DNA of 63,910 nt, filler included, from Neoconidiobolus thromboides FSU 785 (taxonomy: Eukaryota > Fungi > Entomophthoromycota): NCBI GenBank assembly GCA_025603075.1. It is 6 parts of 6 records of this genome, joined end to end, with 100 filler letters (N's around TTAATTAATTAA, not from the genome) between each part and the next. Parts side by side here need not be neighbours in the genome. Positions count along the whole stretch, not along the records: positions 56,953 to 61,334 come from MU626788.1; positions 61,435 to 62,714 come from MU627001.1; 4 more parts are not named here. One strand, given 5' to 3'. Made by a program: the position numbers and the translations under genes. Below, one piece after another: positions 1 to 63,910 of the stretch (positions within the stretch are counted from its first letter, which is position 1; each line of letters starts with the position of its first letter). The notes below the pieces were generated by a model. That model did not search any database. It saw only the letters and a program-made list of their open reading frames with translations, and was not told the DNA's origin.

Positions 1-215
1 AAGCCTTGAATTATTGTGTTCTAAAATTTGTTTTATACTCTGAAAAGTATAAATATCAAAACAAGAAGATAATATTCTTTGAGATGAAGCTAGAAATTCT
101 CATAGCAAATCAAACTAAGAGCGTGAGATTGATTGTCTCTAAACTCAAGAATACAACGGCTTAGACGATTATTATGCTATAATTAACCATGGGGCTGACA
201 GAGCAATATTTTACA
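1..215 (-). mobile_element. Partial copy of ~465-bp LTR-like repeat (cut by window start)
   Basis: Reverse complement of the 55393-55857 and 56625-56852 repeat; ends TTTTACA at 215 (consensus TTTCACA). Confidence 0.7.
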
Positions 216-241
216 CTTTTCTATTTTTTCAAGTACTATTT

Positions 242-341
242 GAGAGTGTTTTTTTTGACTTCATTATTTTTTCCATTTTTTAAGCGCCATTTAAGCGGAA
301 AATTTGTTAGTCAAATTCTTAAACACAAAAATACATCCCCC
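242..341 (-). mobile_element. ~99-bp MITE copy
   Basis: GAGAGTGTTTT...ATACATCCCCC; flanks ATTT/ATAT. Confidence 0.9.
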
Positions 342-530
342 ATATTGTATATTTTTTTATGTTAGAGTAAAAAACAAAACCTATCACAAATCTATTTTTA
401 CCCCCGTATATAAGCATTTTTGAGCACTATTTTAATATATTTAAAATGTTTAATATTCATTTTGAATAAGAATAACCTATTATTTTTTTTCAAATGATGG
501 AAACCTTTTATTTTTCTTTGATAATAATAA

Positions 531-629
531 GGGGATGTATTTTCGTGTTTAAGAATTTTGCTAACAAATTTTCCGCTCAAATAGCGCTTAAAAGATGGAA
601 AAGTGACGAAGCCAAAAAAGACATCCCTC
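531..629 (+). mobile_element. ~99-bp MITE copy
   Basis: GGGGATGTATTTTCGTGTTTAAGAATTTT...GACATCCCTC. Confidence 0.9.
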
Positions 630-901
630 AAGTAATGAAATAAAAAAAAACTCTTATATATAAATCTCTATTGAGTATGAAAAAATATATCACTTTAATA
701 CAGAAGTTAACAAATATAATATAGTTTAATAAAACCATGTAACTGTTATACAAAATGACTTTCACAAAAATAAATAAATATTTAACGTTTGTTCAAGCAT
801 GGATTACAAACTATGACAAATATTACTAGAAAAATTACATATTGTTTAAAATCAAAAATCCATATATAAATAATAATATATCAATTTATTGTGCATAACA
901 A

Positions 902-1360
902 TTATAAAAACAATTCTGGTTCATTTAATAAATGAAGTATGGAACCCAAATTTTTATCAAAATATTGATTCCTTGTTAGATTATCCATATCTCGATTGTT
1001 ATCCGATAAACTATTATTATTATTAATAGCACTTGAATATTGATTTACCCTCACTTCGATATCCTTTGCTATTGCGCGACTTTCATAGTTATGTAAATTA
1101 TAACATTGATGCCCAAATTTACAACAATTATTTAAATAAAATTTACAAATTTTTTTACTCTTTATACTCTGATACTCTGGCTGAAAGTTATTCCCTTTCA
1201 TAAATTCATGATTATATATATTTATTCTAGATGTGCTTTCTGTTACTAAAGGATGTTTAAACCAACATTGATTACCATATTGACAGCTTCCTTTTTCTAA
1301 ATAGTACTTGCATATGTTAGGGTCCTTCTTTTGATTCAATTCTTGCTGTAGAAAGCTCAT
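902..1360 (-). CDS. Tandem CCCH zinc-finger protein (probable RNA-binding)
   Basis: CKYYLEKGSCQYGNQCWFKH and CKFYLNNCCKFGHQCYNLH; single 152-aa ORF. Confidence 0.8.
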   Translation of the reverse strand: MSFLQQELNQKKDPNICKYYLEKGSCQYGNQCWFKHPLVTESTSRINIYNHEFMKGNNFQPEYQSIKSKKICKFYLNNCCKFGHQCYNLHNYESRAIAKDIEVRVNQYSSAINNNNSLSDNNRDMDNLTRNQYFDKNLGSILHLLNEPELFL

Positions 1361-1738
1361 GTTTGAATAATTAAAATTATAAAGTTCTTAGTGTTCTCTT
1401 TTTATTATAATTGTATAATGGTATAAGCATTTTTAATCGTATTTATATTATCCAATAATTAATTTTAGTTTGTGAGCATGCTCTTTGATTTATTAAAAAT
1501 AAAAATTGAAAAATGCCATTGAAAATAAGACTGAATTTTGACATCTAATCTCAAACTAAATTTTTTAATAAAATTCATTTTATTCCAAAGAACAAATAAA
1601 AACTCTCCTTTCAACCATGAATTCTCAACTAAGAATCAGAATCATTCATTAACCTCCCATAAAAATTAATAACGTAATAAAATAAGCTCATCATTTGCGA
1701 TTTTTTTTAATTTTATAAATCTATCATTAAAATATAAA

Positions 1739-2777
1739 ATGTCCCGCTACGCTTTAAGATCTTTAACCAATTCCTTACGTCAGCTTAATGTCTCTAGTAA
1801 CAAAATGATGGTTACTAAATTTATGAGACCATCTATTATCAGCTGTAACAAAGCTTTCTCAACTTCATTAAATTTTAAATCAAGTTCTGGATTAGGTAAT
1901 TTCAATTAACTATTATTTATAAAGAAGATGGAGTGTATTAATAATAATTACTTTTATTTAGTTGATGCCGATTTATCTCATAAACTTAACGAAGAACTAA
2001 AATATGAGAAAGAAGAAGGAGATAGTGAAATTTCTGAAGAAATGAAAGCTTATATTGATAAAATGCCATTCAAAGTAAATTTGATTATTAGCTATTTAAA
2101 TAATTCAAATATTGATTAATTTTTAAAAGATTACTGATAAAAAAGGAGAAGACGAAATACATTTAACTCGCACTTTTGGTAATGAAACGTAAGTAAAAAT
2201 GTATTTTAATACTAGTAATTATTAATAAATATATCTAGTATCAACGTTATCTTCTCTATTAAGGATGTTGATGTTGCTGCTCCTGAACTTGATGCTGAAG
2301 AAGTAATTATAACTTATGTATTTTTGAATTTTATTGACTTATTTTTTATTTAGGGTGATGAAGAAAGTATCCCTAACCCACCAATTCATGCTACCATTGA
2401 TATTACTAAGGTAAAAAACCTATTACATTCTTTATAATTAGAATAGTGCTAATTAAATTTAGAGTGGTTCTGGAACCATTACCTTCAATACCGTTATTGA
2501 AGATGGTTATTTCAACATCGATTTAGTCACTTATTATAAAGACGATAAATTAGCCATTGAAGATGGAGCTGAAGCTGAATGGAAAAGACATGCTTTATAT
2601 GGTGGCCCAGTATTCAATGATCTTGAAGAAGATTTACAAATCTTATTTGAAAAATATTTAGAAGAAAGAGGTATTTCCACTGATCTTGCTTTATTTATTC
2701 CAAATTATATTCAATTCAAAGAACAAAAAGAATATATGAATTGGTTAGCTTCAGTTCATGATTTTGTCAAAGCTTAA
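1739..2777 (+). CDS. MAM33: Mitochondrial acidic matrix protein Mam33/C1QBP family, multi-exon
   Basis: ATG 1739 with basic, S/T-rich presequence. Exons give LSHKLNEELKYE and YGGPVFNDLEEDLQILFEKYLEERGISTDLALFIPNYIQFKEQKEYMNWL. GT-AG introns; TAA at 2777. Confidence 0.9.
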
Positions 2778-3512
2778 AAAAGAAAGGAGAAATAATAAAT
2801 AGAGCATATTGTGTAGAATTGACAGTCTTTTTGAATGTTTATGTATTTCTAATTTTTAATTTTTAATGATTTAACCCAATAACTTTACAATAACAATTTG
2901 TCCTTTTTTATATCCCTTTTAATTCTATTAATTCATTACCGGTATAATAATACAACAATTAACCAGATAAAGTATTTTCGAAATATTTTAATGTAAAAAA
3001 TGTAGTAATTTAATTAATCAGGGAGTTATTTTATTCAGGTTACTTTGATAGTAATAAATTTGAGTATTTTTATTAATATTGATCTATGGATTTATTAGAT
3101 GATAAAAGTTTTGTAATTTAACACTAGTTTTAATTACTTTAATAAATTTACATAGCCTATATTACTTAGAAACACTATATGCTTTTATATAACATTTAGT
3201 GTTTAGTAATACACTAAAAAATGTTCTATCAATAATTTAAAAATTTAAACAGCATAGAATCAGTGTTCTAATTGGTCATAACAGCATCATAATTTTCTTC
3301 AACAAATTCTCAGTTAATTATAAAGCCGTTAAGTTTTAAATGGCTGACTTTTATTTGCTGCATAAAATGGGTGGCAACTAAATAATTGACCAGTTTTGGA
3401 ACAAAACAAAATATCGATCTTGAGATTTTATCTTACGCTTTATTTTCTTTATTCAATAACTTATAATATATATAAAGAAGCATTTTAATTAAAAAAATAA
3501 CGTTCATTGACT

Positions 3513-6500
3513 ATGAAATCGTTATCTTATAGTACGGAAACATTGGAATCCGTGAGGGCTTTATATGATTACTTTTCATCCGATGAAGCTTCTTTATCGT
3601 TTAAAAAAGGGGAGATAATCAAAGTATTAACTGAACTAGAATCCGGTTGGTGTCAAGGTGAAAAAAATGGGGAAAAAGGATGGTTTCCAAAAAATTTTGT
3701 TGAAAGAATTGATATTGATGATAACCAACGAGCTAGTTTTATGCAAAAATTAAATGGCCAAAATAGTAAGCAGAGTTTAAACTCAATGGATAATGGACAG
3801 GTAAAATAAATTTAGTTTAATAAATTTAATGAATTTAATTTATTATTTAGTTTGATCGAACTAAAAATTGGATAGCTCAAACTATTAAAAGTGAAACTAA
3901 TAATGGATATGAAAAAAGTATTGATAGTATTGAAACTAGTAGTTTAGAGATTAGTAATAAACCACAACAACCTCCAATAGCAAATATTGAAGATTGGCAA
4001 CCTACATCGCCATTTCAGAAACCACTAGAGAATCTAGATATTAATAATACTAATAATAATAATTCAATTATTATAGATAAAATATTACCTAGGTTTTGTC
4101 CACCTGGAAATACATTATCTGAGATTAATTCTTTACCTTTAAATTGGTGTAAAAAAATGACCGCTAATAATAAAATTTATTATTTTAATATGCTAACGGA
4201 TGAGAGTACTTGGAAACTACCAAATATTAATTCAGAAAAAAAGAAGGTAAATAAAATAACGATATTAATATTAAAAAATTAGATTTAAGTTATTATTATA
4301 AATACTAATAACATTTTTTATGTTTTTTAGTTTGAAAAAAGATATTCGATGATGAGTGAACATTCTATTATATCTACATTATCTGATATTACATGGATTA
4401 AATTAATACCAGCTAAAGCCCATCAAACATTATTATATTCATCTGATTTAAATAATGATAATTTGAATTGGGATGGGATTATAAGTAATATAGTTTGTAA
4501 TGTACATAAATTAATTTATACTATAAAAATGCATTCCAAAACCAAGTATTTAAAGAATGCTTCATTAATCGTAGAATCTATTCGAATAATGCTGCTTACT
4601 TCTGGAACAGCAGAAAGTGATTCACCAATATTTAAATCTCATCAATTACTTAAAGGTTATCATCGGTTAATACTACTATCTTTATGTGATTTGGTTTTAA
4701 TGGCAAAAGTAGCTTCAGGTATATGGCCACCACCTGATATGCAAAAAAGATTAGAAAATGAAGCTATTAATATATTGATGTTATCTAGACTATTTGTACA
4801 AGTAGCACAACAAGTTTCTATTAGTTCTAAAATGAAAATAGTTATACCACCAGCTGATCAAACTTATTTACGTCAACAGACTCGCTCTGCTTCTCAAAAT
4901 ATTAATTATCAAATCCATAAAGTAAAGCATTCCAACTCCTCTTATACTAAAGACAGAAGAAATCCAATTAATAATTATAGTTATAATTATAATGAATCTC
5001 GTAGAAGTAGTCATCAAGATATTGAAAGTGAAATTGGCGGGGATCAAAGTCAACAATCAAATACAGAAATATTAAAAAAATTTAATTCAGCTGCACAAAC
5101 AACTTTTAATGCTATTGAAGTATTATCCGAATGTCTTGAAAAAAATAATGATATCAGCCAACAATTAATCAACTTAATTCGAAGAGTAGTTGAAGAAGTT
5201 GGACACTTTGTTAAATTATTAGATCAATTTTCATTAGATAATGTTAGTAGTGAACATGTTGCTATGTTTAATGCCTATCGACAAACTTTATTTGATAATA
5301 TTAATTTATTAGTATTGGTAACAAAAACAATTACTGAAAATTATTCAAAGAATGGAACTGGATCTACAGATCAAATATTAAATAATACAACACGAATTGA
5401 AAAATCAATAAATCATTTATTAATTGCAATTAAATTTGTTTTAGAAGAAAAAGATTTGAAAGAATATAATGAATTACGTCGTAAATTAAACATATTCTCA
5501 ACCATATTAAATAAATCAATAGAAAAACAGACATTAATTGAATTATCTCCACCAATAAGAAGATGTTTCTCCCATTCTTCATTAACTTCATCTATAAATT
5601 CTAATTCTTTTAATTCTCAAACTCAAAAATATCCCATGTATAGTAATGTTAATTTAAAGTATTCAGAAAATGGGTTTGTATCTGGTTCAGATGATGAAAC
5701 AAATGATTCAATAATTAATGGAAGTAATAATAAAGGAGGAGATAATATGTCGCGTATTAATACTCGTCCATCTGATAAACTCAAGAAATTATTAGGTAAA
5801 GAAGTGCCTTTAATGAATAAAGGTCATGGTCCAAAAGATAGTTTAAATAATAAATCAATGGAAGAAAAACCTTGGTTTTTAGGTCATGATTATACTCCAG
5901 ATATGTTAGTATTTGAGAAGAGTAAAGTTAGAGGCGGCACTGCTGAAGGTTTAGTAGAATGTTTAACATTTCATGATAATTTTGGTAACTATTATTTTTT
6001 AATTATCATATTTATGTAATATGTTAACTTATTTTATTTTATTTTAGATCCTAATTTTATGGCTACATTTATGTTAACCTATCGTTCATTTGTTTCAACT
6101 TCTGAATTGTTTCGATTAATATTTAAACGATTTAATTTACCACCCCCACATAATTTATCACAGCCAGAATATGAAATTTGGTTTGAGAAGAAATTAAAAG
6201 TAATTCGAGTAAGAATATTTAATATATTAAAAACATGGGTAGAAAATTATTTTCAAGAAAGTGAAGATATGGAAGCATTAGAGGAATTAAAACAATATGT
6301 ATCAACAATAATGAAAGATATATTACCTCAACAAGCTATTCAGTTATTGAAGCACATTGAAAAAAGATTAGATCCAAAAACAGCTGAATTTAAAAAAATG
6401 GTAAAAAAATCATTAGAAGAGCCAATACCAATATTACCAAAAAATTATGACTCCTTTTTAGATATGGAACCTTTAGAAATTGCAAGGCAATTAACATTAA

Positions 6501-7436
6501 TTGATTCTCAATTATTCAATTTAATTAAACCAAATGAATGTTTAAACAAAGCTTGGAGTAGAAATGATGGAACTGCACCAAATGTTAAAAAAATGATTAA
6601 AATGTCGACACAAATTAGTAATTGGGTAGCTTTAACTATCTTATTTGAAGATAGTATACGTACTAGAGGTTTATATATTAAACATTTTATTGCTATTGCT
6701 GTTGTAAGTTTATATCATTATTTTATATCATTATTTTATATTATTATATATCACTATTTTATATTATTATATATTATTGTTTTTATTACTATATATTATT
6801 ATTTTATAATATTATATTAATCTCATATTAATTTTATATTGACTTTATTTATTAGCAATGTATGATGTTGCATAATTTTAATACGTTAATGTCTTTAATT
6901 GCTGGATTAAATAGTTCACCTATTCACCGACTTAAAAGAACATGGGAGGTAATTAATAATATAATTAAAACATGATAAATAATAATCATAATGATAATTT
7001 AATATTAATATAGAATGTAAGTTTACGAGCCAAAACGGATTTGGATGAAATTAAAAGAATCATGAATACAGAACGTAATTTTGCAGTTTACAGAGAACAA
7101 TTACATTCCATCAATCCACCATGTGTACCCTTTTTAGGTGTTTATTTAACTGACTTAACTTTTATTGCAGATGGCAACCCAGATTATATAGCTGATACTA
7201 AATTATTTAATTTTTTTAAACAAAGTAAATCCGCTGATTTGATTCGAGAAATTCAACAATATCAAAACTCTACTTATTATTTAAAATCGGTACCCAAATT
7301 ACAAGAATATTTGTTAAGTAAGATGGATTATGTAGTTACCGAGGCACAGCTTTATGATAGGTCCGTAATTCTTGAACCTAAAGAAAGAGAAGAAGAAAAA
7401 ATTGCTAGACTTCTTCATGAATCTGGATTTCTTTAA
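3513..7436 (+). CDS. Cdc25/Sdc25-like Ras guanine nucleotide exchange factor (SH3, WW, REM, RasGEF), multi-exon
   Basis: SH3 ALYDY...WCQG...GWFPKNFV. WW domain LPLNW...IYYFNMLTDESTWKLP at ~4135-4220. REM VRGGTAEGLVECL and FMLTYRSF. RasGEF EIARQLTLID and PPCVPFLGVYLTDLTFI. Confidence 0.93.
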
Positions 7437-7576
7437 AGGAAAAGAAAATATAGTGGTCATGTATTGATGATCCCAATTTCTCTACTTTTAAAGTTTTTAG
7501 TTAATGGCAAAGAAAATAGGGAGTTTTATGAAATTATATTTTTTCAATAATATAGCATTTTATTTTTTTATCATAT

Positions 7577-7674
7577 GGAAGTGTTTTTTTCAGCTTCATT
7601 ATTTTTTCCATTTTTTAAGCACTATTTAGGCGGAAAATTTGTTAGTAAAATTCTTAAATACAAAATACATTCCC
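7577..7674 (-). mobile_element. ~99-bp MITE copy
   Basis: TSD ATAT/ATAT. Confidence 0.9.
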
Positions 7675-8241
7675 ATATCTTACTTTTATTTTAGATTTCA
7701 ATTCAATTAGTTTATTTAAAATTAATTGATTGTTTCATTAGCTTAAATTTATATTTAAATTAAAACGCAATGCACTTATTAAAAATCAAAGTTTATTTTA
7801 AAAAATATAAATAAGCTTATTATTTATTTATGAGGTTAATTTGTGGATGCATCAATTATAAAAAAGCTTCTATTAATTTGTTTTAAAGTTAAATTTAAGT
7901 TCGGATAGTTTTATAGTTATTTTAAATTATTTTTAATATAGATAAATTTATGCTGGGATTTTTTATTTATTATGATTGTATTTTGACTTTTAAAACTGCA
8001 TAAAAAACCCAGCATAAATATACCTCTATATCTATATTTTAACAATAGAAGTTACTATTTAATTTTATAATAGATAGTTTAAATTTAGTATTTTAAAACT
8101 AGTAAAAATTATATATTTAATTTTAATAAAATTTATAAAAAACACTATGTTATTCATTTCAAAATTTATTATTATAAAAAAAAAGAAAGTTTAAAATTCT
8201 TTTAACACAAAAGATTTTTAAAAACATCTGACTCCTATCAA

Positions 8242-11200
8242 CTACAGTAATTCTTCATCAATCAAAACAAAATGGGATTGACTTTGACTCCCTTCATTTC
8301 TGTTCTTAGAATCAGAACTATTAACCTGTCTAGTCCCTTGTGCTTCAAAATTATTATTACCTGAATGAGTAGGGAACATTTCTACCATTGTAGTATCTTC
8401 AAGAGGAGCATATTGGGTATTCCCTGTACCAAGTATACGATATTTAACTTGTAAATATTTCTCATACAAATATTTGGGAATGAAATGCCATTCTTCAGTA
8501 TTATGAGGATCTCTAATAAATGATTGGGTATTAAAATCAAATCTAGGTTTACGATATAATTTCAATAAAAGACTGGAACAAACAACACTGATACTAGATA
8601 ATGCCATAGCTGCTGAAGATACTACAGGTGGCATTCTTAATCCGATAGGTACAAATAAACCCATGGATAAAGGTATAGCAATTACATTGTATCCTACTGC
8701 CCACATAAAATTTAATCGAATACGCCAGAATATAGCTCTTGATAAATCAATCGCGGCTACTACATCCATTAAATCTGACTTCATTAATACAATATCGGCT
8801 GCTTCCATAGCTACATCCGTACCACCACCCATACTAATACCTACATCAGCATCCGCTAAAGCAGGTGAATCATTGATACCATCACCCACCATACATACAG
8901 AATAGCCATTGGCTTTCATTTGAGCTACTATTTTGGCTTTACCTGCAGGGGATACACCAGCATGAATTTCGTGAATATCACATTCTCTCGCTATGGCTTC
9001 CGCTGTTATCTTTTGATCTCCAGTTACCATGGCTATTTCTAATCCCATTTTACGTAAAGATCTAACAGCACTTAATGTTTCTGTTCTCAAGATATCTGAT
9101 AATGATATAAAACCAGCAAATTGATTATTAATACCAACTAAAATAACAGTATGGCCTAAACGTTCTTCACTCTCTTTTTCTTCATTAAAATCACTTGGTA
9201 TAATATATCCTTCTGCTAGTAGTAATTTAGAATTACCAACTACAATATCATAACTTAATTTTTCTCTTAATTGTACTTGGGCTTTAATCCCTTGCCCAGT
9301 AACTGAGGTAAAATTATTGACTTTAGTATCATGAGTAGGTAAACATAATACCTCCCTATAATTAGTAACAATAGCCCGCCCAAGCGGATGTTCACTACCT
9401 TCTTCAGCAGCTGCAACCAACAAAGAAAAATCTTCTTTAGTAATCATACTCTCCTTTAATATGCATTCTGAGCGTACTACCGATAATTTACCTGTAGTTA
9501 AGGTACCTGTTTTATCAAAGATAACTTTATTTAAGCCTTTAGCTGCTTCTAATGGATCACCACCTTTAATTAATACACCTAATTGAGCACCAATACCAGT
9601 ACCTGCCATAACGGCAGTAGGAGTAGCTAAACCCAATGCACAAGGACAAGAAACGACAATAACAGAGATAGCAAAAGTCAATGATGTCATTACTATCCCA
9701 TGGATTTCTAAATTTAATTGTGGGAAATCCTCTGGATATAAAGAAAGTATAATAAACCAGCCAATGAAGGTAACAATACCTAAGATCACTACCACTGGTA
9801 CAAAATAACGTGACACTTGATCTGAAAATTCTTGAATTGGGGCACGGCTTACTTGAGCATTTTCAACCAATTTAATAATTTGTGATAAAGTAGTTTCATC
9901 CCCTACACGTCCTGCTTTCATAATAAAAGAGCCTAATCCATTCACTGTACCTCCCATTACTTGAGAACCTTCCTTTTTAGTAACTGCTAGAGGTTCGCCA
10001 GTAACCATGGATTCATCTACATCCGAAGTACCACTAACTACTTCACCATCAGCAGGTATTTTATCACCAGGAAAAATCTTTAATAAATCACCACTTTGTA
10101 TAAGTTCACAGGGTATTTTTTGCTCTGAAGGTGGATCAAGTTTAACTAGAGTACATGTGGATGGGGTTAATGATAATAATTTTGATAAAGCAGTGGATGT
10201 TTTTGCCTTGGCTCTATTTTCTAAATACCTTCCTAAAGTAACAAAGGTAATCAAAGTAGCGGAGGTTTCAAAAAAACAAGTTGGTGGGGTAGGAGAGCCA
10301 TCATTGGATGTACACATATCAACAATAATTGATAATATTGAAAAAAAGAAAGCAGCTGAAGTACCAATAGCTATCAATACATCCATAGTGGTATTACCAT
10401 GTTTTAAAGCTTTATAAGAATTAATATAAAACATTCTACCCACGCCAAATTGAATAGGGATAGTAAGTACTAGTTGTAAAAAAATACCCACTGTAAAATT
10501 GCCAAGTAATAACTTTGTATCCAAGAGGGCTTTAAGTGGGGGGATATGAGAAAATACTTTAGAAATTAAAAATACTGGAGTAGCTAATAAAAGACACCAA
10601 TTTAGATGCTTACGCCACATTAAAATTTCTTTTGTTTTATTCAAAGATTCAATTTGCGCTGTAGAGGTTTTGGTTTCTAATATAGCATCAAACCCTAATG
10701 ATTTTATATGTTCAATAATTTCTCTAGGTCCAGTTAATGTCGAATCAAATTGAACAGAGGCTGATTCCATTGACAAATTAACTTTAATATCTAATATCCC
10801 TACTTTTTTGATTACTTCCCTTTCAATTAAACTAGTACATGATGAACATGTCATCCCATAAACACTTAAATTGATACTACCTTTAATTGATCTTTTAATG
10901 GCTTCTGCCGTAAATCCGAGGCCATTGATAATGGATACTATTTCAGCTTCAGTCATCGTTTTAGGATCATATTCAACATCGCCGCGTTGAGCCATCAAAG
11001 CCACAGTACAAGAAATAACCCCAGGACATGCTTTTAATGCCTTTTCAATACTAGAAGTACAAGAACTACATGTCATACCTTCAATCTTTATATTACTTAT
11101 ATCAAATTTAGATCTACTATTTGGCAATAGGGTGGAAGCAGAAGACATGGAAGGTGAAGCTTTCTCAGAGTTAATCATGTCTTTTGTACTTTTATCACTT

Positions 11201-12117
11201 GGAGCTAACCCCTTATTTTCAAAAGCATCAAATCCACAATCTTCAATACCATCCATTATTTGTTTTTTACTAATTTTAGAACTATCAAACTCTACAGTAG
11301 CTAACTCAGTACTCAAATCCACTTTAATTGTTTTTATACCTTCTAGATTACTAATTGATGCTTCTATGGATTTAACACAAGATTGACAAGTCATGCCTTT
11401 GACTAAAATTTCTATTATTTCAACAGAGAGTGTTGTTTTATCTAAAATAACATCAAACCCACAATCTTCAATCGATGTTATAATGTTTTCTAACTTACAA
11501 GGTGTTTTGAAACTACCTTCTACTTTATTTTGTTCAAGTGAAACTTCAACTTTAACCATACCTTCCATTGGTTCAAGTACTGCTTTAATAGACTTAACAC
11601 ATGATTGACAGGTCATACCTTCCACATTAAACTGGAATTGAGTTGTCTCATCTACATTGTTATTTGATTTAGAAGCACCAAATCCACAGTCTTCAATGGT
11701 TTGGATAAGTAACTCAACAGTACATGGTTCTTCAAATGTAATCTCGGCTTGATTTAACTCTAAAGAAACGTCCGCTTTGACCAAACTTTGGACCTCTTTT
11801 AAAGCCGAATTTATAGAGCTAACACAGGAGTGACAGGTCATACCATCGATTGAAATGATAACAACATTTTTTTTGGAAGCTTCAGCGCTAGAGGATACTA
11901 CTTCAAAACCACAGTCCTCAATAGTTTGCTTAATGGTTTCTAAAGTACATGGGGGTTCAAATTGGACACTCACTTGGTTTAATTCTAAGGACACTTCAAA
12001 GTCATTTAGACCAGTTATAGGTAATAAAGAGGTTGAAATTGACTTAACGCAAGACTGGCAAGTCATGCCATCCACGTTTAAAATGGTGGAACCGGTTTTG
12101 GGATTATTTGTTAACAT
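8242..12117 (-). CDS. CCC2: P1B-type copper-transporting ATPase (Ccc2/ATP7-like)
   Basis: Six GMTCxSC metal-binding domains, TGE, CPCALG, DKTGT and GDGIND motifs; uninterrupted 1291-aa ORF. Confidence 0.96.
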   Translation of the reverse strand: MLTNNPKTGSTILNVDGMTCQSCVKSISTSLLPITGLNDFEVSLELNQVSVQFEPPCTLETIKQTIEDCGFEVVSSSAEASKKNVVIISIDGMTCHSCVSSINSALKEVQSLVKADVSLELNQAEITFEEPCTVELLIQTIEDCGFGASKSNNNVDETTQFQFNVEGMTCQSCVKSIKAVLEPMEGMVKVEVSLEQNKVEGSFKTPCKLENIITSIEDCGFDVILDKTTLSVEIIEILVKGMTCQSCVKSIEASISNLEGIKTIKVDLSTELATVEFDSSKISKKQIMDGIEDCGFDAFENKGLAPSDKSTKDMINSEKASPSMSSASTLLPNSRSKFDISNIKIEGMTCSSCTSSIEKALKACPGVISCTVALMAQRGDVEYDPKTMTEAEIVSIINGLGFTAEAIKRSIKGSINLSVYGMTCSSCTSLIEREVIKKVGILDIKVNLSMESASVQFDSTLTGPREIIEHIKSLGFDAILETKTSTAQIESLNKTKEILMWRKHLNWCLLLATPVFLISKVFSHIPPLKALLDTKLLLGNFTVGIFLQLVLTIPIQFGVGRMFYINSYKALKHGNTTMDVLIAIGTSAAFFFSILSIIVDMCTSNDGSPTPPTCFFETSATLITFVTLGRYLENRAKAKTSTALSKLLSLTPSTCTLVKLDPPSEQKIPCELIQSGDLLKIFPGDKIPADGEVVSGTSDVDESMVTGEPLAVTKKEGSQVMGGTVNGLGSFIMKAGRVGDETTLSQIIKLVENAQVSRAPIQEFSDQVSRYFVPVVVILGIVTFIGWFIILSLYPEDFPQLNLEIHGIVMTSLTFAISVIVVSCPCALGLATPTAVMAGTGIGAQLGVLIKGGDPLEAAKGLNKVIFDKTGTLTTGKLSVVRSECILKESMITKEDFSLLVAAAEEGSEHPLGRAIVTNYREVLCLPTHDTKVNNFTSVTGQGIKAQVQLREKLSYDIVVGNSKLLLAEGYIIPSDFNEEKESEERLGHTVILVGINNQFAGFISLSDILRTETLSAVRSLRKMGLEIAMVTGDQKITAEAIARECDIHEIHAGVSPAGKAKIVAQMKANGYSVCMVGDGINDSPALADADVGISMGGGTDVAMEAADIVLMKSDLMDVVAAIDLSRAIFWRIRLNFMWAVGYNVIAIPLSMGLFVPIGLRMPPVVSSAAMALSSISVVCSSLLLKLYRKPRFDFNTQSFIRDPHNTEEWHFIPKYLYEKYLQVKYRILGTGNTQYAPLEDTTMVEMFPTHSGNNNFEAQGTRQVNSSDSKNRNEGSQSQSHFVLIDEELL

Positions 12118-13612
12118 TTTTATTTAGTTTCAATATTTCAAGGTAAAGATTGAGAAATAAGATTAATGTTAATATTTATCTGATGGAATTTGTTGTATTT
12201 TAATATTAAAATAATTGATAATAAAATATACTTTAAAAGCCAGCTTTTGTGTTTTTAAAATTGCAATTATAAAAAAATAAGTAAAAGATAAAAGCAGTTG
12301 CTGGTTTTATTAGGCTAATTTATTAACTTTAATGATTGGTTAAGGTTGAAATTTACTTGAATTTATTTGTGGCTTCTTTAATGGTTGTTAAAATTAATTC
12401 TATTAATAAATCTGATAAGTTGAAAGGTTATTAAAAGTAATTTAATAATGCGTTAGTTAAGCCGTTAGTAGTGAAAAATCTATATTATTTATCGGCTTTA
12501 TTTAAAAAGATATATCAACCCGAGTTGAATAGAAGTAGAATGGAAGATTCTTTATTATTCCTTAACTCATTTATAAATGGAGGAGAGAATAAACTTGGTG
12601 CTATTGTTGTTGAAGCTTTATTTAGTATTATTTTAACCCTATTTTTAGGAATAGAATGCTTTGGGCTAAAAGTTGTGGAGAAGTAGAAATCATATAGAAA
12701 ATATTATATTATTATTGCTATAAATCTAATATTTTATTTTTAATTACTGATTTTATTGATACAAAGTTCCATTTTAATATTAACTTTATCCTTTGATGTT
12801 ATTTCTAATCAAGAACTAATTATCAATTATTTGATGACATTATAATCATATATTTTCCTCAAGTTAATTTAATTAATTTATAAAATATGAAAATTATTGA
12901 TTTGATTGATTTTTAATAATTTAAAAACTAGTAAAAGTGTTCAAGCTATAAATAGATAACACTTATTGTTCATTTATAGTGATAAAAGTTTCAAATATGA
13001 GTCTTTTGAAATTAATAATATAAAATGGTAAAAATAGACATTGAAACTAAGCTATAATAGCTCATGATATTAAATTGCCTTTTTTATTGTTTTATGTGCT
13101 TTGCTTTAATATGTGATAATAACTGATCCTTTTGTTAAATATCATTAATGATAGAAACCACTAAGTAAACTACAATAAACTCTGTAATAAGATATCAAAT
13201 ATCAGAACAATTAGCTCTGAAGTAAAACATCAACTACTAGGGCAATAGTGTTATAAACGATACTTTCGAAATTAACAACTTTGGAATTTCACTCAAATAA
13301 GGTTAAGTTATTGAGAATGTCATTGTAAGTGATCCAAAAGACCAAAGTTTGTCAAATCAAGCTTTGCAATGTAAACAAAGAAACTCTATTGATTGGAAGT
13401 ATTTATACTTTTTGAAAAAATGAGACAAAGAATTGACCATTTTTATTGTTGAAGCTTAAAGAAGTGAAAAGAAAAGTTCTAAATAAATAGTGATGTAAAT
13501 CCAGTTAAAATCATAATAAGGGGGAACAAAAAATTTAAATCTTAACTTCGAAGATATTTTTTGTAGCTTTGATTTTTATATTGAGTTTGTACATGAAATA
13601 AATATATATAAC

Positions 13613-16451
13613 ATGAAATTAATTACCAATAATTTTAAACAACCTTTTCCAACGAGTTATGATAATCAAATAAAAGGGAAAATTATCAATTCTTATTTGT
13701 ATTATATTTATGATAGTTACAAGCTAGAAATTTATTCTTATAAAACATGTATAAAAGTGATCAAGTTGGAAAACCTATTTAAAAATAGTGAAAGGGTAAT
13801 TTTATATACTACTATTTAGTTCTTTATGTTTAAAACAATTTTTTATATTTTTATAGTTAGAAATAATAGATATAATACCCATAGTATTTAATCAAGCATA
13901 TCATTTACTTTTAGCAATTAACGGTTTTGAATTTGAATATTCTCAACTATTTATACTTAATTTTAGGAATATGAAATTAGTACCATATGAATTTACATTT
14001 CAATCTAATATCAAAAAAATGTATTTGTCAAATTTACTTGAGCCAATAGTAACTTGGGGTGATAACGAGAATGTATATAACAATGAAGAATTTAACTTCA
14101 ATAGTAGTGAATATAGTGTAAATAACAGTGAAGATTATACAATTGATAGTGAAGAAAGTAGAAATAATAATTTAGATAAACAACATTATTTATTATTAAT
14201 CAAGTTAGAAGATAATAAAGTAGTAGTATTTACAATTTATAAAGAAAATTTGAGGAATGTTAATAAAATGCCATTGAAAATAGAGAATATAACCGAATTG
14301 AAAATTGGAAAAGCAAACGATATTAGGGAAATTGATATTTTAAAGGTTAATAATGAGAAATGTTTAATAGCTATTGGGTTGCAATGTGGATTTATTAATT
14401 TATTTTGTTATTCTTTTTCAAATTCTTATTTATTACATACTTTTCATCAAATTTTAAAGCTATCTATTAACTCTTTCTTATTTCAACAAAACAATAATTT
14501 AAATCAACTATATTTTTTAAAATTAATTCTACATTCTAGCTTGACAAAAAATGTTCATAATGATCATGGATTAATTATATTATTGTTTGGTATAGAAGAA
14601 TTAATCCCACTTAAGGATCACAAGTTACCAGAAGTATTATTTATACAGATTAATTTACTTACAGGGGAGTACAAACAATTAAATGTAGACAAATTAATTT
14701 TTAAGGTTATTAAAAAAGAATCACAGTTTCTTTACTTATGTAATAGTAACAATAATATAAATGATGGCGATATATTAGTTTGTAATAATAGCAAAGTAAA
14801 TAATGAAGATGATGAAGACATAAATTACAATCAATTAATACAAATTTATTATGATAAAGAAGAATGTCAACTTAAATTATTGATAAATTATTTTGATCAA
14901 CATTTCAACTTAATAAATCAAACTAAATTAACAAATAGTTATTCTCAATTGTCACCAGAGCCACCTTTAGTAAGTTTACATATTAATGTATTTGCATATT
15001 TATTTATTTATTTTAGGATATACATAAAGAAGATAATAATAATAGTATAATATTGTTATATTCGGATAGAATTGAAAAGTTAATCAATTTATTTGAAATA
15101 GAAGAAGAGTATAAAGAACCAATAAAGGAGGCTTTATTTACTATTGATTATAACCATTGGTTTATTACAGATGTAAGGCTATCACCCTATACTACACAAG
15201 AATGTAGTAGGATTAAAAAACATCGAGAGATTAATGATGGTGAGTTATTTATTGATAGAGTATTAAAGAAAGTTATCAATAACAATAATAATAATATGGA
15301 ACCTATTTATCCACCATTAACGAGTGAAAAATTAAGATATATAATGAAGGAAACGATAGAATGTAATTGTGATAAAGAATTAAAATATTTTATATATTAT
15401 TATATTGGAAAAGATTATATATTTGATCCAAATCGATTTTTAAATTATTTAAATGAACTAAAAATACCAAAAGAAAATATTAAACAGTTGGAAGTTTATT
15501 GGAATTTTGATCATGGACTACCTAAAGATGGCTTAAAATTATTTCAATTTTATAAATTTCAACAAGATGATATTAAGAAAATATTATTAAATTTATTTAA
15601 TTATCAAATGTATTCAAAATATTTTAAAATATTCTCAATGTTAAAAGTAAAAAATTTCAAGTTTAAAAAGTTGGCATTCTTTTCATTATTGAATCTAAAT
15701 ATCGTTTATGCTTATTTATTTATAGTAATTCTATATTTCATTATTATTTAAAGTGATATATTAATATGTTTATTATTTTAGAATCAACAAAACTTCGATA
15801 TTAAAGTTAGGAACGAGTTATTTTTGTTGTTATTAAAATTTATTTTAATAGGTAAACTTTGGTTCATATTATATGTTATAATAAGTAGTAATAAATTTTA
15901 TAGATAATAATCAATTAAGTAATATCAATTCGTTATTAAAATTACAGTTAAAAAGTCATGAAAAGGAGTTATTAATACAATTTTTAAATGAAGGAAATAA
16001 ACCAATATTAAAAGATGTATTAATATTATATTATATTAAAAATTATAATTATTTAAAAGCAATTGAATGTTTTAATATTAATCATGATATTTTAAGTCGT
16101 GGTTATAATATTCAAAGATATAACCATATTAAATTAATTATTCATCACCTTAAGCTGGCTATAGATGATAATAATTTAACATTAAATGTAGAAAAGACGA
16201 ATGAAGAAGAAGATAATGAGATTAGTTTAATAACTCTATGCAACTTGAAAGTAAAATTAGATATGGAAAGTATCAACAATAAAAAGGATGATGACAATTT
16301 TATAAAGAAACAATTTAATACTACAAAAGTTATTCGTCAACCTTCTAACAAATTAAGAAAGATGAAATCATTACCTAGTATCAAGGTAAGTTATCCAAAG
16401 CTAATGAGAAGAAATTCATACTCTGCTTTTCGAATTGAGTTTACTTTATAG
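13613..16451 (+). CDS. ELYS-like nucleoporin domain protein, multi-exon (ends approximate)
   Basis: ORFs 13613, 13971, 15053 and 16245 join across GT-AG introns. IYYYIGKD...IP...VYWNFDHG resembles the ELYS-like helical domain. Confidence 0.6.
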
Positions 16452-17109
16452 TTTAATTTTTTATTTTTAATAAAATTATATATAACTAGTTATTTAGTTG
16501 TTTTAAGTTTGTGATATTGTTTTCTGTTATATTGACACATATATTAACATCAAACAATATCATCAAATCGATAATTTTTAATGTAAACGAAGTTTTTTGA
16601 AGTATTTGTAAACGTCTTTTTTAAATTTTTCAATACTGTAAGAAAGTTTATGAAAATTAATCATATATAGATAAAAAGCTTTTTAGATATTAATTTTCAT
16701 TTCATTTATAGTAATAGAGCTAATATTAAGTAAAACTATACTATATAATATGCATAAATTTATTAAATCAAATTACTCATTGTTAAAATAGATCGGATAT
16801 TTAGAAAAACTACATCATGTAACAACTATACAAACATTTTCACACATCAAAGTATTCAAAACATATCTATTATTTAATTTCAAAATAACAAAATTAAACA
16901 TTTTAATATGAATAACTAAGTAACTATAAAACATCAGTTTTAATAATTTTTAGAATTTAATTTTATAAATTCCAAATGAATCAACCTCGAATCTCATCAC
17001 AATGAAAAATTAACCAATAGCCAAACTCATTTCAAAATTCCTTTCAAAGGCAACTTCATTTTAAAAAAATTAGTAACTTTCCACTTTTTAAAATACAACA
17101 TAACCAAGG

Positions 17110-19428
17110 ATGGCGACCAAAAGTAGTAATAAAGGAGGACGTAAAGATAGTAAAGATAAAAGTAGCTTAAACCAAGAAGAAGACGTGTTACAAGCCGTCG
17201 TTCTTGCTGATAGTTTTGATTCTCGATTTAAACCATTAACTTTTGATACACCAAGATGTTTATTACCTTTATGTAACATTCCATTAATAGAATATACTTT
17301 AGAAATGTTGGTTTTATCCAATGTAAAAGATATCTATATCTTATGTTGTGCTCATTCCGATAAAATTAAAGAGTATATAAGGTAAGAAAAAAAGAAAGGA
17401 TTATTATTTTTATATTGCTAATTAAACAATGAATTCTAGAAACTCTAAATGGGGCAAGTCATCAAACGCTAAAGTCACTGTAATTGTTACTCAACAATTA
17501 TTATCAGTAGGTGATGCTTTGAGAGATATTGATTCCAAGTCCATCATTCGTTCGGATTTCATTTTATTGTCTGGTGATATTGTTTCTAATATGAAATTAC
17601 AAGAGGCAGTTAACGCACACAAGTAAATTTTATTATTTTCTATTGAATTCAGTTTTCTGATTAATTAATTAATTATCATAGAGCTCGCCGTCTTAAAAAT
17701 AAAGACATTATAATGACCATGTTGGTCAAAGAAGCCTCGTTAGACCATCCAGCAAGGTATCCAGAAATCAACCCAATTTACATGTTAGATAGTAATAGCA
17801 AAGAATGCTATTATTTTGAAACTCAAGACGCTTATCCATCAGCAAAGAGTGTATCCATCAATCCCGAGATTCTTAGTAAAGTGAAAAACAATGAATTTGA
17901 GTTGAGAAAGGATTTAGTGGATTGTTATGTAGATATCTGTTCTGAAGAAGTACCTGCTTTATTTACTGAAAATTTTGATTATCAAGATTTACGTAAGGAT
18001 TTTGTACATGGTATCCTCACTTCTGATTTATTAGGTAAATCGATCTATTGTCATGTAGTTGAAGACGCATACGCATCAAAAGTATCAGGAACAAAGATGT
18101 ATGATACTATTTCAAAAGATGTAATTAAAAGATGGACTTATCCATTAGTACCCGATGCTAACCTTACCGATACAACTTACAATTATGGTAGACAACAAGT
18201 ATATAAAGAGAGAGATGTTGTATTAGCTAATAGCTGTCAAGTTGAACGTAGAACAGTTATTGGAGAGGGTAGTTCGATTGGATCTGAAACAAAGGTTAGA
18301 GATTCAGTGATTGGAAGAAATTGTAGTATTGATAATAACGTAGAATTAAATGGAGCATATTTATTTGACGATGTAATTGTTGAAGACAATTGTGTTATAA
18401 ATAATGCTATTATTGGTAAAGGAGTTAAAGTTTTAAAAGGAAGTAAAGTTAGTAAAGGATGTATCATTGCTCCTAATTGTGTTATTGGACCAAATATCAC
18501 ATTACCAGAAAAGACAAAAGTAAGTAGTAGTAAGATTATGAGTGAATTTGATAGTGACGACGAAGAATCTAATGAAAACGAAGAGGGTATTACTTATGGT
18601 CAATTGGCTTACAAATATGTTGATATATTCTCTGATGATGAAGATGAAGATGAAGAAAATCCAAGCTATGTACGTAGTAATTTTGACTTAACACAGCTTG
18701 GTGTTGAATTGAAAGATCTTCCAGCATTACCTAAAGTTGAAGATCAATTAACAGAGAATGAAAATGAAGACAATGAATCTGATGATGGATCTGATGACGG
18801 TCTAAATGAAGAAGAAAAGAGAGATATGGAGTTTGAGAGAGAAGCTAAATCTACAGTTGAAAGAGCATTAAAAGAAGGTCTCACTTTAGACAATGCTGCA
18901 TTAGAATTAACTGCTTTAAGAATGTCTTATAATGCTCAATTTATTCAAGTTAGGGAATGTTTAATACCTCAATTATTAGAACATTTGGACCCTGCTCGTA
19001 CTTTAGCTGGTGGATTGAAAAGCATATTTAGTAAATGGGCACCACTTATTTCTAAGTTTACGATATCAGAATATGACATGATAGATGCAATTGATATTTT
19101 AATGGTAAGTTTAAATTAACCTTTTTTCATTTAAATTAATAATGTTTTTAGTTGGCTTGTAGTGATCATAGTAACAACAATAAAAGTAAAATGTTTGCTT
19201 TAAGTTTAAAGAATTGGTATGATTTGGATGTAGTTACTGAAGAAGCGTTGATTGAATGGTATGAAGGTGATGATCCAGATCGACTCAGTGAAAGAATGAA
19301 AGAATACAAAGAGTTAAGAGCTGCTGTAAGTTTTATTTAATTAACTCAATTAATAATTTAATGATCAATTATAGGCTAAACCATTAATTGATTGGTTAAA
19401 TGAAGCAGAGGAAGAAGATTCAGATTAA
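17110..19428 (+). CDS. GCD6: Translation initiation factor eIF2B epsilon subunit, 5 exons
   Basis: LQAVVLADSFDSRFKPLT...PRCLLPL, hexapeptide left-handed beta-helix, acidic linker and W2 domain (WYDLDVVTEEALIEWY; LIDWLNEAEEEDSD*). Confidence 0.95.
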
Positions 19429-19762
19429 AAATAGGTTTTATTTTAGGTTAATGAGAGTATTTAATGTCTTGATAGAAATTTATCTTCAATAAAAATATTT
19501 TATAAGATTGAAATGATGAACTAACGTTTAATTAAATTATCTAAGGTAGTTTAAAAAAATCTATGGATTGATTTATGTTTAGTTTTAAATAATCGAATAG
19601 AATAAATACTAAATATATAAATACTAATAAGTTGTAAATAATAAATACTTTATTAAGTTAAGTTGTATTTTTTAGCTCTCCTTTTTAAATATTCTGCCAA
19701 TAAAAATCCTCTTAAACTTATTCGAAACTTCTTTTTATACTACCTTTAACATTTTGATATAC

Positions 19763-19861
19763 GGGAATGTATTTTTGTATTCAAGAATTTTACTAACAAT
19801 TTTTCCATTCAAATAGTGCTTAAAAGATGGAAAAAATGCTGAAGCTAAAAAAAACATCCCC
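19763..19861 (+). mobile_element. ~99-bp MITE copy
   Basis: TSD ATAC/ATAC. Confidence 0.9.
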
Positions 19862-19869
19862 ATACCTTA

Positions 19870-22800
19870 CAAAACTGATACAATTTTCGATCCTCAGGTA
19901 ATCAAATTTAAGTAATAATTCTGAATCCAGAATCAATATCATCCACTTACATTATCTCGAAATAATTCAGCTCCTTTGTATTCCCCAGTAATTAGGATTT
20001 CAAGTTTAGCTAACTATATATGGGAATGTATTTTTGTGTTTAAAAATTTTACTAATAATTTTTCCGCTTAACTAGCGCTTAAAAAGTGGAAAAAGTAATG
20101 AAACCAAAAAAATCATCCACATATCTATTATTTCATTCATGGTCAGTAAATTTACTTTCGGTGTTTTTTTTGTAGTACTGTAATTTAATGAATTATTTTT
20201 GTAAAATGAGACTTGACTTTATATTTTAATATGCCTGCTGCTTCAGATAAGTCTTGTGTGTTTAGGAAAAGTATATTGAAATGAGTAACCTCAAATCATA
20301 TAGTTCTTTATAATATGAACTATACTTAGTAGCATATTCTTTGATTTTTGGTTCAGTTGATTCCAATGTATAATTTAACATCCTTGATATTATCAGTAGG
20401 ATAATGAATATATACGCTATTATCTATTAACTGCCTTTTCGTTTCATCTGTTTTATTTAAATAATTTCGATCCTAAAAAATATACTTTTGTCCAAACCTT
20501 GTTTTTTCATAAGATTATTAGTATTGATAGTATTATTGTTACTAATACTTCTTGTCTCTTTTATTAACTTATCACTACCAATAACTTTTGGATTTACTCC
20601 CAATTGCTTCAACTTGTTCAGTACAAGATTTACTGTTCTTTGTGCCCTCTTTTTTATCCTGTTATCGCTAAGTTTAATATTATTTGTAGCATATTCATAA
20701 GTCAAATAATCATCCAAACCATTATCATTGATATTGTTTTGAAGTTTAATATCTTTCTTTTCACTTTCTCACTTTTCATTCTTTCAAATTCTTCTATAGA
20801 TAATTCTTTATATTTAGTTGTATCTTCTTTCTCTGTTTCTTCAATCTTATTCCTAGATCCTTCTTTCCATTTACTTAGCAAATCTTTGGGGGCTTTTGCT
20901 TTATCAACTGAAAATATCTCACATGATCATCTAAATTTAAACCTCTAAACCTCATTTTAACTAGCTTACGTTGTGTAACTTCTTCAGCTATATATCCAGA
21001 AAAAATGCCAAATTTTTGAATAAAACCCTTGTACTTTACGTCTTTAGCATAAATAGTACAGAACAGTTGAACTAAAAAGAAATTTTGACTAGAGATTGAG
21101 TAAGTCGTTCTCTTTAACAGAAATTCTATAAACTTTTGATATCTTTCTACTTCATTCTTAATACCTTTAGTGTTATGAATAGCCATACAAGTATACAATG
21201 CCACCTTTAAAAATATTATCTGCATATTTTGATAATATTAAAAATGGAATTATTCCATTTTCATTACCAAGACCCTCCACTAGCTGATAAACTGGTCATT
21301 CAAGAAAGTATTATTTTGCTTTTAATCGATCTATTTCCAACGTTGTTCAACTACATACAGTGGTATAGCTTCATTGGTTTTTTATATTATGACCATCTAT
21401 TAATACCATTACTTTTACTTTTACTTTTACTTTTATTTTTGGAATTATCGTTAAGTTGTAATTGTTCTTTTTCTTATTGAGTAATTTTAGATGAAAGTAA
21501 ATCTATAAATCCGCTATAACTCATAAAGAAAGATCCAACATTAACGATTTTTAATAAGCTAGAATCTGACATGGAAGCTTGATTACGTAAAACTTGAAGT
21601 CTAATACTAATACAGTTACCTTCTTCTAAGGTTTCAATATATTACAATTAGCTAATGAGAAATTGATTATTTGTTCAACAACCTTTTCATTATTACTAAT
21701 AAAATCATTATCAATTTTGTTTATATTTATATTTGTATTGTTCAACATAAACAATGTATTATTTTCAAGTGCTTGGTAGGAGATAATCAAATGATTTGAC
21801 GACTTTGAAGTATTTATTTTAAAAATACATTCTTTAAATATATCAGTTAATCTCTCAGTTAAAATTATCCTTACTCTATTAATCTTATGTTGTTTACTAT
21901 AAAATACACTAATTCTTTCATACAAATATTAAACTTCTTCTTCAAAATCATTAAGTTAATATTAGTGTTAATCCTCCCTCTGATAATGATTCAATATTGA
22001 ATTAATACTTTATCTGATAACTGTTTAATATTGATTTTATATAAACCACATATAATCGAATAGATCTAATATTATTCTGTTAATTAAGTACCATTAAACT
22101 TAATTCTATAGGACATAACCTTTCATAGCTTAATTTATTACTATTGCTATACTTATTCTTAATGGACAATCACATTTTACTGTCATAAAATTGCTTTGGT
22201 ATCATTAACAAAGTAGTACTTGAAAAATTGGGTTAGATTTTTATTATCTCAGTACTTATATCAAATGTAATATAAATTTGAAACTTATTTTCTAACAATG
22301 TCTTCTAACTTCTTCAGAGCCTCTTAAATATCGCTTGCCTGTTTAACACATTGAAATGAACCAATACTCTCCCCAATTTTAGTCATTTTGTTAAGAAGGT
22401 ATGTATCATAGGGGTTTGTAAACCTAATTCGATGGAATTCTACTATCATTTCCTTTTGATTTTGAATTACTTTTTTAAATTGATTTAATGAGTTTGTAGA
22501 ATCATTGATTAGCTTATCTTTTTTTCAAAGTTATCCCCACCATTTGAAAAGAAAAGAATGGAAATAGATTTTTTCACCTCTTATAGATTCAATCCTTTTT
22601 TGCATCATTTCAAATCCATTTTTAAATTTTGCTTTCTATTGCAAATAAATGATGAATTTGAACTTCAAATTCATTGAGATCCATTCCACAGTAATAAACA
22701 TGGTCATCATAAATGTCACCAAAAGCAAATAAGGTATTCCTTGTACTTTAGTAGAACTAAATTTATACAAGTTAGGTTATATGCTGCATAACTAACTTAA

Positions 22801-22900
22801 AAGCAGTATCAAACATGCTATCACTATTATCTAAGGCAAGAAATGAATACTTAAATTATAATTGGCTATTTTGAATTTTCAAATTAGTATTTATTTGATT
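19870..22900 (-). pseudogene. Long decayed ORF of unresolved identity (ends approximate)
   Basis: Coding-like minus-strand fragments (YSFLALDNSDSMFDT; FAFGDIYDDHVYYCGMDLNEF; ORFs 21626, 20875, 20457) broken by many stops and frameshifts, plus a MITE insertion. Confidence 0.45.
20022..20120 (+). mobile_element. ~99-bp MITE copy
   Basis: TSD ATAT/ATAT. Confidence 0.9.
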
Positions 22901-23056
22901 CAATCGTATTTTAAAGCCTGTAACTAACTTGAAGTCATTAATAGAAGTATAATTATCTGTGGTAGAATTCATTTTATTTTTATTTTTTGTTCAAAATAGT
23001 TTCGAAAGGTTTTTATGGCTTATTTAGTAAGAAACACAGCTATTTGTTTTGAATAT

Positions 23057-23155
23057 GGAGATACGTTTTTGTGTTCAAGAATTTTACTAACAATCTTTCT
23101 GTCTGAATGGTGCTCAAAAGATAGAGAAAGTGATAAACCTAAAGAAAACATTCAC
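23057..23155 (+). mobile_element. ~99-bp MITE copy (diverged)
   Basis: TSD ATAT/ATAT. Confidence 0.8.
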
Positions 23156-23225
23156 ATATGCAGTTCTGATGTATTAAATTTAATTTACCAAAATTTAATT
23201 GAGAAATAACTTTAATTTACTATAT

Positions 23226-23324
23226 GAGAGTGTTTTTTTTGACTTCATTATTTTTTCCATTTTCTAAGCGCCATTTAAGCGGAAATTTTGTTGGTAAAAT
23301 TCTTAAACACAAAAATACATCCCC
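23226..23324 (-). mobile_element. ~99-bp MITE copy
   Basis: TSD ATAT/ATAT; near-consensus. Confidence 0.92.
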
Positions 23325-23568
23325 ATATTTAGATTTGATTTTTTAATTTTTATGTGTATCTTTAATAAAATTCAATATTTTAAATTTCCTTCATTTCAAA
23401 TCAAAAAATTAGCTAAAAGCCTAGTTATCTTACAAAGATAAAAATATAATAATAAAAATAAAATAGTAAAAATACAAAAAGCGACTAAACGCTCTTATTG
23501 ACAGTAAACTTTTATGATTGAATTTATCATTTTCATAAAGCCTTAGAAACAAGTGTTAAACTCAAAAA

Positions 23569-23668
23569 NNNNNNNNNNNNNNNNNNNNNNNNNNNNNNNN
23601 NNNNNNNNNNNNTTAATTAATTAANNNNNNNNNNNNNNNNNNNNNNNNNNNNNNNNNNNNNNNNNNNN
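23569..23668. other. Artificial scaffold gap linker
   Basis: N44-TTAATTAATTAA-N44; the same linker occurs at 44821-44920, 56853-56952, 61335-61434 and 62715-62814. Confidence 0.97.
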
Positions 23669-23719
23669 ATAAGTAAAAAAGAAATCACTCAATCTAATTA
23701 TTGCTATTTGAAATTAAAA

Positions 23720-23737
23720 TTATTACTCTGGAAGTAA
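23720..23737 (+). promoter_or_regulatory. Candidate cis-element shared by both expansin-like paralogues
   Basis: TTATTACTCTGGAAGTAA ~60 nt before the ATG; exact reverse complement at 43029-43046, ~60 nt before the paralogue's ATG. Confidence 0.45.
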
Positions 23738-23796
23738 CACCATTAATTTGTCGATAATTAATCTATATAATATATAAATACCCCAAGTAATTAATA

Positions 23797-24528
23797 ATGA
23801 ACTCAACTTTATTTTTAGTTGTATTCTCTACTTTGACAAGCACCATTACAGCTTTATCCGGTTCTGGTGCAATTACTACTCATCCCTTTCAAGCACAAAG
23901 ATCCATTCTTGAAACATCCCAAGTAGCTTGTGGTATTCCAGCATCTCAAATGAACCTTGATAGAGTTACTGCAGTACAAGGTTTAGACAAATCTCAATGT
24001 GGTACCTGCTTAAAAGTAACCTCAAAACAAAATGGTCTTGTATTATATATTGTTGCTGTTGATATTGGTGGACAAGGTTTGGATATGAATACTGTAGCAT
24101 TTTCACAACTATCAGATGGTGAAACTACTGGCCATGTTGATGTAACTTGGGAATCTACCGATGCTGGTAAATGTGCTGGTGTAATTTTTAGTGGTGATAG
24201 TTCGTTACCTGGTATGCGTACCCAACCTGAAAGCAGTAGTAACCCTAGTAATCCAAGTCACATAGGCTACTCGGTTAAATCTGAAGATGGAAGTAATGAT
24301 AGTGTCAAAGATCAAGTAAAGTTAAAACAAACCACAAAATATAACGAACTGGTTACTGCAGTTCCAAGTTCAAATACAGAACCAACAGATGAATGTGGAG
24401 ATGGTATCTATAGAATGTGTATTTCTGATAAGCGATATGTTACATGTGTTTACAAACAAAGATTTATTGAATCTTGCAATCCAGCATTAACATGTCAAAA
24501 TGCAGGCAATGCAATTCAGTGTGTTTAA
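23797..24528 (+). CDS. Secreted expansin-like/RlpA double-psi beta-barrel protein with C-terminal 6-Cys (CBM19-like) domain
   Basis: Signal peptide; CGTCLKVT...VDIGGQGLDMNTVAFSQL...GHVDVTW; S/P-rich linker; C-terminal 6-Cys module. Confidence 0.8.
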   Translation: MNSTLFLVVFSTLTSTITALSGSGAITTHPFQAQRSILETSQVACGIPASQMNLDRVTAVQGLDKSQCGTCLKVTSKQNGLVLYIVAVDIGGQGLDMNTVAFSQLSDGETTGHVDVTWESTDAGKCAGVIFSGDSSLPGMRTQPESSSNPSNPSHIGYSVKSEDGSNDSVKDQVKLKQTTKYNELVTAVPSSNTEPTDECGDGIYRMCISDKRYVTCVYKQRFIESCNPALTCQNAGNAIQCV

Positions 24529-24827
24529 TCTATATCATCTATATCATCTATATCATCTATAGTATTCTATTTTGGCAATTGATTTGCAATAAAAAAATTA
24601 ATGTTAGCTATTGAGTAATTTCAATATAACTAATATTAATTGTGTTATTTGAAATATTAATAAAACTCTGAACAGTGACTTTAAGATGACTTAATAAACA
24701 ATTAATATACTATAGGTATCATATTTATACTCCTAATATAAGTTAATTAAAATAAGCGCTGTTGATACATTCAGTTTTTTAAATAGAAAGATGTGTAACT
24801 TTACGACTAAGTTTAAAAGAAATATTT

Positions 24828-24921
24828 GAGGATGTCTTTTTGATTTCACCGTTTTTTCCATTTTAAATGACATTAAGTGTAAAAAATGCTAGTAAATTTC
24901 AAACAAAAAAAGATAATCCCT
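24828..24921 (-). mobile_element. Degenerate MITE copy
   Basis: GAGGATGTCTTTTTGATTTCA...TTTTTTCCATTTT...CTAGTAAATTTC...AATCCCT. Confidence 0.65.
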
Positions 24922-25394
24922 GTTCATTTTTTAATATCAAAACTTGAATTATAATCTTATGTTTTTACTAGGTTTATTTTTATTTCTATACTACTCTACT
25001 AAAAGTAATTTCTGATATAAATTTAAATAATTGCTATATTAACCTTTAAAGTATATATTTTATCATAAGAGTAAACATTACCCAAATAGTTTTTAGCTAT
25101 CTTTTCATCTCCTCAAATATTCCTTTTAAATCTATATAATATTGAGTTATCTAATAGAGTAATAAATTAATTACATTGATTACTTATCCTTAATGGCGTT
25201 TTTCTTGATACTATTTTAAATATTTATTTTATTTAAAGTGTAATTAAATTGATATAATCAATTCCCACTTAATATATTTTTTGTATCAAAATAAAACACT
25301 ATTAAAACGATTTAATAGGCATTTTTATTATATATAACAAGCTTATCATATTTGACTTATTGTATTTGAAAGTAAAAATTGTCGAATATCATAT

Positions 25395-25485
25395 GGGAGT
25401 GTTTTCTTTGGCTTTATTACTTTTTCCACTTTTTAAGCCCTATTTGGGCGGAAAAATTGTTAGTAAAATTCTTAAATGTAAAAAA
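25395..25485 (-). mobile_element. MITE copy lacking one terminus
   Basis: ATAT then GGGAGTG...GGGCGGAAAAATTGTTAGTAAAATTCTT. Confidence 0.8.
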
Positions 25486-25689
25486 ATTAAAGCAATGTAA
25501 ATAACAACAAATGATAAATAGAACTTATTATATTATTAAAAATTAAACATTAATTTCAAATATATATATCTAAACAGTATTAAAATCTGAATACTTTCCT
25601 AAAAAACTCGATCTCTATATATAAAAATAATGAACAAATAAATAAAACGAAAAATAACACTTGATTCCAGTATACTAATATACTAATAT

Positions 25690-25786
25690 GGGGATGTGTT
25701 TTTCTGTTTAAGAATTTACTAACAAATTTTCCGCTTAAATAGCGCTTAAAAAATAGAAAAAATAATGAAGTTAAAAAAACACTCCC
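25690..25786 (+). mobile_element. ~99-bp MITE copy
   Basis: TSD ATAT/ATAT. Confidence 0.92.
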
Positions 25787-26815
25787 ATATCCTTTTTTAT
25801 ATTTAACATAATTTGTGAAACTTGAAAATGAGCTCAATTAATTTAAATTTTTATTTAAATATATTTATAATATAATTTAATAGATAGTTTCATATGGTTC
25901 AACAATAGCCTAAAATAATGCAGGTAGGTAGCTTAATATTGCTTAAAAAATAAATAGTAAACATTTTGTATGATAAGATAACTTGAAATTTAGTCATTCT
26001 TAAGTTGAAAAAACGAGAAAAAAAGCCAAAGTGTGTAACTTTTTGGCTTAGTATATTTTAGTTCCATTTGTCCAAATCTAGAATTTCTATTATTCTACGC
26101 TTCAGTTAAGAGCCATTTTTCTAACAGTTCCAAGTCATTATTTTTGTTTAGTTTTAAAAATAGTAAAATAGTAATAAATAATAATATATGCAATTAACAA
26201 ATAATTCAATATTTGAAATTTTAAACTTACAATTTTATTGAACTTATTTGATAATATCGAATCTTGATAATAGTTTTAATTGATTAAAGGAATACATCTG
26301 GATAAACTAGGAAAATTTACTACAAACATACAAACTTGTAACAATAAAGTCCAAAATAAATTAGGGTTAAAGAATAACGGGGGAATTAAACAGTTCATTG
26401 GCTACATTTGTCTTAACTAAGCCATTGCTTATTGCTTAAAAAACTTATGCTAGCCAATCAAAGTGAATAAATATACCAAATGTAACAATTCATGATTTTC
26501 AACAGTAGAAACCAAAATGCATAAAAAATTGATTCTTTCTTTTTATATATTTTATAAAAAAAAACTGATAACTTTTCATAACTGAATATAACATTTTTGT
26601 GTTTTAAACTTTAAGTTAAATAATTTTTTAAAGCTTTCAATTGTTCAATCTGGCTAAATTTTTAATACTTTTATTATTTTCTTCTTCTTCAATACAAAGT
26701 AAAGATAATTTAAAATCAAAGTTAAGCTCAATACTCTATTTTTAATAACAACTTATATCAATAAACTCAAACAAACTTATAAATCAATTTTAAACCCGTA
26801 TCAATTTCAATCAAT

Positions 26816-27617
26816 ATGATGATAGCTAATAATAATAGTAGTAGTAGTGATGAGAGTATAATACCACCGTTAAATAAGATGGCTTCTATGTCTTCAATGA
26901 AGTTTTACAATGAAAACTTAAATGAAACATTAGCCATCTGTTATTTAAAACGTGCTAACGAATCTAGTCACCATCGTTATTGTTACTCACGTAAGTAGAA
27001 AAATAAATCATTTGGTTAGTTCAAGATATCAATGTATCTAATATTTATTAATAGTCGCGGACGCAGTACCGTGGTGGGTTTGACGTGACTACTATTGACC
27101 AAATTCCACCGGATGAAACTCAAGAGTTAGCTAAGCCATCGATTGCTAAGTTAGGTAAATCCTTGGCCAAAATGATACTCCCAAAGATTTCACCTGACGC
27201 TTATTTAACCATTATCTCTCGATCCAATGACCAATTACGCCCCAACCTTTGGTCTGGTTTTACTACCAATTCTACCCTCTTCTTTCAACCACCTTGCTTT
27301 GATACTTGGGCGGATGAAGACTTTCGTACTTGGTAAATTATTTATAGGTGAAGTATTAATGGACTAATTAGGATTTTTAGTATCACCGCCATTTTAGAAT
27401 TAGCAGAAAACCAATTGAATTGTGAAAAGATTGTGGTTTGTGTGCATAAAGACTCGCCTGATATTGGTAAGTTTTTATTTATAGCATTTTAATTTTAATA
27501 ATTTAATATTTTTTAGCTGATCTTATTAAGGCCCTTTTTTATGTTGGTTTTCAATCTGTTCATCCTAGCGTCTATAATCAATCTAAAGAGTATCTTTTGA
27601 TTAGTTATGCCCTTTGA
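26816..27617 (+). CDS. OAZ1: Ornithine decarboxylase antizyme, decoded by a +1 programmed frameshift; 4 exons
   Basis: Introns 26991-27054, 27333-27380 (or -27371) and 27467-27516. ORF1 ends ...YCYSLADAVPWWV-TGA(27081-83). The +1 frame gives DVTTID...ITAILELAENQLNCEKIVVCVHKD...LIKALFYVGFQSVHP...YLLISYAL*, a typical antizyme C-terminus. Confidence 0.92.
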
Positions 27618-27940
27618 GTTGTTCATTACGATGGAATTTTAATCTTTTTATTTCTTTATCTTGCTTCTTTTTCAAAGCTTATATTAAAGTCATCTTTTAT
27701 CTAAATTTTTTTTTTGAAGCTTATCAAATTTTTAGATCTTTTTTTTTTTATCAGATTCGTTTTGAAACTTTAAAATAAAAAAATGCTTTTTTAGAAGTAT
27801 AGTTTATTATTAAAATGATTGAAAATAACATCAAACAAAAATATTTTATTTACTAAAAATATACAAAGTTAATTTTATAAATAATAAAAAATACAAGTTT
27901 AAAATTTCCATCCCAATCTAGTTCCCAATTCTCCCCATTT

Positions 27941-29083
27941 TCACTGTCTTAGATTTAAATTCATGTTAAAATTCAACCCTTGATTTATAGCTAACGGTGG
28001 GGGTAATTGTAATTCATTACTATTTCCAGCTTCTTCTATTGAAAACTGATGATATTGATTATTCGAATTATCTCCACTTAAAAAATATGAATTAGCATTA
28101 GAGATGGGTAATGGAATCGAATTCAAACTCGGTAATGAAAGTGAATTAAAGCCCACCGCATTAAAATATTTATTATTTGCTGATGATGAAGATGAGATAG
28201 TATTAGATGGTGGTAACCGGTTACTTGATGAATTAAAACCAAATGTAGTATATTGTTTATAAGCACTAATAGTAGTTGATTCTGGATAATACATTGGCTT
28301 ATTTGAAATTGATTGTGGTGGAAGTGAAAGTGGAAGCTGTGATAGATTAGGTAAAAAAGTAGTCATACTTTTGTTTATATTGGTGTTGTTATTAAAATCA
28401 TTGTTATTATTATCATTATTAATAACAGTACTTTGACTATGACTTTGGGTAAAATTCTTACTCATCACTCTACTTTTTTTCATAAGTAATTCCGTACTCG
28501 TTTTAAAATATTTAGGAATAAGGTGATAAAAATAAGCCCTTGAAATATCAATTAGACCCTTCTGTTTTAACTCAAGATAAATTCGACTTTTTGGCTTTAA
28601 TAAAAAATAACATGGAACTTTTTCACCATTCCAAGAACATTTTTTTTTTAAATTTAATTCTGATTGTTTAATCATATATTCTAATACTTTTTTATCCAAT
28701 ATTTTAACACCTTTTTTTTTCTTTTTGATTACATTTGTGCTACTTATTGAAGTAGAATATCTTTTTTCTTTTTGAATTTTAATAGCCGAAGTATATTGTC
28801 CATTAGAAAACTCAAATCCCAAAGTGTTTAATTGATTTCGTGAAAATAAGCCAGCTACTAAGGCTAGGATATTACTTTTATATTTGCTTTGATTTTGACT
28901 ATGTAATTCATATACCCTATTAACTAATTCATTTAACATCAATACTGATTTTTCAAAATTTAATTTGGGTAATATTGTCATTATGTTTTCAATTCTTGGC
29001 TTCACTTTCTTAATAGGTTTGGAAAGTGTTGGTGCTATAGCCTTGGGATTATTGTTAGGTTGAGCTATAATTGTATTTTCCAT
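27941..29083 (-). CDS. Putative DNA-binding protein derived from a transposase N-terminus, with low-complexity N/S/P tail (ORF A)
   Basis: First ATG at 29083 (the track start 29134 is TTG). NILALVAGLFSRNQLNTLGFEFSNGQY and ISRAYFYHLIPKYFK align with the transposase at 57864-58200. Confidence 0.7.
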   Translation of the reverse strand: MENTIIAQPNNNPKAIAPTLSKPIKKVKPRIENIMTILPKLNFEKSVLMLNELVNRVYELHSQNQSKYKSNILALVAGLFSRNQLNTLGFEFSNGQYTSAIKIQKEKRYSTSISSTNVIKKKKKGVKILDKKVLEYMIKQSELNLKKKCSWNGEKVPCYFLLKPKSRIYLELKQKGLIDISRAYFYHLIPKYFKTSTELLMKKSRVMSKNFTQSHSQSTVINNDNNNNDFNNNTNINKSMTTFLPNLSQLPLSLPPQSISNKPMYYPESTTISAYKQYTTFGFNSSSNRLPPSNTISSSSSANNKYFNAVGFNSLSLPSLNSIPLPISNANSYFLSGDNSNNQYHQFSIEEAGNSNELQLPPPLAINQGLNFNMNLNLRQ

Positions 29084-29230
29084 TATTGAAATTAAATTGT
29101 TGAAACTGAAAGAATAAAATTGAACTGTGCTCAAAATAAATAAAAATAGAGTTGTTTAAAAAATTATGCTTAAAATTGGACACCCTCTTTGCAAATTATG
29201 AAATTTAATTGGTTGCTTCATCTGAATTTG

Positions 29231-30793
29231 TCATCTTTGTTGGTGTAATGAAGTGTTAATAATATTTATATTATTAATAGTAGAAATAATTTCATTATTA
29301 TTATTATTATTATTATTACTGTTATTATTATTATTAGTAATAACATCAGTAGTGATAATATCGTTATTACTTGAAACTATAGAATTAGATTGATTCTTAT
29401 TGTTATTTTCATTATTGATAATGGTAGTACTAGTATTAGTTGAATTAATATTATTTCTATTATCATTATTACTAGTTAAAATCATAGGAGTAATAACATT
29501 ATAATTATTATCATTAACAACACTATTATATTCTCTTACTGAATTGGAATATTTTAATAGTACTAATTTTTTAAATAAACAATTCTCAATTTTTTGCTTC
29601 TTATTTAATGTATCATCACTATCTACATCCAACCCAAAACTTGCTTCCTTGTTCATTGAACTATTTTCTCTTTTATTTAATAACAATTTTTTTTCTTTAT
29701 TCTGCTTAATTTCAATCTCAAAAACAAATTCCTTTTCAGCCTGAATTTTCTTTGCTTGTGTATATTGAGCATTAGAAAACTCAAAACCTAATTGATTTAG
29801 TTGATTTCTTTTAAAACTATCCGCTAACAAAGCCAAAAAACTAGCTTTAAATATCATCTTACATTGACAATGAAATTGATAAACTCGGTCCACTACACCT
29901 TCAATTAATTTGATTATTTTTTCAATATCTAATCGATCAATAATTTCCGCCACATTTTTCAATGTATCTTTCTTTTTTTTGATTTTATTACTTTGATGAG
30001 ATTGATATTCTATATATTTTTTATCTAAAGCAATTTTTTTAGCTTCGGTATATTGATAATTGGAAAATTCAAACCCTAAGTCAACTAGTTGAGTTCTAGA
30101 AAATAAACCCGCAACTAACGAGAGAATATTACTTTTAAATATCGTTTGGGAATGAAAAGTATGAATTCGGATTAATATTGAATTTAAGATAGTAAGCGAT
30201 TTTCCAAGATTTAGAGATGGAAAGATGTTTAATATATTTTCTTCTCGATTTCGATTACCACGACGTTTACGTTTAGTAGGGGATTTTAGAGTTATCAATT
30301 GATCGATATTGAGTGTTTGGGTTGAGTTGGGAAATTCTGAATTATTATTAGGTGGGTCAACTTGATTTATTGTTTCTGTTTCTGCAATTGAGTTATTAGT
30401 CATGATTTTTCGAAGTATTTCTGTTGTAGAATTGAGTTGATAAGATTGATTTGATATCTCTTTTTCTTGGAATCTATTTTTTATTATATTTGTTGAAGTT
30501 GTTTCAACTATATCAGCAGTTTGCTCAGGTTGATCCGATATTTCTGTTTCTTCGGTTGTGTTGGTTATTGTAATTTTTGAAGGCACTTTTGTTGTTTCAT
30601 TACTTTTCTCATTCCCATTTACTAAGGTTATTTCTTGAATTATATTAATTGTTGGGGGGACCTCTGTTATATCGTTGGATTTATTGATTTCCTCTGTTAT
30701 CTCTGTTTCTTTGATTGCTCCATTAGCTTGTTTAGATTGACCTGTTAATTCTAATGCTATATCTGGATTGTCGATTGTGATTGAAGTATCCAT
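29231..30793 (-). CDS. Paralogue of ORF A with two copies of the LVAGLFSR/GFEFSNxQY motif (ORF B)
   Basis: Intact 520-aa ORF with a T/E/N-rich N-terminus, NLS-like PTKRKRR, a duplicated motif and a poly-Asn tail. Confidence 0.75.
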   Translation of the reverse strand: MDTSITIDNPDIALELTGQSKQANGAIKETEITEEINKSNDITEVPPTINIIQEITLVNGNEKSNETTKVPSKITITNTTEETEISDQPEQTADIVETTSTNIIKNRFQEKEISNQSYQLNSTTEILRKIMTNNSIAETETINQVDPPNNNSEFPNSTQTLNIDQLITLKSPTKRKRRGNRNREENILNIFPSLNLGKSLTILNSILIRIHTFHSQTIFKSNILSLVAGLFSRTQLVDLGFEFSNYQYTEAKKIALDKKYIEYQSHQSNKIKKKKDTLKNVAEIIDRLDIEKIIKLIEGVVDRVYQFHCQCKMIFKASFLALLADSFKRNQLNQLGFEFSNAQYTQAKKIQAEKEFVFEIEIKQNKEKKLLLNKRENSSMNKEASFGLDVDSDDTLNKKQKIENCLFKKLVLLKYSNSVREYNSVVNDNNYNVITPMILTSNNDNRNNINSTNTSTTIINNENNNKNQSNSIVSSNNDIITTDVITNNNNNSNNNNNNNNEIISTINNINIINTSLHQQR

Positions 30794-31220
30794 TCCTCAT
30801 AAAATTCGTTATTATATGTTATATTGTTTTTTTACAATTAAAAAATTAGAAAATTAAAAAGAGATGAATAAAAATCTTAATTCCTTTAAAATATTGAATG
30901 AGATTCTATATCATGTTTTTAGTATGAATTGAAGATTAGCTTTTGATAATTTTCAAAAGAAATGCATCTAAAGTTATAAAAGGACAAAACGTTAATAAAA
31001 ATAAGTTTATTTTGAGTTAATATTAAATTGATTATAAATGTATATAAACTATATTCACTTTAATTAAATGACATTACAACTAATCATCACTTTTTAATAA
31101 CTGAATATTATTGGTTCTGAGAAAGTTAATGAGTAATCAAAAAAGTAGTAAAAGCAATATGTAAAAAGATTAAAACAACTTTTTTATTATTATTATTATT
31201 TTCAATAAATAGTAAAAAAG

Positions 31221-32992
31221 ATGCCATCTATAACACAAATAATTATTCTAGGTTTAATAATACGATTGAGTTTAATTGTATTATTTCCTGACTTTTGTAT
31301 TTTATTAAAAAATAGAATTGAATTAATAACCCCAATTACGGATTTTGAATCAAGTGAGATTTTTGATTATTAATTTATTTAACTTATTAATATTTATTAT
31401 TTTATTATTACTATTATTCTTTAGTTAAAGAGGGTTTATTTTTATTAAAATATTCGATACCTCCTTATAAAGGCGGATTATTAAGACAAGTAATTAATAT
31501 TTGATAATAATTTTAATTAATTTTAATTATATTTTCTCTCAAATAGAACCCTATCATCTTGTTATTATTACAACCAGTGATTAATCTTCATCCTATTATT
31601 ATTCAACTTTATTATATCTCTATTGATACTATCTTATGTCTATTATACTACAAAATAGGCCAATTATATAAGAAACGAAAAGAAAGTTATGAACTTCGAA
31701 ATGAAAAGGGAGAAGTAAAAACCCAAGTTTGGAAAATTGAACCAGAATTATTAGGATTAGTTTATTACTTAAATCCGTTAACTGTATTATCTTGTATGTC
31801 ATTGTCAACAGCTATTTTTAATCATTTCTTCTTATTGTTAGCTATTACGTTTGCTGTTAATTGTAAGTTTTAATTATTTAGTTGAAGGAGGATTGTACTA
31901 AGTTTAGTTTATTTTTTTAGACAATATTTTACTATCAACATTGTTTCTTTCATTATCATCGATGATTTCTTTTTATCCTATTATATTAATTATACCAATT
32001 CATTTATTGACAAGTGGTAAGGAAAATAGAAAGAAATGGGTAAGTTTGAATATATTATATTTAATTATATTTAATTATATTTAATTATTTTATTCTATTT
32101 TTATTTTAGTTGTACATAATTAAAACAATTTATTTTGTAATACAATGGTTGGTAGTAATTAATTTTATTATCTATTATAATTTTAATAATTGGGATTATT
32201 TAAAAAATTCGATTGGGACAATGTAAGTTATATATATACATAAAATGTAACAATATAATATAATAATATTTTTGTTGACTTTACTTTATTAATAATTATT
32301 CTTAACTTTTAGTTTCTTTGTTAAAGATTTAACCCCAAATCTTGGCTTATATTGGTATTTCTTCATTGAAATGTTTGAACAATTTCGAATGTATTTTACA
32401 ATTGCATTTCAATTTTTTAATTTTGGGTTTATATTGCCAATTACTTTTAAATTTTAGTAAGTTTATTTATTTTATATTAACTTGTTTACTAATTAATTAT
32501 TTTTTATTTCATATTTTTTAGTAATCAGCCCATGTTTGTTTTATTATTACAATTAATTATTAATTCGATATTCAAATCGTATCCTTCTATTGCTGATTTA
32601 TGTTTTTATTTACCATTTTTAATATTATTTAAAGATTTATTAAAATGTAAGTTAATATTTATTTAATTAGTAATAACAATACAAAATATAAAATATAAAA
32701 TATAAAATATAAAATATAATTACTAATCTTATTTATATTATTATTTATTATAGATTTAACTCAAATCAAGGTTATAAGCTTAACAATAATAATAAGTCTG
32801 TTGTTTTCGCCTATATTATGGTTAGGATGGATTGAATCTCATACTGCTAATGCTAATTTCTATTATGGAGTTACTATTGCTTATTCAATTGCTCAATGTT
32901 TTTTAGTATCGGATATTTTATTAGCTTATAGAAAGTTTGAGTTTGTAAATTTTTATAATAATTTAAAAGAAAAGAAATTATTATTTAAATAA
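31221..32992 (+). CDS. GAB1: GPI transamidase subunit PIG-U/Gab1, many introns
   Basis: ELITPITDFES...EGLFLL...PYKGG; YYLNPLTVLSC; LTPNLGLYWYFFIEMFEQFR; NANFYYGVT. Confidence 0.9.
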
Positions 32993-33040
32993 AAATATAA
33001 TAAAACATATGATTTTTATATTTTATTTATTCTATCTATT

Positions 33041-34641
33041 TTAATGATCAGTTGTCTTTTTCTTTTTTATACCATTTTCTTCTTCTTCAGGCATTAATGT
33101 TAAATTAATAAATTTACGATGTTCAGATATACACGGTAATCTAAAATCTTTTGGAGCTAATAATAATATTAGTATGGAGATATACTTATAACTTATAAAC
33201 TTACCATCAAATTTATTAAATTCCAAATTTTCATATTGTTTAGTATCTTGTTTATTGTATTGAGTCTAAAATAAAAAGTATAAAATATTAATATCAATAT
33301 CGTTATTATTATGAACAGCTTACTTTATCTTCATTTAATTTAAAACATTGAATTTGATTATTATTATTGTTAGTTGATACAATTAATTGATTTTGATGAT
33401 CAAATGTAAATGATATTACATTATCTTCAAATTCAATTGTATCAAAATATTCAAGTTCAATATTATTATTTAATTTTAATATTACAATTTTATTTAAACT
33501 ATAATAATATAATATAATATAATAAATAAATAAATAAATAAAATATTTTATAATTTACTTTTCACATCCCGTACCAATTAATGTAAATCTCTCTTTTTCC
33601 TCAACTTCATTAAAATGATTTAATTTTATATTATTTAAATTGATATCCCCATCCTTTTCTTCTTCTTTATTAAAATATTGTTTTAATTCCAATTGATTGA
33701 TTTTAATTAATTTATTAAAATCGAATAAAATGATATTGCCATCACCCCCAACAGAAAATAACCAATTTTTATCTTGAATTTGACTAAAAATCATTTTACT
33801 TACATATGATTTATGACCAAGTAAATAGCCATGAATATTATATCCATTAGGGTATTTACTTACTCTTATTTTTTCATCTCTATCTGCAGTTAATACATAT
33901 TTATTATCTTTAGATATTAACTATAATTGTTAATAATAATAAATAAATTAATATTGATATAAATTTCAAAAACTTACAATATCCATTAATACCGAAACAT
34001 GACCAACAATAGGTTCAATTTCTTTATCTTCAGTAACTTCTTCATTCATATTAAAACTAATATTTATATTATATATAAAAATTAGTAGCTCTTATTTATT
34101 ATAATAAATTATTTAATATTACCTATAAGCATCTCCAAACTTATCCGCAATAACTACTTGATTACCAAAAATATCAAAATCTATAGCAGTAGGTCTTTTT
34201 ATTACCATTCTATTTTAGTTATATAGAAAAAAATAAAACAATTAATTTTTAAAATATAATAACAGTAATTCTCAATCCTTTACCTTTGATATTCTATCTT
34301 CCAATTTTCTGTGTTATAAACTTTAATTTGTTTGTTATCTAAAATAACCCCAACTTTGCTACCATCTTTGCTATATTTAATATCACGTACTAAATGTTCA
34401 ATACTAGGTGAATACTCTTTTGATTGTATTGATTCAATATTATTGTTATGAATTTCTTTGTCTAAAGATAAATCAATAATAATGGGATCAATGGAACTAA
34501 AGAGGGAAGAATTAGTATTTGAAAGAGATGGATGGGGGATGAAATTGATTTAACTTACTTTTCATTTAATATATATAATAAACTAATTTGGACAATGATC
34601 AATTGTGATTTTCTAGGGGAAACTAAGAGTTTATGTAACAT
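33041..34641 (-). CDS. TRM82: tRNA (guanine-N7) methyltransferase WD40 subunit Trm82/WDR4, multi-exon
   Basis: KRPTAI...ADKFGDAY; GHVSVLMD; TADRDEKIRVSKYPNGYNIHGYLLGH. ATG 34641 reconstructed across a GTAAGT...CTAAT...TAG intron. Confidence 0.85.
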
Positions 34642-34813
34642 TTTTTGAAGTTTTTCTTTCTATTTTCTGTGAAATTGATTATTTAATCAAATAAAATTGA
34701 AATGGGAGTTCTATTTTTTTATACAAAATTGAGTTTTGTATTTTATTGGTGTTCTGATGAGCTTCCGTTTTTTTCGAGTTTGAAAATGAATTAAAATTAA
34801 AAAAGTAACATTT

Positions 34814-34910
34814 GGGAATGTTTTTTTGATTGCATTATTTTTCCATTTTTTAAGCGCTATTTGAGTAGAAAAATTGTTAGTAAAATTCTTGAACATAAAA
34901 AAACATCCCT
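34814..34910 (-). mobile_element. ~99-bp MITE copy
   Basis: TSD ATTT/ATTT. Confidence 0.9.
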
Positions 34911-35578
34911 ATTTAGTTTAATCTAATTATGTTTTTTTTGAAATATTTAGAAATTTTCTATTCTTTAACATATAAAAAATGGACCAAATAAAGGAAAATG
35001 GAACTTGATGTTATGATCAATTTTAGTTGAAAAATTTTCAATTTAATTTTAATAAATTCTTGATATCTTTATTTTGAGTTTATGATCTAACTACATTCTT
35101 TATTTTTTATTTATTCTATATTAAATACTAAAATAGTCTTCAATAAATAAACATAATATAGTTATGATACTTAATATTTTTAATATCTAAATGTAAATTA
35201 ATATTTCTATTAAATATTTTAAATCATGACAATTTTATACATTTATCGAAGCAGATCTGCCCAAAAAATCAGATTAGTTTAGAAAATGTCCAATATTAGC
35301 TTCCTATTCAAACTTAGATTTATTAGAGTAATAAATGGCGGAAGAATTTCTATACAAAAGACCTTTAAATTTTCAATTTTCGGAATTTTCAAATTCTATC
35401 AAGAGTAATGAAAAGTGGACGGAAGCGGGATAAATTTTGAAGGGGAAGGGAGGGAAGAATTCAGGTAGTTAGTAAAAATTAAAAGTATATAAAGAAACAA
35501 ATTTCTTATATAAATTATTAAAAAAATATTTATTAACTATTTGTAAACAGTAGTACCTTTTGTAAATTAAAGAATCAA

Positions 35579-36025
35579 ATGAAATTGACTAGCATTGTTG
35601 GATTCACCTTATTAGCCACTGGAAGCATTGAAAGTTTCAGTTTGATTAATAAACTTAAACATGTATTTACACGTGCCCCTGATAATAGCAAATGTTTAAT
35701 TGCTAATAATCAAAAATATGGATGGGCTTATACATCTGGAAAATACCCCCCTTGTTGGATCGAAAATGGTGGTAAATATGATTGTTACGACTACAAATCA
35801 GGTACTCAATGTGATAACTGGAATGGTATGTTTGATCGCTCAAAACAAGGTGGTGGTGGTAATAAACCACCTGCAGATAGTTGTAACAGAGGTAATATGG
35901 GTACTTTATGCTATCCAGCTAAAGAAAATTGTCCTAAATGTTGGCAAAAAAATGGGAATAAATATGATTGTTATGATAAAGTTAATGGAAATAAATGTCC
36001 TTGGGGCGGAATGGTGGAAATTTAG
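35579..36025 (+). CDS. Small secreted cysteine-rich protein with two related repeats
   Basis: Signal peptide and 10 Cys; the unit PxCWxxNGxKYDCYDxxxGxxCxxxxM occurs twice, separated by GGGGNKPP. Confidence 0.8.
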   Translation: MKLTSIVGFTLLATGSIESFSLINKLKHVFTRAPDNSKCLIANNQKYGWAYTSGKYPPCWIENGGKYDCYDYKSGTQCDNWNGMFDRSKQGGGGNKPPADSCNRGNMGTLCYPAKENCPKCWQKNGNKYDCYDKVNGNKCPWGGMVEI

Positions 36026-36807
36026 ATTCTTAATAAAGGTTGAGATATTAGTTTTCTTAGTTTATTTATGATAATATTAACTTTTAAATTTAAAAAACTA
36101 AGTTAAAGAGTTATTAACGAGTGCGTTTTAGACTCTCTTGTGAAATAATTATTAATTTTTATAAATAAAAGGGAAACTTTTAAAGCGCTTTTCAACTTGA
36201 ATACATTAATTTTATTTTTTGGAGATTGAGTTATCAACTAAGACACTTTGAGAAAAGTTGTTTAAATTATGTTCATTACCATCTTTAGTTTATCAATTTT
36301 TGATTAAAAGTGGTCAACAAGGATTTAGTTTTTTCTATACTGTAAGTTTATTCCTAATTCGACTTTAAATTAGTTTACAGTTAGACAATGTAATAGCTTT
36401 GCTATAGAAGTATAATTTATGCCTGTTTAAACTATTATATAAGAGTTTTTCTTAAATATTCTAACACTGTAAAAATACCATCCTTTTGTAATTGATGTCA
36501 ATAAATAATTTTATCTTTAAAAATAAGTTTAAATAGTTCATTTTATTACTGGATAAAGGAATCTATTAAAATCTTAGTGGGGGATTTTGATATGTATAAA
36601 TATTACACTTTAAGTTATAAGGTTGTTATATTTATTTTACAACTATGGTCACTATTAAACTATTTAAGATATGATTTAGTATTAGTTGAGATCTATTATT
36701 TGCTATAGAATGAATGGTATAATTTGTTTTAATTAAAATTACGATAAATACAAAACAAAAATAGAAAAGTTATAATTTATATTAACTAAATTTATTGAAC
36801 TAGTAAA

Positions 36808-38772
36808 CTAATCAAACTTAGGATTAGTTACATCTACACCATCATAATCCTCGGTATACTGATTATCAGTTTTACTTTGAGTAGTATCAGGAGGCAACTT
36901 AGCCAACACATCGGAAGCAGAACTATTATCCTCATGAACGAAATCTGCAACGACATCACCAAGCATATGGACAAATAAATTAGGGAAGAAACCAGGGATA
37001 TCAGGAAAAGCGGACATATCAACAACTCTTAAACTCTTGACACCACGAACTCGGAATCTAGAATCAAGGACAGCGTAAGGATCAGTATCAGCACCCAATT
37101 TGGCAGTACAACATACATGATGACCCCATACTGTTTCAATAATCCATTTTGCTATTTGGGTTCTCGTTTTGATATTACTACCTGGTAATGCTTCTTGGTA
37201 TTTAGTACCTACATTGGTGTTGGTGCGGTTACGTAAAAACAGTATACCATCAATCAAAGCATTCATATCTTCATAACCATTACGATTGAATTTTAATAAA
37301 TTGATATCAGGTATATCATTTGGATTAGAGGATACTAAGTTGACATGGCCCTTGCTTTTGGAACGTGCTTTTAATACTAATTGTGTGAAGTAGTGTAAAT
37401 TATCAACAATATCCTGGGTATAGCCTCGATAATAACCATGGAAAAAGATAGGAATACTGATAAAGAAGGTATCAGGTTCACTTAAACCAGATTTTGAATT
37501 TTTAATTTGGCCACTGAAGCCAGGAGCGTGTAAATAAGGACCAGTTTTAGTTTCTAAATAATTTTTAAAGCATCGATCTTTAGTTGGGTCTGTGATCCAT
37601 GGGCAATCTTTAAATATTTCAAGATTTTGCTTTAAGTCGGTACTGTATGGGATCTCATAACGATCTTGAAGATTTTTACCTACCCCTCTAAGATTAGCAA
37701 TAACTGGGATTTTAAATTTGTTTAGTTGAGTTGCATCTCCAATACCTGAAAGCATAAGTAGTTGTGGAGTCATAAAAGTACCACCAGAAATAATAATTTC
37801 TTTAGTGGCAAAGAATTGATTTGGTACACTTGAATCCCAATTAGATTGTTGATACATTGGTGATGCTTTATAAAGGTATTTACCATGGCGAACATCTACT
37901 CCGATAGCTTTCTTATTTTTATCAAATAAGATTTTAGTAGCAAAAGTATCAGTAAGAATAGTTAATGGGGTAAAAGCTCGAGCCATTTGCATTTGACCAA
38001 GAAAATTCATTCTGGTAAAGTTATTGAGATGGACACCACCTGGGATAGTAAATGTAGATTCTTGGCTAGTACCAAGTTTGCCATTAATATAACCATTGAC
38101 ATCATACTTTGGATTTGGACCTAAAAAGGAGAGAAAATCGATAAGTGATTGATCAATTGGACCAACACGTTCTACTGGGTTGTAAGAAAGAGGTAACCAG
38201 CCATTGAAACCATGGTCATTAGCGTTTCTAAGATCCGTTGGATATTGATTATTTTCTAATGGCTTAAAATATTTGTTTCTAAACGTTGCTTCTTCAAATA
38301 CGGCATTTCCAGTTAAGCTCTTAAGTTGATCAAAATCTTGTTTTTGTGGGTACATTTCAATTTGAGCATGATGTAAAGAACATCCACCTAATCCACCTAC
38401 TCTTGGATAAAATACATTTTGACGGATACCGGTGATTTCTGGATAATGTTTAACAGAGAAATCAAAGGAAATCTTTGGATCTTCAGTTGCACGGAAAGAG
38501 ATACCAGCGGTAGTTATATTATAACTTGCTGGCCCTGGTTCGGGCTCTGGTCCAGCTTCAATCAACAAAGTTTTGTAACCATATTTGGCTAATCTCATAG
38601 CCGCCATACCACCAGCAGATCCTCCTCCTACAACAATGTAGTCATATGTTTTATCGGCGGTTTTATAATCATTCTTTTTATAAAGATAGGAGTCATCGCC
38701 TCCAGTATCTGTGGCGATAGTTGAGCCTGAGAATAAAATAGTAAAGGGGATAATAAAAAGAAAGCCCTTCAT
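36808..38772 (-). CDS. Secreted GMC oxidoreductase
   Basis: Signal peptide; DYIVVGGGSAGG FAD fold; YPRVGGLGGCS; EIIISGGTFMTPQLLMLSGIG; WGHH; LRVVDMSAFP. Intronless. Confidence 0.92.
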   Translation of the reverse strand: MKGFLFIIPFTILFSGSTIATDTGGDDSYLYKKNDYKTADKTYDYIVVGGGSAGGMAAMRLAKYGYKTLLIEAGPEPEPGPASYNITTAGISFRATEDPKISFDFSVKHYPEITGIRQNVFYPRVGGLGGCSLHHAQIEMYPQKQDFDQLKSLTGNAVFEEATFRNKYFKPLENNQYPTDLRNANDHGFNGWLPLSYNPVERVGPIDQSLIDFLSFLGPNPKYDVNGYINGKLGTSQESTFTIPGGVHLNNFTRMNFLGQMQMARAFTPLTILTDTFATKILFDKNKKAIGVDVRHGKYLYKASPMYQQSNWDSSVPNQFFATKEIIISGGTFMTPQLLMLSGIGDATQLNKFKIPVIANLRGVGKNLQDRYEIPYSTDLKQNLEIFKDCPWITDPTKDRCFKNYLETKTGPYLHAPGFSGQIKNSKSGLSEPDTFFISIPIFFHGYYRGYTQDIVDNLHYFTQLVLKARSKSKGHVNLVSSNPNDIPDINLLKFNRNGYEDMNALIDGILFLRNRTNTNVGTKYQEALPGSNIKTRTQIAKWIIETVWGHHVCCTAKLGADTDPYAVLDSRFRVRGVKSLRVVDMSAFPDIPGFFPNLFVHMLGDVVADFVHEDNSSASDVLAKLPPDTTQSKTDNQYTEDYDGVDVTNPKFD

Positions 38773-40516
38773 AACGATTGTATAAATTGATCAGTAAGAA
38801 ATTGATTGAAATAAATAGATAACGAGGATTGTAATGCTTTGTTGTTTTTTTAATAGCAATTTTTGGGTGAAGTGGTAACTTATATACTTTTTCATTTCTT
38901 GGCTGTATGACACCTTACATCCTATATAAATGACATGTCTGGACTTTTTTGATCTTTTACTGCCATTCCGGATTTTAAACTGGATTAGTACAAGTATATC
39001 TTTTAGGAATATAGGATATTTAGCCTTAATGACATTTATTAATATCAATTATGAAAAATAGGAGATTTTAACAAAGAAATGATCAAAGTGATAAAAAGTC
39101 AAATAATAATATTAAAGTAAATGATCATTTTAAATGGGGATAAATTTTGAATAATTAAAAGCTTCATAATTTCAAAACTTCGGGTAATTCAGTTTATATG
39201 TTCAAAGGATGCTTTATTTGTAGCTAAGTTTTCAATTTTTTTATTAGAATATTGTAGTAAAAGCGATATTCCTTCCTAACTTTATAATACTTACTATAAT
39301 TCTCAAAATGTTAATTCAAATATTATCAGCAGTATCATTACTTTGATTTGTGAGGATTATTGATCTTTAGATAAATTTGGTAATAAAAAATAAAATAAAT
39401 CAACTTTATTAATATTAATGTGATTTCCTATTATTACGTATAAAGTTAATTTAAATTTTTTTTATTTAAGTGATTTATTTTCATTTAAAACTTTGATGCA
39501 GAAAAAAGTAAGAAAATAGTGTTATAAACATGACAATTATATTATATAACAAATTTAGGAAAGAAATCATATTAAAAGGTCATGGATAAACAGCAGTAAA
39601 TAAGGTTAAATTCTAAAAAGCAAGGAGCTTAGGATAAATCTTTTAGTTTTAGCACTAGTGGCTAAATGAACAATTATCAAGTGGAAAATCCATATAATTT
39701 GTTTTTATCAAATAACATAAACCTTAAATTAATAATTAACTATTTTTATTTTGAATCGAAATTCAAAAAAATGCCTTTATTATATAAGTTAGTGGGAATA
39801 TTAGTAAAATATGGAAATTAAGCTATTACCCTATACCGCTTCAGACTTTAATTATATCCTTACCTTATTTCCATCGGCTAATAAGCTTTTTAAGCTTTAA
39901 TTTGTGGTTTAAAGCTCTTCTTATTGCATAAATGGATATAAAATATAGTCTGGTTTTTAGATTAATATATCCGTTTAATGATTTTGAACATCGCAATTTG
40001 AGCCATTCTGCTTGAATTATATAATAAGAGAAGTACTCTAATTTATGTGCTATGATATAATATCTGTTACATTCTTCATAGTCTAATATTAATAAGACTA
40101 TTATTTTTGTTTCAAATCTTGTAATTATACCTATGACCTTTTATAAGTAGAATGTTTTAAGGTAGCTAATGTTCTCAAATAAGCATTTATATCAAACCAC
40201 TTATTTTGCGTTTTTTGAATATTGAGTAAATATTGACAAGAAAATATGAATAATAGAATACTTTAATTCATTTAAGTCACTTATTGATAAAAAATTCAAA
40301 TTAAACTTACTTGATATAACAATAACTAGTTTAAATATTCTATATTAGTTTTAGGTAATTAGTATTTAATATTATAATAATTAGCTTTTAGTTTAATCGC
40401 ATTTATGATTATTTTAATTCAACGAAAAATGAATAAAAATTAATTTGATTTATTTGCTATCAATAAATTGTATAAATTATTAATTATAAGCTTTGAAAGG
40501 GAATTTTTAAACAATT

Positions 40517-40624
40517 GAGAATGTTTTTTTTGACTTCGTTATTTTTTCCATTTTTTAAGTGCTATTTGAGCTGGAAAATTTGTTAGTAAAATTCTTAAAT
40601 ACAAAAATACAAAAATACATCCCC
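40517..40624 (-). mobile_element. MITE copy with small internal duplication
   Basis: TSD AATT/AATT; duplicated AAAATAC unit. Confidence 0.9.
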
Positions 40625-40854
40625 AATTAATTAAAATAGTTCAAATTTATAAATTATTGTATTTTCAAAATAAAAAACTTTAGACTAGAAACTACACCTT
40701 ATTGCTAGCTTTTCTAAATAATAATATAAAAGTACTGTGTAGTGCTTTTTAGTGGGATATAATAATTTATAAAGCTTAAAAATGCTTGTATATTAATCAC
40801 ATAACTCTTATGCTTTTAGACTAATAAAACAATTTATTAAACTTTAATATTCAA

Positions 40855-40946
40855 GGGTGCTTTCTTTGGTTTCATCACTTTTTCCTTTTTTCAGGTGTTA
40901 TTGAGGGGGGAAGAAGTTAGTGAATTTCTTAAACAAAAGACATTCC
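40855..40946 (-). mobile_element. Degenerate MITE copy
   Basis: GGGTGCTTTCTTTGGTTTCATCACTTTTTCC...GTTAGTGAATTTCTTAAACAAAAGACATTCC. Confidence 0.65.
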
Positions 40947-42208
40947 ATTGTCACCAAGTAATCAAATTGGTGACGGCTTCATAGTTTCCACTCTTTTTCA
41001 CTCTTGGGTTGGGTTGTATAATTTAGAGTCTGACTCTATGAAATTAAACCTACTCAAGTCTAAAACAGACGAAACCCAGTTGATTGATTTCCAAGTTATT
41101 TTTTAGGTCCTTTCTTTTATTCGACTAGCTCCTAATTCATCTAAAAAAAGGCATCCTCATTTGACAGTTCTTTTAGTGTCTTGTTTGCACAATCTGAAGA
41201 TTTTTAATAAATTATTATACAAGGTTTCATATAAGATATAAATCAATACTTTACTTATAACTCAAACCTAAATTTCATAAAAAATTTAAATATTCAACCA
41301 AGTAGAAATTTTAATAATTGATAGTTCCTGTAAAATGAATAAAGAGTTCGCTATATTATGGATAAATTACTATTTAGCCAGTATAAATTTATTTCATTTA
41401 AAACATGATAAAACATTTTACAAATTTGTATACTATATACTATAACAAAAATAAAGTTAATAGATCGAATTTAAAATGTGACAAAAATGTTAACTCGTTT
41501 ATATAACATTTTATCGTAGTGTTAGATACATCTTTTTAATAAGAAGTTTGATCAGAATAAACTGTTTGAATATAAATAAAGTGACTATGAGTTTAAGCCG
41601 ATACCAAGATACTCCATGAAAGGAGTTACTCAGTATAGCTTACTAATCATTTTATAGATAGCCAGCTACTAGGTAAGTTTAGAAGAATGCATGAAGAGGT
41701 AAGGAAGTAGGTCAAGCTATTCAAGTAACAACTATCTTTGTAATGTAAAATAATGTTTTAAAATTGAGATGGTTTTTATTTTGAATTAGTAAAAAGCTTA
41801 TTATTTTATAGATTAGTATACAGACAAAAACAATCTTAGTATAAGTATAAAATTAGAATATAAAGATTTGATAATTTTAATGTAAATATACTTTTCTAAA
41901 TCTAAGCTGCGAATTTCAATATCATTATAGATAGGAATAAAATGCTAAAACCTTTTCTTTTATTTTCGGTTAATCTTTACAAGATTAGTAAACTTGATTT
42001 GTTATATATTAACATAAGTAACATAATATTTATAATACATTAAGTATTCCACATTAATTACTCTAAAATTAATATTGAAATTGAATTTATTAATGCTTTA
42101 ACAATTAACATATATTAATTACGTAAAAATTCTATAATAACTAGTATCATTAAATATCTTTATTATAACAAATCAATTGTCAAAGTAGAGCACTATGGTT
42201 AGTATATA

Positions 42209-42970
42209 TTAAACACATTGAATTGCATCACCTGCATTTTTACATGTTAATGCTGGATTACAAGACTCAATAAATCTTTGTTTATGAACACATGAAACAT
42301 ATTGCTTATCAGAGATACACTTCTTGTAAATACCAGCTCCACATTCATCAGTTGGTTTATCGTATGAAGCGTCTTTTGAGGTACCCTTTGGTATATCTTT
42401 TGGTGTATGGCTTGGTTTATGTGATTTTTGTGACTTTGGGCTTTCTTCTTCTTCTTCTTCTTCTTCAAAACCATTTCCATCTTCATCTTCTGATTTTACT
42501 GGCTTCTCAGGCTTAGATTCGGAGGTTTCAGCTCCAGGCTCAGTACGCATACCAGGTAATTCAGCATCGCCACTAGTAATTACACCAGCGCATTTACCAG
42601 CATCGGTAGATTCCCAAGTTACATCAACATGGCCAGTAGTTTCACCATCTGATAGTTGTGAAAATGCTACAGTATTCATATCCAAACCTTGTCCACCAAT
42701 ATCAACAGCAACAATATATAATACAAGACCATTTTGTTTTGAGGTTACTTTTAAGCAGGTACCACATTGAGATTTGTCTAAACCTTGTACTGCAGTAACT
42801 CTATCAAGGTTCATTTGAGATGCTGGAATACCACAAGCTACTTGGGATGTTTCAAGAATGGATCTTTGTTCTTGGTATGGATGGGTACTGATTGGGCCAG
42901 AACCAGATAAAGCTGTAATATTGCTCATCAATGCAGAAAATGCGATTAGAAATAAGGTTGGTTTCATCAT
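42209..42970 (-). CDS. Second secreted expansin-like DPBB + 6-Cys protein (paralogue of 23797-24528)
   Basis: Same architecture with an acidic poly-Glu linker; core identical to the first copy at the DNA level. Confidence 0.82.
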   Translation of the reverse strand: MMKPTLFLIAFSALMSNITALSGSGPISTHPYQEQRSILETSQVACGIPASQMNLDRVTAVQGLDKSQCGTCLKVTSKQNGLVLYIVAVDIGGQGLDMNTVAFSQLSDGETTGHVDVTWESTDAGKCAGVITSGDAELPGMRTEPGAETSESKPEKPVKSEDEDGNGFEEEEEEEESPKSQKSHKPSHTPKDIPKGTSKDASYDKPTDECGAGIYKKCISDKQYVSCVHKQRFIESCNPALTCKNAGDAIQCV

Positions 42971-43468
42971 TTTAGTTAGTTGGGTTTGATGTATGTTATA
43001 AAAAATTAATTAATGATAATCAATAGTATTACTTCCAGAGTAATAAATTTTATTTTAAAATAATATTATATAAGTTGAATGCTTCTTTTTTCTTATATAT
43101 ACGTCTCTTTGTAACTTTTCTATGGCTTTGGTATCTTGGCAATTTCTTGTTATGTAATTAATTATATTTTTACAATTACCTTGTTTGATCAAATTTGCAT
43201 TAAATTGTGACCCATCCTTGGAATTAAATTTATTATATATATTGAATTTCAGTCAATAGGTAAATGTTACAGCTATTTGATCAGTCTTAAATATAATTAT
43301 TTACTAAATAAGCCATCGAAAAGTTATAACTTTTATTTTCAATAGAGTAAATAATAACCTAATGAATAAGAGCTCTAGGTGATATGATGCAATTAATTTA
43401 ATTCTAAACTTCGAACAATAATAAATTAAGATGAACTTAAAACTAAAAATTGGCTTACTAATCCATAT

Positions 43469-44480
43469 GGGGATGTCCAAATTGGTTTCATTTTTTTATC
43501 CATTTCGAAAAATTTATATTTTAAAACTTTGCTTAAAATCTATAAATTCTTCCATTAAAAAGCAAGTACTCATACTCGACACAATTTTAAATTATTTTAT
43601 TATAATTTACGCTATAACTTAGCAAAACTTATACTAAATTTAATAGAAGCTCTTGAATTAGCAAGGCTTTTACTAATATAACCTATATATTGATATTAAT
43701 TAAAGCTATAATATTGTAAATAAATAGATGCTCCTATAAAACTTAAGAAATATTTATTATTGATTACTTTATAGCCAACATTGCAGATTTGCTATCAAAT
43801 AAATAAATTATTTTAGTCCTATAATTGCATTATTGTTTGTTGTATTGTTAAGTTAATAAACAGCTGCATGAAAAAGAGTGTTTAACTCCAAAGCTATAAT
43901 TACTTATCCGTATGTAATACAAGCAATATAATAATAGTTTTTACTTATCATAACTCCTTGCTATCTGACTATTTATTAACTTAGCTATTAATAATTCAAA
44001 TAATAGAAATATTTCACAATTGATTTCTATTATTTAACAAGCTGCTTACTAGTTTAATAAATATTGAAACTTCTAATTTTTCTGTTGCTTTTCTTATTTT
44101 GGATATACTGGGTAATAATATAGTTTGTTATTATGTTCAATAAAATATAGATACTTTTTAAAAACTATATTTATTTTATTATTATTATTAAGTCATTAAT
44201 TCTATTATATTTATAAAAAATCTTGGATTTTAAAATCAATTAATTAATATCTTCTATTTTACTTAATGCTTTAAAGCTATTTTTCTACTACAAAAGATTT
44301 TTAAACTGTTTGTTAATTATATTTTCTCTATAATACTTGATAAAAAAAACTAAGATCAATATCTAAACTATTATTTTATAGATTTTTTTAAACATGTAAT
44401 GTAAAAACTCTTGAGATTTAACAGTTTCTTGTATCTATCTATATATTAATTTTTATAAACTTTTTAAATAAAAGCCTTTT
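43469..44480 (-). mobile_element. Decayed copy of the Sola-like element (right end plus 3' half of transposase)
   Basis: Starts ATAT-GGGGATGTCCAAATTGGTTTCA; aligns as reverse complement to ~58845-59928. Confidence 0.85.
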
Positions 44481-44509
44481 AGGCATGTGCAATACCACTT
44501 TGTTAGCTC

Positions 44510-44820
44510 TGTGAAATCTGGTACTCAGGGTTTGGAGTCAAGAACAGCTATTTCTGGGTTGACTACACTATAAGTCGAAAGGTCTTAGCTTATGTGACTA
44601 AGATAGACTTGGATTATGAGGAATAGCACGTAATAGGTTACAAGCTATATAAGACAAATAGAATGGACAATACTGATGTAAAATCTACATAAAATACTAT
44701 TAAGAAAACTTAGTGGCTTTATTAAATGTTCGAGATATCAGGTAATAATTCAGTTAAAAAGCCTCGAGCTATTGTGTTTTAGAATCTCCTTTATACTCCG
44801 ATAAGTATAAATATCAAAAC
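44510..44820 (-). mobile_element. Partial LTR-like repeat (cut by gap)
   Basis: TGTGAAATCTGG terminus; reverse complement of ~55545-55857. Confidence 0.75.
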
Positions 44821-44920
44821 NNNNNNNNNNNNNNNNNNNNNNNNNNNNNNNNNNNNNNNNNNNNTTAATTAATTAANNNNNNNNNNNNNNNNNNNNNNNN
44901 NNNNNNNNNNNNNNNNNNNN

Positions 44921-45276
44921 AATTATAGTTTTGGGGCTGACCACTCCCTCCCATGCAGCTATTTATTAACTTGGCAATATATTAATAATGTAATTATAAC
45001 ATTAAAATAGTTTATTTATTTGATAATAAATCTACAATGTTGGTTATAAAGCAGTTGATAATAAATATTTCTCAATAAAGTTTTATAAGAATATATATTT
45101 AAGATCTAGTGGAAATTCAACTAAATTATAGTATAAACTATAATAGAATGATTTAGAACTGTGTCCGGGTATTTTTATTTTAATAAAGATTTGATTTTAT
45201 AGAATTTTAAGCGAAGTTTTTAAAATACAAAATTTTTCAAAAAGGATAAAATAATAAAACTAATTCAGACAACCCC
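44921..45276 (+). mobile_element. Right end of the Sola-like element (cut by gap)
   Basis: Closely matches 59571-59928; ends AATTCAGACAACCCC followed by ATAT. Confidence 0.88.
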
Positions 45277-45970
45277 ATATGTAAAATCAAAAATCAAAAA
45301 TCAAAAATTGATTCTCTTTGTAAAAGTAATTTAATTCATGATTGAAGTCAAAAATACACTATTACCATAAAAGCTGTATCTCAAAACATATCAACTTGTC
45401 CTTAATAAACTCACTTCTTTATAGACAGAGAAGTCATTTGGGCGAGATAAGAGGGTTGGAGTGGCGCACTTTGTAAGGGAGTATTAGGCTTTTTGTAGCA
45501 GTCTCCTAAAGCATAATTTATTATTCAAAGCTAAATTATTTTAAATTATTATAAAATAGCTGAATTTTATAAATTGATTGCTATAACTTAAATATTTTAA
45601 AATATGGAGCAAAAGTAATAGAGTATTCGTATACAAGTCACTATTGAATTCTTACATAAAAAGTAACAATACATATTAAAACAGCGACTTGGTTTTATAT
45701 ATATATATATTTATAATTTTTGGAATTCAAAAAGCACTACTAGATAGAAAATATCGTTTTAACCAACTGTCAGTTATTTTGATTTTAATAACATTTTACA
45801 AATATTTTTATAGATGATTTTTCATTTTATTTATCAACAATAATCCAAAAAATTCACTATCTACATTTCCAAGCTAAAGCATAAAATTCATTATAAAAAG
45901 TTATTTATTATTATGGATCGTGCTAAACAAAAATGTCGAATATCTTTAAGCTTAAACTTTTATTAAAAAA

Positions 45971-46663
45971 TTAATGATAAGGGGTAGCATTGTTGTAGCC
46001 ATTAAAGTTAGTACCAGCACCAATAATGCCAACTCCGGTAGATGAACCATAGTTATTAGAAGTCCCAACAGATCCGGCTCCGTTGGAAATGACTCCTATA
46101 GCATTACCTGAATTAGCACCAGAGTATAGTCCAAGAGATTGACCATAACTAGTTCCAGATCCGGTGACACCAGATGAGTTTAAGTAATTACCTTGAGAGG
46201 CTTGGAAGCTAGTGGAACCTCCAAAACCGGCATTACCTATGGTAACACCTGAGGTAGATCCAGTACCAAAAGAACTAGCATTAGAACCGTAACCATTAGT
46301 ACTTCCACTTCCAAAGTTAGATCCTACATTGACGAACCCAAAATTACCAGTGGCGCCAGAGATAGCATTGCTTCCTGATGAAAAAGCATTGCTATATTGA
46401 TTAGCAGTACCACTTGCTACATTCGAGCTAGCACCGAAGGAAGCATATGGCCCTGAAGCAATGCCTGCTGTAGTCCCAAAGTTTGAAGTAGAACCACTTC
46501 CAGCTGCTGAACCGAAAGACGAACTTACAGAAGCACTTCCGCCATTGGTAACGGCCCCAATAGCGCCTGAGCCGCTAACTTGAGATAGTGAATTATTTGG
46601 TACTGGAACGGCGAGAATGGAAGCTAAAGTTAAAGCAAGCATGAAAGGAGCGGATTTTACCAT
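45971..46663 (-). CDS. Secreted Gly/Ser/Asn-rich low-complexity protein
   Basis: Signal peptide; the mature part has no D/E/K/R and no Cys; GC is elevated relative to the flanks. Confidence 0.8.
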   Translation of the reverse strand: MVKSAPFMLALTLASILAVPVPNNSLSQVSGSGAIGAVTNGGSASVSSSFGSAAGSGSTSNFGTTAGIASGPYASFGASSNVASGTANQYSNAFSSGSNAISGATGNFGFVNVGSNFGSGSTNGYGSNASSFGTGSTSGVTIGNAGFGGSTSFQASQGNYLNSSGVTGSGTSYGQSLGLYSGANSGNAIGVISNGAGSVGTSNNYGSSTGVGIIGAGTNFNGYNNATPYH

Positions 46664-48111
46664 TTTATGGATTAGTATATGTTAATAAATTAATACGTTG
46701 ATGATGATTATTTGAATTTTTTTATTAATTTATGTACTATTATCAATGTTTTTATAGTATTAATTTTAATATCTAGATTCTAGTTTTTAGTTTAAGGCAA
46801 ACACTGGTAAAAACATACCCCTAGTTAATTTATACTTAAACAAATGTTAAAGCCTTTAAAATACAGCTGTTGCAACTCTTTTGTGGCTTTTTTAGCAGTA
46901 ATTCTTGTTATTAAATTATCTAAATATATAATTTTGATAGCCTAATTCTCATATTTTAGCTATATTTTTTTAACCAAATAAGCAGTTAATTAAGTCATAA
47001 AAAAGTTATAACAACCGTAAATGTAAGTTTTAAATATTAGCTGAAATTGACTTTTGGATTTGGATTTTTGTAGTAATTTTAAACCGTTTTAAAAAAAATT
47101 TAAAATTTAAAACCCAATTATTAGAATAGCTAAATTAAATACATAAAAGGAAATAGATTAATGATTTTGTAAACCGTTTTTATTATCATTATGGCTCTAT
47201 TTAACTTTATTAATTGTGATTTTATTTTATGTTATTTAGATTTCTTTAAATGAACTCTTTTACATTATATGAGCTAGTGCTTCTTAGGTAAGCTTTTAAG
47301 TTGTAATGTTTTGTATTCGAGCCTTTGGTTTTTCTCAAAATTTAAAACTGAGCTTGAGGGATACAAATTCGCTTTTACCTTTATAGTATAAACTTCCTTA
47401 ATAATCTTACTTTTAGTATTTCTTCTAATTTATACTAATGAATTGAGGTGCTAAAGTACAACAAATTCGGATCTGAAGAATAGTGTGGAATTACATGCAG
47501 ATTTGATGTGTATTAAGCTTATTTGTATGGACTATTTTCTTAATAATCTAGAATAAGAGCCCATGTATGAAAATTACATGGGTTTTAAAAACATGATAGC
47601 TGGATTTTTATGAAAAAGTTGAAGGAGACTAAATAGCAAAAGTAGTTTCTATTAGCTCAACTATCAATTATTCTGCATATAGAATAGTCAATATAAAACT
47701 GTAAACGTTACCTTAAGTCCGTCCATTTGAGAATAGATTGGTATATTATGAAGCGCATATAAAATGCTGATACATAGGAGTATGATAATTTACCAAAAAC
47801 AAAAACGGTGTATTTTGTGTAACATTTAACTATCCAAGTACAACTTAGATTTAAAATGTTATGAATGGAACGCCAACAAGTGGATTTGAGGATGCTGAGG
47901 ACTAAATCTAAGCAATGTTTAAATTCAAATAAAAAATTAATCTATAAAAAATCAACGAAACATTTCCATGCCACTTGTTTATCATGTACTTACATATGCA
48001 ATCTGATATTCTAAAAAAGCTGTTTTCTGACAAATATAATGGCATTGCTTTCTTAAGGTTATTATCGCATGATTGTCCTTTGTTTAAATATACCTTCATT
48101 ACTTAATATAT

Positions 48112-48208
48112 GGGAGTGTTTTTTTGACTTCATTATTTTTTCCATTTTTAAGCGCTATTTGAGCGGAAAAATTATTAGTAAAATTCTTAAACACAAAAAT
48201 ACATCCCC
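48112..48208 (-). mobile_element. ~99-bp MITE copy (closest to consensus)
   Basis: TSD ATAT/ATAT. Confidence 0.93.
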
Positions 48209-51200
48209 ATATATACTTTTTTCTTAATGAAAAGTATATGTTTATATGTTCAAATAAGCATAATCACATAAAAGCATAAAAACGAATCAACCAAGATCAA
48301 ACCTTTCTATTTTTTTAATAATGCTCGTTAAATCTTATTATTTAAATTATTATTTATACCACTCTTGGAGACAACACCTTCGCTTCTGTTTGTTGTTTTA
48401 TATCTATACTATTATTGCATATTAATTCACAAAACCAAGCCAAAGAAAATCAATAATAAAACATAAACTTCAAAACAGCGGTAGATAAAAAAGATACACA
48501 TATCCATAGAAGTAAAAAAATGCCCTAATAAATATTGTCGGATGTTTTGCAAAAAACAACTATTATTTTCTCTTTTTATAGCTACTATGTCGGAAAAAAT
48601 TAAAGATAAACTCAACAAGCTTGTTTTCTATTGATTAATAACTTATTATTTATGATCACTACTAATGTACCTTCGTCTGTTTTTTGATTAAACTCCTGAG
48701 TTTCACCAAGGTGTTACTTTAATGACTTCACGTAATCATTAAATATATCTATAGTTACCTGTCAGATTGAAAGTGAGAGGAGAATACGAAACATCATATG
48801 TAGAAAGGATAGAGGCCTTCTTGTCGTTTTTTTGGTGATTTAAGAATATTACGTACGTTATTTTTGTCTAATTTTCACAACTATAATAACTTTAGAGGAT
48901 TGCCATAATCCTTCATGCCACACTCAGGAAAATTCATCAATGAAACATTTTTGTTATGTGTTCATAAATATGTATCAATACTCTCTTTTAAAGAAACTTA
49001 CTCTTTGACGTCTCAACACATTTTTATTGGACCTCATTTTTTATTAATGTCAACTTAATATTAAATATGCCTGTTTTCTCCAACTTCTATATACTGAAAA
49101 CGTGTGAACTATAAACCTAGGAGACATATACCACTAATGAAACTCTTTACTTCTATTTAACTCAATATAACTATTATTTAATATCTGTACTCTAACGATA
49201 ATATCCATATCTTTATGTCTTTCATTTATTAAATTTTCAATCTACCTTTATATCATTTATTTATCTGTATATATTTACTTTGAATGCTATAGGCTACCGA
49301 AACTGTAGTTTGAAATAGCTTACCTTTGTAGTTTTCGGGCTAATAACTTGAAAGACAAGTATGATATTGCTTGGTTATGTATATAATTAAACTTTGGGAG
49401 CTATCATGTTAATTAATTTAACACATCTTTGGGTTTTTAAGCTTCATATCAGATCTCTTTTTATTTCGATATTTATTCATAGTTTTTCCAATTCCGCCGT
49501 TGTATAAAAAAGGAAAAAAAGAGAAAAGACATTCTTATTTTTTATATTTAAATTTATATAAACGAGAGGAGATTAGTATTATTGATTTCCTTACAAATTA
49601 AAAAATTGGATTACAAAGATAACCAATAGTATTAAATTATTTTAATTAACTATAGTTTATATTGTAGATGGATTATAGCTTAAAACCTATTGTTTATTAT
49701 AAAAATATTATAAAATAACAATGCAAATTATTATCAATTGTTTATTAACTATCAGGTATGAAAAAGTTGTTTATATTTGAGTAACATTTACAGCTAAAAG
49801 AACTTTAACCATAAGAATAATATGTTATTTAGAAAACAGTTATCAAAAGAGTTATAATTTTTTACAAATATTTATATAGTTTAGCTACGGAATTTAAAGG
49901 TGGTGCAAATCATTTTGCGCTATATACCCCGACTTTGATTTCAAGTGTTTTTATAAAAAGTCATTTAAAACAAGCTCGCTATAGTATAGTAAATAGTCTA
50001 AAATTTAAAATTTGACACGTTGTGATATTAAAGAATTTAGTAACTATTTACCGAGTCACTATAAAGAAAAAGAAAAAAATATAAATAAGCTAAAGCGGGA
50101 AGGTAAGATTAACCGATAAATGGGCTTTAATGTATATAAGTAAACTTTAATTGGCTATTTAATCCAGCCTATTTAAGTATGAACAAAATTAATTTAAATT
50201 AAAGAATTAATGGCGACATTCACAACAACTTAAAAAAGCTATATTTGGACCTATGTTATTGCACCATCAATACTGTTCGTGTTCTTTATATTATCCAGTT
50301 AAATCGAATTAATTGTTATTTATTTATATATTGGGATTAAAATTTAAAAATTATTGGTGTGGATATTCTTATAATAATTATGATAAATTTTAAGTTTTAA
50401 GTATGCTTACTATACAGTGTCATAATTATATAAAAGTATGAAACAATTCAGAATGAAAAAACAAAATATAAAACTAGGGGAGAAATAAATATATGATAGA
50501 AGAGCATGTTTATTTTTAAAAACTATAAAGATCTTGAATAAATTTCCTATAAATCTCCGATCCCACTACGCAAAGTCAATATACGCTATATTTTGCTATA
50601 CTTTAATCATCATGATATAGGATAGCTATACACTATATTATAAAAATACTACACTTTAATTTATTTAGTATATTTTAATAAATACAATATAAATATATAA
50701 ATATTTGTTATGACGTGTTAAATTTTTTATATTTGAAGTTTAAATTATCTTAAATATATGTGATACAATTTTATTGACGACTGTAATATCATCTTATTTT
50801 TCAACATAATCATATACAATACAACAATACAAACTTAATATAAATACATCCTTCCCTAAAGGTGTATAGATAAAGGAATGAAGGCTTTGTAGGCCATTCA
50901 TAGCGGGTCTTATTTTATATACGATGACATCATGTAGTATCTTCGTCTTTAAATTATATTTAATGCTCATCTAAGTTAGAAAGACCTGATATCTATGTCA
51001 AATATATAAAAAACAATATAGTATATGTAGATACCAAATAATTAAGCTTACCTCTTAGACCTATCACATCGAAATAATATATATTATATAGAAAGGCTTA
51101 TTGTAAAGATCGATTTTAATAGATATCATAAAATCCTGCTTACTTAACTAATTGTACATATATGTTTAGATTTAAAAATATTTTACATAATTCACATAAC

Positions 51201-51520
51201 ATTGTTATCTACAAGTAATGAGACAAATTTAGAAATAAATGACAATTGAATACGCTAATTCAATCATTAAGACAACAATGAAACCTAGAAGAGGTAGAGA
51301 AAAAATTAAGGAGTATACGAATTATGAGGTATAAGAGACAAATAATAAAAAAAGGTTTAAATAGTAAAATAAGATCCCGAGAACAATTAAAAACAATAAC
51401 TTTTGTATTATATTTGACATCAATTGAAAGAAGATAAGCTAATTGCAATGCTAGAATAATCCAGCTATATAATCAACTTATTTGTTTTTAATTCCAATCG
51501 GAAACAATAGGCTTCTAAAG

Positions 51521-52711
51521 TTATTGTTCCTCTTCTGAATCTTCCATTCTATCTTCATTTGGGTCCTCTGGTATCACATTCTCGTCATGGGCCAATCCTA
51601 CACTCTCATTTCCTTGATTACAATTTTCCACCCTTTTTTTACATCTTGTACTATTATAATGACGTAACAATATATCTCTTCTTGAGAAGGACTTATTACA
51701 ATATTCACAATGAAAGCTTTTGATACCAGTATGCAATTTCTCATGGCGTCGCAAACTATTCTTTCTACCAAAATTCATATTACATCTTTCACATCGAAAT
51801 ATCTTTTTAGGAGGCAATGGTCGGAGCTCATCGATCTTGATAGGTATACTCTTCGAATCTTTGAAAAAATTCGCGTTCGTATTTTCAAAGACAATTGGGG
51901 CAGGTTTAATATTATCAAAAACGTTTAATCCATTCTTGTTGATATCAAAGACAATAGATGTAGGTGTAATGTTTTCAAAGACATTCATTGTCTTTTTGGC
52001 ACTGTCAAAGATGGTATGAGCTTTATTGTTATCATTGAATATACTAGACCCATTATTAGTATCATTAAAAATGACTGGCGCGTTTTGGGGGTCATTATAA
52101 ACGGCGGGGATGTTATTAATGAAAAGCTTATTATCCATACGGTCAGATAAAGATTCTATTTCACTAAAAGGTGGCAAAGTGGTGACAGGATTATTAGCTG
52201 CGGAACGAAATCTAAGCGGTGGGAGTTCTGCAGCTGGGTTTATATATGGCTTAGGTAAAAAGTCAAGTGGTGAAGGGACATTTTGGTAATAACTGAATTT
52301 ATTGTTCTCAGATTTTGGTGAGGTCACTAAAATTATAATATTAATAAATTATTATTTTGAAGTCTATTAAATCAACAATAATTATATTTAAATTGATAGC
52401 TTTTTTGTCAAAGACTTACATGAATCAATTGCCATTTGATCAATATGATCTCTTGTCCTAATATAATTATTGAGAGGATTGTAATAATTAATTGGTGGGT
52501 CAATAGGGTGTGGCCTTGAACCAAAATCAACGCTGCCCCTTTGCCTTATATACCTTTGGTCATAAACAAATTGCGTTTGTTGACTTGGACTAGTAATCAT
52601 CATCGGAGAATGATTATGAGAAAACGAATGTGAGCGTACATTGGGTTGATGTTGTGAGGTTGTAGGAAGATCTGGCGGAGAAGAGTTTCGATCATATTTT
52701 TTTTTATCCAT
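51521..52711 (-). CDS. C2H2 zinc-finger transcription factor, 2 coding exons
   Basis: Exon 52711-52420, intron GTAAGT...TTAG, exon 52326-51521 in frame. Fingers CERCNMNFGRKNSLRRHEKLH-TGIKSF-HCEYCNKSFSRRDILLRH. Confidence 0.88.
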
Positions 52712-54153
52712 TGTTGGTTGAAACTATAGACAGAAAGCAAAATTAGATGATTGAAACGCCCGAAGGCGCGTTAATTGAATAGAATATAAACTTTTCTCTT
52801 TTTTAGAAAAAAAAGATAAGCTTTATAAAAAGGATTGATCACAAAAACTTCAAAAAAACTCAAAACTTTCACCAAAAAATAATTTTGATTTGTAAATTTG
52901 ATACTTTTAATAATTAAATTCCTATGAGTTCGGATCTATTAAGTACTTTACTTATTCAGTAATTATATTGAGTAAATATTTACTAATATGTAAATTTTGA
53001 TGTATCGTTACAATCATTCTTATAATTTTTATTCACAAGTGAAAGTGACGCCAATAAATAATAGGATACTGAAATTTAAATTTTACATTATGAAATAGAG
53101 TATGATTGGAGCAATGTATTAGCAAAACCAACTTTAATCTCACAATACCCCAAATTAAAGATCGATTTAAGAAGTCAGGATGAGCCGTATTACTATATAT
53201 GAATCAAAAATGTTGGAATCATCAATTTCGAAAGTTGTTCTCCATCTAATCTGGGATAGGGATATGTCACATTTATTTAGTATTTTTAATTGGCTAAAAT
53301 AAAACTAATATTTGGTAGCACTATGAAAACAGTATTGTACACAGTGTTTAATATGTAAAGATTTAAATAATATAAAAACTAATTGGCTTACAAATAAATT
53401 GATAATTATCACACTCACATGATGATTATAATATATTCGTTAAGAGGGTATAAATAAATCTATAAATTTTATTATACTATTTGTATTGTAAATAAATACA
53501 TACTAGTTTATAAATTTTTAGATATGAAGATAGGTAACATTAAGGTTTATAAGATTTATTCATACTCAAAGTTTCTTTTAATATTTTACAGCTATGTTAT
53601 AAATCTATAAAATCTAGAATGTAATGATAAAAAACGGCTATTATAGGAATGAATATTTAATTCGGTTTATTGATTGATTTGATATAAAAAGTAAATTTTT
53701 ATTCGCATTAGATTCAACACATGCTATTGGTCGTACTATATTTATTCGGCATTGTTAAAAATACACTTTATTTAAAATAAATCTAAGTATTATGTGATAT
53801 ATACTCTATTTACGCTAAATAAAAATAAAACTATCTTAATAAGCAAAGCTGTCTTTTAAAAATCGGGTTAAAATAAACATTTAACTTATTATATTAAATC
53901 ATTAGTTTTTTATTTTACACTTGTTTTTTTTAATTGTATTTAATAGGTAATTTTAATCTAAATTTGCACCTTTAAAAGCAGGTTATTTAAATTAGCAGCC
54001 ATTATTCCAAGCTTCTAAAGCTCTAAAATTAGTTTATAAAGCTTAATTTAAACATGATATTTGTGTAACGTATGGACTAGTTTGTATTAAAGCACCTATT
54101 TTTCAATTTTGTTTACTGTAAGTTTTATTGATTAAGGATAAAAATATACATAT

Positions 54154-54770
54154 AGAGATGTCCGAGTTAGTTTCATTTTTTTATCCAATTTTTAAATATT
54201 TTTTATATTTTAAAACTGCTTAGAATTCTCTAAAAATAAATTCTTTAAAACCAAAAGTACCCGCACAGTTTTAAATTGTTTTACTATAACTCATATTGTA
54301 AGTTAACAGAATTTCTACTAGATTAATAGAAATTCCCGGATTAGCAAGACTTTTTTACTAATATAATCTACATACTGATATTGACCAAAGTTGTAATATG
54401 TAAATAAATAAATATTTTTATAAAATTTTATTAAAGAATATTTATTATTAACTCCTTCATAGTCAACATTCCAAATTTGCTATCAAATAAACAAATTGTT
54501 TTAATATTATAATTGCATTATTGATGTGTTACTAAATTAATAAATAGCTGTATGGAAGGGAATAGTCAGCCTCAAAACTAATTATTCTTATATAATATAA
54601 ATAATATAATAATAGTTTATATTTATTATTACAGCTACTTACTTTTTGGCTATTTATTAATTTAACTATTAATAATTTGAGTAATATTAACATTTAATGA
54701 TTTTTTATTATTTAATAAATTACTTGCTTAGTAAATATTGAAATTTAAATTTTCTGTTATTTTTATAAAA
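54154..54770 (-). mobile_element. Decayed right-end copy of the Sola-like element
   Basis: ATAT-AGAGATGTCCGAGTTAGTTTCA terminus; colinear with 43469-44100. Confidence 0.8.
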
Positions 54771-54787
54771 TAAGTTGGGGTTGATTT

Positions 54788-54886
54788 GGGAGTGTTTTTT
54801 TTTTTTGACTTTGTTTTTTCCATTTTTTAAGCACTATTTGAGTGGAAAGATTGTAGTAAAATTCTTAAACAAAAAAACACATCCCC
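54788..54886 (-). mobile_element. ~99-bp MITE copy
   Basis: Flanks ATTT/ATGT. Confidence 0.9.
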
Positions 54887-54935
54887 ATGTTTGTAAATAA
54901 AAATGTTAAATTTTCGAATTAATTGGTTAATATCT

Positions 54936-54975
54936 GGGGATGTATTTTTTGATTTCATTACTTTTCCATTTTTTA
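54936..54975 (-). mobile_element. MITE fragment
   Basis: GGGGATGTATTTTTTGATTTCATTACTTTTCCATTTT. Confidence 0.65.
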
Positions 54976-55392
54976 TTTTATTTACTGTTTTAAAACTATT
55001 TTTCTACCATAAAAATTTCTAGAATGTTTATTAGTTATTTTTTTTATAATACTCAGCAAAAAAATTAAGCTCAATATTTAAATTACTATTTTGGAAACTT
55101 ATTTGAATATATAATATGAAAACTTTCAAGGTTTGAAATAGTCTTTTATATCTGCCTGTATATTGATTTCTATGAACTTTTTAAATAAAAGAGTTTTTTA
55201 AATATTAAACTGATTAAATAGCTTCTTGCATATACTGAGTTATAATTTAATATTTTAAATAGATAGTCAAAATAAGCTCTTTATTTATTATTTTGTTATT
55301 TTTTAAATATAAAGCATTAAGCTTTAACTTTAATATAGCTTGTTTATTATAACAATATAAATTTATTAAATTTTATCTTATTTTTATTTTTA

Positions 55393-55857
55393 TGTGAAAC
55401 ATCGCTTTATCAGTTCCATGATCAACCAATACATAATAATCATTTAAGTTGTTGTGTTCTCAAGTCCAGAGACAATCAATCTCACATCCTTAGTTTGATT
55501 TACTATGCAAATTTCTAACTTCATTCCAAAGAATGTTAATCCTCTCGTTTTGATATCTATACTTCTCAGAGTATAAAAGAGATTTTAAAATATGATAATT
55601 TGAGACTTTTTAATTGAATTATTCCCTGACATCTCATACATTTAATAAAATCACTAAGTTTTCTTAATAGTAATTTACGTAGATTTTATAATAGTACTAT
55701 CTATTCCATTTGTCTTACATAGTCTGTAGCCTATTACGTGCTATTGTTTATAATTCAAATCTATCTTAGTCACACAAACTAAGACCTTTCGACTTATAGC
55801 TAGTCAACCAAATAAGAACTGCTTCTGACTCCAACCACTGAGTAACCAGGTTTCATA
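55393..55857 (+). mobile_element. Full-length ~465-bp solo-LTR-like repeat
   Basis: TGTGAAA...TTTCA(T)A termini (TG...CA type); four copies in the window; no clear TSD; strand arbitrary. Confidence 0.7.
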
Positions 55858-55861
55858 AAAT

Positions 55862-55958
55862 GGGGATGGATTTTTTTTGTTCAAGAATTTTATTAACAAT
55901 CTTTCCACTAAATAGCGCTTAAAAAAATGGAAAAGATGAAATCAGAAAAAACATCCCC
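55862..55958 (+). mobile_element. ~99-bp MITE copy
   Basis: TSD AAAT/AAAT; inserted immediately beside the LTR end. Confidence 0.9.
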
Positions 55959-56028
55959 AAATATTATATAACAATTTTGATTTGCTTATTTTCGATTTTT
56001 TTATATTTTTAATGATAAGTTATCATAT

Positions 56029-56127
56029 GGGGATGTATTTTTGTGTTTAAAAATTTTGCTAGTAATTTTTCCACTCAAATAGTGCTTAAAAGATAGAAAA
56101 AGTAATGAAGTTAAAAAAAACATCCCC
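56029..56127 (+). mobile_element. ~99-bp MITE copy
   Basis: TSD ATAT/ATAT. Confidence 0.92.
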
Positions 56128-56322
56128 ATATCTTATTATTATAATTACTTTTATACTAATTTTTACTTACACTAAATCTAAAAACCTTACATTTATCAAA
56201 AAAACACCAGTTGTAATTGATAATAATGATACTTATTAGCTTTTATGCTTTGTTTTTTTTAAAAGCACTAATTTTATACATTGGTTGATTAAGTTTGTTA
56301 TTAATCATAATAAACTTTATAT

Positions 56323-56421
56323 GGGGCTGTTTTTTTTGGTTTCATTACTTTTTCTATCTTTTAAGCAGTATTTAAATGGAAAATTTGTTAGTAAAATTCT
56401 TGAATATAAAAATACATCCTC
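56323..56421 (-). mobile_element. ~99-bp MITE copy
   Basis: Flanks ATAT/ATCT. Confidence 0.88.
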
Positions 56422-56624
56422 ATCTGTATTTCTTTCATTATAAAATTCCATAAATTCTGAGTTATTATACATAGTTATTAAAATCAATGTAAACGAATTA
56501 TGATATTTATATAATGTATTTCTTATATTGAAATTTTTAAAAATTTTGATTTAGAGTTTAGTTATAAAAGCTTACACTTTGTTTTTATTTTAATAAAAAA
56601 CAAAGTCAAACAACTATATGTGGG

Positions 56625-56852
56625 TGTGAAATATCGCTTTGTCAGTCCCATGGTTAATTACAACATAACAATCGCCTAACCTGTTGTGTTCTCGAGCTCA
56701 GAGGAAATCAATCCCATGTTCTTATTTTGATTTGTTATGAGAATTTCTAGCTCCATTCAAAAGAATATTGTCTTCTCATTTTGATATTTATACTTTTCAG
56801 AGTATAAAAGAGTTTACAGAGTATAATAGTTCGAGGCTTTTTAACTGAATTA
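56625..56852 (+). mobile_element. Partial LTR-like repeat (cut by gap)
   Basis: TGTGAAATATCGCTTTGTCAGTCCCATGG...; colinear with 55393-55620. Confidence 0.75.
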
Positions 56853-56952
56853 NNNNNNNNNNNNNNNNNNNNNNNNNNNNNNNNNNNNNNNNNNNNTTAA
56901 TTAATTAANNNNNNNNNNNNNNNNNNNNNNNNNNNNNNNNNNNNNNNNNNNN

Positions 56953-57250
56953 TCCTAGAAAGCTATATTGATGCTAATATGATGATACCATTTGGTCTGA
57001 CTGTAGACACTGAATGGGAACTATTAGAACAAAAAGATAAAGAATTTACTGAAGATCGATTTCAATCTATGGAGATGTATTTTTATGTTTAAGAATCTTA
57101 CTAACAAATTTTTCGCTCAAATAGTGCTTAAAAGATGGAAAAAGTGATGAAGCCAAAAAAAAACACCTTTCTATATTAAACCTTCATGATGGATATGCTA
57201 CAGGTTTCCCTATCAACTCAAAGTATGGACCATTTGCTTTAAAAAATTAA
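56953..57250 (+). pseudogene. 3' end of an ORF interrupted by a MITE
   Basis: Removing the MITE and one CTAT restores LESYIDANMMIPFGLTVDTEWELL...FQSILNLHDGYATGFPINSKYGPFALKN*. Confidence 0.55.
57071..57170 (+). mobile_element. ~99-bp MITE copy
   Basis: TSD CTAT/CTAT. Confidence 0.88.
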
Positions 57251-58449
57251 TGTTACTTATTATGATCAGAATATATGCTCATAAACTTAAAAATAAATTT
57301 TCGTATGATATTAGTTTACATCGCTCCTTTCACATATTTAAAGTGAATTAATTTTAAAAGTAACTATGAGAGGCTATCCTAATTGGTTTCAGAATTTAGA
57401 AATTAATCCAAATTTTAAAATTTTAAATTTGTGTCTAATATGATGGTTAAATCTAAAAAGCCTAAAATTAAATCTCTCTACTTAAACTTATTTTAATTAT
57501 TTCCTTTTCTTAAATAGCTAATTTTCCTAACTATATGTTTTGTTAGTTGTGTTAGATATTTAATAGATATAATATATAACTATATGATTATGTAATTATA
57601 TAAATACAGTTAGTTGACTTTATTTTTCGTTGAAGTAGAAATAAAAATAAAATGCAAACTTTCATAACTAAACATCGAAATGGAATTTTTGAAAATTTCA
57701 TTACAATAGGGAGGAGTACACAATATAAACATTGTAAGTCATTCACATCAATTTTAAGAGCTAATTATAACAATCCAAGGCTTATGTAATTTTATAATAA
57801 AACAAAAAGAGGAAAGATATACTATCAAAGTTTACTATCGATAATAATAAACTTAATCAACCAATGTATAAAATTAGTGCTTTAAGGGAAACAGGAAACA
57901 AAAACCAACAAGTAGCATTATTATCAACTATAGCTTCAGTATATTCTTTTGATGAATGTAAAAATATTGGGTTTAATATAAATAGAAATCAATATGATTA
58001 TTCAAAAATAAGTAATAATAATAAAATATCAACATTACAACTTATTATTAAAAATACAAAAAAAATCAAAGACTAGCAAATTGAAACTATTATACAATAT
58101 TTAATAAATCAATGATATATAGTAAATATTTTAATGATCTAAAAGATAAAGCAGTAGCTAGGTCAACATTTTTTAAATATATACCAAGTGATTTCAAAAA
58201 TCCAGCAAGAAAAACGGATCTATGTAATATATGTGCTCAGTATACAGTTAGAAAAAAGTTATTTGAAAATAAAATAAATACAGCAATTAAAAAACAAAGC
58301 AGAGAGATAGAAGAAATTTTCAATGAAGAAGAAAAATTATACAAATTACATAAATTCTGTGTTGATACTCAAAAAAACACATTTAATGAAACTATTAAAA
58401 AATTAAATAATAGAAGTTGTATAATGATTTTAGATTTTAAACAAAATAT

Positions 58450-58547
58450 GGGGATGTTTTTTTTGTCTTCATTACTTTTTCCATTTTTAAGCACTATTTG
58501 AGTGGAAAGATTATCAGCAAAATTCTTAAACGAAAAAATACATCCTC
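58450..58547 (-). mobile_element. MITE inserted in the transposase
   Basis: TSD ATAT/ATAT; the empty site reads DFKQN-M-EIGTKP. Confidence 0.95.
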
Positions 58548-58711
58548 ATATGGAAATAGGAACAAAACCAGATTCAATAAATTTAGGTCATTATAATAAA
58601 CAAGCTATATCAGTATTAGGTTTTAGTGTTTTATATTTAAAAGATGATAAAACAATAGGCAAAGTTTACTTTGATTATTTATCTGAAATATTGAATCATG
58701 ATTCAGCATAT

Positions 58712-58810
58712 GGGGATGTATCTTTGTGTTTAAGAATTTTACTAACAAATTTTCTGTTCAAATAGTGCTTAAGAAATGGAAAAAGTAATGAAGTCTAAAA
58801 AAACACCCCC
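58712..58810 (+). mobile_element. MITE inserted in the transposase
   Basis: TSD ATAT/ATAT; the empty site reads HDSAY-ARDCL. Confidence 0.95.
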
Positions 58811-61463
58811 ATATGCAAGAGATTGTTTAATCGACTTAATCTTTACAGAGCTTTTATTTAAAAAGTTCACAAAAATTAATATATGGGCAGATACAGGAAA
58901 CCGAAACCATTTTAGATCCCAAGAGTTCCTACATTATATGTTTAAAGAAATTCATAAAATAAATAGTAGGTTGAATGCTAATTTTAATTTTTTTGCTGAG
59001 CATCATGTAAAAAGTCTAGTTGATGGACATTTTGGAAACCTTTCAAAACGGAAAAGTAGTTTTGAAGCGTTAGATAAAATAGAAGATATCAATCAATTAG
59101 TTTCAAGATTTGAGGCTTTTATTTGCGAGCATAATAAAATTAATAACTCGACTGTTAATAATGTGAAAACAGATACAATTTTTAAAAAGTATAAAAGAAA
59201 CAAAAATATAAAAAGAATAATAGAGATGCAGGGCATTAAGAAGTATTTACACTTTATTAAATATAACAATAAACTACATTGTTACCCAGTATCCGATACA
59301 TCAAAAAAAAGCGATATAGTTTCAATTAAAGTTATAGAGTCTATAGAAAATAGAAAAATTAAAAGATCAATCCCAGCTTACCTTACGAAGATAACAGAAA
59401 ATTTAAAAATTTCGATATTTACTAAGCAAGTAAGTAGTTTGTTAAATGATAGAAATAGATTATTAAATATTACTTAAGCTACTAATAACTAAGTTAATAA
59501 ATAGTCAAAGAACAAGTAACTGTAATAATATGTAAAAACTATTATTACTTGTACTATATAGGGATGATTAATTATAGTTTTGGGGCTAACCACTCCCTCC
59601 CATCCAGCTATTTGTTAACTTGGCAATATATTAATAATGTAATTATAATATTAAAATAGTTTATTTATTTGATAGCAAATCTACAATGTTGGTTATAAAG
59701 CAGTTGAAAATAAATATTTCTCAATAAAGTTTTATAACAATATGTATTTAAGATCTAGTAGAAATTCAACTAACTTATAGTATAAACTATAATAGAATGA
59801 TTTAGAACTATGTCTAAGTACTTTTGTCTTAATAAAAGATTTGATTTTATAGAATTTTAAGCGAAGTTTTTAAAACACAAAATTTTTCAAAAATTGGATA
59901 AAATAATGAAACTAATTCAGACAACCCCATGGAGCTTAAGTTTTATATCTAGATTGTCTTTAAGCCCAGATTATTTAGCCTATTTTTATTCCAATTTCTT
60001 TGGCTAACGTTAATTTTCCAAGTGTAATGATAATTATTCTTTTAATATTTTTGTAATACCTTTTTAAACATGTAAAAATATTAAAATTTTTTAATTAAAA
60101 AGACTTCAAATAAAACGAATCTCTAAAATTATATCATTAAAATCATATTTAACATGAAAACTACAATATTTATCTTACATATTAGAATATCTCAAAAATT
60201 GATATTGAACCAAAATCTATTTTACATTGTTTCTCCTCTTTTGATGCTCCTCTTTTCAAAGCGTTTATACCAGAAGTTTACCATGAACTAGAAGCTCCTA
60301 CTATGGATACCATTTTCCATTCTTGTAAAGGCTACTCACCTTCTGGTTTTTTTGTAAATTTCTATATGGTAACTTATTTACACTAATTATTTTGAAATAG
60401 TATACATATATTATAAATAACATGTATATTAATTGTAATCCAAAAATAACTTATAAATCTGTTGATTTATATATTTCAAATAATTATATAAGTATTTTTT
60501 AGTCAAATCTCAATAATGAGACAATTTTTTGAATTTTTTACTTCAAGTGTGTTTGATTATTCAAGTTTTGACTAAGTATTTTTAATAAATTAATATACTG
60601 TAAAACAATATAGACCTTTTTAAAAAAATACTATTTACAGTAAATGATAAAACTGCGAGTTATAATGTCAAGTTCAAGAACCTCTGATTTAAAATAATGA
60701 GTTAAATTTTCTAATTTATTTGAACTTAAGTTTCTGAATTTTACAGGGCCAGATAAAAGTAAAGTAAAAAAACAAATATCTTCCTAACTTTCATATTAAA
60801 ACAATTCCGGAAATTGAATCTTGAATAGAAACTAGCCCATATAGATTGATATGTTTTATTACTTGATAAGCTAGAATACAACGAGTACTAATCAAACTTG
60901 TTCTATTTTCTCATTTTTAAAAATTTCTACAGTAAGAACCCATGAATTTCGCTTTAATTCTCTTTATCAAGAATTAAAAAAACCGGCAGAATGATGTATT
61001 ACAATAAGAGCTTTCTAAACCCAAGTTAAAAAATGGATAGTATATAAGCGAAATAAATGACTTCAAAGTAATTTACAAACTTTTGAATAAGAATTATGGA
61101 TTTATATCTTTTACACAGTGGTAATCAAGAAAATTATCATTTTTCACCATATTGTATACGTATCCAAATGGCTATAAAACATAAAGTAACACTTGTTTTT
61201 GTTAATTATCCTAAATATTGAATATCTTTTTAGAATCTTGATTTCAATGAGGTTAAATTAACTTTTAAGGATGTTAATGATACTATATTAAATCTAACGT
61301 AATAAATAAATAAGCTGTTAATATTTAGTATTAANNNNNNNNNNNNNNNNNNNNNNNNNNNNNNNNNNNNNNNNNNNNTTAATTAATTAANNNNNNNNNN
61401 NNNNNNNNNNNNNNNNNNNNNNNNNNNNNNNNNNTTTTATATTTATATTTATACTCAATTTAG

Positions 61464-62714
61464 TTTGATGATGGTAGGTTGGGGTGGTAACAATGGTTCT
61501 ACTCTTACTGCTTCTATCATTGCTAATCGTAAGGATATGAAATGGATGACTAAAGAAGGAGAAAAATCTAGTAATTATTTCGGTTCTTTAGTTATGGCAT
61601 CTACCCTTAAAATTGGTATTGATGAAGAAGGTAAAGATGTATTTATTCCATTTAATGATTTACTTCCAATGGTCCACCCAAATGATTTAGTTTTGGGTGG
61701 ATGGGATATTTCAAATTTTAATCTCGCTCAAGCTATGGAAAGAGCTCAAGTATTAGATTATGATTTACAATCCAAATTAAAAGAAGAACTTTCAAGTCTC
61801 AAACCATTACCATCCATTTATTATCCTGATTTTATTGCTGCTAATCAAGGAGAACGTGCTAATAATGTACTTCCAGGTAATAATAAATGGGAACATTTGG
61901 AAAAGATTCGTTCGGATATTCGTAATTTCAAACAAGATAATGGACTTGATAAAGTTATTGTTATTTGGACTGCTAATACTGAACGTTTTGCCAGTATCAT
62001 CCCAGGTGTCAATGATACCGCTGATAATCTTTTACAAGCTGTTAAAAATAGTCATGAAGAAATTTCTCCATCCACTATCTTTGCTCTTGCTTCCATTATG
62101 GAAAATACTCCATTCATTAATGGTTCTCCACAAAATACATTTGTACCAGGCTGTGTTGAATTTGCTGAAAAGAACCGTGTTCATATTGGTGGTGATGATT
62201 TTAAGAGTGGACAAACTAAAGTCAAATCTGTATTAGTTGACTTTTTAGTTAATGCAGGTATTAAACCTACTTCTATTACTAGTTATAATCATTTAGGTAA
62301 CAATGATGGTATGAATCTCTCTGCTCCACAACAATTTCGTTCCAAAGAAATCTCAAAAAGTAATGTAGTCGATGATATGGTAGCTGCCAATAGAATTCTT
62401 TATAAGAAAAATGAACATCCAGATCATGTAGTAGTTATTAAGTATGTACCTAATGTAGGTGATTCTAAACGTGCTTTAGATGAATATGTTAGTGAAATTT
62501 TTATGGGTGGTAAGAACACTATTTCTTTATATAATACTTGTGAAGATTCTTTACTTGCTTCTCCACTTATTATTGATCTTGTTGTGATTACTGAACTTAT
62601 GACTCGTATCCAATTTAAGACTGATGAAATCACTGAATTTGCTCCTTTCCATTCAGTTCTTTCTATCTTATCTTATATGCTTAAGGCTCCTATGGTTCCT
62701 CCTGGTACCGCTGT
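61464..62714 (+). CDS. INO1: Inositol-3-phosphate synthase (partial; gaps on both sides)
   Basis: [18 protein letters not shown]-like [38 protein letters not shown]; the exon starts after a TAG acceptor at 61463. Confidence 0.96.
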
Positions 62715-63910
62715 NNNNNNNNNNNNNNNNNNNNNNNNNNNNNNNNNNNNNNNNNNNNTTAATTAATTAANNNNNNNNNNNNNNNNNNNNNNNNNNNNNN
62801 NNNNNNNNNNNNNNTCTGAGTCAGAATATTTGAAATATAGTTTTATATTCAATAGTTTAATTATGATGCTTTTTAAAATAACTCAGTAAGGCAAGCAATA
62901 AATAGCATATCAGAATAATACGTTTATTAACAATAAAATATCCATATTAGATAAATATTTTGAGTTTTTAGCAATGATAGAGTTTTATTAACCCTTCCCA
63001 CATTATTTCAATTTAACAACCGTTGCAACTATTTTAAAATCTAATTAATTGCTTATATAGAAAAATAATTATTTAAAACTCAGCTAGAATACAAGAACCA
63101 GGCTTCAAATATCGACTATAAGAACTTAATTATTAAAATACCGTTAAAGTATTTGTAAAAGAGTTGCAACAGCTGAAATTTCGAAAACTGGTCTAATAAT
63201 TTAGCTAACATACATTGTGCTTGAGAGACACTCCTAGTGAATTAGGAAAGTAAACTTTGGTATCTAAGAGGTACTTCCTGTAGGTAAGTAGCAAAAAAAC
63301 ATCAGGCCTTGATTTCATACCAGAGATACGAAGATGGCGATGACCATCTTATTTAATAAAAGGTTTACACAGAATTATCACCTCAACTTCTCATCCACTT
63401 TTAAGTGCTTAAAATATTTAAAATAGGCCAAGTCCTAGTCAAAAAACATACCAACGTAGTATATAAATATGAAAACCAGAAATGATGTGCTTACATTTAT
63501 ATCGAAATCTCTATTTTTTACGAAATATCTGATCAAACTTGTACTGAAGCTAATACTGAAAGTAAAATATCAATCAATTCTATCTGAAAATAACATACAG
63601 ATCAAACTCTATATATGGCATTTGGAATAAATAAACTTTCCCTCTACTCATATCGTATCAATGATCCTCGAGTTGAGAAAATCACAAGAAGAGTATCACC
63701 TTTGTATCTTAGTAACTACTCCCCCTTCTTTGATATTTTAAATTATTCCTATATTACTATTTTATTTCATAAAACATCAGCTATTTGCCACATTCCATAA
63801 TTACGATTAATTACGTAATCTATTTGGAAAGTTTGGCTGTTTAATAATATAAATAAAAGGCAAATCTTTACTTTTTCTTATTTTTTAAATGAAATTAACA
63901 GAGTTGCCTA

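Follow-up and report, generated by a model that had tools for sequence, protein, structure and literature searches.

A Neoconidiobolus thromboides antizyme gene very probably decoded by +1 frameshifting at GUU-UGA-C, with a candidate CUG-initiated upstream ORF in its leader

Introduction

How can an antizyme be made from a locus whose antizyme domain lies in a reading frame with no start codon? This question is raised by positions 26816-27617 of the window, by which we mean the whole stretch of DNA analysed here (63,910 nucleotides, filler included, from Neoconidiobolus thromboides FSU 785, Entomophthoromycotina; assembly GCA_025603075.1). An earlier note, made from this sequence alone, had proposed an antizyme hidden by a +1 frameshift at GUU-UGA-C, whereas the deposited protein model of the locus (P0001, a "hypothetical protein", K502DRAFT_344658, on MU626545.1 of the same assembly) reads through with no shift. 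Searches of the literature by accession (GCA_025603075 and two SRR runs) found no papers, and the papers searched included none that links antizyme with Entomophthoromycotina or Kickxellomycotina.

Results

Structure and splicing of the locus

Direct reading of positions 26500-28000 with exon-by-exon translation shows a locus of 4 exons and 3 introns, the mature mRNA of which contains two partly overlapping ORFs (Table 1). ORF1 (204 nt, 67 codons and a stop) opens at a tandem AUG-AUG and ends CCG-UGG-UGG-GUU-UGA-C; within exon 2, its frame reads (C|TC) GCG GAC GCA GTA CCG TGG TGG GTT TGA C. ORF2 (438 nt, 145 codons and a stop) lies in the +1 frame, is open from GAC 27082 through exons 2, 3 and 4, and has neither a start codon of its own nor an ATG at its head. 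The predicted trans-frame product comprises 212 residues and would read ...VPWWV-DVTTIDQ... across the junction (junction peptide ...YCYSLADAVPWWVDVTTIDQIPPDETQELAK).

Table 1. Features of the antizyme locus, in window positions.
Feature	Positions	Strand	Remarks
5' leader of the antizyme mRNA	26573..26815	+	243 nt; X1 contig starts 27 nt before 26600; 5' end approximate
Conserved upstream ORF, apparent CUG start, no AUG	26650..26745	+	31 codons; A at -3, G at +4; stop TAA 26743-45
Exon 1, ORF1 start (tandem AUG-AUG)	26816..26990	+	58 codons + 1 nt
Intron 1, GT..AG, phase 1	26991..27054	+	64 nt; absent from contigs of 4 runs
Exon 2: ORF1 tail (27055-27083) and ORF2 start (from 27082; 83 codons + 2 nt)	27055..27332	+	translation, spliced contigs
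Predicted frameshift cassette	27071..27084	+	module A G-UGG-UGG 27071-27077; P-site GUU 27078-27080; UGA 27081-27083; C 27084
Intron 2, acceptor 27380	27333..27380	+	48 nt; joint 27331>27380 (cut +1) in 4 runs
Exon 3, ODC_AZ domain core (ITAILELAENQLNCEKIVVCVHKDSPDI)	27381..27466	+	Pfam PF02100
Intron 3	27467..27516	+	50 nt; spliced contigs
Exon 4, coding part, ORF2 stop TGA 27615-27617	27517..27617	+	translation, spliced contigs; 3' UTR to at least 27693

We compared contigs from 4 public runs belonging to 4 studies (X1, X2, X9 and X15 among their labels; X9 and X15 are recorded as RNA-seq) with the window over 26600-27800. The contigs of all 4 runs are spliced, with exactly 64, 48 and 50 nt removed and no indel at the shift site, and the longest, a 959-nt contig of X1, reaches from about 26573 to 27693. 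In all of them, ORF1 and ORF2 remain out of frame; the same is true of L001 and L003, mRNA-type contigs of relatives with 53-57% ORF2 identity, of which L001 ends in a poly(A) tail. Intron 1 and the TGA that closes ORF1, as well as an ORF2 that starts from GAC without an ATG in the +1 frame of GUU-UGA-C, had been read by the earlier note from the genome, and the spliced contigs agree with the sequence on each of these points. The splice form that could have overturned that note, one joining the two ORFs in frame, was not seen in the contigs of the 4 runs, a result that is short of absolute exclusion because contigs can hide rare splice forms.

In X2 and X9, the first junction is drawn two bases leftward (AC..AT), with an equal skipped length and an unchanged frame. 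These contigs carry G against C in the window at 26990, the last base of exon 1, which would turn codon 59 from Leu into Val and improve the donor to AG|GT; the offset is most simply read as a C>G difference at this position.

Alternative isoforms had been suggested on two grounds. Two acceptors 9 nt apart do exist, but the contigs use the one at 27380, the homologous mRNAs read FRT-C-I.AILE with no 3-residue insert, and the isoform from 27371 is unsupported. Likewise, the in-frame AUGs at 26816, 26819 and 26879 are present (with others at 26888 and 26897), but the tandem AUG-AUG is the only start that is conserved in 5 Entomophthoromycotina species, and the inner AUGs (26879, 26888, 26897) are unconserved and unsupported as isoform starts.

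At the other end of the coding sequence, the last ORF2 codons and stop (window 27606-27617, GCC CTT TGA) recur as TGCCCTTTGAG directly past the L001 stop (L001 828-842), and a small indel may have shifted the stop in one lineage. Elsewhere in the window, in the flank region, two cerato-platanin-domain ORFs of ~250 aa each (E about 1e-9) lie in opposite orientation at 23797-24528 (+) and 42209-42970 (-), and an intronless GMC oxidoreductase of 653 aa lies at 36808-38772 (-).

ORF2 encodes an antizyme domain

Domain searches were run with single exons and with the database proteins P0001 and P0002, the natural mRNA contigs L001 and L003 also being used. Exon 3 by itself matches Pfam ODC_AZ (PF02100) with 27.3 bits, above the gathering score of 24.2 (E 3.6e-6), and the same domain is found at 2.9e-11 in P0001 and at 1.1e-14 in P0002, the ORF2 part of a relative's mRNA. 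A profile of ORF2 built from these two proteins (alignment A2) matches the human antizyme 1 chains 4zgy, 4zgz and 5bwa at ~4e-6. The antizyme identity suggested for the locus is thus borne out, with the domain confined to the downstream ORF in the +1 frame. An exhaustive protein search with exon 2 returned two representatives, one of which is P0001, and metagenome scans with a single protein and with alignment A2 found no relatives.

Both frames evolve as coding sequence. Close relatives of the window sequence in X9 and X15 show 13 differences, of which 12 fall in ORF2 and 1 in ORF1. In ORF2, 9 of the changes fall at third positions of the +1 frame and are synonymous, the remaining 3 being conservative replacements (I>V, I>V, N>S), and the sole ORF1 difference is synonymous in frame 0. 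This substitution pattern indicates purifying selection on both frames.

Conservation around the shift site

The 12-mer TGGTGGGTTTGA (UGG-UGG-GUU-UGA) is identical in L001, L003 and the genomes of Entomophthora muscae and Massospora cicadina, and the longer G-UGG-UGG-GUU-UGA-C is common to the window and 4 other Entomophthoromycotina. Dimargaris xerosporica (Kickxellomycotina) has G-UGG-UGC-GUU-UGA-C after an intronless ORF1 of 68 codons, the chytrid Polychytrium has G-UGG-UGC-UCC-UGA-C, and Gigaspora rosea has the classic UCC-UGA-C site as UCC-U|GA-C. Over 7 aligned fungal cassettes (alignment A3), GUGGUG and UGAC are invariant. The G-UGG-UGG that abuts the shift codon in the window corresponds to module A, defined as 6-7 conserved nt in this position (PMC4505036); in Coprinopsis, module A consists of the G of codon -4, UGG and CGU, with natural UGG variants at -2 (PMC4505036). 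The C that follows UGA has been discussed as a weak termination context for antizyme recoding (PMC1874602).

An alignment with other early-diverging fungal antizymes had been proposed as a way to find conserved flanking stimulators; it shows module A to be conserved on the 5' side and no conserved structure on the 3' side. A single fold at the shift site gave a z-score of -1.5 and a five-species consensus fold gave -5.3 kcal/mol with positive covariation, neither of them convincing as a 3' stimulator, and an Rfam search at the locus returned no antizyme element. In the literature, a 3' pseudoknot or stem-loop stimulator is branch-specific and no requirement for antizyme membership. The linear element UCCCU described in the 2007 review (PMC1874602) begins 3 nt past the stop in L001, L003, E. 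muscae and Dimargaris, and is absent 3' of the stop in the window and Massospora sequences.

GUU figures among the 7 antizyme P-site codons in Table 1 of PMC1874602, where GUU-UGA is recorded from Cryptococcus neoformans, Aureobasidium pullulans, two Cryptomonas and two crabs. The codon had been called less usual in the earlier note; it is indeed uncommon, yet already documented, so that N. thromboides adds a case to known recoding. The same note's description of GCG-UAG as the classic budding yeast site needs correction, as Saccharomyces cerevisiae uses GCG-UGA-C and GCG-UAG occurs only in some of its relatives.

Alternative explanations and annotation errors

If the deposited model were right, a 14-nt micro-exon (27020-27033) within intron 1 would join ORF1 and ORF2 in frame and no shift would be needed. 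The P0001 sequence does read through, as ...YCYS-LQDIN-SRTQYRGGFDV..., the micro-exon editing out the shift, and the model also uses acceptor 27371. This arrangement, however, requires introns of 29 and 21 nt, the whole 64 nt are skipped in all 4 runs, and the L001 and L003 mRNA contigs have no insert and require the same +1 shift. The spliced contigs contradict both the micro-exon and acceptor 27371, and the error is of a class already described for Cryptococcus in the 2007 review, in which annotation removed the frameshift site by way of a shifted splice site (PMC1874602). We therefore consider it extremely unlikely that the deposited model is correct. Initiation within ORF2 would also make a frameshift unnecessary: AUG 27172 (MILPK...) shares the frame of ORF2, precedes the conserved domain and would give a 115-residue protein. 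It is preceded, however, by at least 5 AUGs in the ORF1 frame; its Met is unconserved, relatives having REVFPG there; conservation and purifying selection extend to the 30 ORF2 codons that precede it; and the invariance of the shift cassette counts against internal initiation as well, which makes this reading very unlikely.

An interrupted reading frame can also resemble a frameshift gene where there is a pseudogene or a one-base assembly error. We regard this as close to impossible here, given that independent spliced contigs match the genome without an indel, that the same arrangement is found in 6 other fungi (L001, L003, E. muscae, M. cicadina, Dimargaris and Polychytrium) and also in Gigaspora, whose stop codon is interrupted by an intron, and that both frames show the pattern of purifying selection. 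We conclude with high confidence that the locus is the antizyme gene of N. thromboides FSU 785 and that it is decodable only through a programmed +1 frameshift at GUU-UGA-C.

The expectation that gene predictors would misannotate the locus proved right for P0001, and the models of related genomes have comparable faults. In the E. muscae annotation, ORF1 and part of ORF2 appear as two separate genes, and the Massospora and Dimargaris models skip the shift site with false introns. The M. cicadina ORF2 also has, in the WVDDDFRT region (L006 about 1925-1945), one base more than that of E. muscae (GTAGAATGACGATTTCC vs GTCGATGATGATTTCC), which creates an in-frame TGA; the extra base is either an assembly error or the mark of a decaying copy.

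Intron 1 and the C-terminal peptide of ORF1

The proposal that splicing forms the shift region did not hold. The shift heptamer is entirely within exon 2, and intron 1 instead interrupts the coding sequence of the ORF1 C-terminal peptide, within a Leu codon (phase 1) that lies 26 nt before the UGA. Its position and phase are identical in E. muscae, M. cicadina and Gigaspora rosea, and it is missing in Dimargaris. From this comparison of genomes, intron 1 is an old intron that divides the code of the C-terminal peptide and no device for creating the shift site. A shift site assembled by splicing is found in Gigaspora rosea (L007 1455-1570), where the intron splits the ORF1 stop codon itself (UCC-U|GA-C).

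ORF1 C-termini were compared in the window (26975-27080), L001 (350-394), L003 (353-397), L007 (1340-1462) and L005 (380-418). The last 14-15 residues form a common Tyr/Ser/Thr-rich stretch followed by ...(G/P)W.(V/S/F), the C-termini reading RYCYSLADAVPWWV in the N. thromboides window, QSTFSLGASVPWWV in the Entomophthoraceae (E. muscae and M. cicadina), CYYYSTLAKKAGWCS in Gigaspora rosea and KYFYHAGKKSGWCV in Dimargaris. These C-termini resemble the nascent-peptide stimulator of Agaricomycete antizymes, YYYSTTFSGGP(G/E)WRF (YYYSTTFSGGPGWRF), and the Gigaspora peptide contains YYYST, identical to the start of that stimulator, so that the signal may predate the Agaricomycete clade. The stimulator was given a "restricted range" in 2015 (PMC4505036), and the resemblance hints that the signal is older than that range implies.

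A conserved upstream ORF in the leader

The 243-nt leader in the window contains no ATG anywhere, nor do the leaders of the other 4 Entomophthoromycotina. Within it lies a 57-nt island whose conservation far exceeds that of ORF1 and starts exactly at CTG 26650. In all 5 Entomophthoromycotina this CTG is flanked by A at -3 and G at +4 and preceded by an in-frame stop (at 26629-31 in the window, where an in-frame UUG also lies at 26641, and four codons before the CTG in E. muscae and Massospora), and the frame that it opens extends over 29-31 codons and ends 25-70 nt ahead of the main AUG (L001 85-174, L003 73-162, L004 1004-1096 and L006 1326-1421 in the relatives). The first 19-20 codons encode LAKFLVLFLFSSSSIQSK(A/D), also written (M/L)AKFLVLFLFSSSSIQSK.

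The variation within the block has the signature of a conserved peptide. Variable sites are distributed over the three codon positions as 5/2/13, a third-position share of 13/20 (binomial P = 0.004); every one of the four bases occurs at the third position of one Ser codon, and three occur at that of one Ile codon. Summed pairwise pN/pS is 0.12 in the uORF frame vs 1.38 and 11.2 in the other two frames, values that are indicative only, as the sequence pairs are non-independent. RNA structure was rejected as the cause of the conservation (consensus fold -0.7 kcal/mol), and so was a repeat, the block being unique in the window. A scan of the Dimargaris, Gigaspora and Polychytrium leaders gave only a weak resemblance in Dimargaris (ACG-GCA-GCA-UUU-UUG-GUC..., reading TAAFLVVVSVPFAQQNAK), which we left uncounted. 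The best reading of the leader block, judged from its substitution pattern, is a peptide-conserved uORF that is apparently CUG-initiated.

A possible parallel is the uCC of AZIN1 and ODC mRNAs, which likewise encodes a conserved peptide from a near-cognate codon in favourable context, within an mRNA of the polyamine pathway (PMC2811004). The conserved part of the N. thromboides uORF, however, is N-terminal and hydrophobic (LAKFLVLFLFSSSSIQSK), and its C-terminal third varies and contains no PP motif in Entomophthoromycotina, whereas the conserved part of uCC is a C-terminal proline-rich stalling motif; moreover, its host mRNA encodes antizyme, which has the opposite regulatory sign to the ODC and AZIN1 hosts of uCC. 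Lacking that motif and residing in an antizyme mRNA, the uORF is not a member of the uCC group, only a possible analogue. Among the uORFs of polyamine-pathway mRNAs reviewed in 2010, none is in an antizyme leader (PMC2811004), and our search of the literature found no description of such a uORF in antizyme mRNAs.

Discussion

By the mechanism that we propose, a ribosome at the weak UGA-C, with peptidyl-tRNA-Val on GUU, would either terminate and release a 67-residue peptide or shift by +1. The GUU-U sequence would permit the tRNA to re-pair on UUU at 2/3 positions, after which GAC would be decoded and ORF2 translated. If the gene behaves like all antizymes tested to date, a larger share of ribosomes would shift at higher polyamine levels, and the product would inhibit ODC and target it for degradation, so that a negative feedback loop would be closed.

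The locus has the two-ORF +1 design of mammalian OAZ1, and its ORF2 shows homology to the human AZ1 structures. In mammals, module A reads G-UGG-UGC, the form also found in Dimargaris and Polychytrium, and relatives of N. thromboides share the UCCCU 3 nt past the stop. OAZ1 differs, however, in having a UCC-UGA-U site with a 3' pseudoknot, whereas no Rfam antizyme element is present at the N. thromboides locus. The Agaricomycete antizyme of Coprinopsis cinerea (UUU-UGA) is similar to that of N. thromboides in that both have NUU-U shifty sites with module A abutting the shift codon, but the P-site codon is UUU rather than GUU, module A is G-UGG-CGU rather than G-UGG-UGG, and the conserved 3' double stem-loop of the Coprinopsis type was not found in the N. 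thromboides consensus fold. The antizymes of Cryptococcus neoformans, Aureobasidium pullulans, Cryptomonas and the shore crab have the same GUU-UGA +1 site and met the same fate of being edited out by annotators. They belong, however, to other phyla, and the Entomophthoromycotina and Dimargaris lineages are missing from the 2007 table.

Among the fungi sampled, GUU-UGA is found in both Zoopagomycota-grade lineages and UCC-UGA in the chytrid and the glomeromycete, and GUU-UGA appears to be the shift site common to the sampled Zoopagomycota-grade lineages. The authors of the 2007 review argue that such shift sites arose repeatedly (PMC1874602). Given that GUU-UGA occurs here in lineages outside their table and in different phyla, its presence in Entomophthoromycotina and Dimargaris probably reflects a further independent origin.

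Near-cognate start codons respond to polyamines and to start-codon stringency, and the uORF may for this reason act in a polyamine-sensitive manner. As a guess, it would gate the number of scanning ribosomes that reach the ORF1 AUG and hence the frameshift site. The wider proposal, that a CUG uORF under peptide-level selection gates ribosome flow as a second layer of translational control, together with a GUU-UGA site common to the sampled Zoopagomycota-grade lineages and a C-terminal peptide signal older than reported, is a tentative one, which we hold with less conviction than doubt.

For the natural history of antizyme recoding, these results add the Entomophthoromycotina and, with Dimargaris, the Kickxellomycotina, and they support the view that NUU-UGA sites are recurrent. 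They also provide a transcript-backed correction of wrong public models in 4 genomes (N. thromboides, E. muscae, M. cicadina and D. xerosporica). If translated, the uORF would be, as far as our literature search reaches, the first separate one reported in an antizyme leader.

Follow-up and report, generated by a model that had tools for sequence, protein, structure and literature searches.

New transcription factors are known to arise from the DNA-binding domains of transposases: the Pax paired domain derives from Tc1/mariner elements, CENP-B and its relatives from pogo, and the THAP-domain proteins from P elements. The known genes of this kind come from a few well-studied superfamilies and are found mostly in animals and plants. 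Here we describe two genes of the fungus Neoconidiobolus thromboides FSU 785, termed ORF A and ORF B, which on established knowledge resemble the Pax, CENP-B and THAP genes in three respects: they appear to retain the N-terminal part of a DDE transposase, the nuclease having been lost; they stand, free of terminal inverted repeats (TIRs), at a single-copy expressed locus with signs of purifying selection; and they carry added non-transposase regions, here acidic or Q/N/S/P-rich. They differ in that their putative source is another, barely characterised transposase family, lacking a Pfam model for the module concerned, and in that they are tandemly duplicated, with one subdomain also duplicated internally. 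As a transposase domestication it would be of an ordinary kind, with its source among transposons that have been little studied. As argued below, we think it likely that both ORFs are host genes descended from a cut-and-paste transposase, of which they would keep the N-terminal module only, and that they probably encode nuclear DNA binders.

Both ORFs lie on the minus strand of the window (the whole stretch of 63,910 nucleotides that was analysed), ORF A at 27941–29083 (380 aa, P0001) and ORF B at 29231–30793 (520 aa, P0002). The preliminary description of this DNA had reported two long, intact ORFs in tandem, and their coordinates and intactness were borne out; both are annotated, single-exon genes set among ordinary host genes, with ODC antizyme on one side of the pair and PIG-U on the other, and with genes for a WD40 protein and for a GMC oxidoreductase also among the neighbours. 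Because about 9% of random codons would be stops at a base composition of 25% GC, by simple arithmetic, runs of 380 and 520 open codons are far beyond chance.

The two ORFs share a basic module of ~80 aa that occurs once in ORF A and twice in ORF B, ORF A adding a second subdomain. In ORF A, subdomain 1 (28766–28984, minus strand; residues ~34–106) is helical and HTH-like, as judged from alignments and AlphaFold2, and contains the conserved motif MH..K.KS.ILSLVAG..SR..L...GF.FSN.QY; it is followed by subdomain 2 (28499–28738, minus; residues ~116–195), a winged-helix-like arrangement of a helix, a beta-hairpin and two helices, and by an N/S/P/Q-rich tail (27944–28498, minus; residues 196–380). 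ORF B opens with an acidic, T/E/I/N-rich region of pI 4.2 (30284–30793, minus; residues 1–170), after which comes the previously noted KRKRR, located at residues 174–178 (30260–30274, minus), an NLS-like basic cluster with a putative role in nuclear localisation. Two copies of the module then follow, each comprising subdomain 1 only (29963–30244, residues ~184–277, and 29663–29962, residues ~278–377; both minus), and an N-rich low-complexity tail completes the protein (29234–29662, minus; residues 378–520). The tails are N/S/P/Q-rich, as the preliminary description had noted for ORF A.

Residues 184–277 and 278–377 of ORF B matched ORF A with 47% and 41% identity in BLASTP (E = 2e-21 and 1e-22), and a profile made without the rows from the window scored ORF A residues 49–198 at 112 bits and the two ORF B copies at 55.6 and 50.5 bits, confirming that the first motif is shared by both ORFs and repeated in ORF B. 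Conserved module residues are retained in all three copies, which are the only ones on the 21-kb contig, and the module is strongly basic in both proteins (pI 10.0 in ORF A and 9.8 in ORF B). When a remnant of subdomain 2 was sought after the second copy in ORF B, the score of 33 (shuffle mean 28.6) fell short of significance (p = 0.19). No Pfam family matched ORF A or ORF B, tails included; a word-index protein search with ORF A, whole or as the module alone, returned only ORF A itself, and a PDB sequence-profile search gave nothing below E = 0.08.

A phmmer search with ORF A residues 30–215 against 1.84 billion representative proteins recovered 22 relatives (E = 8.6e-12 to 1e-3), most of which align over both subdomains. 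The module is ~30% identical to that of every transposase found, and the best match outside the window reaches ~32% over the whole module. Several relatives (P0003, P0004, P0006, P0008, P0011, P0015, P0018, P0022 and P0023) continue past ...CPKNFKK into a K.TD.C..C motif, and P0003, P0004, P0008 and P0015 reach as far as DFK(Q/E)NFKIGGGPVE. In five fetched loci (L002, L003, L005, L006 and L007) module and catalytic core were found by tblastn to be contiguous; L007, a metagenome element, holds a near-complete gene with the D, D and E motifs MDFKQN, FWSDCGPHFRS and FFTEYHGKSLVDGHFG. The transposase strings quoted earlier as the counterparts of ORF A fitted the family profile in place, at 21.2 bits (positions 40–65) and 8.5 bits (positions 148–161). 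Subdomain 2 of ORF A finishes at ...FYHLIPKYFK, aligned with ...FYKLCPKNFK of the transposases, and similarity stops at ...IPKYFK, just ahead of K.TD.C..C, with no cysteine motif after this point in the alignment of ORF A. Across the whole contig, tblastn with five core queries gave noise only (best E = 0.56). The relatives, the contiguous loci and the profile scores support the view, first put forward from the DNA alone, that both ORFs descend from a DDE transposase family, of which they have the N-terminal module but neither the CxxC motif nor the catalytic core, and that the similarity ends just before these.

AlphaFold2 modelled ORF A residues 25–215 with a mean pLDDT of 87.9, as a helical subdomain (subdomain 1 helices, pLDDT 87–98) followed by a helix/beta-hairpin subdomain (subdomain 2, pLDDT 81–97). 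Its model of the transposase P0008 shows a plan of module, CxxC and core. In VIA-align, subdomain 1 resembled ParB/Spo0J and the KorB HTH (Z 4.2–5.5), and subdomain 2 resembled Fur, ArgR, sigma54 and the P-element winged helix (Z 4.4–5.7), all of these being weak matches below the program's stated confidence level; a Foldseek search of the PDB with the ORF A model had no match at E ≤ 0.001. This weak HTH and winged-helix likeness suggests that the module is probably DNA-binding. In plan, it also resembles IS630/Tc1-mariner proteins, which have two small subdomains and a basic linker ahead of the catalytic domain, but there is no sequence match to the Pfam HTH families of that group, and structural agreement is low (TM 0.26–0.33, Z at most 5.7). 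Among AlphaFold DB clusters, model residues ~17–173 were matched in many proteins of 200–1200 aa (probability 1.00, E down to 1.6e-8). The two-subdomain module defined here is widespread and unnamed, and a family model could be made for it.

From the N-terminus, the source transposases consist of the two-part module, CxxC, a long stretch of helices and a DDE core that is RNase-H-like. In the P0008 model, a beta-beta-beta-alpha-beta arrangement follows the long helices; its core had weak PDB neighbours in IstA, Mos1, integrase, RNase H and PIWI, and Foldseek of this model against the PDB gave no significant match. The Atlas shape neighbours of P0008 were eukaryotic clusters of 506–762 aa, DUF7869, ISAzo13 and IS630 (HTH_23 + winged HTH_33 + DDE_3). 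Another transposase, P0026, had an Atlas feature score of 0.96 against DUF7869 clusters (63/100 matches), with ISAzo13 transposases among the structure neighbours, and TM to ISAzo13 was 0.49–0.52 with a proxy model and 0.26/0.41 directly. Pfam matched none of twelve relatives (P0003, P0004, P0006, P0008–P0010, P0015, P0018–P0020, P0025 and P0026), nor the core ORFs of L007 and L005; hmmscan for PF07592 and PF25273 likewise gave no match for P0026, P0025 or the L007 and L005 core ORFs at a max_evalue of 1–10, at which most hits above ~0.1 are filtered. A word-index search with alignment of transposase fragments added P0025 and P0026 only, no TIRs were seen in the metagenome element L007 within its contig, none of the elements recovered was complete at both ends, and a literature search for DUF7869 found no paper.

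Zator elements, which have been linked to bacterial ISAzo13 (Pfam PF07592), have a 3-bp target-site duplication (PMC10045372). As the core adjoins DUF7869, ISAzo13 and IS630-type proteins in language-model and shape searches, the source is tentatively placed as a eukaryotic DDE transposase family with a core near these groups, and is probably Zator-like; because no Pfam model matches module or core, the link to DUF7869, ISAzo13 and Zator rests on Atlas features and a TM of ~0.5. Compared with such DUF7869/ISAzo13-like transposases (L007, L005, P0008, P0015 and P0026), ORF A is homologous along the whole length of the module at the ~30% identity given above, whereas both ORFs are without the CxxC, the helical linker, the DDE core, TIRs and any sign of multiple copies. 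With this pair, found in an AT-rich fungus, the cases extend to a transposase group whose N-terminal module is without a curated domain model.

In a phylogenetic tree, the ORF A module and the two ORF B copies formed one clade (support 91/97) on a long stem branch, and for this reason the tandem and internal duplications are taken to postdate the split from the sampled transposases. We propose that a transposase gene was truncated after the module and became fixed in the host; that tandem duplication of this gene then gave ORF A and ORF B; and that in one copy, now ORF B, subdomain 1 was duplicated internally and subdomain 2 lost. ORF A would have kept the HTH-like and winged-helix-like subdomains ahead of its N/S/P/Q-rich tail, and ORF B would have come to consist of the acidic N-terminus, KRKRR, the two subdomain 1 copies and the N-rich tail. 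The locus may thus offer a readable history of truncation, tandem duplication and then internal duplication of one subdomain.

Other fungal genomes contain parallel module-only genes. In Smittium angustum and a second Harpellales-type assembly, P0020 has a kinase gene on one side and an Iso_dh gene on the other; P0009 and P0010 (GCA_027576915.1 and GCA_025201845.1) are likewise module-only genes among host genes, and a CN_hydrolase-domain gene lies upstream of each, next to P0009 in L004 and two genes away from P0010 in L010. No core was present in the fetched flanks of P0020 (L008) and P0009 (L004). ORF A and ORF B had been called lineage-specific, for which the support is partial. In favour, the search of 1.84 billion representative proteins gave nothing closer than the ~32% match, apart from the window's own proteins; no other species yielded an orthologue in it, and P0001 and P0002 are each the sole member of their 90% cluster. 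Against it stand the module-only genes of the same family in Smittium angustum and in two further fungal-type assemblies. Because these genes too lie in host context, domestication may be recurrent, or older than first thought.

ORF A and ORF B might then be fast-evolving members of an older host family that includes P0020, P0009 and P0010 (Kickxellomycotina-type), all arising from one ancient domestication. The other genes share the module with ORF A, and their similarity ends at the same place before CxxC, after ...FY.L.PKN(F/Y)K; they also have low-complexity flanks and tails and a host-gene neighbourhood. Faint likenesses were seen between the tails (FLSGDNSNNQYHQFS against FLNGNETNQFFEKFS, E = 0.066, and NSNELQLPPPLAI against NSDDIPFPLPMPM, E = 2.6), but these similarities of ORF A to P0020 and P0009 are not significant. 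ORF A is ~30–35% identical to the three proteins, which keep an extra N-terminal helix pair, found also in the transposases and not recognisable in ORF A; the neighbour genes differ at each locus; and the tree, which has no resolution in its backbone, does not join the long-stemmed A/B clade with P0020 or with P0009/P0010. We regard a single ancient domestication as on balance unlikely.

Whether of shared or separate origin, the two ORFs are expressed. In RNA run X2, contigs with zero differences from the window extend over ORF A (28016–29283) and ORF B (29354–30792), and both ORFs were covered by RNA contigs in X2, X6 and X9. Intergenic RNA depth drops to 28 downstream of ORF A and to 0 upstream of ORF B. 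A 50-nt GT..AG intron of the neighbouring gene is spliced out in the RNA, and there are no splice joints within the ORFs. Selection could be gauged from a second haplotype, ~7% divergent, which may represent an allele, a copy from a hybrid parent or a paralogue of recent origin. Among the 40 best-supported of 168 listed differences, changed codons were 22 synonymous and 15 non-synonymous (68% non-synonymous expected), giving an omega of ~0.32 between the two haplotypes (p = 0.0005) for this subset of variants, and indels of 6 and 12 nt in the ORF A tail were in frame. In one RNA contig, which represents the divergent form, a single nucleotide is deleted at 28505, just past the module.

That deletion, the missing catalytic part and the low-complexity tails are what would be expected if the ORFs were functionless remains of a decayed transposon insertion, open by chance and incidentally transcribed. 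We consider this improbable in view of the length of the open frames at 25% GC, the low omega and in-frame indels, the discrete transcripts between silent flanks, the conserved module residues in three copies and the retention of both duplicates.

No convincing TIRs were found round either ORF or round the pair, as the preliminary description had noted: the inverted-repeat search returned AT-rich, low-complexity matches only (71–85% complementarity), none of them at a plausible element boundary. In DNA run X5, depth was 39–64 over the ORFs and 24–54 over the flanks, and contigs at 27620–28357 and 30368–31020 cross both gene–flank junctions, with one difference each. This comparison of immobility covers strains or near relatives only, with copy number judged on contig and read depth. 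Taken with the RNA and codon evidence, these results support ORF A and ORF B being transcribed host genes at single-copy depth with an excess of synonymous change.

Proteins cut down to the DNA-binding region are the classic architecture of transposition repressors, KP of the P element being an example, and the contig also carries MITE-like units that have GGGRRTGT at their ends, at 25397–25785, 34821–34903 and 40526–40943. The ORFs could on that account belong to a still-mobile, non-autonomous or internally deleted transposon whose truncated transposases act as such repressors. There are, however, no TIRs at either ORF or the pair; depth equals that of the host flanks, and the junctions are kept in another run; and the ~30% identity to all transposases found, with the long stem branch, argues for an old event and against a recent deletion. 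A mobile repressor element accordingly seems to us to have little chance of being the right description.

For the domesticated host genes that we favour, the most likely role would be that of nuclear sequence-specific DNA-binding proteins with disordered effector regions, acting either as transcription regulators or as binders of the ancestral transposon's ends. A bolder version holds that early-diverging fungi (here, in Harpellales and in Kickxellales-type genomes) have several times, each independently, turned the module into a nuclear DNA binder and that ORF A and ORF B still recognise the GGGRRTGT ends of the resident MITEs; we hold this to be doubtful. If it were true, the dispersed MITEs would form a ready-made network of binding sites, silencing the transposon or regulating nearby genes. 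The pair offers a concrete test case for whether a candidate binder, once domesticated, goes on targeting the MITEs that its ancestor left behind.

The reverse direction, in which an ancient host DNA-binding domain was captured by the transposase family, has nothing specific for it beyond the fact that pairwise similarity alone gives no direction, and it is very improbable indeed given that the fetched fungal and metagenome loci commonly combine module and core, that module-only genes are few and scattered, that related Atlas clusters (432–762 aa) are labelled Cnidaria, Mollusca, Rotifera, Arthropoda, Mucoromycota and Zoopagomycota, that the module occurs in AlphaFold DB proteins of 200–1200 aa, and that a bacterial ISAzo13-family cluster matches the module shape (TM 0.35/0.43).

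ORF A (P0001; 27941-29083, minus strand, 380 aa from the first ATG) and ORF B (P0002; 29231-30793, minus strand, 520 aa) are both open, adjacent and annotated as single-exon genes, in agreement with the preliminary description of two tandem intact ORFs at 27941-30793. We hold that they are transposase-derived genes that retain the N-terminal module of a DDE transposase family and are expressed and constrained, and that the module genes were duplicated in tandem (A/B) and internally (B). Module homology, core loss, expression and a synonymous excess thus uphold the earlier proposal that the pair was born from a transposase. The phenomenon, domestication of a DNA-binding domain, is familiar; the source is an under-described transposase family.

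The genes lie on MU626545.1 (GCA_025603075.1; window 23669-44820), a complete contig of 21,152 nt and ~25% GC, among ordinary host genes: an ODC antizyme gene just downstream of ORF A, and PIG-U, WD40 protein and GMC oxidoreductase genes upstream of ORF B. One cerato-platanin-like gene stands at each contig end. These cerato-platanin/barwin-like genes (23793-24543 and 42194-42971) form an inverted duplication ~18 kb apart, with 437 nt at 92% and 164 nt at 86% complementarity, and bracket the entire gene block, ORF A and ORF B inside.

Common to both proteins is a ~80-aa stretch (...MH..K.KS.ILSLVAG.FSR.QL..LGFEFSN.QYT.A.KI...), present once in ORF A and, as previously noted, twice in ORF B; A and B copies are 41-47% identical (BLASTP, E 1e-22 and 2e-21), and tblastn found exactly three copies on the contig. 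A further stretch (...YFLLKPKSRIYLELK...ISRAYFYHLIPKYFK) is conserved in ORF A, followed by the N/S/P/Q-rich tail reported to replace the later transposase parts. The N-terminus of ORF B is acidic and T/E/I/N-rich (pI 4.2), and the protein also carries the KRKRR cluster already described (residues 174-178) and an N-rich tail; after its second module copy no significant remnant of subdomain 2, the second part of the module, was found. The module regions are strongly basic (pI 10.0 in A, 9.8 in B).

Word-index protein searches with ORF A returned ORF A itself as the sole match. With phmmer, ORF A residues 30-215 retrieved ORF B and 22 other relatives from 1.84 billion representative proteins (E 8.6e-12 to 1e-3), with both conserved stretches aligned in most of the 22. 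Nine relatives (P0003, P0004, P0006, P0008, P0011, P0015, P0018, P0022 and P0023) go straight from ...CPKNFKK into K.TD.C..C, followed in P0003, P0004, P0008 and P0015 by a helical stretch and then ..DFK(Q/E)NFKIGGGPVE... A search with an alignment of transposase fragments added P0026, which is 61% identical to P0008 where they overlap and extends past it through IWADGGKHFRS and FIEYHGKSRLDGHFG, with ~33 residues, counted by hand, between the second D and the E. By tblastn, module and RNase-H-like core are contiguous in five loci (L002, L003, L005, L006 and L007). At L007, P0003 and a 261-aa ORF beginning 62 nt past the P0003 ORF end together supply almost the whole transposase, its three acidic motifs included; L005 (Smittium angustum) has the same module-core order with an assembly gap in between. 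At the end of the P0008 metagenome contig (L002:1072-1278) an opposite-strand core match overlaps the forward match; it probably reflects a fold-back artefact of assembly, and P0008 is unreliable over its final ~40 residues. In the L007 metagenome contig, a pair of Tc1/mariner-like transposase ORFs (L007:3261-4071) adjoins the near-complete family transposase, marking a transposon-rich spot, and the GCA_003086715.1 contig with P0015 carries a 403-aa Gemini_AL1 gene (geminivirus-type Rep domain; L003:2860-4071) 2 kb from P0015.

A profile of the relatives alone, with the window's rows excluded, matched ORF A at 112 bits (residues 49-198) and the two ORF B copies at 55.6 and 50.5 bits, bearing out the alignment of ORF A with the transposase N-terminus; the transposase strings first quoted as related to the module matched family profile A3 where expected (21.2 and 8.5 bits). 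In the alignment, ORF A tracks the transposases up to ...IPKYFK and diverges exactly at their K.TD.C..C, and core queries had no match on MU626545.1 (best E 0.56). Similarity does, then, end just before the CxxC and core, as had been claimed.

Neither module nor core has a Pfam match, so the evidence on the transposase family is indirect. In the AlphaFold2 model of P0008 (pLDDT 72.6), the module and the CxxC are followed by a long helical hairpin and a beta-beta-beta-alpha-beta order that is, as modelled, the start of an RNase-H-like fold. Its weak PDB neighbours, none at E 0.001, were IstA, Mos1, HIV integrase, RNase H and PIWI domains; its shape neighbours were eukaryotic clusters of 506-762 aa (Zoopagomycota, Rotifera, Arthropoda), DUF7869, ISAzo13 and also IS630 transposases (HTH_23, winged HTH_33 and DDE_3). 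In an Atlas feature search P0026 matched clusters with PF25273 (DUF7869; score 0.96, 63/100 matches), and ISAzo13 (PF07592) transposases were among the structure neighbours of its top match. Zator is a eukaryotic superfamily related to ISAzo13, and both generate 3-bp target duplications (PMC10045372). Given the Atlas matches and this kinship, we tentatively label the source family DUF7869/ISAzo13-like, probably Zator-like.

Modelling of ORF A residues 25-215 with alignment A3 as input (mean pLDDT 87.9) gave two subdomains with a basic linker between them: subdomain 1 is helical (model residues 10-82), and subdomain 2 consists of a helix, a beta-hairpin and two helices (92-171). Foldseek of this model against the PDB gave no match. 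VIA-align paired subdomain 2 with winged-helix DNA binders (Fur, ArgR, the sigma54 DNA-binding domain, Spo11/TopoVI-A and P-element transposase; Z 4.4-5.7) and subdomain 1 with the ParB/Spo0J and KorB HTH domains (Z 4.2-5.5), all below the tool's confidence level; because of these scores we infer DNA binding by the module from its fold plan, its charge and its position in the transposase. In AlphaFold DB clusters, many uncharacterised proteins, 200-1200 aa long, matched the whole module with probability 1.00 (E as low as 1.6e-8). An Atlas shape search matched it to an arthropod cluster of 757 aa (TM 0.50) and to a small PF07592 cluster from bacteria (TM 0.35/0.43).

Inverted repeats flanking ORF A, ORF B or the pair did not rise above AT-rich noise, consistent with the reported lack of TIRs. 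Depth in DNA run X5 was 39-64 over the ORFs, comparable to the flanks (24-54), and X5 contigs 27620-28357 and 30368-31020 span both gene-flank junctions with one difference each. The RNA-seq check originally suggested was positive for both ORFs: contigs 28016-29283 and 29354-30792 of RNA run X2, whose organism label matches that of the probable source, show zero differences from the window, with depth dropping to 28 downstream of ORF A and to 0 upstream of ORF B. A 50-nt GT..AG intron of a neighbouring gene is spliced out in X2, which confirms that the library derives from RNA; no splice joints were found in this run within ORF A or B. One X2 contig passes unbroken from inside ORF A over the 147-nt spacer into the ORF B 3' end (29134-29283), and the transcripts may overlap or read through. 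Spacer depth falls to ~1 in RNA runs X6 and X9.

A second form of the locus (27934-30279), ~7% divergent and at a depth similar to the reference form, was present in X5, X6 and X9 (one DNA and two RNA runs) and not in X2, the RNA run with the source organism's label. Its differences are mostly transitions, homology is still recognisable in its 3' flank, and it may come from strains that are heterozygous or hybrid, or be a recent duplicate. A dN/dS estimate between the two forms used the 40 best-supported differences listed, which change 37 codons: 22 synonymous and 15 non-synonymous, against 68% non-synonymous expected with the observed transition bias (omega ~0.32, p=0.0005; ~0.24 for ORF A's module part). 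The second form also has two in-frame indels (6 and 12 nt), and one X9 variant contig lacks 1 nt at 28505, just past the module.

In a maximum-likelihood module tree, ORF A and both ORF B copies cluster together (support 91/97) on a long stem, so their duplications postdate the divergence from every transposase sampled. Relationships among the remaining 22 sequences are mostly unresolved, except for P0009 with P0010 (100/100). The idea of a lineage-specific family is tempered by parallel module-only genes in other fungi. P0020 (493 aa) loses similarity at ...FYRYIPKNFR and continues in low complexity, beside cytochrome c, kinase, Iso_dh and GATA genes; protein and gene order are identical in the Smittium angustum assembly and one other. 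P0009 and P0010, both module-only, look like orthologues and have a CN_hydrolase-domain gene upstream, immediately so in L004 and two genes off in L010. The flanks retrieved for P0020 (L008) and P0009 (L004) showed no core. Neighbouring genes differ between A/B and these loci, and the tree does not resolve whether A/B, P0020, P0009 and P0010 have a common origin. Near the ORF A C-terminus (residues ~334-366, window 27944-28120), one short stretch faintly resembles the end of P0020 (FLSGDNSNNQYHQFS versus FLNGNETNQFFEKFS, E 0.066) and another that of P0009 (NSNELQLPPPLAI versus NSDDIPFPLPMPM, E 2.6), neither significantly.

A MITE-like repeat family with units of ~95 nt occurs at 25393-25789, 34821-34903, 40526-40624 and 40861-40943, with inverted ends (GGGAGTGT... 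...ACATCCCC) giving GGGRRTGT termini; A/B might bind MITE ends, as first suggested. The first interval holds two units in inverted orientation, ~200 nt apart, with ATAT on both sides of the whole structure. GGGGWTGT occurs 3 times in 23669-44820, against 0.36 expected.

Follow-up and report, generated by a model that had tools for sequence, protein, structure and literature searches.

A decayed Sola2-type transposon in Neoconidiobolus thromboides, very probably split twice by MITEs of its own family

The Sola2 elements described from dictyostelids have short inverted repeats and 4-bp AWWT duplications (ATAT, AAAT, ATTT; Bao and Jurka, 2013, PMC3627910). They span 10-15 kb, a Fanzor gene included, and have few copies (PMC3627910). 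Sola MITEs have already been catalogued in insects (PMC5199201). In the window studied here (the whole analysed stretch of DNA, 63,910 nucleotides), the locus at 57370-59928 on the plus strand is very probably a decayed Sola2-type cut-and-paste transposon, of the autonomous kind, whose transposase gene has been split twice by MITEs of its own family. It shares short inverted repeats, ends that begin with G and 4-bp AT-rich duplications with the dictyostelid elements, but it is only about 2.4 kb in length, encodes a transposase alone, has MITE offspring and belongs to a family with hundreds of copies in the genome, a figure that reflects summed depth and not copy number. As with Ping/Pong and mPing, or Tc1/mariner and Stowaway, a short non-coding derivative retains both ends of the parent, has the target duplication in common with it and outnumbers it; unlike those pairs, this one falls in another superfamily, and the duplication is a 4-bp ATAT rather than TAA/TTA or TA.

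The element measures 2559 bp with both MITEs and about 2354 bp without them, and its delimitation draws on high-copy depth, ends that match in register and protein homology. In four DNA runs, contig depth summed over 57394-59930 is about 400-1000x the depth of the single-copy flank (summed depth is not equal to copy number), with edges of high-copy depth at about 57394 and 59930. In four other element copies similarity stops at 59929-59930; for the left edge other copies provide no independent limit, and few reads cover 57370-57393. The original prediction had the element bounded by a terminal inverted repeat. When matches between the ends were counted in a sliding window (20/28), the result was not above shuffles, and an in-register comparison from the termini took its place. 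By this measure the left repeat (57370-57405, plus strand, first bases GAGG) and the right repeat (59893-59928, minus strand, GGGG read inward) match at 20 of 36 positions, a value reached by only 0.03% of null 36-mers. The right repeat is also marked by its in-register match to the MITE ends and by the similarity edge at 59929-59930. About half of the other element copies have 4 extra bases after 57395. The ends begin GAGG/GGGG here, those of the Smittium elements GGGT and those of the DFa families GAG/GGA.

The flanks of the element, ATGA (57366-57369) and ATGG (59929-59932), are near-duplicated as originally read, with three of four positions matching. They are not identical and not of the ATAT type, and this counts against our preferred explanation; the expectation of ATAT-type targets for both element and MITE holds for the MITEs (ATAT twice, CTAT once) and fails for this element copy. 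Imperfect flanks are also all that speaks for the 2.56-kb unit being a host gene family or an assembly artefact instead of a mobile element. We give that reading next to no credence, since in four runs depth is hundreds of times that of single-copy sequence and breaks off sharply at the inverted repeat, relatives in other genomes have inverted repeats and 4-bp duplications at their borders, and the protein is predicted to have a DDE transposase fold.

Excision in silico of MITE1 with one ATAT (102 bp) and of MITE2 with one ATAT (103 bp) joins 58112-58449, 58552-58711 and 58815-59477, all on the plus strand, into a core frame of 1161 nt, that is 386 codons and a stop with zero internal stops. 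The single frame foreseen for 58112-59477 is thus recovered as an open frame, but it holds the core of the transposase only: the N-terminal domain lies upstream at 57801-58073 (plus strand), in an open, stop-closed stretch whose frame differs from that of the core. In phmmer this stretch matches family relatives with E values from 2e-5 to 5e-3, every time in the relative's N-terminal part, and the motif it contains is also visible in published Sola2 sequences. The CxxC and the three candidate catalytic Asp that had been proposed could be located to their codons: the CxxC (58223-58234) and the first Asp (58433-58435, in LDFKQN) are in the first core piece, and the second (58890-58892, in WAD) and third (59022-59024, in VDGHF) are in the last. 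Each of the three (in DFKQN, WAD and VDGHF, respectively) is conserved across the family, and at least 90% of the sequences in alignment A1 carry the second and the third.

A total of 183 protein relatives were found (best E 6e-17), the nearest being metagenome/Logan proteins and Smittium proteins. Full-length relatives align along the whole rebuilt protein, with the blocks DFKEN, WSD..HFR and HGKS.VDGHFG conserved. Multi-copy "hypothetical proteins" of Smittium/Furculomyces (Harpellales) are 33-40% identical to it in the core and have its N-terminal domain as well. The Smittium elements are 3.4-3.6 kb long and have GGGT(G/A)ATCCCAA inverted repeats and 4-bp duplications (AAAT/AAAT, ATAT/ATAT, AAAT/ATAT); their ends are unlike those of the present element past the first GGG, and GC is higher there (31-35%). 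A model of relative P0007 (pLDDT 85) matches IstA, MuA, Mos1 and retroviral integrases, and the Asp-Asp-Asp triad, putatively catalytic, falls within the part of this family member predicted to adopt an RNase H-like fold.

Transposase blocks in common with Dictyostelium fasciculatum DFa-2 and Polysphondylium pallidum PPa-1/4/5 (PMC3627910) occur in the same order here, namely STF.K..PS..K...TD.C..C, DFKEN, S.LG, LNH.S, W.D...HF(K/R)S.E.L and HGKS..D.HF..LS, with block identity of roughly 35-55% as judged by eye. All conserved blocks, the N-terminal domain included, follow the order of Sola2_DFa-2 and Sola2_PPa-1, again a comparison by eye that carries no E-value. The earlier "Sola-like" call gains from these ordered blocks, compared by eye, and from the AT-rich 4-bp duplications (AWWT), seen in the MITEs and the Smittium relatives and imperfectly in the element copy, and it can be narrowed to Sola2. 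Judged from sequence, the family and its MITE are new to Sola2 and of an ordinary kind.

Pfam and NCBIfam searches with the three ORF pieces gave no matches, and a solved-structure sequence search with core piece 3 returned noise only. No Pfam model reaches threshold; the best is DUF7869 (PF25273), at 20 bits against a cut-off of 26, a score that comes from 4 of the 29 members of alignment A1 and one further relative and from none of the window pieces. These weak matches in a few family members fall in the region from the second to the third Asp, and Atlas and AlphaFold DB neighbours carry DUF7869, which is only distantly related to the family and is not its dedicated model. Public assemblies have no exact match on record for the 233-aa ORF of the window.

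Other superfamily assignments were considered and rejected. Zator reportedly makes 3-bp duplications and has a transposase related to bacterial PF07592; the flanks here fit 4 bp, and neither the pieces nor 39 relatives gave a PF07592 match, a model that comes up only with the structural neighbours of a DUF7869 cluster. Tc1/mariner or piggyBac was set aside on the flanks (ATAT, CTAT, AAAT) and on searches that gave no match to Pfam DDE_1/DDE_3/Transposase_1 or DDE_Tnp_1_7. By flanks and Pfam searches, the protein does not appear to group with a TA- or TTAA-targeting superfamily, a grouping that the original prediction had named as evidence against itself.

The present copy is dead, with its two MITEs, a deletion and frame break upstream of the core, and mutated conserved residues. 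The deletion point is at 58109-58111, where loose ends at 58109 and 58111 (runs X2-X4) indicate extra sequence in other copies. The conserved HGK reads HVK at 59007-59009, and a G at 59008, present in nearly all other copies, restores it; the majority base of other copies restores the conserved N27, G231 and W245. Most other copies keep the conserved residues that are mutated here, and no intact element copy was seen among the copies examined.

Three MITE copies lie in and beside the element. MITE1 (M1, 58450-58547, minus strand, 98 bp) is flanked by ATAT at 58446-58449 and 58548-58551, and MITE2 (M2, 58712-58810, plus strand, 99 bp), in the opposite orientation, by ATAT at 58708-58711 and 58811-58814. 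An additional copy that had gone unlisted, M0 (57071-57170, plus strand, 100 bp), has CTAT at 57067-57070 and 57171-57174 and interrupts the 3' end of a neighbouring ORF (56955-57247, plus strand) that is cut at the piece's edge; deleting 57071-57174 yields a single frame to a stop at 57245-57247. This ORF fragment had no match in the Atlas. All three copies are 98-100 bp, non-coding and of high depth, with 4-bp flanks, and their own two ends match at 18-22 of 36 positions. The MITE1 insert of 102 bp is in frame but contains a stop, and the MITE2 insert of 103 bp shifts the frame. Contigs of other element copies skip exactly 102 bp at MITE1 (58445>58548; four runs) and exactly 103 bp at MITE2 (58706>58810; two runs); these empty sites are paralogous element copies, not alleles. 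Together with the 98- and 99-bp boundaries and the ATAT flanks, they confirm two MITEs within the transposase gene. Summed depth over the MITEs is several thousand times that of the single-copy flank, again not to be equated with copy number. The conserved MITE core had 0 matches in the metagenome contigs scanned.

Genome-wide, MITE ends are followed by ATAT. An alternative parsing takes these flanks as TA with one element base per side, as would apply if the MITE were a Stowaway-like Tc1/mariner derivative with a TA duplication and TGGGG...CCCCA ends, unrelated to the Sola2 element. We hold this to be highly improbable. M0 has the same C on both sides (CTAT/CTAT), which favours a 4-bp duplication over one of 2 or 3 bp and does not fit TA with T...A ends; alignments of other copies take in all four ATAT bases; and the MITE ends match the Sola2 element, whose relatives show AAAT/AAAT. 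Target duplications of the MITE are 4 bp long and AT-rich, in most cases ATAT.

All three copies sit within ORFs, and two of them contain GTAT near the 5' end and a TACTAAC box with TAG 15 nt downstream. In-frame GT..AG combinations exist, as would be expected of a transposon-born intron ("introner") tolerated in three ORFs through splicing. This origin of the 99-bp unit is very doubtful, however, because zero GT..AG pairs excise the insert precisely, the in-frame acceptor positions vary between copies, and MITE1 is antisense and has no TACTAAC box.

Compared in register over 36 nt, the best pairs of MITE and element ends match at 23-25 positions, against a mean of 11 and a maximum of 21 in a null of about 7400 36-mers. 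These best values apply to MITE1 and to the right end of MITE2, the other end pairs being lower: the element's right end matches the right ends of MITE1 and MITE2 at 24-25 of 36, its left end matches their left ends at 19-23 and that of M0 at 18, and the lowest pair (14/36) involves the right end of M0, which is mis-cut. Gapped alignment stretches the match to about 45 nt. The likeness of element and MITE ends, originally noted over 8 nt, proves stronger, at about 36-45 nt on both ends, and the in-register homology over 36 nt is new in the present analysis. A match above the null in register indicates that the MITE is an internal-deletion derivative of the element family or of a close sister. 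The MITE keeps about 40-50 nt of each element end and has thousands of copies, as estimated from depth.

The close sister deserves consideration. If a sister Sola2 lineage within this genome had given rise to the MITE and moved it, the present element would be only a target, with ends alike by ancestry. The first bases of the MITE (GGGGATGT) and of the element copy (GAGGCTAT / GGGGTTGT) are in keeping with such an origin, as is the fact that the MITE is 64-69% identical to the present copy's ends over 36 nt while the three MITE copies are 80-84% identical to each other. The present copy is decayed, however, and, as it differs from the family majority at many sites, the match of the family is closer than its ends suggest; both ends also correspond in register, and for MITE1 left matches best with left and right with right. 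We consider a sister lineage unlikely and retain the element's own family as the probable parent.

Under that parentage, the transposase of the element family would bind the ends it has in common with the MITE and move the MITE in trans. Two MITEs landed at ATAT sites in the transposase gene and a third in the neighbouring ORF, probably by chance, given how many ATAT sites and element copies the genome offers. The suggestion that the MITE hit its own source does not stand: the present copy is one of hundreds and not the source. Since the MITE and its parent family are both abundant, a nested insertion is to be expected, and the locus is an ordinary and biologically unsurprising example in a repeat-rich genome.

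To our knowledge Sola2 has been little studied and has no Pfam model, solved structure or demonstrated transposition. The family described here could be a reasonable entry to a first functional study, as it is compact (~2.4 kb), has a clearly derived and abundant MITE, and keeps in its majority sequence those conserved residues that could be checked. A bolder reading is a still-active Sola2 system whose MITEs number in the thousands and autonomous copies in the hundreds within only ~25-30 Mb of genome, with some coding insertions perhaps spliced (GTAT, TACTAAC, TAG). We think this improbable; if true, with the system active and MITEs tolerated through splicing, it would be the first pair of Sola2 transposase and MITE amenable to experiment, and this lineage might have a route from transposon to intron. 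For genome annotation, the Sola2 family may amount to several percent of the small genome's DNA. A tRNA scan of the piece and of L001 found none. The host genome is small, AT-rich and very repeat-rich.

We found three copies of a MITE of ~99 bp by direct reading and a repeat scan of the piece at 56953-61334 (24% G+C): M0 at 57071-57170 with CTAT on either side, M1 at 58450-58547 in reverse orientation with ATAT on either side, and M2 at 58712-58810, also between ATAT. Pairwise identity among them is 80%–84%, and each copy has inverted ends, with starts of GGGG, GGAG or GAGG. Since the same C is present on both sides of M0, a target duplication of 4 bp is favored over a reading of ATAT as a TA or 3-bp duplication. 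Genome-wide, MITE copies in the contigs of four DNA runs are followed by ATAT, beyond which the sequence is AT-rich and unrelated. As originally predicted, M1 and M2 split the transposase gene of the element at 57370-59928, and removing each with one ATAT (102 bp for M1, 103 bp for M2) fuses 58112-58449, 58552-58711 and 58815-59477 into one uninterrupted frame, 386 codons long and ended by a stop, that has the CxxC motif and three Asp at the predicted positions. As far as this ORF shows, the stop codons are TAA, TAG and TGA. M0 breaks the neighboring ORF at 56955-57247, which is open to its stop (57245-57247) once M0 and one CTAT are removed. M2 (58718-58768) and M0 (57077-57127) also carry intron-like signals, namely a TACTAAC box preceded by GTAT close to the 5′ end and followed 15 nt on by TAG; the box is absent from M1, and a GT..AG search gave in-frame solutions that differ between MITE copies, with no consistent in-frame splice.

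Contigs of the four runs (25–47 million letters per run) were aligned to the piece. The right flank from 60040 on is single copy, with a 1259-nt contig showing no differences in one run. Relative to this flank, summed contig depth is ~400–1000 times higher across the element (57394-59930) in all four runs and several thousand times higher at the MITE positions, of which only the order of magnitude is used as summed depth is not strict copy number. Four contigs, spread over three runs, come from other copies, each with a flank of its own, and in all four resemblance to the window ends at 59929-59930, the predicted right end followed by the AT of the target normally used. Contigs representing other copies jump from 58445 to 58548 (exactly 102 bp, four runs) and from 58706 to 58810 (exactly 103 bp, two runs), and loose contig ends read straight through both sites. 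Thus, the element family exists without either MITE, and M1 and M2 are insertions into a member of a repeat family. Other element copies also vary among themselves: about half have 4 extra bases (CTAC or TTAC) after 57395, and many lack 2 bases at 58301 and 4 bases at 58285, so subfamilies differing by indels exist. Two runs, X2 and X4, hold identical contigs and a second version of the single-copy flank (60053-61055), about 7%–12% different, which may reflect two diverged haplotypes, subgenomes or a mixture.

The terminal inverted repeat proposed for the element was not above shuffles (20/28) in a sliding comparison of both sides of the ORF. When the ends were compared in register from the termini, 20/36 positions match, and only 0.03% of the piece's own 36-mers, used as the null, do as well. 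The left edge is set by in-register matches only, and the element's own flanks, ATGA and ATGG, are an imperfect pair and not ATAT. Against the element's right end, M1 and M2 match in register at 25/36 and 24/36 positions, and the left end of M1 matches that of the element at 23/36, whereas the null (~7400 36-mers) has a mean of ~11 and a maximum of 21. Gapped alignment extends the MITE-element resemblance, first noted over 8 nt, to ~45 nt at the right end and ~39 nt at the left. These matches indicate that the MITE is an internal-deletion derivative, either of this family or of one closely related to it, and its actual parent may belong to a sister subfamily.

Pfam and NCBIfam profiles gave no matches to the ORF pieces. 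An exhaustive HMMER search with the third piece (58815-59477) returned 183 relatives (best E 6e-17, 33%–40% identity, none >50%), and full-length relatives of 400–640 aa can be aligned across the entire reconstructed protein, with conserved blocks TD.C..C..G.K, DFKEN, LGF, SHD, WSD.GPHFR and N.F.E.HGKS.VDGHFG. Those with organism names come from Smittium and Furculomyces, where they are multi-copy and labeled "hypothetical proteins". The structure model of one relative, P0007 (mean pLDDT 85), matches the RNase H-like cores of IstA, MuA, Mos1, ISCth4 and retroviral integrases and, in AlphaFold DB, "integrase catalytic" and DUF7869 proteins; DUF7869 is only a distant relative, since its best score, 20 bits, falls short of the cut-off (26 bits). 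Sola2 elements with inverted repeats of 12–22 bp and 4-bp AT-rich AWWT duplications (ATAT, AAAT, ATTT) have been described in Dictyostelium fasciculatum and Polysphondylium pallidum (Bao and Jurka, 2013, PMC3627910). Compared by eye, the published Sola2 transposases (PMC3627910 supplement) and the window protein have common blocks in identical order: STFYKFVPSDVK...RTDTCPYC and STFFKYIPSDFK...RKTDLCNIC, MDFKEN and LDFKQN, VLNHCSSY and ILNHDSAY, FWSDGAKHFKS and IWADTGNRNHFRS, and YHGKSDVDRHF and HHVKSLVDGHF, respectively. An N-terminal motif is likewise common to both by eye. The original "Sola-like" call is thus supported and narrowed to Sola2, and the element represents a new family of this known kind.

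The ORF from 58112 is part of the transposase gene and not the whole, as the family's N-terminal domain is encoded at 57801-58073, in a different frame from the core and ending at a stop codon. The additional sequence that other copies have at 58109/58111 shows that the window copy has an internal deletion there. At 59008, nearly all other copies have a G that gives the conserved HGK where the window copy reads HVK, and their majority bases restore a conserved Asn (residue 27) and Trp (residue 245), which argues that the family progenitor encoded a conserved transposase. Judged from these lesions, the window copy is dead several times over.

The anatomy, copy abundance, empty sites, shared ends and Sola2-type protein are direct observations; in the mechanism we propose, the transposase would bind the ends common to element and MITE, cut and paste both, and duplicate 4 bp at AT-rich targets. 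As to the suggestion that the MITE had hit its own source, nothing marks the window copy as that source. With MITEs in the thousands, element copies in the hundreds and ATAT sites plentiful, both hits are most simply explained by chance, and the nested insertion is an ordinary event.

Relatives show similar behavior. The contig in Logan coding for P0002, the second-best match and closest full-length relative, starts with ATAT followed by GGGTCA. Three Smittium copies (L003-L005) have 3.4–3.6 kb of sequence in common, bounded by inverted repeats GGGT(G/A)ATCCCAA and flanked by AAAT/AAAT, ATAT/ATAT and AAAT/ATAT. At two of these loci (L003 1-40, L004 1575-1600), the left duplication directly adjoins, on its outer side, a further copy's right end (...ATTACCC); thus, elements lie head to tail on one common 4-bp site.
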